Source: Tricharina praecox
Lineage: Eukaryota
Direction of reading: 5' to 3'
Length of the DNA: 64,000 bases
Assembly: GCF_024521635.1 (NCBI RefSeq)
Contig: NW_026250403.1
Span: 2,108,001 to 2,172,000 of the forward strand
A model generated the notes under the pieces. That model was not told the origin of the DNA. It was given only the letters and a program-made list of their open reading frames with translations, and made no database searches. Both the position numbers and the translations under genes were made by a program. Shown one piece after another: positions 1-64,000 of this stretch; the first letter of the stretch is position 1; every line of letters begins with the position of its first letter.

Positions 1-13
1 TAGGGAATACTCA

Positions 14-2176
<2,163 letters not shown>

Positions 2177-2185
2177 ATTTTCAAT

Positions 2186-2686
2186 CTGTGACGAATGCGT
2201 GCGGTTAGTTTGGTGTTGTTTTTTCCGATGAGGTAGACTATTTAAAGACAGAAAGAGAAAGGACTCGGGACGAAGGGCCAAGAGGGTAGTATTATAGTGA
2301 TTGACGTACTGTTGAATGAAAGTTTTTTCTTGCAGCGGTGGGTGTTTCTGTATGGGAATTAGCAGCTGTCATTCAAAGACAAAGAGCACGAAAATCATTT
2401 AAATGGGCTAGCAAGGCATGTGACATGTCCGACGGGTAGCAATCGAAGATACGCAAAACCCTGAAACGCCAAAACAATGGGACAATCGAGAGAGGTGAAA
2501 CGAGCCGCGTCAAGTAGAGCGTCATTGATGTACGGCAATCCGCTGCTGCTGTTGAGAGGGCATGATCGAGCAATTACGAAGCCCACCGCAACAGCAGCAG
2601 CAGACGACCGAGAGTGAGAGGCGAACGACTGGAGGTGTGTGTATATGCGGGGAGTGGAGGGGACGAAGGGGTGGGGTTCCGCTAAC
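2186..2686 (-). other. Two predicted PAB1 5'UTR introns (2686-2348 and 2309-2186) flanking a 38-nt A-rich exon
   Basis: Minus strand: GAG|GTTAGC...GCTAAT...CAG (339 nt) and GTACGT...CTAAC...CAG (124 nt). Confidence 0.6.
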
Positions 2687-3896
2687 CTCAAGAAGTCCTT
2701 TTGATGTGATCAAGTATTCGAATTAGGTCGCTTTGGGTGCGATGATGGAGAGGATGAGGAGAGGAGAAGAGGAGGAGGGGTTGTCGAAGGGTGGTGGTGG
2801 TAGTGGTGGTGGTGGATGGTGGAGGGAGATGAGGTGGGGCGGGATGAAGGTGAGCAGAAAGGATTTTTGTCGGTTTTCAAGTTTTTTTGTGGTTTTCGGA
2901 GGTTAGGTAACGAGGATAGCGGAGGTAGCCAGGGCTTCGATTTCCTATCGAACTTGTGAGGGAACGAAGGGAGGAGGGAAGACGATGTCAAGGTTGGTGG
3001 TTGTGGGTTGGAAGGAAGAGGGGAGAAAGGAGGAAGAAGAAGGAAGGGTGATGTTGGGTGGGTAAGTTTGGGTAGTGGGGTTGGGGGGTTGTTGGAGGGG
3101 AGACGTTACGTTTTGGGTTGGGTTAGGTGGTTGCGGCGCGAGCGAGACGCTGTTTTTGGGTGTGGTGAAGGCGGCGGAGGCGAATTTTTTCCGACAAGCA
3201 GAAGAAGTAGCAGAAGATGTATCTCATGTCACTCTCCATCTCACTCTCTGTCACTCATACCTTCACGTTCGCACGCTTCTTTCTCTTCAAAAAAATCTGG
3301 GACAATATCAACCAATCACAGCGTGACCCTTGTTGGCTCGGTGTGCGGCTCTTTTCTAACCTTCTGGTGGCGGTCAGCCACGGCCGCTCGTCAGTCACCA
3401 CGACCGCGACCGGCCAACCCTGGCTCCGAGCCCTGACTGGCAACCTCCACAAAGGAAACGCCGTCAAACACAGACACCTTGAGGCTAGAGTGCCCCACCG
3501 AGCACATCGTTAGTGAGCTCGACGGGGGTGTGGAGAAAAAAAAGAGTAACGAAAACAAATCGAAAAATACTGCAAAAAAAGAATCCTCACCGCGAAAAAA
3601 AAAACACTACGGAAAAAACACTACGAGAAAAACCACAAAAAACATCTGTCATCTCAAATCCGACAAACTTCATCTCCATCCAATCTTGTTTATTCATAGA
3701 CGCCTGGAGGCAGAAGAGTACAGACAAGCGAAGCACAGAAACTCCCAACACCCAAACCATCGACGGGCCATCACAAGGCCACAGCCCCATTTACGAGAAT
3801 ACCTAGCAAGAAAAAAAAAAGAAAAGCACAGAAACAGAGAAAAACAAGAAAAAACTGTCACATCCGATTCATGCAGATCTCTCGTTCGCGGCTCGA

Positions 3897-6800
3897 TCAG
3901 CTCAGATCAAACCCAGCATTGGACCGAACCGAATACAGTAGCTTCTTCCTCAGCGTCCTAGCACTCTTGTATCGCGGCAGCTTGAGTAGATTCACGCAGG
4001 TACCTACATAAGCGGACATGTGCATTAGCCAAAAAAAAACATCACGAAAATCACTCCTCCGGCAGAGGAGCACCGGTGGCAAGGCAAGCTTACTAGCAGA
4101 ACACAACCTCGCCTGGTCTTCTCCTGCATCTCGAATCGAGAAGCGTGGTCGGAGCACCCTAAACCCAAGAAGCGGCGCTCTAGCAACACTCGTCACGAAC
4201 CGGAGCACCTTCCTGCGGTCGGCATCGTCGAGCTCGTGCATAACCTGCCAGAATAGCCTGATCGTCTCATGCTCTTCTCCATCGTCCCCAATGGAATATA
4301 CCCCCCCGTAGATGGTGTTCCTGCGTAGATCCTCGACATCGATGGGGCTGCCTGTATCTCCTCCGACCAATGTCTGCAGTTCGCTCTGGTTGAACATTTT
4401 GAGCCAATGCGGATTGATGATCGTGGTGAGACCCTTCAGGAATGCAGCCGTTTGGGCTGCAGGTTCCTTGACAAGCCGGTGCTTTGAAACGAGGTGGACG
4501 TATTCCAGTCTGTTGGCGTTTGTGACGGGAATCGAATCTCCATTCGGCTTCAGATTGTACGTCTCTATCTTGCCGGGTGCGATTTGCGTAGTGATTGTAA
4601 AGTCGAGGTTAAACGTAGTCTCAACGTTGCCCTCAAAGTCCATAAGTGCCATCAGGTGGCGGTACATCTCGGCATCCAAGTCCCGGAGGTCGTTGACACC
4701 TACCGCAGACGCTGACGAGGGCTGTGACCATTTCAAGAGGAAGAACGGCGCAAACGAGAGATCAACTAAGATTCCCTCGTAGAGGCACTTTCCGAGGATT
4801 CTTCCGCAGAACTCGTACCTATGGAGGATATCCGTGATGACAGATCGATTGTCAGTAATAAGGAATTGGCGCAATTTGTGCTTGACCTCTTCCAACATCG
4901 TCGGATTAGGGTAAAGCAAGTGCTCGGGATTCTCCTTGAACATGTTGTTTACACCCAGCGTGGTCAGAGAGATGCCCCCATAATGAGCAAAGTCCTCAGG
5001 ATCCTCATTGGGGTTGTTGTCGTCCGGTACATCTGCACTGGGGGAGAACGCCTCTCCACAGACACCCGTTAGGAATTCCTTGGTCACGCCACCACCGTCG
5101 ATGCCGGCCTCCTCTGCCCCAAACCTGTCCATATACTTGATCTGAATGGGTTCTTTGAGCCCCTCACCCAGCTTCCAGAAAGCATTATAAGCATCTTGGA
5201 ACTCGTGTTTCCGACGGATGGTGGCCTTGTGCTTGCTAAGCCGGTCTCCGTCGACGCCAGCACCATTCATCACCGAAAACCTCCACAGATCCGGGTCGGT
5301 GTGCCCATTCCTGCGCGCCGTTTGATCTTTCGAAACAAACTCCCGGAAGATCTCGACTCTCTTGTCAAATGGAATCGTGAACGGTAAATTCTGCAGGATC
5401 TCCGAACGAGACTCGATGACTGCCCGGTAATTAGCCCGCTGCTTCTTCTTCAGTGCCTTTTCCCGTCGTGCATGTTCCGCATGATGACGGGTAGCTGGGT
5501 CCATCGCCTCTCTCGAGTCGGGATCGATGCGATAGTCTCCATCATCTTCGTCTTCTGATTCGCCATCTCGGTGTCGAAGACGGTTCTCCTCTTCTTGAAC
5601 CACCGCAGCAATAAATCCGTCCAACGTCAAGTATTTACCCATCAACCAAAAGTCCTTCGGAAGGAAATGCCTGCGTGAACTGGGAGCCAAGTCAGTTGTG
5701 CGAATGCCTAGATGTGGGGAGTCAGATAACTTACTCCCTAGTGTAGATGGCCTTCAAGACATCGGTCACCACACTGCGAAAGTAATTCAATTCCCATGCC
5801 CTGCCGTTCTCTCGCGGCTTGAAGAACACCTCGCCACCGGTATCCTTAGTCGGATCCTCGCCCATGATCTCTCCGTACCAGTAATAGGTAGCGAATGACA
5901 GGTTCTTGAGGAAGAGCGCAAGCTCACCGACCTCACTTAGCGCTAACTGACGTCCCTTGCCTTGCACGAACTCATGGTCGTCGCCAGTGACCAGGACGAA
6001 CGAGTACATCTCCAGAAACAAAAATATCAGGTTCCATTGATCTTCTATGGACTTGACGGACATTCCCCTCGATAAGGTAGGAGGGTATTTCAAAGGGTCA
6101 ACAGCTACGCGTGAATCGCGCTTGATGGAGGTGAAGAGTTGGCATTTCTTCACCGCATTCCACACATACTTGACAGCCGGTACGCCGTCTGCAGTGAGAG
6201 CAACGCAAAGCCAAAACCTCATATCGGTCCGACGGGCTGGGAAAACCAAGAGCAAGGTCAGGGCGAATCCAGCAAGTATATCCACGTTTCCGTCCGTCGA
6301 TTTGGTGTTTGAGAGGAGAGACGTAACCGACGATTGCTGAACCAGCGATTCTATCTGCTGTTTCACGAAAGGTGGCAACGGCTGCTTCTTGACGCGGGTA
6401 CGTTTGCTGGAAGTGCCTTCGTCTTCAGCATCGGACCCCTCTCCATCATTCATCGTCACATCCTCAACGTCAATTCGCTGGCCCACTTCTACCGCCACGG
6501 AGGATAGAGCCATCGAGAGGAACTTGATGTACTCTTCTCGATCGGCCGACAATCCGGAAGTCGTGAGGTCGATGAAATTTTTGTTGAGCCTGGAAAAGTG
6601 GACGACATGTGAAAGCAACCACAGCTTGCTCTCGGTTTCCAGATTCATGCTGAAGAACTCGGTTACTTTTCGAAGGTCCACTCCGGCAATGAGGTTTTTT
6701 ATACATCGGTCACCGAGCAGAGATACCAGATCGGGTGTGATGAGGTAGCCCGCATTGAAAGCCTTGTAAGCCGCATCGACATCGGCGTCGCTTCTGCCTT

Positions 6801-7482
6801 CAGATAGTCGCAAAGGTGCTACTACCGCCTCGACGAGTGCCTGTGACCGCGAATCGTGCAAGTTGGGAGAGGCCGTTTCTTTAGACAGGGCGGTATAGTA
6901 ACGGTCATCGACAAGCTCGGGAACATTCCACGTGAGACTCGGTAGTACTTGCAAGGTCCGCTCCAAAGCTTCATCCTTCACAGCCCCCGAGTCGATTCCT
7001 TCAACAAGTAGCCTTCCTAGCATCCGGAGGAGATACCGACGCCGCTGTGGATCACAGCCATCATCACCGTCGCTCGAAAGCCACAGACGTGTAACCAACA
7101 GCATTCCACTCAGCCTTTTGAGATCGTCTCGGCTCCACGTCTTAGGCTGGCACTTCCGTCCCATATCCATAAATGCTAGGAATAGGCTAATTCGAGTAGG
7201 TGCATGGCTTGCATCGGCTGGGTACTCATCCCACACAGCTCGCCATTCCTTGCGCTGTTGTTCCGCAGCCTTCCGGCCTCGCCACGTCCGTTGGATTGTC
7301 CCCGCAGCCTTCAACCTCTTGCGCTCTGCTTCTCGCGCCGCACGCTCTTCGCGGGCCGTCTGCAGTGAGCTCGATGTGGCGACCTTGTTCTTTTGAGATG
7401 TGGATGTAGACGGAGTGGTCGGCTTGCGGCCGGAAAGGTTAACGTTTCGGGGGCGCCGGGCGGAGCCTGTAAAGTTGAACAT
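3897..7482 (-). CDS. HUL5: IQ-motif HECT E3 ubiquitin ligase (Hul5/UBE3C family). Exons 7482-5735, 5679-4094, 4003-3897
   Basis: N-terminus MFNFTGSARRPRNVNLSGR; IQ-like AAGTIQRTWRG; HECT motifs EAGIDGGGVTKEFL, RLEYVHLVS, VLRFVTS and catalytic ASTCVNLLKLP...NAGFDLS*. Introns 5680-5734 and 4004-4093 are canonical GT-AG. Confidence 0.93.
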
Positions 7483-8088
7483 TATAAACCGTCGCAAGCG
7501 GGATACTGGGAGTAGTGTTGAAGGTGTTTCGGTATCGCTCCAAGTGTATATCGATCGTAGAGCCTGGGATTGGTGAGGCTGTAGTGATAAGGTGCAGATG
7601 GATATGTAAACCCGACGACTGCGAGGGAGTGGTGGTAGTTCGGGCACGTGTAGGAGAAACGATATCGAATATGGGCTATTCGGGATGCAATAGACTGTTT
7701 GATGGGTTGAAATGGTGTTGGTTTGGTTTGGTTGAGCTTGCTTGCAGTCATCACCGGCGGAGTTAATGATGCTTGAAGAGAGTATGAGGCAGTCATAGTG
7801 TGGCGTAGACCAGGGTGGGGAAGTGGCGCGCTGGGGGACGGTGATAACACGAAGGGGAGAAATGCACAGATTTCAGTTGGATCATATTGATAGCTCCAAA
7901 TATCACTAATTTACGTATCATTTGAGACAGAAAGCTCTCTCTATTGCGACTCTAAACATATATTATCATAACCACGTGCTGACTTAGTAAGTCTTGGTTG
8001 CGGCGACGAACTTCAAGGAACCCCACTGAAGGAAACATCACGACACCTCCGGCCGGCCCAACCTCGTCCAACTTCCACCAACACCCCA

Positions 8089-9197
8089 ATGCCTCCACGA
8101 ACGCTCCTCCTGAGACCGCAATGCGTGCAGATAGTTCCCTTCAGGGCTCCGTGCCCAGCGACTGCTGCCTTCGTCTTCCGTTCATACTCGTTGGCCCCGC
8201 CTAAGGTCCCCAAAGGCCCCAACCAGGACGTGCTCCCCCATGTCTCCGAAGAGGCCGCCGCCACAGCCAAGATCACCGGCGAAACCCCACCCGACCTCGA
8301 ACAGGGCACTCCGATCTCCGAGGTAACTCACCTGTCGCCGGGAGAGTGAGTGTTATGCCTTTTCGGTTTCGCCGCTGACATGCTGCGAATTAAGGTGATC
8401 AAGCGCGACCCGCAAGCAATGAAGCATGCCCCCAGCGTGTTGAAGACGGACCCAACCGCCACCCCCGGGTCGAAGCGCGAGTACTCGACACTTATGGGCG
8501 CTGGCGATCGTGCCGAAGGACTCGGTCGTGCGACCGACATCCCTCCCGTCCAGGTCGATGCCGTGGAGATCAATCCCCGCCCCACCCTTCCCGAGGGAGC
8601 CAAATACCCTCTGCCAGACCTACCACTTCCCGCCACCTCAATCATGCGCAAAAGATACTCCCCGGTGGTCGAGCAGGTCACCAATCTGATCATGCGCGAC
8701 GGAAAAGTATGAATTCGACCTCACAGGATGCTTTGCACAACTAAGATGATTCGCGTTTATAGAAAGCAACCGCTCATTCGGTAATGACTGAAGTGCTTGC
8801 CATCCTGCGCACCAAATCCGCGCCGGTAGCGAATGCCCGCACACCGATCATTCCCACCGCTCCGCCGCTCTCGTCCCTTCCCTCAGACCCTGTCGCGTAT
8901 CTACAGACCGCCATCGACTCGGTTGCGCCGCTCCTGAGGATCAAGAGTGTCAAGGGATCTGGAGGTTTCCGTGAGAGTGTTCCCAGCCCTATGTTCCTGC
9001 AGCAGAGGCGCAGGAAGGCTGTGATGTGGATCATCGAGGCGGCCGACAAGAAGAAGGCTCGCATGAGCTTGGCTGAGCGATTAGCTGAGGAGATTGTGGC
9101 AGTTGTCGAGGGCAGGAGCTCGGCGTGGGATAAGAGACAGCAGGTTCACAAGACGGCGGTTGCATCACGAGCAAACGTCAAGGTCAAGATATTGTAA
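8089..9197 (+). CDS. RSM7: Mitochondrial small-subunit ribosomal protein S7 (uS7m). Exons 8089-8322, 8395-8706, 8763-9197
   Basis: Arg-rich presequence-like N-terminus; uS7 motifs VEQVTNLIMRDGK|KATA, AIDSVAPL, RRRKAVMWIIEAA, AWDKRQQVHKTAVASRAN; GT-AG introns restore the frame. Confidence 0.93.
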
Positions 9198-9407
9198 ATT
9201 ACTACACACAAAGGAACGCAAAGTTCATGGGGGACTGCCTGTAAGCTAATGAAGTACTTCTGCTTTCCATGTACCGGGTATGTGAATTGGTAGTGAAAAC
9301 ACGGTGAATCGAATACACTTGAGGTCTCCCCGCATCGGTCAAACGGTGAAGGAGATGAAATTCTTCAGACTGTCACTACGGTAGTATGCGTAGAGTGCTC
9401 ATGCGAG

Positions 9408-9506
9408 TAGCTACTCGAGCAAGCAGCTACTCGGGCAAGCAGCTACTCGGGCAAGCAGCTACTCGGGCAAGCAGCTACTCGGGCAAGCAACTACTCGGGC
9501 AAGCAG
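9408..9506. repeat. 16-bp minisatellite (AAGCAGCTACTCGGGC), about 6 copies
   Basis: Directly visible tandem array with few substitutions. Confidence 0.95.
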
Positions 9507-10045
9507 GGGCCTTCCGCCAGTCGTGGACGCATCAGATTGGCGTGTGTGAAAAGTGTGTTCCGCCGGAACTAGAATAAAAGAACTCTCTGCTTGTACGCGT
9601 AGAGTAGCTGCACCCTGCACCCGCAGCGATTACTGAACCCACACAAAATGTGGGCATCACCGAGGAGGCTCCCGCTGAAGTCACTCCCCTCCCCTTTCCT
9701 TCCTCTCTCTCCCCTCTACCCACTAACTAGCCCCACTCCTCTGTTTTTCGGTTAGCATACTTCAAAAGAACCCTTTAACGGAAAGTCACGTCACCTCGTC
9801 TCACCGTGCTCCTGCTTCTCAGGTGCGGCGTGAAGTTCGTCTGTTCTACTCCTTCACCACAACCCCCTCCTTCCGATTCTATCAACCCAGCCACCAATCC
9901 GACATCCTCCTCGACTTCTCTACCAGCTGCCGATCACGAATCAGAAATAGCTTCCAACAGGGCCAAACACCCAACACCGTTTGGACTCACTGTTAATATT
10001 GCGATTGTTCCCCTGCCGCATTAGCTTCGGGAGATTAGTCCAGAG

Positions 10046-11524
10046 ATGCCAGCGTCGCATCACACACGCCAGCCCCGCCGAGGCCGATATCAACGGCGCG
10101 GCAACGATCGCGGCGATGCAGACGACCCCAGTTTGGCTGCCTCCAACGTTTCGATCTCAGTCAACGCCGATACGCCGCCGCCGCCGCTCATCCCAGCTCC
10201 TCTGAGACCACAACGACACCGCACCCAGAGACCATCCCCCCTTGCTCGCGAGTTCGTTCCCGGCGCCTCTGTGGCTCCCCTCCAGCCAGCGCCACCTTCA
10301 GCAGCAGAGACAACGGTGGAAGAGGCGCGGTCAGTTTCAGAGACTCAAGATCTTCCGGATAACACACACCCGGCTACTCCGAACATCACTTCAGCCGCAA
10401 TGGAGTTGACTCTCCGGGAAAGCACAGATTCTGTGACATCCGGTCGCCAAGGCAGCCCCAATTCAGTTCACGGTCTGTGCCGCTTCTTCCAGGCTGGTTG
10501 CTGCACTCGAGGCGAAAAGTGTTGGTACAAACATGAACTCGAAATACCCACGGCGTCAGAGACGGTCGCTGTGTCTTCCACCACCACTACTACTACCACA
10601 CCGTCTTCCACCACCACCATTACTACCACCACCACTACCACCACTACTCCCAATGCCTCTGCAACTGCCGACCCGTCAGAGGTCGAGACTTGCTCGATCT
10701 GTTTCGATAAGCCGGAGACTTACGGGCTAATGACCGGCTGCGATCACATCTTTTGTCTATGTATTTTATACCTCCCTACTCCGCGATTGAATCTATTCAT
10801 TCCTAACCTACATGGGATAGCTTGTATCAGGAAGTGGCGCTGCAGCTCCAGCACGGCCCGCAACGGACGACATGACGATCCTTACGCCGACGATCCACAT
10901 GCGCTCGCAAGCACCTCCAAAACCTGTCCGCTCTGCCGTGTTCGCACTCGATACATCATCCCGTCGGTTGTATTTCCCACTACCACTCCGCAGAAAAAGC
11001 AAATAGAGCGAGTGTATCGACTTCGTCTATCCAACATTCCTTGCCGATACTTTGTTGCTTCTCTACAGCCTCGAGCTCCCCCGCCTCGCAACGAGAGCGG
11101 CCTCGTTCCCCCTCATGGCCGCCTAAGCAATGCTCCATGGTGCCCGTTTGGTAACGAATGCCATTACCAGCATCAGAAGGTTCCAGGGGTCCCCTACAAC
11201 TTCAGCGAGTCTGAGTTAGCACGTGCGATGTGGGGACAGCGGGCTGCGGCTCGTCGTCGGGCCGCTTCTCGGTGGGGACGAGAGGGCGGAGGCCGGGCGT
11301 CGTATGGTCAAGAGTGGGTGATACGGCACATAGATGATGATGATCACACACAGCACGAGAACACAAGCACCGCGGATGCAGATGACGACGACAGTTGGGA
11401 TACTGCTGATATGGCTGTGCTGATGGCGGGTTTGATGGAGATTCATGGACCTGCTGCGGACTGGGGTGGTGATACTACTGGCGTTGAGGCGATGGACGAC
11501 TTTCTCGCGACGGCTTTCAGTTGA
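10046..11524 (+). CDS. Makorin-like CCCH zinc finger / C3HC4 RING E3 ligase with PAM2 motif. Exons 10046-10760, 10821-11524
   Basis: CCCH CRFFQAGCCTRGEKCWYKH; RING CSICFD...CDHIFCL|SCIRKWR...CPLCR; C-terminal CRYF...CPFGNECHYQH. Removing the 60-nt intron GTATTT...CTAAC...TAG restores RING spacing. Confidence 0.88.
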   Translation: MPASHHTRQPRRGRYQRRGNDRGDADDPSLAASNVSISVNADTPPPPLIPAPLRPQRHRTQRPSPLAREFVPGASVAPLQPAPPSAAETTVEEARSVSETQDLPDNTHPATPNITSAAMELTLRESTDSVTSGRQGSPNSVHGLCRFFQAGCCTRGEKCWYKHELEIPTASETVAVSSTTTTTTTPSSTTTITTTTTTTTTPNASATADPSEVETCSICFDKPETYGLMTGCDHIFCLCILYLPTPRLNLFIPNLHGIACIRKWRCSSSTARNGRHDDPYADDPHALASTSKTCPLCRVRTRYIIPSVVFPTTTPQKKQIERVYRLRLSNIPCRYFVASLQPRAPPPRNESGLVPPHGRLSNAPWCPFGNECHYQHQKVPGVPYNFSESELARAMWGQRAAARRRAASRWGREGGGRASYGQEWVIRHIDDDDHTQHENTSTADADDDDSWDTADMAVLMAGLMEIHGPAADWGGDTTGVEAMDDFLATAFS

Positions 11525-12896
11525 CTAGGGGTGTGCGCGGTGTTTTTGCCGCTTCTGGGTGTGGCGGTTGCTGGTGCAGGGTATATTGGGGTGTTCAGCG
11601 TGACGATGGGATGGAGGCATAAGGATGTTTTCGCTATCGCCTGGGCTCTCATGCTCACTGGTGCATTGAGTGCATTTCCTTCCCTGGCTTACTTGGTCAG
11701 GAGGTAGTTCATTCCTTCACGTCATTAATTTGGTTTGGTTTGGGTGGGCTGGGATTGGACGGCATGGGATCGTTTGGACGGCATGCGATGGGGCTATTGC
11801 TTTGAGTCGGAATTTCATACTTACTATTGTGTTTTTTCTGTTCAAGTACCTCTTTCTTACGGGTTTTCTACTTTATTCCCTTTCTTTTCTTTTTTTCTTT
11901 CTTCCCCTTACGCTAGTTGAAGAGAGAGCACGGACAAACTGAATCGTTCTGAGTGGGTCGAGTGTGGTGCACTGATAGCAAATAAGAACGGAACTGTCAT
12001 CATGCGGCGGTTTGGATTCAACCTAGACTCCTTCACAAGGTATCACGCGCTCTCCAGGCTCGGCAGTAGCGCAGCAACGGGCCGGCGGCGATGGAGCGTT
12101 CTCTTCATCCCCGTGAAGCTGGCAGGAAGGTCGGGTATGAGGTCTCCACAGTCTGGACAGGCCGTATGTGACAATAAATTGATGTTCTCTCTCTCTCACT
12201 CTCAGAACCCAATCAGGGATCAATTATCAAATTCAATCCGGTCACTCGGGTGAACTCGATGGACCCAATGGACCACGGATGCCTCGGCCACTTGCCATCC
12301 ACCATTCCCGACCCTGGGTCCTATGCACAGAAGTACTTTATTCCCCAAGAGATCGTAATGCTACGATCGGAGATGCGGCACGGTACGGCGGTAGGTCCGT
12401 GCGTGTAGGACCGATTTCGGTCCGCGATTGGGATGGGTCTGCTGGCTGGATGGAGATATATGGTACGAACGCCGGAGATTTTTTTTGGTGGGGAGGAGGG
12501 CTCAATTGACATGTCTAAACAACTCCTCCATCTAGAGCTCCCCGTCGCCTATATCCTCTCCCCACAACCTCGAGTCGTCACTCCAGCTCCCAAGCCATAG
12601 AGGAGTACTTTGGGCCGTCTGTATCCCCCGGGATGTAATGCATCCGTGACTCGGACCCCGAGGTGCTATCAACAGGCTACATATGATAAACCTTCCATGC
12701 TCCATTGGTTTCAGCTACATCATCGGCCATAGTGAAACACATCCATCCCACCCCACTCCAATCCAATATCACCGCGACGCCGCGCGGACATTCACGATGA
12801 AAAATGTATACATAAACCGTTCTCTTCCGCCATCATCCGTCCAGCTTTTCATCACCACAGCAAGCAAACAAGCAAGCAAGCAGCACCAGCACAACG

Positions 12897-14051
12897 ATGC
12901 AGCTCCTCTCCCTCTTCCTCACAGCACTCATTTCGCTCTGCAGCCTTGCGAGCGCACAGACTCCCGGCGCATGCACGGGCACCTGTCAGGGCATGTCGCA
13001 CGATCCCGCCATCATCCGCCGGACTAGCGACGGCACTTACTTCCGTTTCAGCACGGCGAATAAAATCAACGTTGCTACGGCGGCGGCGCTGGAGGGGCCG
13101 TGGACTATGCAGGGAAGCGCGATTCCCGATGGGAGTATAATCGATATCAGCGGAAAGGATGGTGGTTCTTCCTACCTTTGTGAGGGAAGAGAGGAGGCAC
13201 TGATGCGTGCGGACAGATCTTTGGGCGCCCGATGTTCAGGGCCCAATTGGGGATTATTATTACCTCTACTACTCCGTCAGCGCTGTATGTAGTATCCGCC
13301 ACCCACCGGCTTTTGCCAGCCAGCTAACCCCCCGTGCTCCAGTTCGGCAGCCAAGTCTCAGCCATCGGCGTGGCGCGTTCCAAGACCATGGACGTAGGCT
13401 CATGGGAGGACCTTGGGGCGACCGGCATCGCGTCCAAAGCCGGCAGCGCGTACAACGCGATCGATGGACAGCTCGTGCAAACCTCGGATGGAGCATACGT
13501 CATGACGTTCGGCAGTTTCTGGGGGGACCTATACCAAGTTGCCATGGCCGATCCGCCCACGAAGGTCGCCTCGGGAGTGTCCGCGTCTCAGGTGGTCTAC
13601 AATAGCACCGGCACTCATGCCGTCGAGGCTGGGTTCGTCTACCAGAATGATAACTATTACTATATGTTTTTCTCGTCGGGCTCGTGCTGCGGGTTCGATA
13701 CGAGTCGCCCGGAGCAGGGCGCCGAGTATAGGATCCATGTGTGTCGCTCTGAGGCGGTCGGCGGGCCGTATGTCGACAGCGATGGGAAGAGTTGTTTGAG
13801 CGGAGGTGGAACTACCGTGTTGGCGAGCCATGATAATGTCTATGGCCCTGGCGGTCAGGGTGTCTTTACGGATCCTACGTGAGTTCACCACTGTTCTCCC
13901 TCCCTCTCAGAGTATCACTGCTAATGAGAAAAGGCTCGGTTCGGTGCTGTATTACCACTACGTCGACACGACTGTTGGGTACGCCGATGGACAGAAGACA
14001 TTTGGATGGAACAAACTCAACTGGAGCAATGGATGGCCTACTGCTGTCTAG
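12897..14051 (+). CDS. Secreted GH43 endo-1,5-alpha-L-arabinanase. Exons 12897-13161, 13217-13284, 13343-13878, 13934-14051
   Basis: Signal peptide; GH43 motifs [58 protein letters not shown]-terminal WSNGWP; three GT-AG introns. Confidence 0.93.
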
Positions 14052-14427
14052 GTTAACGAGGAGGATGGGAGACTATGTACTGGTATCATAAGCCAAAATT
14101 GCAGTTTTTTTGATTTTGATTTTGATTTTGAGGCTTTTTCAAGTGATATCTATGATCATGACAGTGAAAATTTGACATCAAGTAAGTTACTCGGGAACTG
14201 TATGGCGCTGTATCACCTGTTTTCTTCTATATAAACCGTCCATGATGCCCGCTCTTTCATCCTTCTATCAAGTAAGACAGTCAATAAAATCTCCTATTCT
14301 AAATCTCTCTCTCCCTCTCTACCGCATCTTCTATCCATACGATCTCCGAACTTCCGCACCGCCCAAACGACAATTCGCGCACCAAGTCAATGTCGCTGTC
14401 TCGCACAGCGACCAGAGCAGCAAAATT

Positions 14428-14785
14428 TTGGCCAATGGACATGCATGCCTCTCATGCATGGCCGGAGGCAAGACCTTTCAACTTTGAAAGGAAGAAGACC
14501 TCCGCGTATAACGGGGGGGGGGGGGTAAGTAAACCACGGTATACGCGTATAACTTGGGCGGGGGACAGTAGCCCAAGTTATACTTCTTTGGTTTTTTTAT
14601 TTGCTCGTCCGAAAAACCGTCTGTCTCCCGGTTTCGGAGAGGTGGCCTTGGCCATGCAAGCCTCACACACACATATGGCCAGGAGGAAAGACCTTTGCTG
14701 TCACAGACTCACAGCAAAGGAAGAAAACCTCCGCGTATAACTTGGGGGGATAGTAAACCAAGTTATACTTCTTACTTTTTTCTTC
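14428..14785. repeat. Degenerate tandem duplication (about 220-bp unit) carrying GTATAACTTGG...CCAAGTTATAC hairpins
   Basis: GGCC.GGAGG.AAGACCTTT at about 14460 and 14676; GAAGAA.ACCTCCGCGTATAAC at 14491 and 14720; perfect stems 14547-14559/14571-14583 and 14735-14745/14758-14768. Confidence 0.8.
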
Positions 14786-15648
14786 CCCGTCAGGGGCCAT
14801 CCAACGGGAGCAAGTCGGCAAGTCAAGTCTTGACCGACTTGGACCTCCGGAAGAAGGGGGAAAGAGCTTTGCCGGCAGCAGAAGAGAAAACCCCGATCTT
14901 TTCTGCTCAGCCTCGAGGGTTGGACCCGTCTAACTGCAACAGTCTACTTTGTAGACCGGTTGCACGGATCCCTCAGTTTCTCGCTGCTACGGCTGATCAG
15001 GATAGCTCTGTAAGGTTATTTTGGAAGTAAAACGTGGGGGGGGAGAGGGACTTACCTCGAGGATTGAGCTCGGGCTCAGGTGGAAGGAAGGAAGGAAGGA
15101 AGGTAGCATTACTGCCAGTATCCTTATCGTCGGTATCGGACCATGGAAAATAATTAAACTACCTAATCTAAGTAAGTAGCATGAATCACCAATTAGTGCT
15201 GGACGGGAAAGAAGAAGAAGTTAATGAGTGGAGAGAGGAAGGAGAATGAGAGGAAGGGTGGGGGGAAGGAGGGTTTTGTAGGTGAAGTGGGTGGATTCCA
15301 AGCAACCACTTCTAGCGCACTAGCTGCGACTCAAAAGTTTGCTTTTCAGCGAACACCGCTACATTCCAAGGTGTCGACGCATTTTTGACATCACACGAAA
15401 TCATTCGACCTCCGAGTGAGTGAGTATGAACTCCTTCCCACAGCGATGATTAAACAAAAACAAAAAAAGAATAGCGATAAACGCACAAGCATGTACTGAT
15501 TAAACCAAGAAAAAAGGAAGAAAAAAAGAATAGCGCTCGCCGCACACACAAAGCCGATATCAGCCTCTCGCGCAGCTCACAGAGAAACAACTCTTTTTAG
15601 CCGTGGTTGACGATTAGAAACCAGCCGTGGATCGAGAGTGCAGCAGAC

Positions 15649-15797
15649 CAGGGCGGTCAACCGTCCGCTAGTGGACTGTAGTCCCGTCCTCAATTCGCCA
15701 GCCCGGAAGACTGTAGTCCTTGTTCTCTTCAGCCGACTAATTCCGTCCCGTCTCGGGCAACCTCAAATACGGACTGGACGGACGGTTGACCGCCCTG
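15649..15797. mobile_element. 149-bp MITE-like element with perfect 19-bp terminal inverted repeats
   Basis: CAGGGCGGTCAACCGTCCG (15649-15667) is the exact reverse complement of 15779-15797; no target-site duplication recognised. Confidence 0.55.
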
Positions 15798-18173
15798 TCA
15801 AGATCTAGTAGCAAAAGTATCACGCGCGCTGCAGAGAGCGGACTTCTCACACAAAGCTCTCGGACATCTGATACAGTGCACAGGAACATTTCCTCATTAG
15901 CAGTATGATGGTAGGAATTCCTACGGATCTGGCGGGAGTCGTCCATGTGCAAGACTACAGCAACTATCAGTCTATCACTGCCAATGTTTTGATTTCAAAG
16001 CAAGAATAGGTACGGATGTCTGAAGCCAAAACTTCCAGGTCTGGGGAACTCATGAATGAATGATATCATTGGAACTGAAGTTCCTCGGATTTCCCAGTCA
16101 ACTCCCCGTTACACGCCTAGACGCAGTAAAGCCGGAGAGACAGGCCGTCGCGCTCCGCGGATCATGTTCCATCACCGCCCTTTTGACAGCAACTGCCCTC
16201 GACCATATAGAGTGCGGCGGTCGCCGGCGAGAACTCAATATCAGCTACCTACCTAGGTTAGGTGAGACTTGAACAATCTTCCCGAATCGGTCAGAAAATG
16301 AGGACAATGCAGTGAGTGATCACTTTCGATCGTATTAAATCTTTCACGACCCAACCCAGTCACCACGATCACGACCTACCGCTTAACCTGCAGAGTAGTA
16401 TGGATCTACATAGGAGAATGGATGGGAACAGTACAACCAGCAAGCCGGACGTCGCCCAGACCCGCCACGCCAAACTTTGAAGTGGTACAGTGCTAACTCT
16501 CCGGAGTCACCGAGGATCGGGGTTAGATGAACAGTTGTCTAGGATTCTTCGGCCCTGTAAGGCTTTTCTTTTCATCTTCACCAGAGCCATCTGGAGCTAA
16601 CGAAAGGCCTGAGGCGGTTCACGATTCCGCTTACGCCGCTGCTGTGTTTCTAGCTATGAACAGTTGGTCGATGCAGGGGTGACAATCTTTGCTTTTTCTT
16701 CGTTCTGAGCTTCAAACTTGGCTCCAGAACATGGAGTCGCAGTGCCGGAACCGCAGTGGCTACCTTGAAAGCTGGCGATGATGGCCGCAGTTCCTAGCCT
16801 GTCCCGTACACCGTCGATGTTCTAGTTGCGGCGTGTGTCCTCGATGCTGGTTCTTGTGGATGAAGATGTGTTTCCGGAACTTGCTCTATCGTCATCCGAA
16901 GGACCTATCAAGTACCTACCTAATGTATGTACAATACTTTGGATAGGCGTCTAGAACTGCCCAACAACACATGACCTAAGGGGCTGTGGTGAGTGGTGAG
17001 TTGAACTTCGAGTAATACGTACAATGACCGCAGCAGACATTCCCGCGATCGCGCAATTACTCGGATTTGGCGCTTATTTGCAATCGCTGCCGCAGAATTT
17101 CGCTGCCATAGATTTACCGTGCCACCCGAACCGCCAGATTTAGACTGATAGTTTCCGGAATGTCTGTTGAAAGCAAGCATAGGCAGCCGATACCGTTCAT
17201 GCTCAGGACGGGCCGCCTCATAGTCCCGGACTCCGGGATGATATCCAACCCCCCGGTAGCACGCATCCACCACGCATCGACTACCTATTAAAATCTGCCT
17301 AAGTAAGTATTTGCCAAGGTACCGGTACTTTACTCTCACCTCAAACCGCCACAATAGGTCAAACCAGTCTAGGAAGCTTGCTAAAAATTCCGTCCCGATC
17401 CTGCTGTATGTATGTTAACGTTGCATGATGCTCACTCGCTTGCTAGCATGGGAGCTCCCTTAACCCATTATGTTAAACCCTCCGCAAGTTAAGCTATGTT
17501 ACACTGCGCCTGCTCTCGCAGCAGTGATTGGGGAATCCGCAACACACGACCCAAGCCCCAGATACGGATCGCGCTGGTATTCTAGCTCAAGATCTTGGAA
17601 TCTTGCCCTAGCTCGAGCAGTTAAGCTTACGGTTTATGTCCCGAAAATCCGGGGTAGCTTCAGTGCCAAATGCGGGAACCAAATGTCGCGTGCCAAGATG
17701 ATGTCGATGAGGGATGATGGATTTCAATGTCTGGTGTCCCGAGACATCGAGGTATCCCACAGACCACGGGTTTGGCTTCGGTTTTTGACAGCGGCAGTCG
17801 GTGCGATAGCTCCGTGTGCTATGGCAGGCTGATCACCTGGTGCGTGAGCTCGCTCTCTCCCTGTGTGATGATATTGAATCTGAAGAATATACAGTTGTTT
17901 TTCCTCCTATTCCCTGTCAACATCCACTCTATGGGGGCCATTGGCAATGTTCGCTTTATTGCTGTTTCCAATTTACCTAGGTATACCATCTTGTTTTTCT
18001 GTCAGATTCAGCCTTCAGGCCGAGGATGTATGTATGTGTGTGCAATCATATAAACCAACCTGAGGGCCCGCAAGAATTTTTCGTTGCTCCTCCTCATCAC
18101 AGTCCGTCCGTCAGTCTTTATTCACCCAGTCCAGCTTCTACAGAACCGTTCATCCTCTCCCGCTTTTTTCGAG

Positions 18174-19336
18174 ATGAGGTTCTCCATCCTCGCTGGCTTC
18201 GCCCTCCTGGCCGCCTTGGTTCACGCTCACACCACCGTGTATGCCGTCTGGGTCAACGAGGTGGACCAAGGTCTCGGTTGCGGCCAGCAAGCGTCAGGAA
18301 GGCAGACTGGTGAGTGAAATCCCATGCCGTCATACATCTCCCAGCCCGCACTGACAGTCCCCAGGTGAATCCGTATACATCCGATGCCCACCCAACAACA
18401 ACCCGGTGAAGGATCTGGACTCCTCGGCGATGGCCTGCAACGTTAACAACGCCGTAGCGCCCCGATGGGTGACCGTCAAGCCGGGCGACAAGTTCACGTT
18501 CGAGTGGCACCACGACTCGCGCGCGGCGTCGGACGATATCATCGCCTCGTCCCATAAGGGCCCCGTCCTCGTGTACATAGCCCCCGCCGCCTACAACGGC
18601 GCTGGAAACGTCTGGGTCAAGCTGTGGCAGGACGCCGGGACCACCGCGAATTGGGCTGTCGACAAGCTCATCGCCGCGAAGGGAAGGCACTATATCTACA
18701 TCCCCGACGTGGCGCCGGGGAAGTACCTGCTGAAGCCGGAGATGCTGAGTGTGTTCTCCCCGCGTCCCTTTCCCCCCATCCCCTTCCACCTCCAACTAAC
18801 CCCCCCACCCCCGCAGCCCTCCACGAAGCCGAAGTCACGTACAAAACCAACCCGGCGCGCGGAATGCAGTACTATACAGAGTGCATCCAGATCGAAGTGG
18901 TGGGCTCAGGGAGCACTCGTCTCCCCGCCGGCGTGTCCTTCCCGGGGACCTACAAGTACACCGACCCCGCCGTGAACTACAACATCTACGGCGGGAACCT
19001 CCCCGCGTATCAGTTGCCTGGCCCCGCGGTGTGGAGCGGGTATACCCGTGGAGGCGGGTATGGCGGGTCGGGGTCCGCCACGCTCGCGCCCGGGGCGCCC
19101 GTGCAGACGCAGACGCAGGGGAGTCCGGGGGCTACGCCTGCTCCGACGGGTGCTGCGCCTGGTGCTGGGGATCCTGTGGCGAAGTGGGGTCAGTGCGGTG
19201 GGAATGGTTGGACTGGGTCCACGGCGTGTGTCGCCGGAATCAGCTGCGCGAAGGTTAACGACGTAAGCCATCCCCCCCAGCCCTGCTCCTGAACAACAGA
19301 CTGACAGTGGTGCAGTACTACTCGCAGTGCCAGTAA
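18174..19336 (+). CDS. AA9 lytic polysaccharide monooxygenase with C-terminal CBM1. Exons 18174-18309, 18365-18748, 18817-19262, 19316-19336
   Basis: Signal peptide ending VHA followed by His1 (HTTV); YIRCPPNNNPVKD, FEWHH, IASSHKGP, LHEA, QYY.ECIQ, FPGTY; CBM1 WGQCGGNGWTGSTAC...C...ND|YYSQC. Confidence 0.95.
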
Positions 19337-19634
19337 ATCCAGTAAATCCAGTAACTCCTGGATGAATCTATTTTTTATACATATTTGCCTGTTTTATTTC
19401 TCTTATATGTACTCCACCTTATGTATTCTACTTGTACTTATTGTTAGGATAGCCAGCCGGTTTGTGTGGCGGCAGAGTCGAGAGCCGAGAGTCGAGATGT
19501 TGCTGGCAACTCTCCGTGTGTATGTACCTGTATGCAGCAGAATCGAAACTTCGTTGCTGCAATGCTACACTGCAACCTGCGGGAGGCGCTTTTTGATGGT
19601 ATTCTGTGAAGACTGACGACAATATGTTTCCCAC

Positions 19635-19962
19635 CGAGTGAGATCTGCTGCTCCTGAGCCTTGCGGAAGGTTAAGCGCAAAAGCGTAGAGTATCGAGTTC
19701 CAAGCCGCCAAAATAGTACTACGTATAGAACCCGATAGCTGCCGAGACTCGTTTAGTCCTGCGTGGCTGAATAGGGGTGGCGGAGATAAAGTTTCCCGCC
19801 GAGTGATATGCTGCTCCTCAGCCTTGCGGAGGCTAAAGAAAGGTGAAGGGTGAAACGCAAAAGCATAGGTATCGAGTTCCAAGCTGCCAAAATTGCTTAT
19901 AAAACTTGATGGCTGTCGAGACTCGATTGGTCCTGCGTGGCTGAATAGTGGGTGGCAGAGAT
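19635..19962. repeat. Tandem direct duplication of about 160 bp (19635-19787 and 19799-19962)
   Basis: Shared blocks CCGAGTGA, TGCTGCTCCT.AGCCTTGCGGA, CGCAAAAGC.TAG, TATCGAGTTCCAAGC.GCCAAAAT, GAGACTCG, GTCCTGCGTGGCTGAATAG. Confidence 0.9.
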
Positions 19963-20277
19963 GGAGCTGCCGAGGATCCGCGGTGGGTGGACGGGGCTAA
20001 GTGATGGACTCGTCACTCGTCACTCGCGACGGTGTTGAATGGATGCGATGTCGGGGATTGTGGAGATGGTCCACAGAGACCCGGTGAGGGGCGGAGGAGG
20101 TTTGTAATACCTAGCCGATGGAGCCTACCTATTGCCGTACCTAGAACAGCAGTTGTGAACACCTACATATGCACATACATCTTTACGATCAGACGATGTC
20201 TTTCCTTTGCTTTTCTTTACGGCGAACCCCCAATTCTATTATCATACACACAATCCACGAAACCGCCACCCTAAAAT

Positions 20278-21936
20278 CTAATCCGACCCGAAATCGACAA
20301 CCCAAAAAGCCGCATGCCCATCTGAATTCGCCACCTCGTTCGAGCCTTTAAACACAACCCACCTCTCATCCCTCACCGCGCCTGCCAGCTGCATTCCCAC
20401 CGCCGGAATACGGCAACGGCTCGGTTGCACTTCCATTTGCACTTCCACTTCCATAGCCGCGCCCTGCTCTTCCTCCCCTGCCGGCGGCGGGAGCACCCTC
20501 CGCCTCGCGTACTCAACCGCACCATCGTAGCAGACCGCGTCGATCTGCACTCCCTTCTCGGACGGGGAGAGGACTATGCAATCGCCATGGTGTCCGAACA
20601 GCTGTGTTGCCTGGACGTCTGTCCTTCCGTACGTGATGGCCTCGTGCAGCTCTACAGCGGTGGCGCTAAGGATACGGATCTTCCATGATTTTGCGGCGGA
20701 GTCGTCGATGATCGAGAGCGTGTTGGTCACTGATGAGAAGGCGAAGTGCACCTGCGGTGGGGACGTTGTGGGGGGCTGTAGTGGTATGTTTTGCTGCTGT
20801 TGGTGGATGGGAACGGTGGAGAGGAGTGTGCCTCCCGACGGGATGGAGAAGAGGCGGATATTATCGCACGTTGCCACCGCGAGGATCTCGCTGTTGGGCG
20901 TGATATAGCTAGCTCGGGTACCCCACAGGCGGTACTCGATCCCGCTGAGTACCGTAGTTGCCTCCCCCGTCTTCAGGGAGAGGAGATGGAGAACAATTGT
21001 TCTGCGCGGATGGGCGCCATCCGCGGTCGCCTCCTTGTCGTGCACGATGTATCCGGTGTGGGAATCCGACATGTTCTGCGTGACGGCCGCGTGTGCCGGA
21101 ACCCCGACTTGCCACACAAGGGAAAGATCCGAAAGGTCGTAGAGTCGCATGCTCCACGGGCCGGTGGTGTTGTCACTCTCGTCCGCGTCTCCCGGTCCGG
21201 GGTTGAGCAACACCCGCAAGAACCCGCCACCCACCGACAGATCCTGGACTCTATTCACCCCGACCGTGATCCAGCCCCTGCCCGCCTCACCACCACCCAA
21301 CTTCTGCACCCCAACCCGGTTCTCATCCCGCCCGCACAAGCCCTCATCGAAGACCAACCAGCTATCGGCCGCCACCCAACAGCCCATTCCCACTCCGCCT
21401 TTTACCGTCTCAACCCCACTCACCCTCCTCACCCCCCTCTTCGCAGCAGTCCTAAACCCCTCCACGGCCGCCTCAGGAAACCTCTCCCCATCTCTATGCA
21501 GCGCCCAAACGCACTCCGCCTCTCGCGCAAACGGGAAGTGGTATCTCAGCGCCAGTGTGTAAACATACTCGCTCGCGAGAATAACGCGCCATGCCTTTGA
21601 CACGCGTTGGTGTACGAGCACGTCGAGCGGCCTCAGGTGCGCCACGATCTTTGCCAGCACGTGCAGCGGCAGCAGCGCGAACGGGTCGCGCGTCGTCGAC
21701 GGCCGCGCTTGTGTCGCTTGCAGAAGCCGCGCTGACGAGGCGGTTGTGCCGGAGGAGCGGATGCGTTTGGCCGGGCGCGAGACGGAACTGGGGGAGTGCG
21801 CGGCCGGCTGCGTGTTGTCGGGCGTTGTTAAACCGCGCTTTCGCGTCTTGGGTAAAGACGCCAGGATCGTGCTGGTCGGGACGGCGTCGAGACGCACGAG
21901 GACCCGCGACCACGGGCCGAGCGAGTGGTTGTTCAT
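20278..21936 (-). CDS. F-box domain protein with an unassigned, probably beta-rich C-terminal region
   Basis: Intronless ORF with F-box DPFALLPLHVLAKIVAHLRPLDVLVHQRVSKAWRVIL. TATA-like TATATAA at about 22064-22070 favours the ATG at 21936 over the one at 22029. Confidence 0.8.
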   Translation of the reverse strand: MNNHSLGPWSRVLVRLDAVPTSTILASLPKTRKRGLTTPDNTQPAAHSPSSVSRPAKRIRSSGTTASSARLLQATQARPSTTRDPFALLPLHVLAKIVAHLRPLDVLVHQRVSKAWRVILASEYVYTLALRYHFPFAREAECVWALHRDGERFPEAAVEGFRTAAKRGVRRVSGVETVKGGVGMGCWVAADSWLVFDEGLCGRDENRVGVQKLGGGEAGRGWITVGVNRVQDLSVGGGFLRVLLNPGPGDADESDNTTGPWSMRLYDLSDLSLVWQVGVPAHAAVTQNMSDSHTGYIVHDKEATADGAHPRRTIVLHLLSLKTGEATTVLSGIEYRLWGTRASYITPNSEILAVATCDNIRLFSIPSGGTLLSTVPIHQQQQNIPLQPPTTSPPQVHFAFSSVTNTLSIIDDSAAKSWKIRILSATAVELHEAITYGRTDVQATQLFGHHGDCIVLSPSEKGVQIDAVCYDGAVEYARRRVLPPPAGEEEQGAAMEVEVQMEVQPSRCRIPAVGMQLAGAVRDERWVVFKGSNEVANSDGHAAFWVVDFGSD

Positions 21937-24712
21937 CGCTTCCGTTTGTGCGTCGTGCGTGCGTCGTTCCGTGGTGCGTCGTATGTAGTTGCGATGTATG
22001 TGTTCAAGCAAACGCGACGTTGTTTGCATCGCGCGCGTCAGAGAAAGGGACCCGTCTGTGGCATTATATATCTACCGGCGGGCGTCTTAAAGTTAGAAAG
22101 TTAGGTCATGGCGCCGGCCCCAAGTCGGAGCTTGTGCGGCGCATTCGAAATGACTCGCGCGCGACCTGCGAGACCAGTGCCCACTAGGCTGGGCCGCCGT
22201 TACGAGCTATAATGTTTCGAGTCTTCGACGCGTGTGGATGGGCGGGCTGTGTTGTTTTCCAGACCAGCAATTAACTGAAACGAAAACGAATGACTCACAG
22301 CAGAGGACAGGCTGTAAATATAGTAGGTAGTGCTGGCCCTGCCGGCCCCTGGGGGAGGACGAAGTTGGAACTTGGTGGGGCAGCAATGCCAACATGCAAC
22401 GGTAGGCCAGCGGATGACGCGACCGACCGACCGACCGACCGACCGACGCGGTGCTTACGCGTAGATGGAGATGGACGGGCGCGATCTTACGTGACGGCCT
22501 GCTGCGCCCACTGCCCAGTAGAATTTTGATACCTACTCTACCTACATATTGGACTTGCCGCATACGGAAGGTTCGGGGGTGGGGGGGTGGGGGGGGGGGG
22601 GGGGGTCCAGGTGGAGATTGCAATACACATGTGGCAGTTCCATGGGCGCTCACTCGCCGATGAATACTGGGCATGAGATTCCTCTGTGGTAAGTGGGTGG
22701 AGCTGGCACGAAAGGTCGGGAAGTTGGTGGTCGCCATAGTTTGCCTAGTAAAGGCTGCATGCGGCAATAAATTGATGTTCTCTCTCTCTCTGTGGTAAGT
22801 GGCAAGTGGCGGGATCGCTCTCGATGAGGTAGTGGGGTTGGATGCAATGATGATTACACAAGAGCACCCGTCTGAGTCGCCATACCATACCGTAGTAATT
22901 GTACCGTACCGTATGCGACAATAAATTGAGTGAGTGTGAAGCCTCCATGAGTGTGAAGCCTCCATGAGTGTGCTGAGTGTGTGCAAACTTCAAAGTGCCC
23001 CTCCGCCGTGCGCACACGTCAAACGGTCAAAGCCTCCCTGGAACCTTCCACAGAATGCCAAAGTAAGGCCGTAGATGCGGGGGCAAAACAGTTCCTTGAA
23101 CAGTTCAACTTCTCCGGTGCTCTGTGTAGTATCAAGAGCACCTACATACTCTAGATAGGTACTTGGTATCCCAAACGGGGTTTCCCGTGCTACGGCCTAC
23201 GGATGGTTACCGACAGACAGACGGCCAGACGGACAGACAGAAAACGATTGACTTCCCGAACTTCAAACTTCAAAGTCCAGGGCCAGTTATAGTAGATGCA
23301 GACATCGCACGGACAGGCACGTACCCATACATCCCCCCTCCCCCCGCCCGTTTTGACCCAGGCTATCCCCCCGCCGCCAGTCATCGCGAAAGTTCTAGAC
23401 CATCCACCTAGACCATCCACCTAGGCCATCTACCATCCACGCCAGGAAGGGTACGATACACGAGCGCTCACGAGACCGATCGACACACCCCCCCTCCCTC
23501 CTTCCGAGTTCACGAGAGACATGCTTCAACTTTCGGCCGGACCGTCTTTTTGGCCCTGCAGCGAGAGGGAGGGATCGCTGTGCCCGACCCCGACGTCCGG
23601 CCGGACGATCCCGACACGCGCGCCGGGGGGGGGGGGGGGGGCAGAGAGAGACAGCCAGACAGACAGACAGAGAGGGAGGGGGTGAGCCAAACCAAGTGCA
23701 GATACCGGACTTCGCACCGGTGGCGGAAAAAGAAGCGAAAGACTCACGGCGCAGGGCGTACGTGCTTGGCGGAATCTGCACGACCAAGACAGACGGTCTG
23801 GCCGCTGCTCTGGCGGCAACGGCTGTCTGGTCGACTGTCCAGCGCTACCGCTAGTTGGTAGTTTGTAGAAGTTGGTAGTTGGTACATAACATGGTAGTCT
23901 AGATACCTCTGGATAAGTTACCAACCCTGTTCTTTCGCATGCTGGGACATTTCCGATATCCAAGTGATCGCTTGCAAGTTGCAGAAAGTGGGATGGTCCC
24001 AGAGTCTCAGACACGAGCGAGAAACGAACGAGAAGAAACAAATAAGAAACAAACAAGAAAAGCCCGACCGACCGACCGTTATCACGCTCGCGATAATATC
24101 TGACCCCGCCGAATGGATCTGGCATACAGTACTCTACACACCGGTACGATATATTCACCAGTACGATACGTACCATACATCATACATACGCCAGGTACAC
24201 CGGGTACCTGGAGGGATGACGGTTGAGGGTTCAGGGTTAAGGGAGGGGGGGGGCAAATCGCACAATATCCATGCACAACATCGATTGCTGACGACCGGCT
24301 GCAGTAAACTTGCACACACACACACAGTAAACTTGCACACCCACAGTGCACCCACACGAATTGAACACACACACACACACAGACATCACATCACATCATA
24401 TGTATACCCAGTAATGTACGGTACATATCGGCAAAAACAAACGAGGTGAGATCGATCTGGAGCGGTATTATGATCTTACAACGTTGGCGAACATTTTTGG
24501 CAAGGGGAAGTTTGGAAAGGGGAAGTTTGGACTGATATTGCGGCCTTGTTTTTCTTGCGGGCGTTATGCTCTCTACACGCTTCTCGGCGAGCCCGAGAAT
24601 CGAGATTCGAGAATTCGTTGGCTCGCTCGCGTAGACTGAGTGCACCACCACCGTCCACTGTCCAGCAGCTTGGTCGTGAGTCGTTCTTCCATGTTTGATT
24701 GGGGGATTGTTT

Positions 24713-24838
24713 GATTGGGTGACTGAGTGACTGAGTGACTGAGTGACTGAGTGACTGGGTGACTGGATGACTGGGTGACTGGGTGACTGGGTGACTGGGT
24801 GACTGGGTGACTGGGTGACTGGGTGACTGGGTGATTGG
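24713..24838. repeat. 8-bp minisatellite (GTGACTGR)n, about 15 copies
   Basis: Directly visible; explains the HPVTQSPS-repeat pseudo-ORFs. Confidence 0.95.
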
Positions 24839-27230
24839 GCGAAGTGTTGTCCTGCCATCTAGTACTGGGTACAATATACACGAAGCGCCATCCACATACT
24901 GGTATTCATCTGAAAGATTCCGGTGGGAAAGGACTGAAGATGCACTGAGCAGATTCGCATCCTAGTCAAGCGATCGTGGTAATACCTATCCTGCTGCTGG
25001 CCACTATCGATACCGGCTCCCGGACGATGTCGCGAAGTCACGGGTTGCCAGGTAGACTGTGTAGGTACCTGATCTGAGCGATGGTCCTGTGGAGAGGAAC
25101 TGCGATCTGGCGGGCAAGGGAAGCATTGGTTCCCACTGCCCAGCGTGGGAGAGCGTGTAGTGAAGCTAAGTGAACGGCCCGGGCCGGATCGAAATGTGCG
25201 ATGGCGGGTTCTGTCCGGGTGGGCCGGTGAGAGCCGGTCTCGTGGCGGGGGTCGGGATCGGTCGGTCGGATTGACATCGACGGTTTTTCTTTCTGGCAGG
25301 GGCAGAGTCGCGCTGTCGGACCGAAGACGTTCTCGCGTTTTTGCCGCCAAAGCAACTCGTCGACGTTGTTGCTTTCTGCATCAGCGTCAGCATCAGCATC
25401 AGCTTCCGCGCTTGTTCCAGAACGCTTTTTTTTATGCTGGGGGTGGGGGAGTCCGGGGGGGGGGGTCCATGCTTGAAAGTTGGTGGGAGGAGGAGCCTGG
25501 ACGAAGAGGTGGACATGGACATGGGAGGGATTAGCTTGTGGGTTGGCGCTGGGTGTGACAAGAGGTTGGGCGCGTGTGGAGTTGAACCGTGCTTTGCTGT
25601 GGTTGATGTGCTTGCTGTGCTGCGATGCGATGTATCTTCAAGGATTCGGCAGGAAGTTAGGTATCGAGGGGGGGAGGCAGAGCGAGAGAGTGCGTGCGGT
25701 TTCTACTTCTGCAGCCAGCAGGAGATGGAGATGTGGCAAGGTCTCTCTCTGTCTGCTCGCACTCATTGTTCGCACTCTCTGCCCGCACTCACTGTCTGTC
25801 CGCACTCTCTCTCTGACCGCACACTCTCCTCTCTCTCTCTCTCTCCCGCCTCTGCTCCCCCGGTGACAGCTGGTCCTCCGCCTGACTGCGCTGTGCACGG
25901 GTGTACAGCAAACCGCATCTTCACGTACATACGCACATACTTAAAGGCCGCCGATCACAGCGAGAAAGCCGGCAACAAATTATATTGCCGTGGTGGGAGC
26001 GAGATCACACCGACTACATCATTCTATCTCCACTGCACACTTCACTCTACATAATACCACAAGACTTGCGAACCCACCTACCCCACAAGCACTTGCCGCC
26101 TTCGCTATCGACAACCTTCTCTGGCTGCCGCTGCTTGCTTGAAATACGGTTGCTGGCAAAAAGCAGAAACAAGGATACCACCTGGCCATCGGTGGCTACG
26201 AACTACCCACGACGTAGAGTCCTCTACATACTTTCGGAACCTGAGGGCTGGCGAGAAACGGACGAAGCGACTAAGCCGGCAACGACAATAACGACAACGA
26301 CGACACGACGACAACGACAACAACGACTACGATCACGACAATCCCCCGTCCGGGACGAGACCTGCCGTGCTCGAAACCAATTCTCTTTGTGATCCGACGA
26401 GGGATCGACTTGAATCCGAGTCCCGCCAGCGTGTGCGCAACTTGAGTCTTGCACAGCAGCAGCCGCCGCAGTGGCAAATACAACGAACTAGAGTGCTCTA
26501 CTTACATACCTGTGGGTACCTACCTGCTCCGTCTGCCCTTCTCCGCCTTCTCCGCCTTCGACTGCTCCTCCTCCTGCTGCTGCGACTCCTGCTCCCCCTC
26601 CTTCTCCTTCGCCAGATTGACATCAACACCACTACCTACTGCCACCACCACTGCCACCACCACCACCGACATCCACTCCAGTCTGTCGTTTACCGCCGAA
26701 GAATCTCGCACCGCCACTCTTTACTGACCATCCCACTCGCTTCACATTCAGCTCGCGCACTGTCGACTTTGAAATCTGAACGGCGTCGTCGGTGAGGCTC
26801 CGCGAACGAACGACGTAGTCTCTCATCCCACAATAGAATAGCAAAAGCAAAAAAGCAAAAGCTGTGTACGAAGAAAAAAGAGGAACAGGCATCCCAAGTG
26901 CAGGAAAAGAAAAGCCACTTCTCACGCCCAAGCCTCGATCCCTCACGGTAAGGCAATTAGTCGTTTTCCACCAGAATACCTCCCACCCATCCCTCCTCCC
27001 CTCCGTCCTCGCACTCGTTCATAACTGCTAGTTACGTCTCTGATCTCGCTGTGTCAATTCAAAGACTCTATCTCCCCCGCTATCCCCCTCGCAACTCCAT
27101 ATCCCCCACAAAGATCGCCTCCCGACCCGACGCGTCGTTGCGAACAGACCGTCTGCTGGCCCCCACAACAGACCAGCCCCATCTCCGAACGAACCCGCCA
27201 CTTCGGCGAACACCCCATACAAAAGCCACC

Positions 27231-29178
27231 ATTTTCTCCACCGCAGAACTGGCTCCGTTTCCCTACACGCAGGTCCGTCGAACGAGCCTGGATACCGTTC
27301 CGCCTCTGTCACCGGGAGCAAGCCGACCCCAGAGAAGGAGGGCCTCCGTGCCCCGTTCTCCATCGCGTCCGAAGGCCGCGAGACAGCACGCTGCGGTGGC
27401 GGTGGCGGCGGCGACATCAGCGGCGGCGACATCAGCGACGGTGACGACAGAACCCCCGACGCTACAGTTCACGACGCATTTCGAAGATGGCGACCGGATT
27501 TCGGATGCGACGCTAGGTAACGACAAGTTGGCTACGGCTCCGGATTCTCGTGGTGTTGCCGACCGGGGGTCTCCGGCCTTCCAGGTCATCGTCCTGGTAA
27601 GTTTTCATTTTCGTCGCCCTTTTGTTTTTTTTTGTCGCGTGCGCGCGTCCGGTTGTGTCGAGAGTTCTTTCGATGGTTCCTTGAAAGGAAGAAAGAAAAA
27701 ACACAATCTGTGCGTGCATGCTCTTTATGTAAGTTGGCTCGCAAGGCAGAAACGCAATATCTGACCGTCGACTTTGTTTGGTTCGGGTACATGCAGGGAT
27801 CTGGGGGAGGTCCAACCGAAGGCAACTGTTCTGGCTATCTCCTACGTTCGACGTCAAAACGATGGGCAAAGAACTCGATTCTGGCCGTCGATGCCGGAAC
27901 TCATCTCTCTGGCATCGTAAAAATCCTCGACGACCATGCACCCAACCGGAAAAACCCGGAGGCCTCGCCGTTCGAGGGTGCCCCGCTACCTGGAGCAAGT
28001 TCGAAAGTCAATGCCGCATTCATCACTCGAGAGCTCGTATCGACATATCTCCTCACCCACTCACATCTGGACCACCTCTCCGGCTTCGTGATCAACACAG
28101 CCTCCTTCTCCAACACCGCCCAGCCGAAGCGAGTGGCTGCCCTGCCGCACGTGATCAACGCGTTGAAGACGCACATCTTCAACGACGTCATCTGGCCTAA
28201 TCTGTCGGACGAAGATGCCGGCGTGGGACTCCTCACGTATCAGCGGATGCAGGTGGCGCACACGTATATTCCCGTCTCCGATGGATTGAGTGCGCAGGTG
28301 TGGGCGGTCAGCCATGGCCACTGCATGAAGCTGCACACTCACTGGGGAAGGAAGAGCTCCGCTGGTCTTCCCTGTGATGGAGCTCATAGCGGTCACAATC
28401 ACCAGGCGCGATGGTGCGTGCTCGATTCTGCGGTCTTCTTCGTTCGGGATGACACCTCTGGCCAGGAGGTCATGATGTGGGGTGATGTTGAGCCTGGTTC
28501 GTTTCCGCCCTCTGACCCCACGTGTTCGCGCATCGTCACTAAAAAAATGATCGCCGCTCAGACTCGGTATCCCTGGACCCCCGCAACCTCCGTGTCTGGC
28601 AGGAAGCAGCACGGAAATTCCACGCCGGCTTCCTGAGCACAATCTTCATCGAATGCAGCTACGTCAACTCGCAACCCGACTCACAGCTCTACGGCCACCT
28701 CTCACCGCAGCACCTGATGACGGAACTCAAAGTGCTCGCCGAATTCATCGTCTGGCTACGCAACGGCGGCGACCAACGCAACGACAAGAAGCGCAAGCGG
28801 CTCAGCAACGGCTACTCGAACGACGATCCACTGATCGAAGGCCGGCGGCGGAACAATCCCAATCCGCCCAACACGGTCCGCGAAGAGGACGAAGAGGACG
28901 TTCCCCCGCCGTTCGGAAACCTCCTGCCGGACACGCACATCATGACCGACAATGTGAATCTGGACGTTAATCCGATCGCTGGCTTTCCCGCAGTCAACCC
29001 GTTTGGCGACCTGCGGCCGCTGGAGGGCCTGCAAATCGTCATCACCCATGTTAAGGATACCATGGGCGAGCTCGACGATCCCATGCTCGTCCTGGCGGAC
29101 CTGGAAAAACTCGAGAAGGAGGCGAATCTGGGCTGCACGTTTGTGCTCGCTAGGCAGGGGGGGAGTATATATTTCTAG
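27231..29178 (+). CDS. PDE1: Class II (low-affinity, metallo-beta-lactamase fold) cAMP phosphodiesterase. Exons (start unresolved)-27596, 27797-28496, 28562-29178; the start shown is a candidate non-AUG codon
   Basis: PAFQVIVL|GSGGGPTE, LAVDAGT, signature THSHLDHLSG, HIFNDVIWPNLSDED, SHG, WGDVEP|DS, IFIECSY, LYGHL.P, ITHVKD. Introns 27597-27796 and 28497-28561 are canonical. Confidence 0.9.
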
Positions 29179-30096
29179 TTTCTTGAGTATCTTCAATTGC
29201 TTTCTGGGTGGTTCGTCTGTTTTATTTTTGATTTTGTGGGTCTGAATCTTTGCAGCGGGGATCGGGGATCGGGGATCGGGGATTATTTCGTTTCTTGTTT
29301 TCTTGTTCTACTTGCTTTACACGATTGTTGTAGACCGGTTTGCTTTTTCCGGATTGGATTGGATTGGATTTGTTCGGATTGCTTCGGATGGGAAGGGATG
29401 AAATGGATTGGATGGACTGGGCTGGGATCGGGCTGGATTAACGGAGTTGCGTTCTTTTGCCTACTTTACTTTACTTTACTTACTTTACTTAACTTGATAT
29501 GTGGTTTGCTGGGTTTGGTCAGTGGCCAGTGGTGAGGGTGGGGGTGTTGATAATACCACACTCACTACACTGAAGATTGTACGATATTGTTGTCGAAGGA
29601 AATGGGATGGGGATAATGTTTTGATCCGACGGTGGTGCACATTCGTTTCTCTAGCACAATAGCAACGCTGTGTGTGAACTCATCTATTTTTTCCTTGCGT
29701 GCCTTTTGCATTCACAGTTCCTGATCCGAGACCGAACTGCGTGCTTGCTTGCGTGGTATGTGACATGATGTATCATACCAGTACATATGGTATCTCTGTC
29801 CGTCCCCATCCCCGTCCCCCTCCTGTCGTTGCTAGCCCTCCCGTCGTTGCCATTCCCTTCCCCAACCCGTATGAAAAATATAAAAAAAATATAAGAAAAA
29901 GAAAAAGAAAACTAAAAAGAGCACGAACAATCAATCAATCGAAAAGAATACCGCGCCCAACCTTGAAATGAAGCCCAGAAAAAAATAAAAATTGTAGGAA
30001 ACGAATACTACCCAGAAAAAATAAAAAATCAAAGTTGACACCAAACCGTATACACAAATGCAATCAAGCCTGTCGAAGAGTCTCGAAGAAACAAGT

Positions 30097-33000
30097 TCAG
30101 AAAATCTCCGCCTGCCCCTCCTGGACCTGTTCATTACAGCACATCCTACAGATAGCGAAGCCACACCTGCCGCCCTTCTTCTCATCGCGCTCTCTTACAC
30201 CTCCAAGTCTCGCATTCTCCGGTGCGGCCTCAGGCACGCCGTCCTCGCCGTCGAGACACACCCACATATTTGCGAACGGACCCTTGAGGCAGAAGGCGCA
30301 CTTCTGCGTGGTCCCACCCTTGCGCGGCTTCATGCGGTGCTCTTTGCACTCGCCCACGCCGTTCTCGTCCTCCTCGCACGTGCGGATAAACAGCGTGCCG
30401 GGCGCGTGGTGCATGCCCTGCTTCTCCTCGGCGGTGAGCGGCTGGGCCTTGAGGATTACGGACGCGCGGTTGGGGTTGGAGGAGGCGGGAACGGCGTCGG
30501 AATCGAGCATTGCGCCTGGGCGCGACGTGCCGTTGCTGCCTGAGCGGCCGATAATTGTTGACGAGACGGCGGCGGCACGGATCGCGCTGTTCCAGCGCGC
30601 TTTGCTCATTTCCGAGCTGGTGCCGCAGCCAAGCGGGCCCGAGACTTCGGTGACGGGGGAGTTGGCGCCGCTTTCGTGATCAGTGCCGTCCTCGGGGATG
30701 GGCGGTGGGGTTCCGCTATCAACGCTGGGGAGCGGCGCCTTCGGCGGACGGCGAGAGAAGGCACGCTTGAGGCCTTCACCAACAGACTTACTCCTCTTAA
30801 CGACAGGAGGCGGTGCCAGTCCTCCGACTGTTGCGGAACGCGGTACTTCGGCGGCCGAAAAGGATCTGGCGGGGAGAGCAGGCGGCTGAAGATCCGTATT
30901 TACGCGCAAGCCATTGCGCGCTGGGGTACCCGTCGATGGCCGAGGAGCGGCATCATCGAACCTCGAGAGTGCTGCAACGCGGTCGTTCTGCGCGCGAGAG
31001 GCAGTCTTGGGACGGACCTGCACCTTGGACAGAGACCGGTCCACGTCGAATGGTGTCGGAGAAGCAGATCGCGACAACGGTGATGAGGGGACAGACTGGT
31101 TGTTGTTGCCCATTTGCGAGATACTGTCGTCAGGACGGATCACAGAGAAGTCATCCCGGATGAACGAAAACGCTGACCCGGAACGGGCATACGGCGACGT
31201 GGGACTCTGTTCCATGCGCATAGACCGCTCGGAACCGGAGTTGTTCCGTGACGGGGGATTCGATGCGGCCTCTTCTTCCGTGATCGGTGGTGCCACCGGC
31301 TTGGGCTTGAGTGGTGTGCCACCTCCCGGTCGAGATGACATGGTTGCTGTTCGCAGCATCATCCTTGGACTTCCAGGACCGAACGGGGGTTTCCGCGCTG
31401 TCGGTGAGCGGTTGTACGTCGGGCTGATCGGGGTGGTTGGAAGCATTGGAGATGTGGCGGCACTTGTCGGCGCGGTGCTGATTGTGGGTGATGGCCTAGT
31501 AAGCATGGTAAAGCCCGTGCTGCTTGTGGTATCTGTGAAATGCGAATCGTGTTTACCGGTCCGTGGCTGAGCAGGCTCGGGCATGATGCTGTCGTGGTGG
31601 ATACGCGAAAACGTAGTCTTGTGAGGATCCGGAGTGGGAGGTTCATGCGTGAAACTCGGAACCGCGGAACCAACTTCGGTGGTTGTGTCCAGGAACACTG
31701 GTACCTCTTCGGAAAATTTCCTCGGCCCTTGCATGTAATCTTGCTGCCTCACAGTCATATCACTTTTATGTGTACCCACTATACCCGGATGTCCCCTCAG
31801 CGCAGAGAAAGAGTACCCATCGTCGGCAGGAGTGGCAGGCGTCTCGGGCGTTACATTCCGATGCGAGCTTCGGGTTGATGAATGTTGACTCGACAACCCC
31901 GGGTTATCCGACTCGGTCGCCAAGGTCGCATTGTCGGACGATTTGTAACTGGGTCGCAGTGAAAGATTGCTCGCCGAGCTTGCTGCCGAAGGGTAGTAGC
32001 TCCAGTCATCGACCTTTCCGTGAACCTCCTGCACTTGATATGTGGGCCGAGTATCGTGTTCAACGTCAAACCGCGCCATAATGTCATCCATCTCCGCTCC
32101 GATCTGTTGCTGACTTGTCGATGTCGCCGTGGCGGACCCGGAGAGTGCATCCATGTTCATGTCTTTCATGCTATCCAAGCTTGGAAGTTGAGGGATTTCA
32201 TCTCTACTCACATCCCTTGATGGGCTGGTGAGCGCCGCATCCTCTGGCAGTGTTTCTTCGCGAGGTCTGTTTCCAGCACCCACAAGCGTACGCAGCCGGG
32301 TGGAAACCTTTCTGCTGAGTGACCGCTTCGGCCCCGAGGGCACTCCCCCGGTGGGCTTGTCATAGAAATCGGGCCCACGCTGCACCGGCTGTAGCTTACC
32401 AAGGTAGGCGGGCAGGTTATGGTGCTCAGGGGACTGGGGTGCTGAAATAGCAGGCCGGCCCCTTGCACCCATCACCGGTGACGGCATGGAAAAGTCGATG
32501 AATGTGGTATCTGTCGGCTCGGTCGGGGTTTCCCCAACAAGATTGAATTCCAGGCCGTGCGAGAAGTGTGTTGAAGTCGGGCCGGAAACCGGTGACACTG
32601 GCGACACGGGCTCGTCCTGCGGCGCAAAGTTGTATCTTCGAGGCGAGGGCAGCAACGGCGATACCGGCTCTTCGGGCCCTGAATCAAAGGCCTCAAAGTA
32701 TTTTGCCGTCTCCGCCTGCTGAAGTTCTCTAGCTGGTTGAATATCTAATTTCAATGGGCGGTGACGTGTCTGCTCGGTTTGATAGTAGGATAGGGTGAAA
32801 GGTTGAGAGATGGCTAGGGGACCCTCGATGGAGTTGGCAGAGGAGTAATCGCTGGAGTCGGACCCGCGGCTTTCCGTCGCAGACCTCACAATTGCTAGAG
32901 GTGTGTTTCCTCCTTGAAACCGGTCAACGGTAGGGAGCCCTGAATCCTCTCGCTGGGTTTGTCGGCCACGGGCGGTATATTGGGTCGTCGGAGAGTAGGG

Positions 33001-33738
33001 CTGGTATGTTACTGGGCTCTGGGTTCCCGGCGTGCTGCTACTGCTGGCGCCCGTCCGAAGCGTCAAATGCGACTGCTCTTGATTCCGCGTCCTGACGGTC
33101 GGATTCGAAGAAGTCGATGAAGAGTGTGAAGAAAAGGAAGGGACAACAAAGTGCCCTACTTCATCAGGGTCGGGAGTGACGGCCGGGCGGGAGAAGTTTC
33201 TGCGCTCGCTGCTACCCGATTGCTCGGGCGAGTAAGGCCTGGGGTAATGTCTAGTTTCGTCAGACGCTGTCAGACCACAATAGGGGGCACTGCAATCGTA
33301 CTCTTGGTCCTCCCGCTCCCCATTGTTTCCGTCCCACTCCGAAACGTACTCATCAGATGCGGTCGTCGCCAGTCTTCCATCGTTGTCACCATTACCCCTG
33401 AGATACTCCTGCACTTGGTACTGGTCATCCGCGCGGCTTGGCCGAGCCGGTGCACCTGGTTGGTGGGGTCTTGGGTCTAATTTCGATGTGTAGTACTCGC
33501 CACCATTGAGCTCAGCCCCGCCAGCGCTCGCCGTGGCGGGATGCGCGGGTTCCCCCCTGTGAACCGGCGAAACGCCTACAGCTGCGAGCGGAACACGTCC
33601 ATCCTGAGGGGAGATCTTGAGATCGATGAAAGAGCCATTGATGTTGATGGGCTCAAGAGGCGTGGGATTTCCAATCCGATCCTTCAAGTTTCCAACCTTT
33701 CGATGTTTCGACTTGGACCGGCCCCAGAGAGAGTTCAT
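30097..33738 (-). CDS. 1213-aa Ser/Pro/Thr-rich, probably disordered protein with a C-terminal Cys/His-rich putative zinc-binding domain
   Basis: Uninterrupted 3.6-kb ORF; C-terminal C...CKEHRM...CAFC...WVC...CGFAICRMCC. Confidence 0.85.
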   Translation of the reverse strand: MNSLWGRSKSKHRKVGNLKDRIGNPTPLEPININGSFIDLKISPQDGRVPLAAVGVSPVHRGEPAHPATASAGGAELNGGEYYTSKLDPRPHQPGAPARPSRADDQYQVQEYLRGNGDNDGRLATTASDEYVSEWDGNNGEREDQEYDCSAPYCGLTASDETRHYPRPYSPEQSGSSERRNFSRPAVTPDPDEVGHFVVPSFSSHSSSTSSNPTVRTRNQEQSHLTLRTGASSSSTPGTQSPVTYQPYSPTTQYTARGRQTQREDSGLPTVDRFQGGNTPLAIVRSATESRGSDSSDYSSANSIEGPLAISQPFTLSYYQTEQTRHRPLKLDIQPARELQQAETAKYFEAFDSGPEEPVSPLLPSPRRYNFAPQDEPVSPVSPVSGPTSTHFSHGLEFNLVGETPTEPTDTTFIDFSMPSPVMGARGRPAISAPQSPEHHNLPAYLGKLQPVQRGPDFYDKPTGGVPSGPKRSLSRKVSTRLRTLVGAGNRPREETLPEDAALTSPSRDVSRDEIPQLPSLDSMKDMNMDALSGSATATSTSQQQIGAEMDDIMARFDVEHDTRPTYQVQEVHGKVDDWSYYPSAASSASNLSLRPSYKSSDNATLATESDNPGLSSQHSSTRSSHRNVTPETPATPADDGYSFSALRGHPGIVGTHKSDMTVRQQDYMQGPRKFSEEVPVFLDTTTEVGSAVPSFTHEPPTPDPHKTTFSRIHHDSIMPEPAQPRTGKHDSHFTDTTSSTGFTMLTRPSPTISTAPTSAATSPMLPTTPISPTYNRSPTARKPPFGPGSPRMMLRTATMSSRPGGGTPLKPKPVAPPITEEEAASNPPSRNNSGSERSMRMEQSPTSPYARSGSAFSFIRDDFSVIRPDDSISQMGNNNQSVPSSPLSRSASPTPFDVDRSLSKVQVRPKTASRAQNDRVAALSRFDDAAPRPSTGTPARNGLRVNTDLQPPALPARSFSAAEVPRSATVGGLAPPPVVKRSKSVGEGLKRAFSRRPPKAPLPSVDSGTPPPIPEDGTDHESGANSPVTEVSGPLGCGTSSEMSKARWNSAIRAAAVSSTIIGRSGSNGTSRPGAMLDSDAVPASSNPNRASVILKAQPLTAEEKQGMHHAPGTLFIRTCEEDENGVGECKEHRMKPRKGGTTQKCAFCLKGPFANMWVCLDGEDGVPEAAPENARLGGVRERDEKKGGRCGFAICRMCCNEQVQEGQAEIF

Positions 33739-35139
33739 CCTCCACGGTGGCGGGGGGAGAAGGGGTGTGTTTCGAAAGTCGTGGGTAAAATTGAATTTGC
33801 CAGGTAGCGATTATTGAAGGGCGATGAGAGCTCGTGGCCCGAACAGCTGAACAGGAATCGGCGGATATTATTGGACAGAGGACGGACGAATTATTCCGAT
33901 GCGACAAGAGGGAATGTGTGTAACTGTGAAACAGGGCTTTTGCGGGACGTAGCGGCGGGCTTGCCTGGGGGATTTTCTTTCGTCGCGTCGATTCGAATAC
34001 TATCTTGTATGTGTATAAATTACTGTGTCCGTCAGCTACACGAACTGAGGCCTGAATGTTCCTGGACGCGGCCGTGTCGAGGGAGCTGGGAGTTTCGATC
34101 GTGGCGGAGGTAGGGCAGGCGACAGGACAGGGCTAGCAAGGGCAATGTTGGTACATGGAAGGAGTTCGTTCTGGGCTGTAGGTACCTACCTCAGTCGATT
34201 CGCATCCACCGGCAAGCTGAAGAAGCGAGTGTGATGGTGAGAGCGGATATTTTCGGAATCCGATAGTGTTCTGCTCAGCACCGTACGGCAAAAAAGGAGT
34301 GAAATACAATAACGAGTGTGATTTCCGCGACCGACTGAACGACTGAACGACAATGGGGGGGGAGAGGAGGGAGTGTTAGGATCAGGAGAAGGGGAGAAGG
34401 AGGAGGGCAGATAGGTAGTTGGGGTAGGTGGGCAGTTGGAGCAGTGGCGAGGAGGACGGAGAAAGAAAAGTACGTGGGGATCTCGGGCAGGCCTGCGATG
34501 GATGCATAGCCAGGGATGGGGGGAGTTCAGGAACCAGGGCAGCCACGACGAAGAGGTTAGACGCAGGCCCATTCCGAGTAGACGCACGGCCTCATCTTCA
34601 CCCCCGGACCCTCACCGGGCTAAACAAAGCAAGCCGTAAAATACATTGTATCATTGTATAGTGTGTACCTTTATTTTGGGCCGCGATGTATTTACGGACA
34701 GAAACAACGGTGAGAATTAGAAGCATCATCCACCAGAGCGGGCACCGTAAATAGTTGTTTCGGTCGGTTCGTGGGCGTCCCTCGGGCTTCATGCGGCGAA
34801 GGTCGCATGGAATTATCTTTTGCCAGGGCAGAGAGACACGGATGCGGAGAGTAGCGATCTTGGAGACGCTATTAAAAACCGGATTGGTTAGCTCAGGAGC
34901 GTCGAGCACGCTACATAAGGCGTTGAGCTCGAGAAGGACATGGTGGAAGACATGGTTGAACGAACGCTGGTGTGCCCGGCGCAATTTGGAGACACTGTAT
35001 GTGGCGCAGCGGCCAGATGAACGTTACATTCGTGCGCTTTCGTGTCCGAACATGAAGAATACGCGCAGCCGGACGGCCCAGGCACAGAACCGCGGCAGAT
35101 GAGGAGCAGGAGAGGAGTGTGCTGGCACTCCTACGGTGG

Positions 35140-35304
35140 CTTGGATGCTCGGAGTGGTCAGAGAAGTCTCGGAACGATCTCGGAAACGTTTTCGAAGAGT
35201 CTCCTGGAACCCGCGGTACTCTAGCTTGAGATGCTTGGAGTGATCACAGAAGTCTCGGAACGATCTCAGCAGAGTTTTCGAGGAGTCTCCTGGAACCCGC
35301 GGTA
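35140..35304. repeat. Tandem duplication of about 80 bp
   Basis: AGAAGTCTCGGAACGATCTC...GTTTTCGA.GAGTCTCCTGGAACCCGCGGTA occurs at 35140-35218 and 35225-35304. Confidence 0.9.
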
Positions 35305-38300
35305 TGCAGATGCAAGCAGTCAGGCTGGCAGGCGTGCCTCTGCACGGGAATCAGCTCTAGTAGAGAAGGGTTAGAGCAACTTCTCTACGATCCCGAGTGG
35401 GAACGATCACGAGCTCCCTTGCCAGTTGGAGTAAAGTCAAGACGCACCTCGTTAGTTAGGGCTGTCTTCGGCCAGCTCTCCTTTGCCACAATCCGTTCAG
35501 GCGAGTCACCGCCAGGTAGGTTCTCGTACTTGGTACTCATGTACCTACGGGACGGTACATGGATGGACATGTACTTTATTTCGCCATGATCGCAGGACAA
35601 TTTCGGGCCGAAGGAGCACCAGCTTGGCTCTTGTCGGCTCCCACAACTGGTACGTGCCGGTGCTATCCACACTGAGCTAGAGCAGAGCAGAGGACACCCA
35701 TCCACATGTCCTCCCTCGTTCTTGGGAGACTTCAACTTTCCGACGCGGCGTTGTGCCTCTCCCAAACATCGTGAAAGGATGGGGTCCGATCCGGTGTCGC
35801 TCTAGTTTGAACGCCGGCGTCCCGACAGCTTCACCGACGGATTCACCGACGTTCGAATTGGATTGTGGGGAAGCCTCCTTGCTGCAACGGTTCGGGTGCA
35901 GAACTCTCCAGCACCACTCGTGAGTCGTCTACCAGTATATATCTTCATACTTACCTATGCACGGTACATACAATACATTCGTCGGCTTTTCGTCACATCC
36001 CCACGTCCATTATCTACACCGAAAGTGAGTTGTCACTTTTATTTTCCTCTCGCTCGTCGCATGAAACATGAAACACGTCCGCCCTCGCTAAAATGATATG
36101 AGTGCTCCGGTCGCTTCGGGTTAGTCGGTGCACACTGCACACACACAGCGGGTGGGTCGCGGGAGATTGGCTTGGCTCCGTCCGCGGGACGCATGCTGGG
36201 GGGCTTCGGGATCGGCTCTCCCGGCGGAGAGGTGAGCATATCGGACGGAAGAAGCATATATACGGTAGTACGTAACTACGGCACACACACAAAAAAAATC
36301 TTGCTTACATACAGTGCACAGTGCACACGGAATTTCCACGGGTGAACCTCCACCCCCCCGTGTGGCATGCAGAGCTCTCCCGCCCCCGTTTCGTATTGAG
36401 TGCTGTCACTGATGAACGGAACTACTTTTTATTATGTGCCCATATTATAGGCACTCTAGGCACTCTACTGTATGCATGGAAGCCCGGAATGGCAAACCAA
36501 TGCACGCGCAAACATGGTCAGACTCCTCGAACGACAACATGCTGTGCTGTGCTGTGGGATGACCACATACTCGTATGTTCAGCCCACTCCGTCCAGGCGT
36601 CCAAGCAAGTATCAAGTATCTGCATATACCATACTTCGGTATTTGGGCTCGATGCTTTGAACTTTCCCAAGATGCTCCTACCTACTATCTTGTACAATCT
36701 CACAGCAGCTAGCGAGATTGTCTTGTCTTGTCGAACGTTCAGTCTTCTGTGCCGGTTCCGTTGCCGGCTTGCGTGCGACGGTATACATCCAGTCACATGG
36801 TGGAAGTGGTCAGTGAAATCTTCGTGGTGTCCATCAAACGTTTTCAGCTGCCTACAGGTTCTACTGCAAAACCCAGTACTCTGCGTTCTGCCTGGAATTC
36901 GTGACTCGGGCTCTGGAAACAGTGGTGAGTGAATGCGCACAATTGTGGCTCCAACTTGCTTGCGAGCCACAATAGGGTATTTTCGGGAGTGGAGGCGTTC
37001 GTGGTGAAGCCGGCAGCCTCGGCGCGGTCTGTATCTCCACCGCCTTTGGATACCTGGCATCTCGAAGTCGGTATGATACCCTTCAAGTAATTCCTCAAAA
37101 TCTCCGTGGTCGACTCAACGATAGGTAGGTATGTAGGTACCATCTTTAAACTTCAGTTCTCGCGAGTCCGCAGTTCCGGACGACCGCCCGACTCTACCGC
37201 GACTGTTGTGGATAAATCATAAAGTTACCTACCTATGTTTGATTTTGTGCCCACTGCCCACGGTTGAGGCCAGCGGGGATTAGCAGGTGGACGGATCAAT
37301 CATCAACTTGCTCTGACTCTCGGACTCTCGGACTCTCGGCGGACCTGTGTATCTACCCAACATTTTGCCCGCGTGGCTATAGTATTCCCAAAGGTACTTA
37401 GATATCACGGGGATTATCTCCTGCATACCTATGTAGGACCTAGGTAGTTATCGCCGGCAGATCAGATCAGATCACGGTCGACGCCCGCCGGAGACGTCCG
37501 GAAGTTGGAACCGATATGTAGATAGGTAGTCAACTTCAAACACGCCACTGCCGGTGCCGGTGCTGCGCGAATTGCTGTTACAGTAAAGTTAATCCGGATT
37601 ACCCCCACGGAAGAAGGGCTCTTGGCTAGCTGTAGGAAGTATGTAAATCCATAGCTGTTAGCGGGTTAGTCATACATCATACATCATACAGGATGAACAT
37701 CTTCTCACATATTTGGCTATTTGGCATTTACTCGTTGAATCGCATCCCTACTTACCCAGCACATCTTCAGTCAACGATGCCGCACTCGAGGGTGGCGCCG
37801 GTCTAGAAATCTCAAATTGCGTCGACTGCATTCTTTAATAGTGAGGATTCTCTCATGTGATTAGGTACTACGGGCTTACGGCGAGGTGGTGATTATCATT
37901 CATTTGGCCGACAATATACATTAGAGATAGTCTGGCCTCTAAAAGTGACAGCACTGCTCCGTATAATTCAAGGTGAATAAACCTCATCATCGTCACTGGT
38001 CAGCATTAGTCGATTGACCGGGCGTGTTTATTTTTGGAAGAGGGTTAAACTTTAATGCTCGATTCTTTTCCGCCGCAGGCGCTTTGAGCCAAGGAGGGGG
38101 GCAGCCATCGGTCCAATGCGCACTCAGTTCGAATCTAGGATCTTCTAGCGATGGAGACAACTAGTACCTATTCCACACTAGGTATCATAGGAAAAGTATA
38201 AAATATAATTTACCTACCAGCTTAAAATCGGATCCGATTTGAAGTGCCCAGCATCACAGCTCTGATAACTCAGGTCAGGTTGACCGTTGCGGAGCCAAGG

Positions 38301-39299
38301 GCTAGGAAGAAGACGATGGTGATGACGGCATCTACGGTTACTAGTCGACTGATTGCTTCTAAGTTTTACTATACAGCGATCCAACGCACGGGGAAGTGAG
38401 CGAAGAACTAGGTAACTTTAACCATAGGCTCTGATAACGGCCCTCCACATTCATGATTCCAGTACTATGCTTTGCAACCCGCTCTTCGTCACAGTTCGCA
38501 ATCTTTGCCAGGGAAGCGACTTGTGATGAGGACCAAGTGTCACTGGTGATGGCCTTCTGTGTTCAACCTCGAGAAGAGCATATTCACGGAAGGAAATAAA
38601 AAGGCTGCCTTCTTCCGATCAGCGAGCTGTCGGAGCATGATTCCGCAAGCTCAAGGCTCCATAGAGCACGGATTCAACAAATCTTGTATGTACCCGCAAA
38701 ACGGCGGACGCCCTCCTAGTTACAAGTTACAACCTTGCCATCACGTTGCCTAGATATGGTACAGCCTGCCGCGGGGGCCTGGTATGTATGTAGAATCGCG
38801 CATAACTAGAGGCTGTGTTGTGGCGCATAGCACAAGGCTGTAGCCTGTGACTCGATATCAAAACACTGCTGCCTAAGTAACGAGGGCCTGATCAAAAAGA
38901 ACGACCACCCGCATCTCGCATCCCGCGTAGGTAATCCTTCACCGGCAAGCAGGACAATCTTGAAAGTTGAGACTCGAGACAAGCTGCTCCTGCACAGAAC
39001 TCAAATGTCCCGTTCGAAAGTCACCGCTACTCCTGCGGCAGCGGGCCATCGGTAGTCGGCACCGATTCAATATTCGCTCGAGTCCCCGAATAAATAGTAG
39101 TCTCGATACAACTTGGGCGGCTGTAATATACCTATAGCGAACCATCGGCCCAGTCCGCGAGACAGAACAAGCCGTTACAGACTCACAGCAGCCCGCGGGT
39201 CAAGTCTAATTCCTCCAGTCATCATTCCAATCCCAACTCTCCAGCCTTGTAGTTAGCCGGCTTTGGGTTTCACAGCCCCAACCATGGACAATGAACATA

Positions 39300-41450
39300 G
39301 TGGGCTATGTACCTGGACACCTCTACGAAAATGCCTCGCCAATCACGACAACAATTTTCCAGCCCATTTTCGACAGCGTGGAGTCCGCGAACATCATCTT
39401 CATCTTTCCCAGATATCAGCCGGGGTTCAGCTGGGGTTCGGGCAGTACCACGTTCTCAAGGCTCCAGCTAGTTTTCCGGGTGTGCGCGTGTCAGCTCTTG
39501 GTGTGGATCCAACTGCAGCCTGCAGGACGACTTGAGCCTTCCCTATACACATCGCCCTACGGCTCCAGCCTCCAGAGGATTGCCACATAGGTACATGCGT
39601 CTACATACCAGCTACTATGGTTACACGAAAAGCTCGATTCCACCCATGGTAACCAGAGTAGTGGAGGGTTCGAATCCTTGAACCGATTCCGACAGTTAAG
39701 GCCGAGATGCAAGGGCTCTTGGAGTGCCTGAACTGAAGGAATACGAGATGGTCTCCAACCCTGATAGCAATATATACACGGGTGTATTTGGTTCAACGCA
39801 TGGGTTTCTCGACGCGAACACAGTCATTCCGAACGAGACGAATTCAAACCACCCCTAAGAACGACAGTTGAGACGATTCCTCCAACGCCTGCAGCTGCAC
39901 AAGGACGATGCGACGTTCGGAATTCTGCCACTCACCACTGTCATCCTCAATTCGAACACTGACTAGAGTCCGTCTGTACAAAGCGGTCGAAAGTCTAGAT
40001 GCGGCTGTTGGGGCTATTTGTCGAGGTGCAACGATTGAACTTGAAAGGACTTCATTGCACCAGCAAAATCTACGAGAGTACAAACAATAAAGGAAAAATT
40101 ACAACTTCCCCTGTCCTACCTGGAATATAGAAGAGCCCACGGAAGGAAACATCAAAATGGACTTCGAAGCCATTAGCACACAATCTCACTCGGGAGATAC
40201 CTAGAAAGTTTCATCATGTCCACCATCATCCACACGTGAGCCGCAATCATTCCCAATCCACCAGCCATCCACGACACCTAAGCCCCAATATACCACTACC
40301 TAGCATGGGCTTGTCCAACTCACGCCAATTCGTGTTTATCGTACAGAATCGTCGACGCTTTCAGTTCGTCCGGAAGGAAGAGCGAGCCGTAAAACGGCAA
40401 GTCGCCTTCGTACACGAGTGTCTGGACCTCCTCCTCAGTCAATGCGACCGTCTCTTTCGAACGGGTCTTTTCCCAGAAGTCACTGTCTCCTCCCCTCCAC
40501 TGCTAGTTTTGGAATCCAATAACCCTGTCGTGCCCTTCATCATCCATTGTTGTCAAGGGCGAACCGCTCCACCCTCGCAAACTGCGGAAAAATCCGTACG
40601 TCCTCCAAAGGTAGCTTCTTGAAAACGTTTCCGACGAACCCGGCGCGTTTTTTGGGCTGCGGATCACGGCTTGGCCAATGGTTGCACCCCACTCAACGGG
40701 TACGACTACCTCCTCATTGACGGGAGGAGGGTTTGAGGATAATGAGTCGCACGCGTTTGTTGAAATGTAGGGAGAGCGGATCATGATGCCAATCCAGCTT
40801 TGGAGAGAGCATCGACGTCGTTTCGGGGACTTTGATTAAAGCCAGGTCGTGTTTGTACCCTTGCAGGTAACCATTCGAAACATCGTCGTCAAAAGCCCGA
40901 ACGATTGTTCCCAGCTATCAAAAATTAGTCACAGCTTTTCTCTCCAGCAGAAGTCTGACCGCCATCGTCGTCCACAGCTTTCTCCCTTCCAGAGCCAGAA
41001 GTTGAAGTGATAGGATTCGACCTCAGGGTTATAGAAACTCGAAGGCCCCCAAACGTCTTGGGGATTGACTCGATAACGTCGACGTAATCCGCGTCTGCAT
41101 CATAGACTGCAAGGAGCTGACCATGGAAAAACACCAGCAACGCGGTAGCCTTCTTGAAGGTCCCCAGAGCCAACAACAGAGTCTCATCCGATAATGCCAT
41201 TTTTAGATCCAATTTCTCTTTTCAAAGATCTTCAGGAGGTATGAGCACAATTGGAAGACTATTAGGGCCCTGTGACGCGGTCCCGTCCGGGGCACATCCC
41301 AGGACGGACTCGACGGACGATTCCCAGGCCTGGTCTAGCGAGGTCGTCTTCTTCTTCCTCTTTCTCGATCACCATCTATAGAATAGAAGATCCACATCTA
41401 CCTCCTCTTTCTTCTGTGTGCTCTTCTTCACTCGCCACCACATACAGTCT
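39300..41450 (-). pseudogene. Decayed gene for a fungal trypsin-like serine-protease-fold protein
   Basis: Ordered fragments across stops and frameshifts: IPKTFGGLRV, LGTIVRAFDD...GYKHDLALIK (about 40830-40915), SYLWRT...SLRGWSGSPL...VIGFQN* (about 40500-40620). Intron remnant GTCAGA...GACTAAT...TAG at about 40915-40959. Confidence 0.55.
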
Positions 41451-41830
41451 CTGTGGACAGGGACGGTGACCCTCCTCCTCCTCCTGCTTGTGTATTCCGC
41501 ATGGGGGATGGCTACACGGTCGGTACCGTCGCGACGTCGGCCTTCAGGCTGCATCTTGAACGAGCACAAACATACCCAAGTACAAGCACAAGCAAGAAAG
41601 ACATCACCTCGTCCCTACCCTGCCGTGAGGAATGATGATGCATGTACTCTATGTAGCTAACTAACCCCGTCCTTGCCGTATGTAGCGTGGAGGGGTGAAG
41701 CGAAGGCTGGGAAGTGGCGATCTTAGCCGCAGATCACGATAAGAAAGTGATCGACAGTGATCGACACGCTGAGGAACGCCACGCATCATAACGTCACCGC
41801 AGCTTTTTTTCGTGTTGCGGCAGGAAACAG

Positions 41831-41954
41831 GAAGGACGGAAAGAAGGAAGGATTGAAGGATGGAAGGATGGAAGGATGGAAGGATGGAAGGATGGAAGGA
41901 TGGAAGGATGGAAGGATGGAAGGATGGAAGGATGGAAGGATGGAAGGATGGAAG
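41831..41954. repeat. 8-bp minisatellite (GGAAGGAT)n, about 13-15 copies
   Basis: Directly visible. Confidence 0.95.
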
Positions 41955-42218
41955 AAGGGGGGACGAGGGAGGATCGATCGCGGCATGATACCTATGACGT
42001 ATAGTAACGGAGAAACAGGCTCGGCCCGTCCTGTTCGTGGGAGGGGGTGGGGATAGATAAGTTCTCCTCCGCCATCCAGCATCCCCCACAATCGATACAA
42101 TCTCGCGAACCGCCCTCCCCACAAAACACGCATTCACTGCACAGCACCCGCACACAGCCTACCACCCCACCTACCCACCCCACCCACAACCTTAACCTTA
42201 ACCGCCACCGCCACCGCT

Positions 42219-42434
42219 ATGTCGACCGCCCCCTTCTCCAGCGGCCCCGAGACGACGTACGATCCGCAAGCGCCATCGATGTCGCAGACGAAGCTGCCGA
42301 TAGTGCGACAAGAGGAGCTCGCAGCCGCCGCAAGTAATAGCTCAGGCTTGGAATCGAAGATTGCGCAGAAGGTGGAGAAGGTGCGCGACGAGGGGCTGGG
42401 GGAGAATGAGAAGTTCAGGAGGCCCGAGGATTAG
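42219..42434 (+). CDS. Putative 71-aa hydrophilic microprotein
   Basis: ATG after a C/A-rich leader, G/C-ending codon bias, T-rich 3' flank; no recognisable domain. Confidence 0.5.
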   Translation: MSTAPFSSGPETTYDPQAPSMSQTKLPIVRQEELAAAASNSSGLESKIAQKVEKVRDEGLGENEKFRRPED

Positions 42435-45400
42435 GCGAAGTAGATGAGAGGAACAAGGAGGGGGTTTTTGTTTATTTGATGCGGATGATCTTTTATTTTG
42501 TAAGGATTGGGCGGAAATGGGCAAGATATGCTTCTGTACTTATATCCTAACTACCCCGGGACTAAAGATCCAGTGAAGGCCGTCCTCTTATGTTCATCGT
42601 GCACATCCACAGCTTCGCCCAACTCCAACTACTAGTATCTTCAACCTTCGCTAAGCACTGGTGCATGAGCGGATATGCTTTGGCGTATGTACCAGAACAA
42701 TCGATCCTATTTCCGTACGGCGCGGAGAGTGTGGGAGTCGCCACGTGGGGTATATAAAATTTATCCCATCACGGGATGACGGGGCGATATGTGCGTGCGT
42801 GCCAGCCACGAATCACCCGCGGGCCGCTCCACATCACCGAAGTCGGATAATAGGATTCGGGTTCGAGAACCCCAAAAGCTAATAGTTATTTCGGTCCGTT
42901 CGGTCACACTCAAGCCGTCTGCGTTACTGCGTGTCGGCAGACCTCGCCAGACTAGCGCCTGACGAAGCAGTGGGGAAATTCGAGAATAGGTGTAGGTGGG
43001 AGAGAAAATGGAGGTTGTGTATGCTCTACAACTGCTGTTTATGGTATATGTCGAAGGATACCTATCACTTACTTGTGCTTATGCAGACAGGCTTTTAACT
43101 CTTCTTCGAGGATATAAATACCTAAGTGTTAGTTACGCATCGCGCGGATCATCAGAGTCCCCGGCTCCAGCTGCAACGCAGGCACGGTGGCATTGGCGGC
43201 TATGTCGTAATCACGCTGAATGTTGGGGCTAATTTTTAGTCAAAACCTACTGGAAGACGATAAGGTGTCGGTGGTGGCCCGGTGGGCGGGGGACAGGAGA
43301 GTGGGGAAACCGAGTTCGAGATGCGCCAGTTGAAAACACAAACCGTTCTGCTCCCTGGGTAGAATAACTCTCCGTTGTTGGTACCGGACCGCCCCTTTCA
43401 GGTTTCCCCCAACTCCCTTTCCTCTCCTATGGTCCTACCGGATGGTGTGCAGCCCCGCAAAGTTCGTCGTCAATCAGAGGAGGTTATTAAATTTCAAATG
43501 AGGCAAACCTACGGTGCCTAGAAGTGAGGGATGAGTTGGAAGGGGTGAGGTCAGTAGCCTTACTATTCGTAGTTCTGGTGGTGCACTTTTTCTGTGAGTG
43601 TTGTTTTAAAGTATGTACTGATGGTGCGGAGAGGCGGGAATGTCCTCATCAAGATGAAATGGATGCAGTTGTTCTTCTTTCTTGAGAGTTGCAATGAAGT
43701 ACGGTACGGTGATGAGCCAGCTAGTTTCTTGGCCGTTCGGCTGTTCTAGGCGGCGTTGTGATATATTCCGTTCCGTGGTCTGTAGATGGGTGCGATTACC
43801 CGCAAAGTGTGACAGTTGCCTGATACTTTCACTTTCAAGCAACGCATCCGCTTCCAACGTGCCGTCACTCTATAGACGCTTTATTGAACGTAGGGTGGTC
43901 GAGAAATCTCTCGTATAGTTTCATCGCGATTCGAAGTTGACGAACAGTACGCAGAGAGCTATTGAGGCATTAGAATTTGCGCAGGCCAATGAAACACGTG
44001 ATGTCATCTTCCGCACGTGATGAGTGATCAAATGGTGGATTACTCATCAACAAAACGCGCTCTGGGCCTCTGGCTCGCATCCGAACATCATCCGGAAATC
44101 GTTCGAAGTGCTCGTCGACTGGAAAGAAGGGCATCGCAGCAACGCAGTCGTGCTCCTTACTTCAACTGACACCGACGATGGGGGGTCGGATGCCGAGGCG
44201 GCCGCTTCGGTTTCCTGACGTGCAGTTTTCTGAGCACATTACCGATTCGATGATATCGCTGAGATTAGGGGTCTAGTTGAGGGGAGACGCCAGCCAGACC
44301 TCCGAGGCGAGTGCCGTAGCATCTGGGATTTAGCAGTATGATGGCTGTGGCTGTTGTGTCCGGCCATCCACTTCCGAAGCCACTCTAGACAAATTGTCAG
44401 CGAGGGTGCTGATTGGATCGTAACTAGAGTCGGATAAACCCACGTATCCATTTCGGCGACCGAGTGGTTACCCGGATGTCTCGTCCAACCAGCCACTAGT
44501 ACCAGCCACCAGTGCGCGGCTTTATCCGGCCGCGCTGCCGCCCGCGTGACCGCAAGGCGAGTGACGAGGGATCCCCCAAAAGCGCGCACACGGAATTCGG
44601 CAGATCTATCCTCCAAGGAGTAAGGTGGCTAGCCCCACTGTGTCCGGCAGGTCCACTCCCGAAATTCGACGGAGTGGGGAGAGAGAGAGAGGGCGGGCGG
44701 GTTTTGATGTGCGAAAAGAAGTGCCGCAGAGCAGCAGACAGACAGGCAGGCAGACAGGCAAGCCTCGGAACGAGGCCTAGCACATTTAACCGTCTCGGGG
44801 GGCGGGGGATGGGGGATGGGGATGGGACGAAGTTTTCTTTCTTTCGGTGCGTGAGAAGAATCGGCACGGTTGTGCCGGGGAGGAACATGCGTAAGCCCTC
44901 CAGCGATGATGTCACGGCGAAAGCGGAGCTGGGACGCAACTGGTCAACCAGAAAGGAGAAACGATTGTGCGGAAAGCACCCACGAAGATGATGGTACCTA
45001 CATACTTCCGGATCTCCTTCGCCGTGCCCTCGCTACCTATATATGAGGATCGTGGAAGGTACCAAGCATACCAAGCATACCAAGCAAAGTTGGCAGTTCC
45101 GGGTGTTCCTTCGATTCTGCTCGCTTCCGTGGTGATGGATGTGAGTGCGGCGTTATTCGCTCTCCCTTAGTGCTGTGTGCTCGCTCACCGGGGGAGGGAT
45201 GCGAAGGACCCGACAAGGATTGCGGCTGCATAATGCCGTCTTACGCGAGATACGAAAAGCTTGTTTGAGCCTGGCTATCCCCACTTGGGCGCTGGCACGT
45301 CCGTCCACTCCGCGGGAATCGACGGCGTCGTGTCGTTCGTCCATATCTCCAGGATAGCCCAACTATCGCAATGCTGAGGCTTGTCCGCACTCTGGGATAT

Positions 45401-46496
45401 CGCAATGCTGAGGCTGTCCTTCGACGGCGACGAGCCAGTTGCCAATCGGCGTTAATGCGCATTCTGCGGGGGGATGCGGCAAGGAGGGGAGTACATAGCG
45501 AAGTACTCGCCTCTGCATGTGGGACACCGGATGTTCGGATGGGACGGCAAGTTCAGCAGCCGTCTCCGACCTGGCGGCAACATCGTCGCTGTCTTCGTGG
45601 AAGCTCCTTGCGGTCGGCGATGGGTCAGATAGAGGAGAACCACAGGAGAGGAGCAATCTGGCCGAATCCTCTAGCTGTTGACGTTTCTGTTACGAGTACC
45701 AAACTCAGCCTTTGCTGGCCGGGCCGCACCACCACCTGAGGCATTTTGGGCGACTTGGGTGAAAGAGGCGCCATTGCAGAGGGACTCCCTCCAACACGGC
45801 TGCCTCTATCCACTAGATACCTCATACGGAAGTATCACACGGGAGGCAGGAGCAGAAGCACGAGACGGACAGGTCTCAGTCCCCCACACACCCGCCCCCC
45901 CTCCCCGCCCCCCGCGCCCGGGCCCAACACACCATCCATTTATCTTCTGCGTTCTCCCGTCCTTGTTTTTCTTCTATTCCATCCTACTCCGCTCCTCTCC
46001 TACTCTTCCCTCCCGTCCACTCTCCTCTCCGTGTGCTACCATCACCTGTTCGAATCTTGAGCAACTGAGTCAAGTCAATCACCACCTCGACCACTACTAC
46101 TATCTCTTCGCTGAGATCGTCGTACACTCAGGTCAGTCTATGCTACTCCTTCATTGCCTATCTTCCCCACAGCTATTTTTGCCTTCGTCGTGCTGGCACC
46201 CAATACTGCCCAACTTGCCTTTTGGGTTGCCGGGTCCGGTGGTCAGTGACCTCCACGTCACTGGCCGTCAATGCGGCCAGCACCGCACACGACGATGGCC
46301 GCGCACCTCTTCCATCATCATCAAGTTCTATTATTGTCCCACACAAACCTTACGCTTGGACACATAACTAATACTCCTCCTCCCCCAGCCTTAACTCCTC
46401 GGTATCACCACCACCTCCTCCACCTCACCTCCACCTTCACTACCTCTTCTACCTCCACCACTACCACCACTACCACCACCACCACCTCACGCCATA

Positions 46497-46721
46497 ATGC
46501 CTGCCATCACCTACACCAACGCCCTCTTCAAGCGCGACAAAAACTTCGCGCAGCGACAACCGGGAGTGATCCTGGTGTTCTGCATCATCGGCACGCTCGC
46601 GCTGCTCGTCACCGCGCTCATCATCACCAAGAAGCGCGGTGAGGCAAGGAAAAGGCGGGAGGACGCCGAGCACAGGACAATGAATACCCGACAGAAGGTG
46701 GAAGCTCCTTCTGCCGTATGA
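46497..46721 (+). CDS. 74-aa single-pass membrane microprotein
   Basis: KRDKNFAQRQPG followed by hydrophobic VILVFCIIGTLALLVTALII and a basic tail TKKRGEARKRR; strong C-ending codon bias; likely 5'UTR intron 46132-46388 (GTCAGT...ACTAAT...CAG). Confidence 0.75.
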   Translation: MPAITYTNALFKRDKNFAQRQPGVILVFCIIGTLALLVTALIITKKRGEARKRREDAEHRTMNTRQKVEAPSAV

Positions 46722-48780
46722 GCCTTGAGGGGGATGAAGGAAATGGGCTAGAAGGGGTATGGGTGGATGGATGGATGGGATGGATGGACGAATGGGATGG
46801 ATGGATGGGATGGATGGATGGGATGGACGGATGGTGTATAATAGGATGGATGTGTCGTACGTTTAATGTCTTGTTGTGCTGCAACCCAATGTCGGGCTCT
46901 CGCCTTGTGTCGCAATGCCCATTGTGACTGTGTGAGCGCCGAGCAACGAGCTCAAATCCTCGCCAGATCGCCACCGCTAGTTCAGCAAGGCGAATCCATT
47001 ATCCACCGTCGCTTAGCCAAATTATTTGTTGCCTGTAGAGAAGATCTCGGTCGATGGGCGACATCGATAACGGCGACGCGCCGAAGGCTGAAGCCGTCCA
47101 TCCATCAATCGACCGGTGCAGTGGCCATGACTCGTCAAAGGCCCATTCAGTCTTTTCCTCAGTGCGCCATTGAACATTCACAGGCTACTTACCTACCATA
47201 ATTCCAGATTCGCCGCAACCCTTGTACTATACTCTACGCGCAACAGTTTATGCTCCATCCATCTCCATCCATCTCCACCTCCATCGGCACCAAGTCCATC
47301 CTCGCGAGAACGGCAGTCGGCAGTCGGCAGTCGGCCACCACCACCCTCCTTCTCTCATAGAATACGACACGCTGCATCACCGTCCCAAGCTCCTAGCCCT
47401 TAATACGGTACCGATACTCTTGGCGGGTGAGCGATGCGCCATGTGTGGAGTTGTTGTGGTTATGGTTATCAGTTTTCTATTCATTTATTACGACCATACT
47501 GTGCTAGAGGACTCAGGAACGAAGGAGTGGCCCGGTGGGTGGGTGGATCTTCGATTGGGGGTAGGGGCCCGGGGGGCAGCACAACGAGATGTTGGAACTT
47601 GGGGGGCACATATGTGTGGAAGAGGACGACTGCGGTTTTTTGTTTTCCTTCTTCTTTTCTTCGCGGGTTGGGTCGGCAAGGAGGAGGAGGAGGGATTGGA
47701 ACTTCAGGCTTGGTCTCTTCTTCGGCCCCCTAACACATGCTGAACGGAAGAATCGGCTGCACGTGTCACGTGTCACGTGTGATCGTGAGGTGGAGATATT
47801 AGGCTCTGGCTTTCTTTCTCGTATACCGGGATGGGTCATTGCGTATCACTCGTGGGAAAATGAGCTCGTCGGGTTTAACAGTGAACACTGGACACGGCCA
47901 AACATACCACTTCACTTCTCTCCATCTCGATTTTTCCAGTGAATCACCTCCACGAGTCCTTCCAACATTTCAATGGATCCTTAAATACAATCTCCATGCA
48001 CAGACCGCAAAGCGTACTTCAAACTACTAGTTGCAAAACCATCCACAAGCGGTCGATCTATCTCCTCTAAGTGCTCTATTTCCAGCTTGGTGAAATAGTG
48101 CGCCGGAGAACAAAACGAGTGATGTGCTATGGTCATCTAGTAGTAATAATTCTAACAGGGGAGGAGGTACTCTAGGTATCCCACTCTCGCAAGCAAGACT
48201 GGAAGGCTTCCAGCAGCCCCTCATTCAATCTCACCTCAGAGCACATTTTACTCCACCAGCCTAGTTACCAGCCCACCCACCAACCCACAGCTTCCGTCTT
48301 TCCCTTTCCTTTCCTTCCCTTTCTTTCCCTTCCCACCATCCATCCATCCATCCACAGAACACTTCACCAACAACAACTCTTCGGCTTCACATGAGCGATC
48401 AACGATAACAACGACGACGACGACAAAATGGTTTAGGGCCTACACATGTACCAGCGGATCGCAAGTTCGAGACAGCGGACGACTCCCTACGCCCTACAGA
48501 TCTTGGCACAAACTACTTAGTTAGTTAGTGCGGAGTACTACCCAGTAAATACTAGTACCGTAACGACCTGCGGTAGCCTGGAGATCGCTACATACGTCCC
48601 TGGAATATTCCGGTGTACTCTACTCTACTCTACAGCCATACAACCATACATGAAATATCACGCGCTTCGAATCACAGCGATGGTTAGTTATTACTAAGCC
48701 AAACAGGTACCCGATCCATCAGGCAGAGAGGGCTGGGCGGAAATGTTGGGGATACATATTGCAGTATGGACGGGAGATTA

Positions 48781-49428
48781 TGTAAAGTACCAGGTCAAAA
48801 GTTATCGCTACTCGCCCCTACGAGATCACCACACCACACATGTAGAGCTCTCGAACACACAACCACACAATAGAAAGTAATACAAACTTGCATATAGGAT
48901 GATTAGAAACATATCTAGCTTCGACAAAATTTCCAGCCCAAAGAAATCAATATTTTATGTGAAGTTATGCGGCTAACCAAAGTCCCATTGTCTCAAGACT
49001 ATCCATTTTCAACCACAGATTCTGCATCCTAAACACACTTTAAAAAAATTGGGCAATTGGAAGTCCTTGCTAACCGGGTAGGAGATCTTATAATAAACTG
49101 GCTCGCAAATATAAGCAGTTGTGGTTCAGCAATGCGGCCCAGGAGAAAATTTTGTGGTTTTCGCTGGTTGTCGTGCAACTTTTTGTATGGGAGCCCCATA
49201 CAAAATGCGAAATCACTGTTCAAGTCATGCACAAACCACCACTAAAAACCATCAATCTTGACCAAAAGCAGTCAACGTTTTTATATATGAGAGGGCTGAT
49301 TATTTTACGGCGTCTGTGGAAGACACAGTATTTTCCGTCAGACGAAGGATGAGTTCTAGTCGTGTGAAAGTGGCCATTCTTGGTGTAAAACGGCCCCCTG
49401 GCGATAACTTTTGACCTAGTACTTTACC
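48781..49428. mobile_element. Non-autonomous DNA transposon (MITE-like), about 647 bp, 27-bp TIRs, flanked by TA
   Basis: 48782-48808 GTAAAGTACCAGGTCAAAAGTTATCGC matches the reverse complement of 49401-49427 at 26/27; TA at 48779-48780 and 49429-49430; AT-rich non-coding interior. Confidence 0.8.
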
Positions 49429-50382
49429 TACAGCGGATAATGTATGTACCGGTATCGGAAAAGTGATATTTCTATGTATGTATACTCCCTGGTTTGTGGA
49501 ATGCGTAGGTAAGATGGTCGGGACTCGGGGATCGGGACTCGGGACTCGGGCCATGGTCGGGCGGGGATCACTCGACGAGGGCGTGTGCTGAGGTCCATAA
49601 GTTTCGGTGGATCGGCTGGTAGGTCAAGTCAAGTGGGCTGCTGTTTGGAAGACGGGGTTTCTGCAGAATAGTACCGGTAACTGTTACTCCATGTTCCCTA
49701 CAAGTATATAGTAGCCAATTGGATTACCTTGCTGTGCTCCTGGGTATGCGGGGTAGATAAAAAATCAGATAAGATAGGAGGAGGGGCTAGTCGGATCGGT
49801 GGATCCGAATGGTGGTGATAAATAGCCGGACTAGCTGGATCGGGTGGCACCGAACGGTGGACCGTGGAGGTATGTAGCAGCAGAGGAGAGCCATACGATG
49901 GCTCATCGAAGTTGAATAGAACCTCAACTTCTCCTTCATCCTTCATTTCGCCATTTCCTTCCCGGGTTACATCACCCCATTCCGTGCCAACCAAGACAAT
50001 GCTAGAGTACTCTAGACAGCATGGTTGGCTGTCATCTGAGAGAACGAAGAAAATACCACGGCCATCTGTGAGCAGTACTCGGCTGCACACTCCGCGCCAT
50101 ATGTGCAATGAGTCCTGTCCGCCTCGCTCTGGGTATGTAGAGGTGGATATACAGCTGCAAACGAGAAGCGCAGGTTGTTCTCGATTCCGACTTGGCGGAC
50201 GATCGAGTGACCGCACAGGGAGTTCCAGAGGGATCATATGTAGAGCCTCACTTCCCCTTGGCAACCAACCCACAACCCTGACCCTATCGTATCGTACGAG
50301 AAACATACCTACTCCTTCCCCACTAACTAGCTCGTCTCCACTGCAACCCCTCTCGGCATACGACCGGACAAAGAGACGAACG

Positions 50383-50730
50383 ATGGCGGATAATATCACA
50401 CGACTAGCACAGAGGGGCGACTACAATACATGGGCTCTCAAAGCAAAGATCCATCTCATGGCACAAGGCCATTGGGCCGTAATCAACGGAGACGATTGGG
50501 GACCGCCGTACCTAGCCTCCATTGACCTAGGGGACCAAGCCTACATACAGAACACCTTCGTCTACTACGATCTAAAACAAAAATTCCTCATCCGCAAGTT
50601 CATGGCTTCGGCGGCGATTCTCGACCTTCTCGATGCTACCCTTAAGAAGGAGTTCGCCATAGAGGAGTTGGATGTATACCCAAAGGAATTATGGATGGCG
50701 ATCAAGAATTATTTTCTGAGGAACAGATAG
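50383..50730 (+). CDS. 115-aa protein resembling the N-terminal Gag region of Ty1/copia retrotransposons (DUF4219/UBN2-like)
   Basis: Pattern L...DYNTWALKAKIHLMAQGHWAVING...ASAAILDLL...PKELWMAIKNYF fits the copia Gag consensus NY..W...M...L....LW..I.G...A...I...A.ELW..L...F; no zinc knuckle, pol or LTR nearby. Confidence 0.65.
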   Translation: MADNITRLAQRGDYNTWALKAKIHLMAQGHWAVINGDDWGPPYLASIDLGDQAYIQNTFVYYDLKQKFLIRKFMASAAILDLLDATLKKEFAIEELDVYPKELWMAIKNYFLRNR

Positions 50731-53700
50731 AGGAGGAGGAGGAGAGTGGATGGTAGCTGGCTTTTATCGGTCAGTAAGTCCATGTCCCATGGTCCATGAG
50801 GCGCACTAACATATCCTCTCTCACACAGGTTTGGCCACGGAGGAAGATATGGATCAAATTGGGAAATCATGTGCTTTGTTGTTCGTCCTAGTAATTATTG
50901 CAACATCTGATTCTGACTTGGCCGAGGAGCGTGATCTTTCAGTGAGTGGAGTGGAGTAGACATCGATTTAGGAACCTTCGCAAGGCAGAGGCATGATCAG
51001 GCTCAACACGTCAAGAGAAAGGGAAAGGCGACGAGATGTCGTCGGGCACGTCGTAGCACTCGGATGGGATCCGAGGCGACCTCAAGCGGCTACTCGGATT
51101 GCTCAGATTGCTCGGTGCAACAAGCATTGATCACTTGGTCTCCATCGAACCAACCACCCACAATATCCTTATCCCTATCCACCACCACCACCACCACCAC
51201 CAGCACCACCATCACCACCATCACCATCACTATCACGCGGCAGTCCAATACATATTAAGGCAACGGCTATCCGGGTGGCGGCATATATGGTCTCCACGCG
51301 TCCCCTCTCAATTTGGGCGTCATGGCCCCGCCGCCGCACTGTAGCAGAGAACGAGCATAAATTACAATATTGCTATGTAAGTATATACTTCGACTCTCTC
51401 TCTCCGATTGTCTGGTTCAACCCTGTACTCCACGCATTGACGTGCTCGTTTAAAAAGTTTTTTTCTTCCGCAAAGCCTGTAGATATAGGGTCTATTTATT
51501 CTGACGTTCCGGGGGGGCGGATTGTATGTACCTACATAAGTGTGTGGATAATAGATATATTAGTTATTTTTTTTGGACATTCGAGAGATTTTTTCAGCAG
51601 CAATCGCGGCAACCCCATTTTTATTTTTTCAATCATTTTCAATCATTAAGGGCAGGAAACGTTTTTGCTCGGCCGGAATCTTCGGTCCTGCGCTCCGGTG
51701 GGCCAGACCATGCCTCCGACATCTCGGTTCGGCCCCATAGTTATGCACCATAGTTAATTGCCGCTGTTATAAAAAAGAAACCCACAAAAAATAAAAAGGT
51801 TCGAATGTTGCCGCTTCCCATGCGTGCACGGATGTCTTTTTTTTTGAGGAGGGGGGAGGGGGGGAGCCCGACGCGCGTTGCGCATAATTTTGAGCTGGGG
51901 CGGGGAAAAGATAGCGCTGACTACTACTATGGCTTAAGGCTCGAGTGACAGCAACTGAACCCGGCCGGCGGGGTAGAATAACCGTACGGGTGGGGAGGCC
52001 GCAGGCCAAAGTTGAGGCTCGGTGGAACGGACAGTCGACAGTCGACTATCTGAATAGATGGACTGCACGCTGAGGGCGTCAAGCGATGGGGTACGGTGCG
52101 TACATACATACAATGTACATACATACAGTCGTTTCAAATCGCCTAAGGCACACGCAGCACACGCACCTGGCAAGCTACCTATTTAGGATGTTACATACCG
52201 GTCTACCTACCGTACTATGTATGAAAAACCTTACGATCAACTGGCAGTTTTTGACTGCCGGCCGGCGCGATTGAACGATCATGGGTTGTTTGTTTCACTC
52301 GCTGTACTTGAGCTCGTTGCCTCGGCGTGAGCATTGGCGACAGTTTTTCACACTCTCCTCGGACTCGGACTCGGATGAGTGATAGAAAGTGAAGGTGTGC
52401 AATTACATGGCAACGAAGGCTGTGCACGCGCAGAGTTTACTCAGCCACGGTCAGGTCATTCGAAGGTTACCTAGTAATCCAGCAAAACCCGCGGCCGGGC
52501 ATTGCCGTCGTCTCCATCTCGCCAGCCCAGCGGGCTACGTACGGCTACGGCCAAGGCCTCCGCACACCGTACCCTACAGACATACCGAGCCGGCACTTTC
52601 GCCGGTCACTCACAGCACAGCCCTTGGTCCGTCGGCAGTACCTTTGATATGTACAATACTTGTGCGTCGCCCACCAACTCAGCAGGTGTCACTTCGATCC
52701 CGTGATGCGGGAACATTATCCTGTGCGCACGCGCGCGTGAAAGGGACCGGCGCGGGCTGTGCTACGTTCGAGTTCGTATCGGCGGGTGAGTGAGTGAGTG
52801 GGTGGGTGGGTGGGTTTCGTACAACGTTCGGCACGCCGTCTGCGCGATCGGTACCTGCAGCGCGCGAGGCGGAACAGCTCATGGTTTATATCTATAAACG
52901 TTTTTTTCTCCGGTACCTCGCGCAGAACGCAGAACGCAAATGGAATTCCTTCTTCATGCCGAGAAAAGGGGTGGAGACGACGACGACGACTACGACGACT
53001 ACGACGCAGGGGCGAGGGGCGGGAGGTCGGAAGACTCGTGACTGAAAGCGTATACCTACATTCTTACCGACGAGAGCGGGAAGGGACTTGAAGCGATGAA
53101 TGGCACCCCGCGGGGGGGCGGCAGCCGCAACCGCCTGAACCTGCCGACTGTGCTGGCGGCGCAGGTACTCTGCAGTATGATACCTACTATGAACTCACCT
53201 ACAGCCAAGATCGGCCCCCATAATTGAGTCTATCTGAGCACCTCAGCTCACGCGCGTCAACAATGACAGAATAGGGAGATATATGGCTATTCTGATGCCG
53301 TCTGCATGGCCAGAATGCAAACTCCGGTAGTTCGGGGTTTCTTGGACGCAGAGCAATCATAACTCCGGACATATAGTTAGTAGCGTGGCATTTACGGGAA
53401 CCAATGCGAATTGACGCCTTCTCGAAAGAAGAGGAAAAAAAATAGAAAGCAAAAAAGAGCCATGACGCGTCCCCGGAGTTTAACCGAGCGTACCTTGCAG
53501 CTAACAGCTAGCTAACCTCTGGGTGACAACTCTGCAGACCATCATGTAGGTGGAGTAGAAGCACGCGTGATGCCAGCTGCGCTGACAACAGATTTCCGCC
53601 GCAAGGCACTCACATCATGTAAGGCGTGCCTCCTCTTGGCTGCTGCCAATGGGGCCACTGGAATCGCGGGGGAGGCTTTTTCCCCTGTGCAGAAAAACGG

Positions 53701-56700
53701 TTGGAGCGGGCGTTTGCATGCTGAAGGCTTGTGTCAACAACGTGCTGCGGGCTAGTTACAGCGCGGGATGCCAAATCACGGCAGGGGATGATTCACTATG
53801 GTGGGGGTGTCACGATCGGGAATCTTGGCTCTGGGAGAACACTCGAGAGGTCGGAGGCCGAAATGTGCAGCCCCGCGCTTCGGTGATCTGGCCGTGAGTG
53901 TCCCCGGATTCCTATCCAACGGGTTTCGGCGGTTTGGCAGCATCCCCGGATTCCTATAAAACGGACTTCGGTACGGAGTGAAGATCCTTTCCCCTGGTAC
54001 ATAACTACGCCTGATATGCCGGAGTTCAATATCTCGACCTCGGATTGTCGTACGGACTGAAACTGTGCGACCGCCGCCGAAAGGCAGGTGGAGGTATAGC
54101 AGTGGTCACTCACCGGAATCACTCGCCAGGTCTGGCCCCCAACCAACGTAGGGAAAGCCAAGGTAGGCGGGGATAGATAGGTAGTTGGCTGACCGTGCAA
54201 GCATACCCCATCTACGAACCTGTAATGGTCCCTCGAAGGGGGAAGAATTAGGCACGGCCGCCGCAGTGTCCGTCCTCCGTCCTGCCCAGCTTCCCATCTT
54301 CCCAGCTGCCCAGCTGCCACATGCCGGCGGTGCCGAGACATGCAGCTGCCGGACTCCAGCAACTCCGACTCCCGCCCAGGCTTCTCTACGCACATACCCG
54401 AAGGTCGATACGTTTGGCGAATGTGCAGATGACTATTGAGATCGTGAGAGCAAACAAGCTGTGGTTTCCATATCTATGAGGTATGCACCACTATCGAGGC
54501 GCTTCCGACGATACTTCATGGTGCTATGGAGGACTCCGATACTGGGGTAAGCGTCTGCTATACTAACTAACTAGTAGTTGCATGGGAGATCGACGGTGCT
54601 GCGACCACGAGAGCCAATGTAGTCAAGCTGCCATGGAGGGAATGGGGGGGAGTGGGGCTCTAGGAATAGCAACACGGCATTTCTTTTGCCCAACCATCTC
54701 ATGATCATCGTCCATCCTACATCCATACGAGATATTCCAGGGCTAGGGATGTCAGAACCCCCAAGGAAGCGGAGGAGAAGAAGTTAATGCTGGATCACGG
54801 ATACGGCCAGAGGCCCAGAGCAGGATCGCGAGATCCCACCGCACTGATGCCGGTTGTTTTCTGCGTTCGGAGACCCAAGTAGAAGTAATCTATGTACGTG
54901 GTCGCGAATTGTGCAGCGATGTGATGGCTCTGCAGGAGCTGGTTGACGGATAACTATCTTCTGCTTCTTCTGACATTCCGGATTCAGCCGTTTTTCACGA
55001 CAAGAAGCGAGCCAACCGAGAGCTAGCCCCCCAGCCAGCCCCTAATGAAGATTCTATTGGCTGATGGTTGGCAACAACACAGCATGAAAGCCAGCCCACC
55101 ATATCCATCTTTATCCTGAGCTCCAGCTCAGTTGTGCTCCGTCTTCTGCAGCTAGTAACACAAAAGAGGCACTATGACGAATTCTCACCGCTGGAGGAGC
55201 TGGAGGATGAAGAGGGACTTCTGCCTGACTACATGATCTGCCCAAGTCATTGTCTCACCAAATCATCCGGATTGCGATGCGGACTCGGCGGGCCTAGCCG
55301 GCAAGGGGAGGATGAACTAGATGCCGTCTCGGAACCCGGATGGATTGAAAAGCCCCGACCCGCTGACATGATGAGGAATCCGAACTGCTCGTAATCGAGT
55401 CGGTCTGCGAACACAACCAGGCTGGCGTGATTTCCGACGCATCATCGCCATCACCGGATCGTTCCACTCGAACCGCGTGCCTCCTTCCTGTCCTACACAC
55501 TGCTGGAAGGTCCCAAGTGCGCCCAGGCCTCGAGCTCGCGGTCATCTCTGTGGATTTTCTGGTCGCGGGAGGATCAACTACCGCCTGGCACTATCAGGAA
55601 CCTAGGAATACTACCCGCGCATTCGACGCCACCGCCAACTGTAGTACCACATCGCTTGCCAGACGATAGTTAGCAACTTTCTCAGTGCTATCCACCGGCT
55701 GCTTGATAACTGGAATATAGAGTAGAGCGCCTGGAGTTCTCGAGCCCTGGCTAATAACATGCATTAGCTGTTTGTTGGTAGCCGCTACTATATGGTAACT
55801 ATTGGACTGTGTGCATGGAATCACCGGTTCGTTTTCGCATGGGGTAGCCTGGTCGATAAGTAATAGCAAAAGCCGGCAGCTGCCGATTAGCCCTAACTAC
55901 TCACCTCTCTCACTCTCGAACTCATGGATGTGATGTGAATAACTGATTAGGTGAGTAACTATTGCATCGACGGCTCCAATCAAGAGCCCCAGAAGTTGGA
56001 GAATAGCAATGATCCCAGGAGCAGGCACGTATGTGCGCAGGGAACTGTAGGCATCCTTCACGCCGTACCAACTAATGCCTAATAGCATGGCGACTATAGC
56101 TACTCAGAGCCTCCAGATGCGAGGAAAACGAGCAGTCCATGCGTTCCGTGTGCCTTATTCATAGACGTGTCAATACCTACATGCACGCGCAGCCTGCAAG
56201 CCGTTTAAGCCGTCAAATCAATCATGACTTCGATACCTATCTCATGATGGTCATCACCACGGTGCATCCCGGCACTGTCAGGACTATTTCTGCACTTGCT
56301 TCTGCCCGACAGCTTCAACGCTTTGCCTTGCGGGTGACGGGCTCAAGAGTTACGCCTTGCCACCGATACAGCAGTGCGCGATGGGCCCGAAGACTCGTGG
56401 TCATGTAGGTATTAGTCCATCTGCAGCTGGCTGATTGTCAAGCGTCTGCGCTAGATAGTAGAGCAAGTTCATGCACCCTGGTAGGTGCTTTTTGTCGTAC
56501 CTTCTGTGCTCATCTTTGTGGTTCAGTGGAATCTTCGCGTAAATTGGGGGTTATTCGGATATCGGGTCGTGGGGGTAGTAGATAGTAAGAAGTATCTAGC
56601 GGGAGATGTTTTTTTGTAATATTATCTTCACAAGCCATTCCAACAGTGTTAATACTCTACCGCGGAGGATTCGGGGATGGAACGGGGGTTCGATACTATA

Positions 56701-58610
56701 GCTCTGCTGTGTTCTGCGCAGAACCAAGCCGGGTGTTCTAATACCTTGCAGAATCTCAGCTGGGAGGTGGCAAACCCACCATGATACCGTAATAACTCAC
56801 TTAAGAGGCAATGTCTCGGTTCTTTTATCTTTTACGCCTAGCACACATATTAATTCCTGAACGGGAAGTAAAACAATACAAGTATACGATTTTCTTTCAC
56901 AATACAAGTCAAGCTATTCAACGCGGGAGGCCTATTGCTAGATATGTCTAAAAATCATTACCTCTCAAGTGACATACAACGGTAGACCCAGCCGGGTGTT
57001 CGATCGGACCCGCACAGACAAATATACCGACCAGGTTAATTGTACTGAAACGGATATGTCAAGCGTGAGGCTTCCGGATCTCCTATTGTGGCAGAAGTGT
57101 CTATTTGTAGTACTTGCCATGTACCGCCGCACACACCCTCGCTTTGCGCGCTGGGTGGACCCTGGCGCACTCTGCAGATCTGATCTCTTCCCTAGCTAGC
57201 TATGACCACCACTTGAGATCTATCGCCCCCACCGGAGTTTAGAATTCCCAGCGGGTACTACATACATCATCAGTCAAGTCCTCAAGGCGCGGTGATCAAG
57301 GGACCGTCTGGTAAGTAAGTATGTATGTACTACCACCACCATCACCGCCGCCATCAGTACGGGCCTTGAAGATGCCGATCCAGACGTGAGTCAGGTCATA
57401 CTTCTCCACAGATGTTACACTGTTCCCCCGGACCACTAACGGAGAGCATCTGCCATGGCCATGGCCATGATGGTCACGGCGTGCGAGCCGCCCCACCGAC
57501 GAGCCCGATGTGGGCAACCGCGGGCTGCTAGATCAAACGGATATCCGCCAATATCAACAGGCTGATATAGAAGAATACTGCAGACGAATGCCGACACCAA
57601 TGCGGGGCGGGGCTTGGTCACGCCGGCCTAACGGAGCCGAAGGAACCTGCGTTTCTCGGACAGGGACACATGCCGCATTCTTCATGCAGTCTGATTCTCC
57701 TCCTCCCCCCCATGATACTCCGCCCGGCCACCCCACAAAGTTGAAATATTCTACATAGCCATTCCTTGCGTAACATGTATTCGGAAGCTCCTCCCCCCTA
57801 GGCATTGCTGCCTCATGTTGCTATTCGCCGGTAGTTAAGAATTGCGAGAAAAAAACATGTCACTGGCCACGCGCCACACCCCCCATGCCAGTAAGATCGT
57901 ATTCTCGCGGACCAATTCCCCTATTCTCTGGCGGAATGTAATCACTCGGTGATAGCGGCCCCGGAGGTCTCAGTAATAACCCCGGGTCCTAGCAGTAGGA
58001 CGTTGTGGCTATTCTTCTACTCCGCTGCTACTATAGTCTGTATGTACTGGCAGTTGTCAGTTGCACCCCAGAGTAGATACGACTTCCGAGTCATCATGAA
58101 TCCCAACAACTAGAGGTCTTAGATACTCGGTGATCTGAGACATTTTAGCCAATCGCACAAGACCACCCCTACGATCCGAAATGTGAAATGCGGGACGTAT
58201 CGTGCATCGACTGGACATCTATTCTTCAACAGGTACTGGAATAGAAACCCTTTTTACCGGAGGTGTGCCATTTCTCGGCTCCCGGACTCCGCATTCTGCA
58301 GTACCACCGTTTCCGAGATGCAAAGACCAGCTGCAGCTGTGCATGATCCACCTTGGGTAGGGACTCGGAAATCCCGTCCCTACAGCTACGTACTACATCG
58401 ACTCGGCTTGCAGTTCTGTATGTGTCCCACCGGACTGGCTGAGCCATATCTCATCATCAATATATGCTACCCAGTATGTAGTGGCCTGGTTGGATTCTTA
58501 TAAAGACCGCCGTCCGCCTCCCCTCCACAAATTTCATCTCCATCCGCTCGGTCAAGGACCAATACACAGTCTTCAACTCTCGTTTTCATCCGATCAGAGA
58601 AATCGAGGAG

Positions 58611-60800
58611 ATGTCTAGCCTCATCAAAACTATACTTGGGGTGACCACCGCGGTGGCTACTCTCACCCAAACAATCACCAACGGCGCGTCCCTATGGGGA
58701 ACCCTTGATTGTCCAACGTTCCCCAAGTTCCTCACGAACAATCCGTTGCCCCTCGGATATCCATGGGGTAAGCCATCCCCCCGTTCCAAAACCGATGTTC
58801 CATCCCACTAACGATGGTGTGTGCAGGTGGTCTCACTGCGAACGGCTCGAATCCGTACACGCAGGCACCTCTGACCGGAGTTGTGCGAAAGTACACTTTC
58901 AACGTCGCCCGCACAACTCTGGCTCCGGACGGCGTTGACAAGGACATGATTGTCGTCAATGGCCAGTTCCCCGGCCCCGTCATCGAGGCCAACTGGGGTG
59001 ATTGGATTGAAGGTTCGCAATACAAATATCCAGGAATTTCCAATCATGATTCTAATTACCGCCCTAGTAACTGTCAACAACAACCTCGAGGATGAAGGTA
59101 CCTCTCTGCACTGGCACGGGCTTCTTCAGACTGCGACTCCTTGGTTTGAGTATGATTTCCCCTTCTGGCTTGGAATCAGTAGGTTCATATGCTGACGTTC
59201 GCTTGTTACACAGCGGTGTTCCCTCTGTTCAGGTATTACCAACCACTCTCAGGGTTTTATATTTGTACTAATATCTATCTAGCAATGTCCTATTGCCCCC
59301 GGCGCTTCTTTCACTTACCGTTTCCGTGCTGATCTCTATGGCTCATCTGTAAGTACCGAACGAGTTCTCATGATTGATCACCGCTGACAAGACCGGTGAT
59401 AGTGGTGGCATTCGCATTACTCTGGACAATATGCTGGTGGCCTGTTGGGCCCCATGATCATCCACGGACCTAATCACCTTAAGGGTAGCGAAGACTACGA
59501 CGTCGACATTGGCCCCGTCTTCCTCACGGATTGGTACCACCGCGAGTACTTTGATATCGTAAAGGATATCATGAGCACCGACATTGTCACTGTCCTAGCT
59601 GCAGGCGCCTCGCAGAACAACCTGATCAACGGCAAGATGAACTACAACTGTTCTCTAACCACCCAGGCTTGCAAGGAGAACGCCGGTATCAGCAAGTTCA
59701 GCTTCGAGACGGGAAAGAAGCACCGCCTGCGCCTCATAAACGCGGGTGCCGAGGGCCAGCAGAAGTTCTCGATCGACGGGCACAACCTGACCGTCATCGC
59801 CCACGACTTTGTCCCCGTCACGCCCTACACCGTCAACATGGTCTCGCTCGGCATCGGTCAGCGAGTCGATGTCGTCGTCACCGCCAACGGACCCGCCACT
59901 GGATCCTACTTCATGCGTTCCTCGATCCAGACCGGCTGCACGCCTTCCAACCAGCCCGACGCCTTGGCCGTGATCTACTACCCCAGCGCCGACACGACCA
60001 AGCTTCCCACCTCGACCGCGCAGACGGACACCCTCAGCGACTGCACGGAAGCGAACTACCCACTAGAAGACACCACTCCGATCTTCACGATCACGCCCGC
60101 CACCGAGCCGGAGATCACCCACGAGATCGACATCACCTTCGGCCAGAACGAGACCGGACACTGGTTGTGGATGATGAACGACGTCTCTTTCCGTGCCAAC
60201 TTCAACGCGCCCGTCCTGCTGCTCGCCCACGCCGGAAACACCAGCTTCCCTGAGAACTGGAACGTCTACAACGGCGGAACCGCTAAGACTATCCGTGTCA
60301 TCCTGAACAACCGCTCCGGAGTCAGGCATCCCATGCATCTGCACGGTTTGTATTCCCCTTCTGCCTCTCTCTCTCTCTCTCTTCTTACTAACCCCCGCTG
60401 TCCAGGCCACAACATGTTCGAGCTCTCGTCCGGCGACGGAGATTGGGACGGCACGGTGACCAACCCGACCAACCCGGCACGTCGCGACACGCACGTCATC
60501 CGCGGCAATGGCCACTTCGTCTTCCAGTACGACGCCGACAACCCCGGTGTCTGGCCCTTCCACTGCCACATCGCCTGGCACGTGTCCGGCGGCCTCTACG
60601 TCAACCTCATGGAGCGCCCCGACGACATCAAGGACCACATGCAGATCCCGCAGATCATGGCCCAGACCTGCCGTGACTGGGCTACTTACACCAACGGAAC
60701 CGTAATCGAGCAGTAAGCTCTCCCCCTCCCCTCCCACCCTCCCTCTCAACACCGAAAACATAGTACTGACCAAAAATTCAGGATCGATTCCGGATTGTAA
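58611..60800 (+). CDS. Laccase-like multicopper oxidase (AA1). Exons 58611-58767, 58827-59012, 59068-59149, 59214-59232, 59283-59348, 59403-60345, 60406-60712, 60782-60800
   Basis: All four copper motifs: HWHG, WWHSH, HPMHLHG|H, HCHIAWHVSGGL (axial Leu); ascomycete C-terminus QIDSGL*; seven GT-AG introns restore the frame. Confidence 0.96.
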
Positions 60801-63800
60801 TCGCAGCAAACAAAAAAAAACTACATACTAGTTGAATAGTAATGGATGGGATTGGTGTTTGGGATCGGATTATTGTTTAATGGATACGCATAGTATGGTG
60901 CATATTTTTGGTTATAGTTATGGTCATGGTTGTGGTTACGAGATGCATTCAGTGTTTTACGTGGGATATCGCTCTACCTACCTAGGCTACATGGGGGAAG
61001 GGGAGAGGGGAAGGGCGATTGGGGCTGTAATGTAGTCGTATTTAAGAAGTATGCATTGCCCGATTGATTGATTGATTGATTTGCGTGGCGACTTGACTTG
61101 ACTCGGAGTGACATTGTGTGATGCAGTGACTGGGGTTTTTTTTGAGATGATTCTGAGGACTCTCCGAGTGATATACAGGATACGGCGTCCCTTCCTATCA
61201 TAACTTTTAAGCTTGTACTTACACTCCCAAGAAGTTCCGAGGCTTCCTGGGCTGCTTTAATTGGAGGGCTCTTGTGCCAGTTCGGGCCTCGTCTCCAAAG
61301 CTACCCCCTCAATAATCTCGACCAGCTTAAGGTGAACGATTACGTTGGGCTTTCCCCGGAAAGTTTGTTAGCAACGCAACGGCCCGCGCCCTATGTGGGT
61401 ACATGTATGATACATTCTACAAGTTACTACTACCTAGTAGAGGTTGGAAGATCCAAAGACGTTGAGATTCCGATTCTCTAAACTCCGAATAGGTATGGCG
61501 AGCCATGAGCGCGCGCCGCGAAAGGTGCTCGAATGCTCTTGCAAGTTGCAACACGTTCTTCCCCAACGTTAAAGCATAAAATACAACACATAACACACAC
61601 TCGATAGTGTCGAAGTTCCAACTTAGAGCAGAGCAGACTGCTAGAATGCGCTCTTGCATGGACAGTGGTCGGTGGATGGGGTTTTGACCTTCGGGTTTCC
61701 TCTAAAACAAAAACATTGTCTTCCTGGCTTTCACAGCGAGCGAGGGGATGAGGTTCTTGATCCACGTATCTATGTAACCGGGGCTTATTCCGACTGAAGC
61801 TACAAAGCCAGCACTATCTTCGACCCGGTACGACTGCGTCAAACTTAATTCTAATTTCTTCCAAAGACGAGCAGGGGCCGGTCACCGGCGACGAGCGAGT
61901 GAGCACCCGTGAAACCAAGACATAACTACATACCTATGTAGGCAAGCAGACGCGTAGAGAGAGCACATCAATGTATTGTCGCATGCGGCCTTTACTAGAC
62001 TATGGCAACCAAGCAGATGCGTAATAACCGATAGAAAAGAAACATACATGGATTGACGAGTGATGCCCCATGCACCTATATAAGTTGTCTAGACGGCACT
62101 ACCACATCTAGCCCTCACTGAGTCACTGAGTTTCTATGGCAATTGCCAGCCCTGGGTTACTCCCTCCCCATCTCCCATCTCCCGTCTGCACCTGCAAGGC
62201 TGCAACCGCCAATGCAAGGTTTCCCTCATGTGAATACGGCGTGGGCATTATAATCCGCCATCACTAGGTTTGGACTCCGGAGTAGGAATGGTGGCAGCGA
62301 GATACCATCTGTCACTCGCAACACTGATTCGCTGCCCAACCTCTAAAAAATAAAAATGGCCTTGAGCATGCGCCTGTACGTAGCCGTGAAGACTTATCAC
62401 CCCGTCCGAGGGACGGCCTAGAGGACCTCTTAGGCCTTTGGTCGTCGGGAGTCTCTAGATACCTAGGTAGTAGAGAAGCATTTCCAGAATTAGTTGCGAG
62501 GAAGGCCGCGCTATGTACCTACCTAGCTGTATTTCTCTCTCTCTCGGGCGGTACGGTATCGTCAAAAGAAGTAGGTAGACGACTATACATAGCAAAAAAA
62601 CCCCAACTAAGTATGTACCAGGTTGCCTACGGACACACAGACAGGAGTCACCATTCATTCATCCGGCCGAGTGCTCGTATGTACATACGGTTTCACGGGA
62701 TACCGCGATCAATCATGAATGGCAAACTTTCACCCGTAATCACATAACATGTGTATCAAAGTCTGAACTGCATGTGAGAGTTGTTTCCGATATGTTATTC
62801 TAGGTTATCCGAGTGTCCTGGACGTGGATTCAAAGCCCATGGACGATACTGAAGTGTAATGCGAGATCGGTGAGCTAATGGTTTGAAGTGAGAAGTATGA
62901 TACCGGGAGGCCCCGAGAATACTCGTGGAATGGCCAACGTGCCGTACTCGTACTGCGGCACGTGCCAGCCTGCCAGGGCGACTCCGTACCAACATACATA
63001 GCCCTACCAAGCTCCAACGACGCATATGCAGTCCGAACCCATACTAGCCCTAGACGCGAAGAAGACCGAGTGAGCTTCAAAGTTCATTCCAGTCTTTTAG
63101 GGAGTCGCGGCTCATGCCTACAACCAGGCCTACGACCCAGCCCGATGGGACGTGCCATGTCTTTGTTCTTGTCTGGGGAGGCACTCCAGAACCGCATCCC
63201 ATCCAGACCCCCACGCCTTTATACGTAGTATGTAGAGCAAGATAGTAGGTAGCTCCGTGGGGGCCGGCTCGGGGAATTCATGGCGTCTTGTGGGATTTGC
63301 TTTTTTGTCGGGATTCACCGGTGCATACATACGGTATTCCGGCCGTTAATACTAGTAGTCAAAGGTCCGAGCGCAGGGCAACGTGAATCGCCGTTCTGTT
63401 CTCGGGAGATGAAGTCTAAAGACCGTCCTTTTGTTTAAAATCTCCCCACGTTTATTCTCAGCAGGGAACGACACACGGGCGAGTACACGAACTATGTACC
63501 GAGCCTCGTGTCGGCTGAGAGCGGGTAGGTAACATGTACACATCCAGATGTACGGTAGAGTACCGGCCGTTGTGTCAATCGGTGCAGAACGCCTACGGTG
63601 TTCTACTCGCGGTACGAACCGGAACACCTCGCCTCGTCCGCCCTTTTGAGGACAATACCAGAGCAGCGCAAAAAACGCAAAGCCCCCCGTGGAACTCGAT
63701 CGATGCAATGTACATTCCCGACGGCGAGAAGGAATAGGATAAATACTTTCTCTACATAACTTTGGCATAACTTACGGTCTTCTAACCGCGACTCTGCGCG

Positions 63801-64000
63801 ATTTAAGCGTATGTATTGTACGTAAGTACACACAACCTGCTGTCGTTGTAGAGCGTTTGAGCTTATGCCGGTTTCAGTGACAGTGTCAGGAACGCCGATG
63901 TTGGCTGTTGGTGTTGGGCTGGGTATAGGAAATCCTTTGTTTACATACGGTTTCCGGTCCGTCGTCGTCGTTGTCAATCGGGATCGCCAGACCCCGCAAC

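Follow-up and report, generated by a model that had tools for sequence, protein, structure and literature searches.

The gene for a cAMP phosphodiesterase (PDE1) in the window, which is the whole 64-kb stretch of DNA analysed, lacks an AUG start codon. This observation is confirmed, and the base-level statements behind it were checked on the sequence. The first-pass annotation had proposed that the enzyme is translated from a non-AUG codon; the proposal is supported, and checks for an assembly indel, a distal AUG-bearing exon and an intronic ATG all failed to refute it. Initiation is probably obligate at near-cognate codons, AUU 27231 and/or CUG 27249, and would give an extended PDE1 product.

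Enzyme, transcript and AUG-free leader

By its domain content and motifs, the gene is a class II (low-affinity, Pde1-type) cAMP phosphodiesterase of a Pezizomycete. The PF02112 profile scores 96 bits on exon 2 and 78.7 bits on exon 3, with a curated cut-off of 23.7. HxHxDH is the metal-binding motif of the metallo-beta-lactamase-type fold; it is present here as HSHLDH at 28058–28075, and alignments A1 and A2 show no variation at its H, H, D and H. The N-terminal strand and the G-x-G-G-G-P turn, encoded by 27573–27596 and the start of exon 2, are joined in RNA and align with residues 3–17 of the yeast enzyme (4ojv). In the model of the ortholog P0003 the strand is the first ordered element, and residues 1–125 have a pLDDT below 50. 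The features of the gene are as follows.

25734–27486, plus strand: ATG-free stretch (count, Markov expectation and simulation)
25757–26947, plus strand: leader exon 1a, non-coding (X3 record 8, 25757–26946/7; X2 record 2, 25872–26947)
26793–26795, plus strand: in-frame TGA closing the PDE1 frame upstream; the stop-to-stop ORF of the spliced mRNA begins at 26796
26948–27064, plus strand: leader intron, 117 nt, GT..AG (joint 26946 to 27064, cut +1, in X2 and X3)
27065–27596, plus strand: exon 1b, with the leader end, the N-terminal extension and the first beta-strand (X3 record 8, X2 record 6, X6 record 14)
27113–27158, plus strand: conserved block inside the leader, with a 33-nt run identical in L001/L002
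27487–27516, plus strand: 9-codon ORF in the +1 frame (MATGFRMRR, stop TAG), opened by the first mRNA AUG and containing another AUG at 27505
27573–27596, plus strand: PAFQVIVL, first beta-strand of the class II PDE fold, aligning with residues 3–9 of yeast PDE1 (4ojv)
27597–27796, plus strand: coding-region intron 1, 200 nt, GTAAGT..CAG (joint 27595 to 27796 in X2, X3 and X6)
27791–27793, plus strand: intronic ATG, 6 nt before the acceptor, which would give MQGSGGG upon intron retention and is the start of the gene models in Wilcoxina and Terfezia
27797–28496, plus strand: exon 2, PDEase_II core with HSHLDH (PF02112, E 3.3e-27, profile positions 13–223)
28497–28561, plus strand: intron 2, 65 nt, GT..AG (joint 28495 to 28561 in all four runs)
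28562–29178, plus strand: coding part of exon 3, stop TAG at 29176–29178 (PF02112, E 5.8e-22)

The transcript assembled from spliced RNA contigs comprises 25757–26947, 27065–27596, 27797–28496 and 28562 to at least 29237. The X3 contig (3123 nt) differs from the window at one position, 28765, and the X2 contig (2252 nt) at none; over 27094–27595 the spliced contigs of two runs show 0 differences and 0 gaps. Such contigs display the dominant forms, and rare isoforms escape them. The longest one starts at 25757, which is a contig edge and not a mapped mRNA 5′ end; no RNA contigs of the gene were seen upstream of 25757, and this does not fix the 5′ end. The X3 contig begins with a 24-letter loose end, presumably a sequencing-adapter tail. 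An X2 contig covering 26918–27092 is unspliced across the leader intron. That intron had been predicted at 26948–27031; its start stands, while the RNA contigs place its end at 27064. Both lengths are multiples of three, and the frame argument built on the predicted intron thus stands.

The other positions given by the first-pass annotation agree with the sequence: the in-frame TGA at 26793 upstream of PDE1, the ATGs at 27487 and 27505 (both in the +1 frame) and at 27791, the end of the PAFQVIVL exon at 27596 before the GTAAGT donor at 27597, and the in-frame ATT at 27231, which follows the stated context as AAAGCCACC-ATT. Direct counting also bears out that no ATG occurs on the plus strand of 25734–27486. 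The distance from ATG 25731 to ATG 27487 is 1756 nt; the runner-up gap on the plus strand of the window is 645 nt, and the longest on the minus strand is 677 nt. Between 25757 and 27486 there are 0 ATG and 26 CAT, with 13.5–13.7 ATG expected from a first-order Markov model, and the observed/expected ratio of ATG is the lowest among the 64 trinucleotides. None of 1000 simulations of this interval was ATG-less, and AUG-free stretches of 860–1190 nt, where 6.5–9.5 ATG are expected, appear again in the orthologous loci L001, L004 and L007–L009; the intervals were picked post hoc, which makes these probabilities optimistic.

In the spliced mRNA the leader runs for about 1.36 kb without an AUG. Its exon 1a has no similarity to L001 or other loci that alignment could detect. 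The flanks of the conserved block at 27113–27158 diverge from L001/L002 and a 4-nt indel shifts the frame; a search for the block in other lineages gave no match. In the PDE1 frame the first AUG is at 28247, which is codon 273 and the eighth AUG overall, and HSHLDH lies before it at codons 210–215. The mature mRNA of the observed isoform holds no in-frame AUG that could yield an active enzyme. The out-of-frame AUG 27487 has A at −3 and G at +4.

Candidate start codons and the N-terminal extension

The candidate start codons and the motifs of the extension are as follows.

27231–27233, plus strand: AUU preceded by GCCACC, a candidate start with A at −3 and U at +4; L001/L002 match the window in all 16 nt surrounding it
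27249–27251, plus strand: candidate start CUG (GAA CUG GCU; G at −3, G at +4), found as RNN-CTG-GCT in L001/2, L004–L006 and L011/12
27276–27296, plus strand: RRTS-LDT motif of basophilic kinase type (RRPT-LDT in L001, RRRS-LDT in L004, RRRS-LE in P0003)
27333–27353, plus strand: RRRAS-VP motif (SRRAS-AP in L001, HRRAS-GP in L004, LRRSS-GP in P0003)
27528–27530, plus strand: proximal near-cognate UUG (AAG UUG GCU), 23 codons before the exon end; AAG CTG GCG in L001 and L003

Codon-level comparison with L001, a close relative, shows that the PDE1 frame is under coding constraint from about 27231 on. Downstream of 27231 the mismatches fall mostly at third positions (19/15/43 by codon position in 27249–27596, with one indel of 3 nt), whereas the sequence upstream of 27195 lacks codon bias and has frame-breaking indels (10/14/10 in 27065–27194, with indels of 3, 4, 15 and 1 nt). 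The dN/dS of 27231–27527 against L001 is 0.177 in the PDE1 frame versus 1.3–1.7 in the other two frames, and against L004 it is 0.188; exon 2 gives 0.068. The extension of about 110 residues that the earlier reading had assigned to this frame is supported by purifying selection in the same frame (dN/dS 0.18). Its two RRxS motifs are probably PKA-type phosphosites. A protein search with the extension (27066–27596) at longer lengths, across 5.8 billion proteins, returned 5914 candidates and none with E ≤ 0.01, and homology of the extension thus rests on the direct alignments. We also considered the extension as a mitochondrial presequence, as it is rich in Arg, Ser and Ala with few acidic residues; its many prolines oppose an amphipathic helix.

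Two near-cognate codons, AUU 27231 and CUG 27249, lie at the 5′ edge of the constrained region. Both are weak starts, the AUU with U at +4. ATC ATC in L004–L006 aligns to ATT 27231, and amino-acid similarity to L004 starts at this point. The CUG, 18 nt downstream, is the more deeply conserved candidate; in the pair L011–L012 conservation begins at the RNN-CTG-GCT motif, and in the lineages with this motif CTG makes up only 0–20% of the Leu codons of exon 2. Since no in-frame AUG precedes the essential first strand, a start at the CUG or AUU appears most likely. Assistance by a hairpin about 15 nt downstream of the start was unsupported: seven segments downstream of candidate starts, taken in the window, L001, L004, L008 and L011, gave no folding advantage over shuffled sequences (z from −0.16 to +1.37).

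In the mechanism we propose, scanning ribosomes would initiate at AUU 27231 and/or CUG 27249 via initiator Met-tRNA. The product would have 554–560 residues, of which the first 108–114 would form a disordered Ser/Pro/Arg-rich extension carrying the two conserved RRxS motifs, and phosphorylation at these PKA-type sites would provide feedback from cAMP signalling. Ribosomes bypassing the weak starts would be captured by AUG 27487 and make the 9-residue peptide, so that PDE1 output would be low and would depend on start-codon strictness. An AUG placed anywhere upstream would pre-empt the weak start, and this would be why the leader is kept AUG-free. In the L007–L010 lineage a proximal CUG would be the sole possible start, and UUG 27528, its counterpart, may yield a minor short form in the window. 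We only infer the link of PDE1 to start-codon stringency.

Related loci and alternative explanations

Alignment of orthologous loci indicates that the missing in-frame ATG recurs in about four Pezizomycete-type lineages. A usable in-frame ATG is absent from 11 further loci; the 12 loci represent about four lineages plus one metagenome series and thus are not 12 independent cases. In the 10 full loci (L001, L002, L004–L011), the frame from the nearest stop to the end of the strand exon contains no ATG in any of them, and the 53 codons of L003 contain none either. In L012 an in-frame ATG lies 108 codons upstream, where the sequence is not conserved with L011. As a control, 62 loci from other fungal classes were used; their strand exon could be found in 43, and all 43 have an in-frame ATG 11–45 codons before the exon end. 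A near-cognate start seems to be used also in related cup-fungus and truffle-like lineages. The initial M of Logan-derived proteins was rejected as evidence of an AUG, as it comes from alternative-start calls; the Sphaerosporella protein has V in place of the M of P0001, and P0122 has L in place of that of P0003. The annotation of Sphaerosporella brunnea (P0121), a model that retains intron 1, places an in-frame M 57 codons ahead of the exon end, and P0010 starts with M 133 residues before the motif. Given these two starts, lack of an AUG may not extend to every member of the class.

In L007–L010 an in-frame TAG and three codons are followed by AAG CTG GCG, and the CTG lies 18 codons before the exon end; ATG is missing over about 1 kb. 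Its counterpart in the window is ambiguous, the proximal site at 27528 fitting better. This raises the alternative that the main start is UUG 27528 (CUG in relatives), which would make a 461-residue enzyme and leave the upstream "extension" untranslated. AAG-YTG-GC at this site is common to L001, L003 and L007–L010, Rhizina has K-L-A, and in L007–L010 a proximal near-cognate codon is the sole option. However, the region that would go untranslated, 27231–27527, displays the low dN/dS, the third-position bias and only a 3-nt indel, and its RRxS motifs are conserved with L004 and P0003. Shortly before the UUG, in a different frame, come AUGs 27487 and 27505; their 9-codon ORF ends 12 nt ahead of it and would starve it of ribosomes. 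We regard the UUG as an unlikely main start.

A second transcript, starting in or retaining intron 27597–27796, could use ATG 27791 and lack both the first strand and the extension. The ATG 6 nt before the acceptor is found in the window, L001/2, L004–L006, L011/12 and the Wilcoxina and Terfezia gene models, and a 170-nt contig of the soil metatranscriptome X7 (27702–27869) is unspliced over the border of intron and exon 2, where pre-mRNA or DNA is a possible source. The same position, however, is GTG in L003, Sphaerosporella and Pyronema, and L007–L010 have no ATG there; L008–L010 have none within about 1 kb upstream, and L007 has one 64 nt before exon 2. The context of ATG 27791 is poor (T at −3), and three more intron 1 ATGs (27673, 27718 and 27727) lie ahead of it. 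Spliced forms occur in three runs, purifying selection acts on the strand exon and the extension, and the omitted strand matches residues 3–9 of the solved yeast enzyme. A start within the intron is therefore quite improbable and does not refute non-AUG initiation.

An in-frame AUG might also come from an unseen isoform, by a further upstream exon or different splicing. The mRNA 5′ end is unmapped and the contigs give dominant forms only. Nevertheless, the longest transcript contig, 25757–26947 joined to 27065–27596, contains the in-frame TGA 26793, and since this stop lies inside the observed isoform, an AUG further upstream cannot read into PDE1. An ATG made by splicing was rejected, as no GT..AG junction within 25757–27572 creates one in frame (0 candidates). 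The absence of ATG recurs in four lineages, and AUG depletion along the entire leader suits scanning to a weak start. We give such an isoform very little probability.

An artefact, either an assembly indel misplacing the frame of ATG 27487 or 27505 or a decaying gene, is practically negligible: we found no support for one, the RNA contigs of two runs are identical to the window over 27094–27595, L001 and L003 retain ATG 27505 and its out-of-frame relation, ATG 27487 is ATA in L001/2, and the low dN/dS of exon 2 speaks against decay.

Two other routes to the PDE1 frame were rejected. A −1 frameshift from AUG 27487 would start at the codon that is ATA in L001/2 and would leave the conserved extension untranslated, and no slippery heptamer was seen on reading. 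RNA editing that makes an AUG was not seen, the X2 and X3 contigs being without a base change in 27065–27596; rare variants escape contigs. The sole in-frame ATA noticed on reading is at 27099; it precedes the frame break at 27194, and L001 has not kept it.

Significance and comparison with known systems

In cup fungi, truffles and morels, the public models of this enzyme are labelled "partial", start inside an intron, or are truncated past the active-site turn. If obligate near-cognate initiation is confirmed, it would explain these inconsistent models and give a rule for correcting them. The gene would be a natural fungal system for the control of a signalling enzyme by start-codon stringency, and it would illustrate selection that keeps a leader of more than 1 kb AUG-free while its sequence drifts. 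A wider reading, which we offer tentatively, is that across the Pezizomycetes the Pde1-type enzyme has lost its AUG and uses near-cognate codons only, behind kilobase-long AUG-free leaders, with cAMP breakdown set by stringency and a PKA feedback loop. If this were true, start-codon stringency (the eIF1/eIF5 balance and eIF2 status) would determine how fast cAMP is broken down and, through this, PKA signalling; the loop would be closed by PKA-type sites in the extension read from the non-AUG start.

Few genes rely wholly on a non-AUG start. Animal genes with an exclusive non-AUG start include EIF4G2/DAP5 (GUG) and TEAD1 (AUU). Like the window gene, they make the whole protein from a near-cognate start behind a leader without AUG; they belong to another kingdom and encode unrelated proteins, and the resemblance is one of mechanism only. 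We know of no obligate non-AUG start in a cAMP phosphodiesterase gene, and a full-text literature search found no such enzyme.

Pde1 of Saccharomyces cerevisiae (PDB 4ojv/4ojx) belongs to the same family, with PF02112 on exons 2 and 3 of the window gene and HSHLDH present. An ortholog aligns with 4ojv in four stretches, which include the first strand and the GxGGGP turn. In yeast Pde1 the AUG stands two residues before the first strand, whereas the window gene lacks an AUG and encodes about 110 additional N-terminal residues. The orthologs of other filamentous classes, with an AUG 11–45 codons before the strand end, also differ from it.

In Neurospora crassa cpc-1, conserved in-frame near-cognate codons (CUG, AUU and ACG) in good context lie in a long leader, according to excerpts of PMC5487733. 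As in the window gene, near-cognate codons of a long fungal leader were found there by comparative analysis. In the account of the same excerpts, cpc-1 keeps its main AUG and the extensions are optional isoforms under uORF control (PMC5487733). The leader of the window gene has no AUG uORF at all; as no in-frame AUG could yield an active enzyme, its non-AUG initiation would be obligatory. A CUG-only start was proposed for Podospora anserina IDI-4, the CUG being conserved in a relative (cited in the excerpted text of PMC5487733). Both are proteins of filamentous ascomycetes with a proposed non-AUG start. IDI-4, as described there, is a bZIP transcription factor, whereas the window gene encodes a metabolic and signalling enzyme in which the feature occurs in several lineages of one class.

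Gene identity, transcript structure and the leader

Exons 2 and 3 of PDE1 match Pfam PF02112 (class II cAMP phosphodiesterase), with E values of 3.3e-27 and 5.8e-22. The closest database proteins are those of Pezizomycetes: Sphaerosporella (69% identity, via orthologous proteins P0001/P0121), Wilcoxina (66%) and Pyronema (63%), followed by Rhizina, Peziza, Terfezia, Tuber and Morchella. The strand encoded by 27573–27596 aligns with residues 3–9 of the solved yeast enzyme 4ojv. The same strand is the first ordered element in the AlphaFold model of the orthologous protein P0003, whose residues 1–125 have pLDDT below 50 and no secondary structure. One neighbour upstream is an F-box gene on the minus strand (20278–22068; 596-aa open frame, PF00646 E 7e-05).

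Spliced RNA contigs identical to the window come from two small sequencing runs, X2 and X3. X3 record 8 (3123 nt) covers 25757–26946, 27064–27595, 27796–28495 and 28561–29237 with one difference, at 28765; X2 record 6 covers 27094–27595, 27796–28495 and 28561–29600 with none. Intron borders were set after a "cut +1" adjustment of the contig joints:

26948–27064, plus strand, leader intron, GT..AG, RNA contigs
27597–27796, plus strand, intron 1, GT..AG, RNA contigs
28497–28561, plus strand, intron, GT..AG, RNA contigs

The joint of 28497–28561 was found in 4/4 runs; that of intron 1 is also in X6, a marine metatranscriptome, which contains leader pieces 26612–26851 and 27077–27385 as well. One unspliced X2 contig over the leader intron (26918–27092, 175 nt, depth 63.5), beside the spliced form (depth ~282), suggests that this 5′ UTR intron is partly retained. 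Reads are cut at simple repeats, whose coordinates form a joint list:

25790–25850, 26270–26340, 26560–26680, 29255–29500: CT runs, ACG/ACA triplet runs, CCA/CCT runs and, for the 3′ region, GGGGATC, GGATT and CTTTA units

X6 carries 1-nt insertions at 26303/26304 within a 41-nt match with unlike flanks, which probably comes from another organism.

The first-pass annotation had noted that ATG is missing upstream of the PDE1 exon, and the whole-window scan bears this out: from 25731 to 27487 the plus strand runs for 1756 nt without an ATG. The second-longest such gap on this strand measures 645 nt across the 64 kb, and the minus strand reaches 677 nt at most. Within 25757–27486 there are 26 CAT and no ATG, for which a first-order Markov model expects 13.5; 0/1000 simulated sequences were ATG-free, and the observed/expected ratio of ATG is the lowest among the 64 trinucleotides. 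The GTAAGT donor at 27597, the PAFQVIVL exon, the in-frame TGA 26793, AAAGCCACC-ATT at 27231 and ATG 27487, 27505 and 27791 are all present as first described. A check for an assembly indel was negative, the RNA contigs showing no insertion or deletion relative to the window in 27094–27595, and a junction scan gave 0 candidates for a GT..AG junction making an in-frame ATG within 25757–27572.

In the joined exons the PDE frame is open from 26796 only, and the leader, counted from the contig start 25757, is 1357 nt long if it ends at AUU 27231 and 1375 nt long if it ends at CUG 27249. The mature mRNA begins its AUGs with:

27487 and 27505, plus strand, first AUGs, both +1 frame; 9-codon ORF, TAG 27514–27516

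Five more out-of-frame AUGs precede the first in-frame one, 28247 (codon 273). It lies downstream of HSHLDH (codons 210–215), so a protein begun there would be without the metal site. The third AUG opens a 112-codon ORF (27862–28200, frame +2) that overlaps exon 2, presumably a side effect of leaky scanning.

Coding constraint and candidate start codons

A metagenome scan for PDE1 returned 80 loci. The alignment of L001/L002, two Pezizomycete-type loci, with the window extends from 26975 onward, and exon 2 shows 92% protein and 79% DNA identity. Against L001, mismatches at codon positions 1/2/3 are 19/15/43 in 27249–27596, with one indel of 3 nt, and 10/14/10 in 27065–27194, with indels of 3, 4, 15 and 1 nt. 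For 27231–27527 (98 codons) dN/dS is 0.177, versus 1.3–1.7 in the two alternative frames; it is 0.188 for the extension (the ~110 aa before PAFQVIVL) against L004, and 0.068 for exon 2. These mismatches, indels and ratios indicate that the extension is translated in the frame first proposed and that coding begins somewhere between 27195 and 27249. The motifs RR-x-S/T-L-D/E and RR-A/S-S-x-P are common to the extension, L001, L004 and the transcript-derived P0003; judged by the PKA consensus, both are probably PKA-type sites.

Further upstream, a block at 27113–27158 is near-identical in L001/L002 (33 consecutive matches, diverged flanks), is shifted in frame relative to PDE1 by the 4-nt indel, and includes a 10-nt palindrome around ACGCGT. 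It was not found in the other lineages, and could be a protein-binding site or promoter element.

The originally proposed start, ATT 27231, falls within the interval in which coding would begin, and now shares candidacy with CUG 27249; their products differ by six residues. AUU 27231 stands in GCCACC-AUU-U, with the 16 nt around it unchanged in L001/L002; L004–L006 have ATC ATC at the aligned position, and amino-acid similarity to L004 begins at its Ile. CUG 27249 stands in GAA-CUG-GCU, with G at −3 and +4. RNN-CTG-GCT recurs in L001/L002, L004–L006 and L011/L012, and conservation between the last pair starts at this motif; CTG makes up only 15–20% of exon 2 Leu codons in L004, L011 and L012. 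At a proximal site, AAG-YTG-GC, the window has UUG 27528 and L001 and L003 have CTG; this site is the best match to the CTG of L007–L010. In those loci the frame has a TAG three codons before the CTG, stop and exon end are only 21 codons apart, and none of the 15–16 Leu codons of exon 2 is CTG. UUG 27528 is probably little used in the window, because the mini-ORF of AUG 27487 terminates 12 nt ahead of it. A search for a hairpin downstream of the candidate starts gave none, which counts against non-AUG initiation. A short uORF opening with AUG, M(M)ADAGC-stop, is conserved in L011 (9580–9605) and L012 (7094–7115), where it lies ~190 nt ahead of the candidate CTG; the window lineage, unlike these, has a leader entirely without AUG.

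Conservation of AUG absence

The Pezizomycete-type set comprises 12 loci of about four lineages. In all ten full loci (L001, L002, L004–L011) the reading frame is free of ATG from its closest stop to the end of the exon, as are the 53 codons available in L003. L012 carries an in-frame ATG 108 codons upstream, but the stretch around it shows no in-frame conservation with L011. The control consisted of 62 loci of other fungal classes (L013–L080 minus six whose match began after residue 1). A search pattern picked up the strand exon in 43 of them and missed 19; all 43 have an in-frame ATG 11–45 codons before the end of that exon.

ATG-free intervals of the relatives, picked post hoc after being seen (locus; length; expected ATG; ATG-free simulations)
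L001; 1187 nt; 7.7; 0/1000
L004; 861 nt; 7.4; 0/1000
L007; 932 nt; 6.5; 0/1000
L008; 1088 nt; 9.3; 0/1000
L009; 1082 nt; 9.5; 0/1000
L011; 402 nt; 4.1; 16/1000
L012; 359 nt; 3.3; 30/1000

Upstream of 26975, similarity of the leader to these loci was looked for and none was detectable. Conservation thus extends to the lack of AUG but not to the sequence.

Contrary annotations and comparable known or proposed non-AUG starts

Two annotations count against an AUG-less reading. The Sphaerosporella brunnea gene model, which also reads through intron 1, places an in-frame M 57 codons ahead of the end of the exon, and the orthologous protein P0010, as called, has an initial M far upstream. A 170-nt contig of the soil metatranscriptome X7, unspliced over the intron 1/exon 2 border, leaves weak room for an isoform derived from intron 1 and starting at ATG 27791. 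However, L003, Sphaerosporella and Pyronema have GTG in place of this ATG, and L007–L010 lack it. The intron end (27786–27796 and equivalents) reads TAC-RTG-CAG in most lineages, RTG being ATG in the window, L001/L002, L004–L006 and L011/L012, and this conserved RTG leads gene predictors to false MQGSGGG starts. Among public gene models three are marked partial, two begin at the intronic MQGSGGG and two deep inside the protein, flaws that reflect the start problem of PDE1. In the clusters P0001/P0121 and P0003/P0122, proteins called on Logan contigs have an initial M where the longer member has V or L; this M must come from a bacterial-style call of an alternative start, and was rejected as AUG evidence.

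Transcript structure, coding constraint and the comparison of loci all support a non-AUG start of PDE1, the interpretation offered in the first-pass annotation. Full-text searches gave nothing relevant on non-AUG starts in fungal phosphodiesterases or in Pezizomycetes, or on a CUG start codon in low-affinity cAMP phosphodiesterase. The mechanism would resemble that of two other fungal genes: Neurospora cpc-1, which has conserved near-cognate starts, and Podospora IDI-4, for which a CUG start has been proposed (PMC5487733). PDE1 would differ from both in having no AUG alternative for an active enzyme and a leader without AUG uORF.
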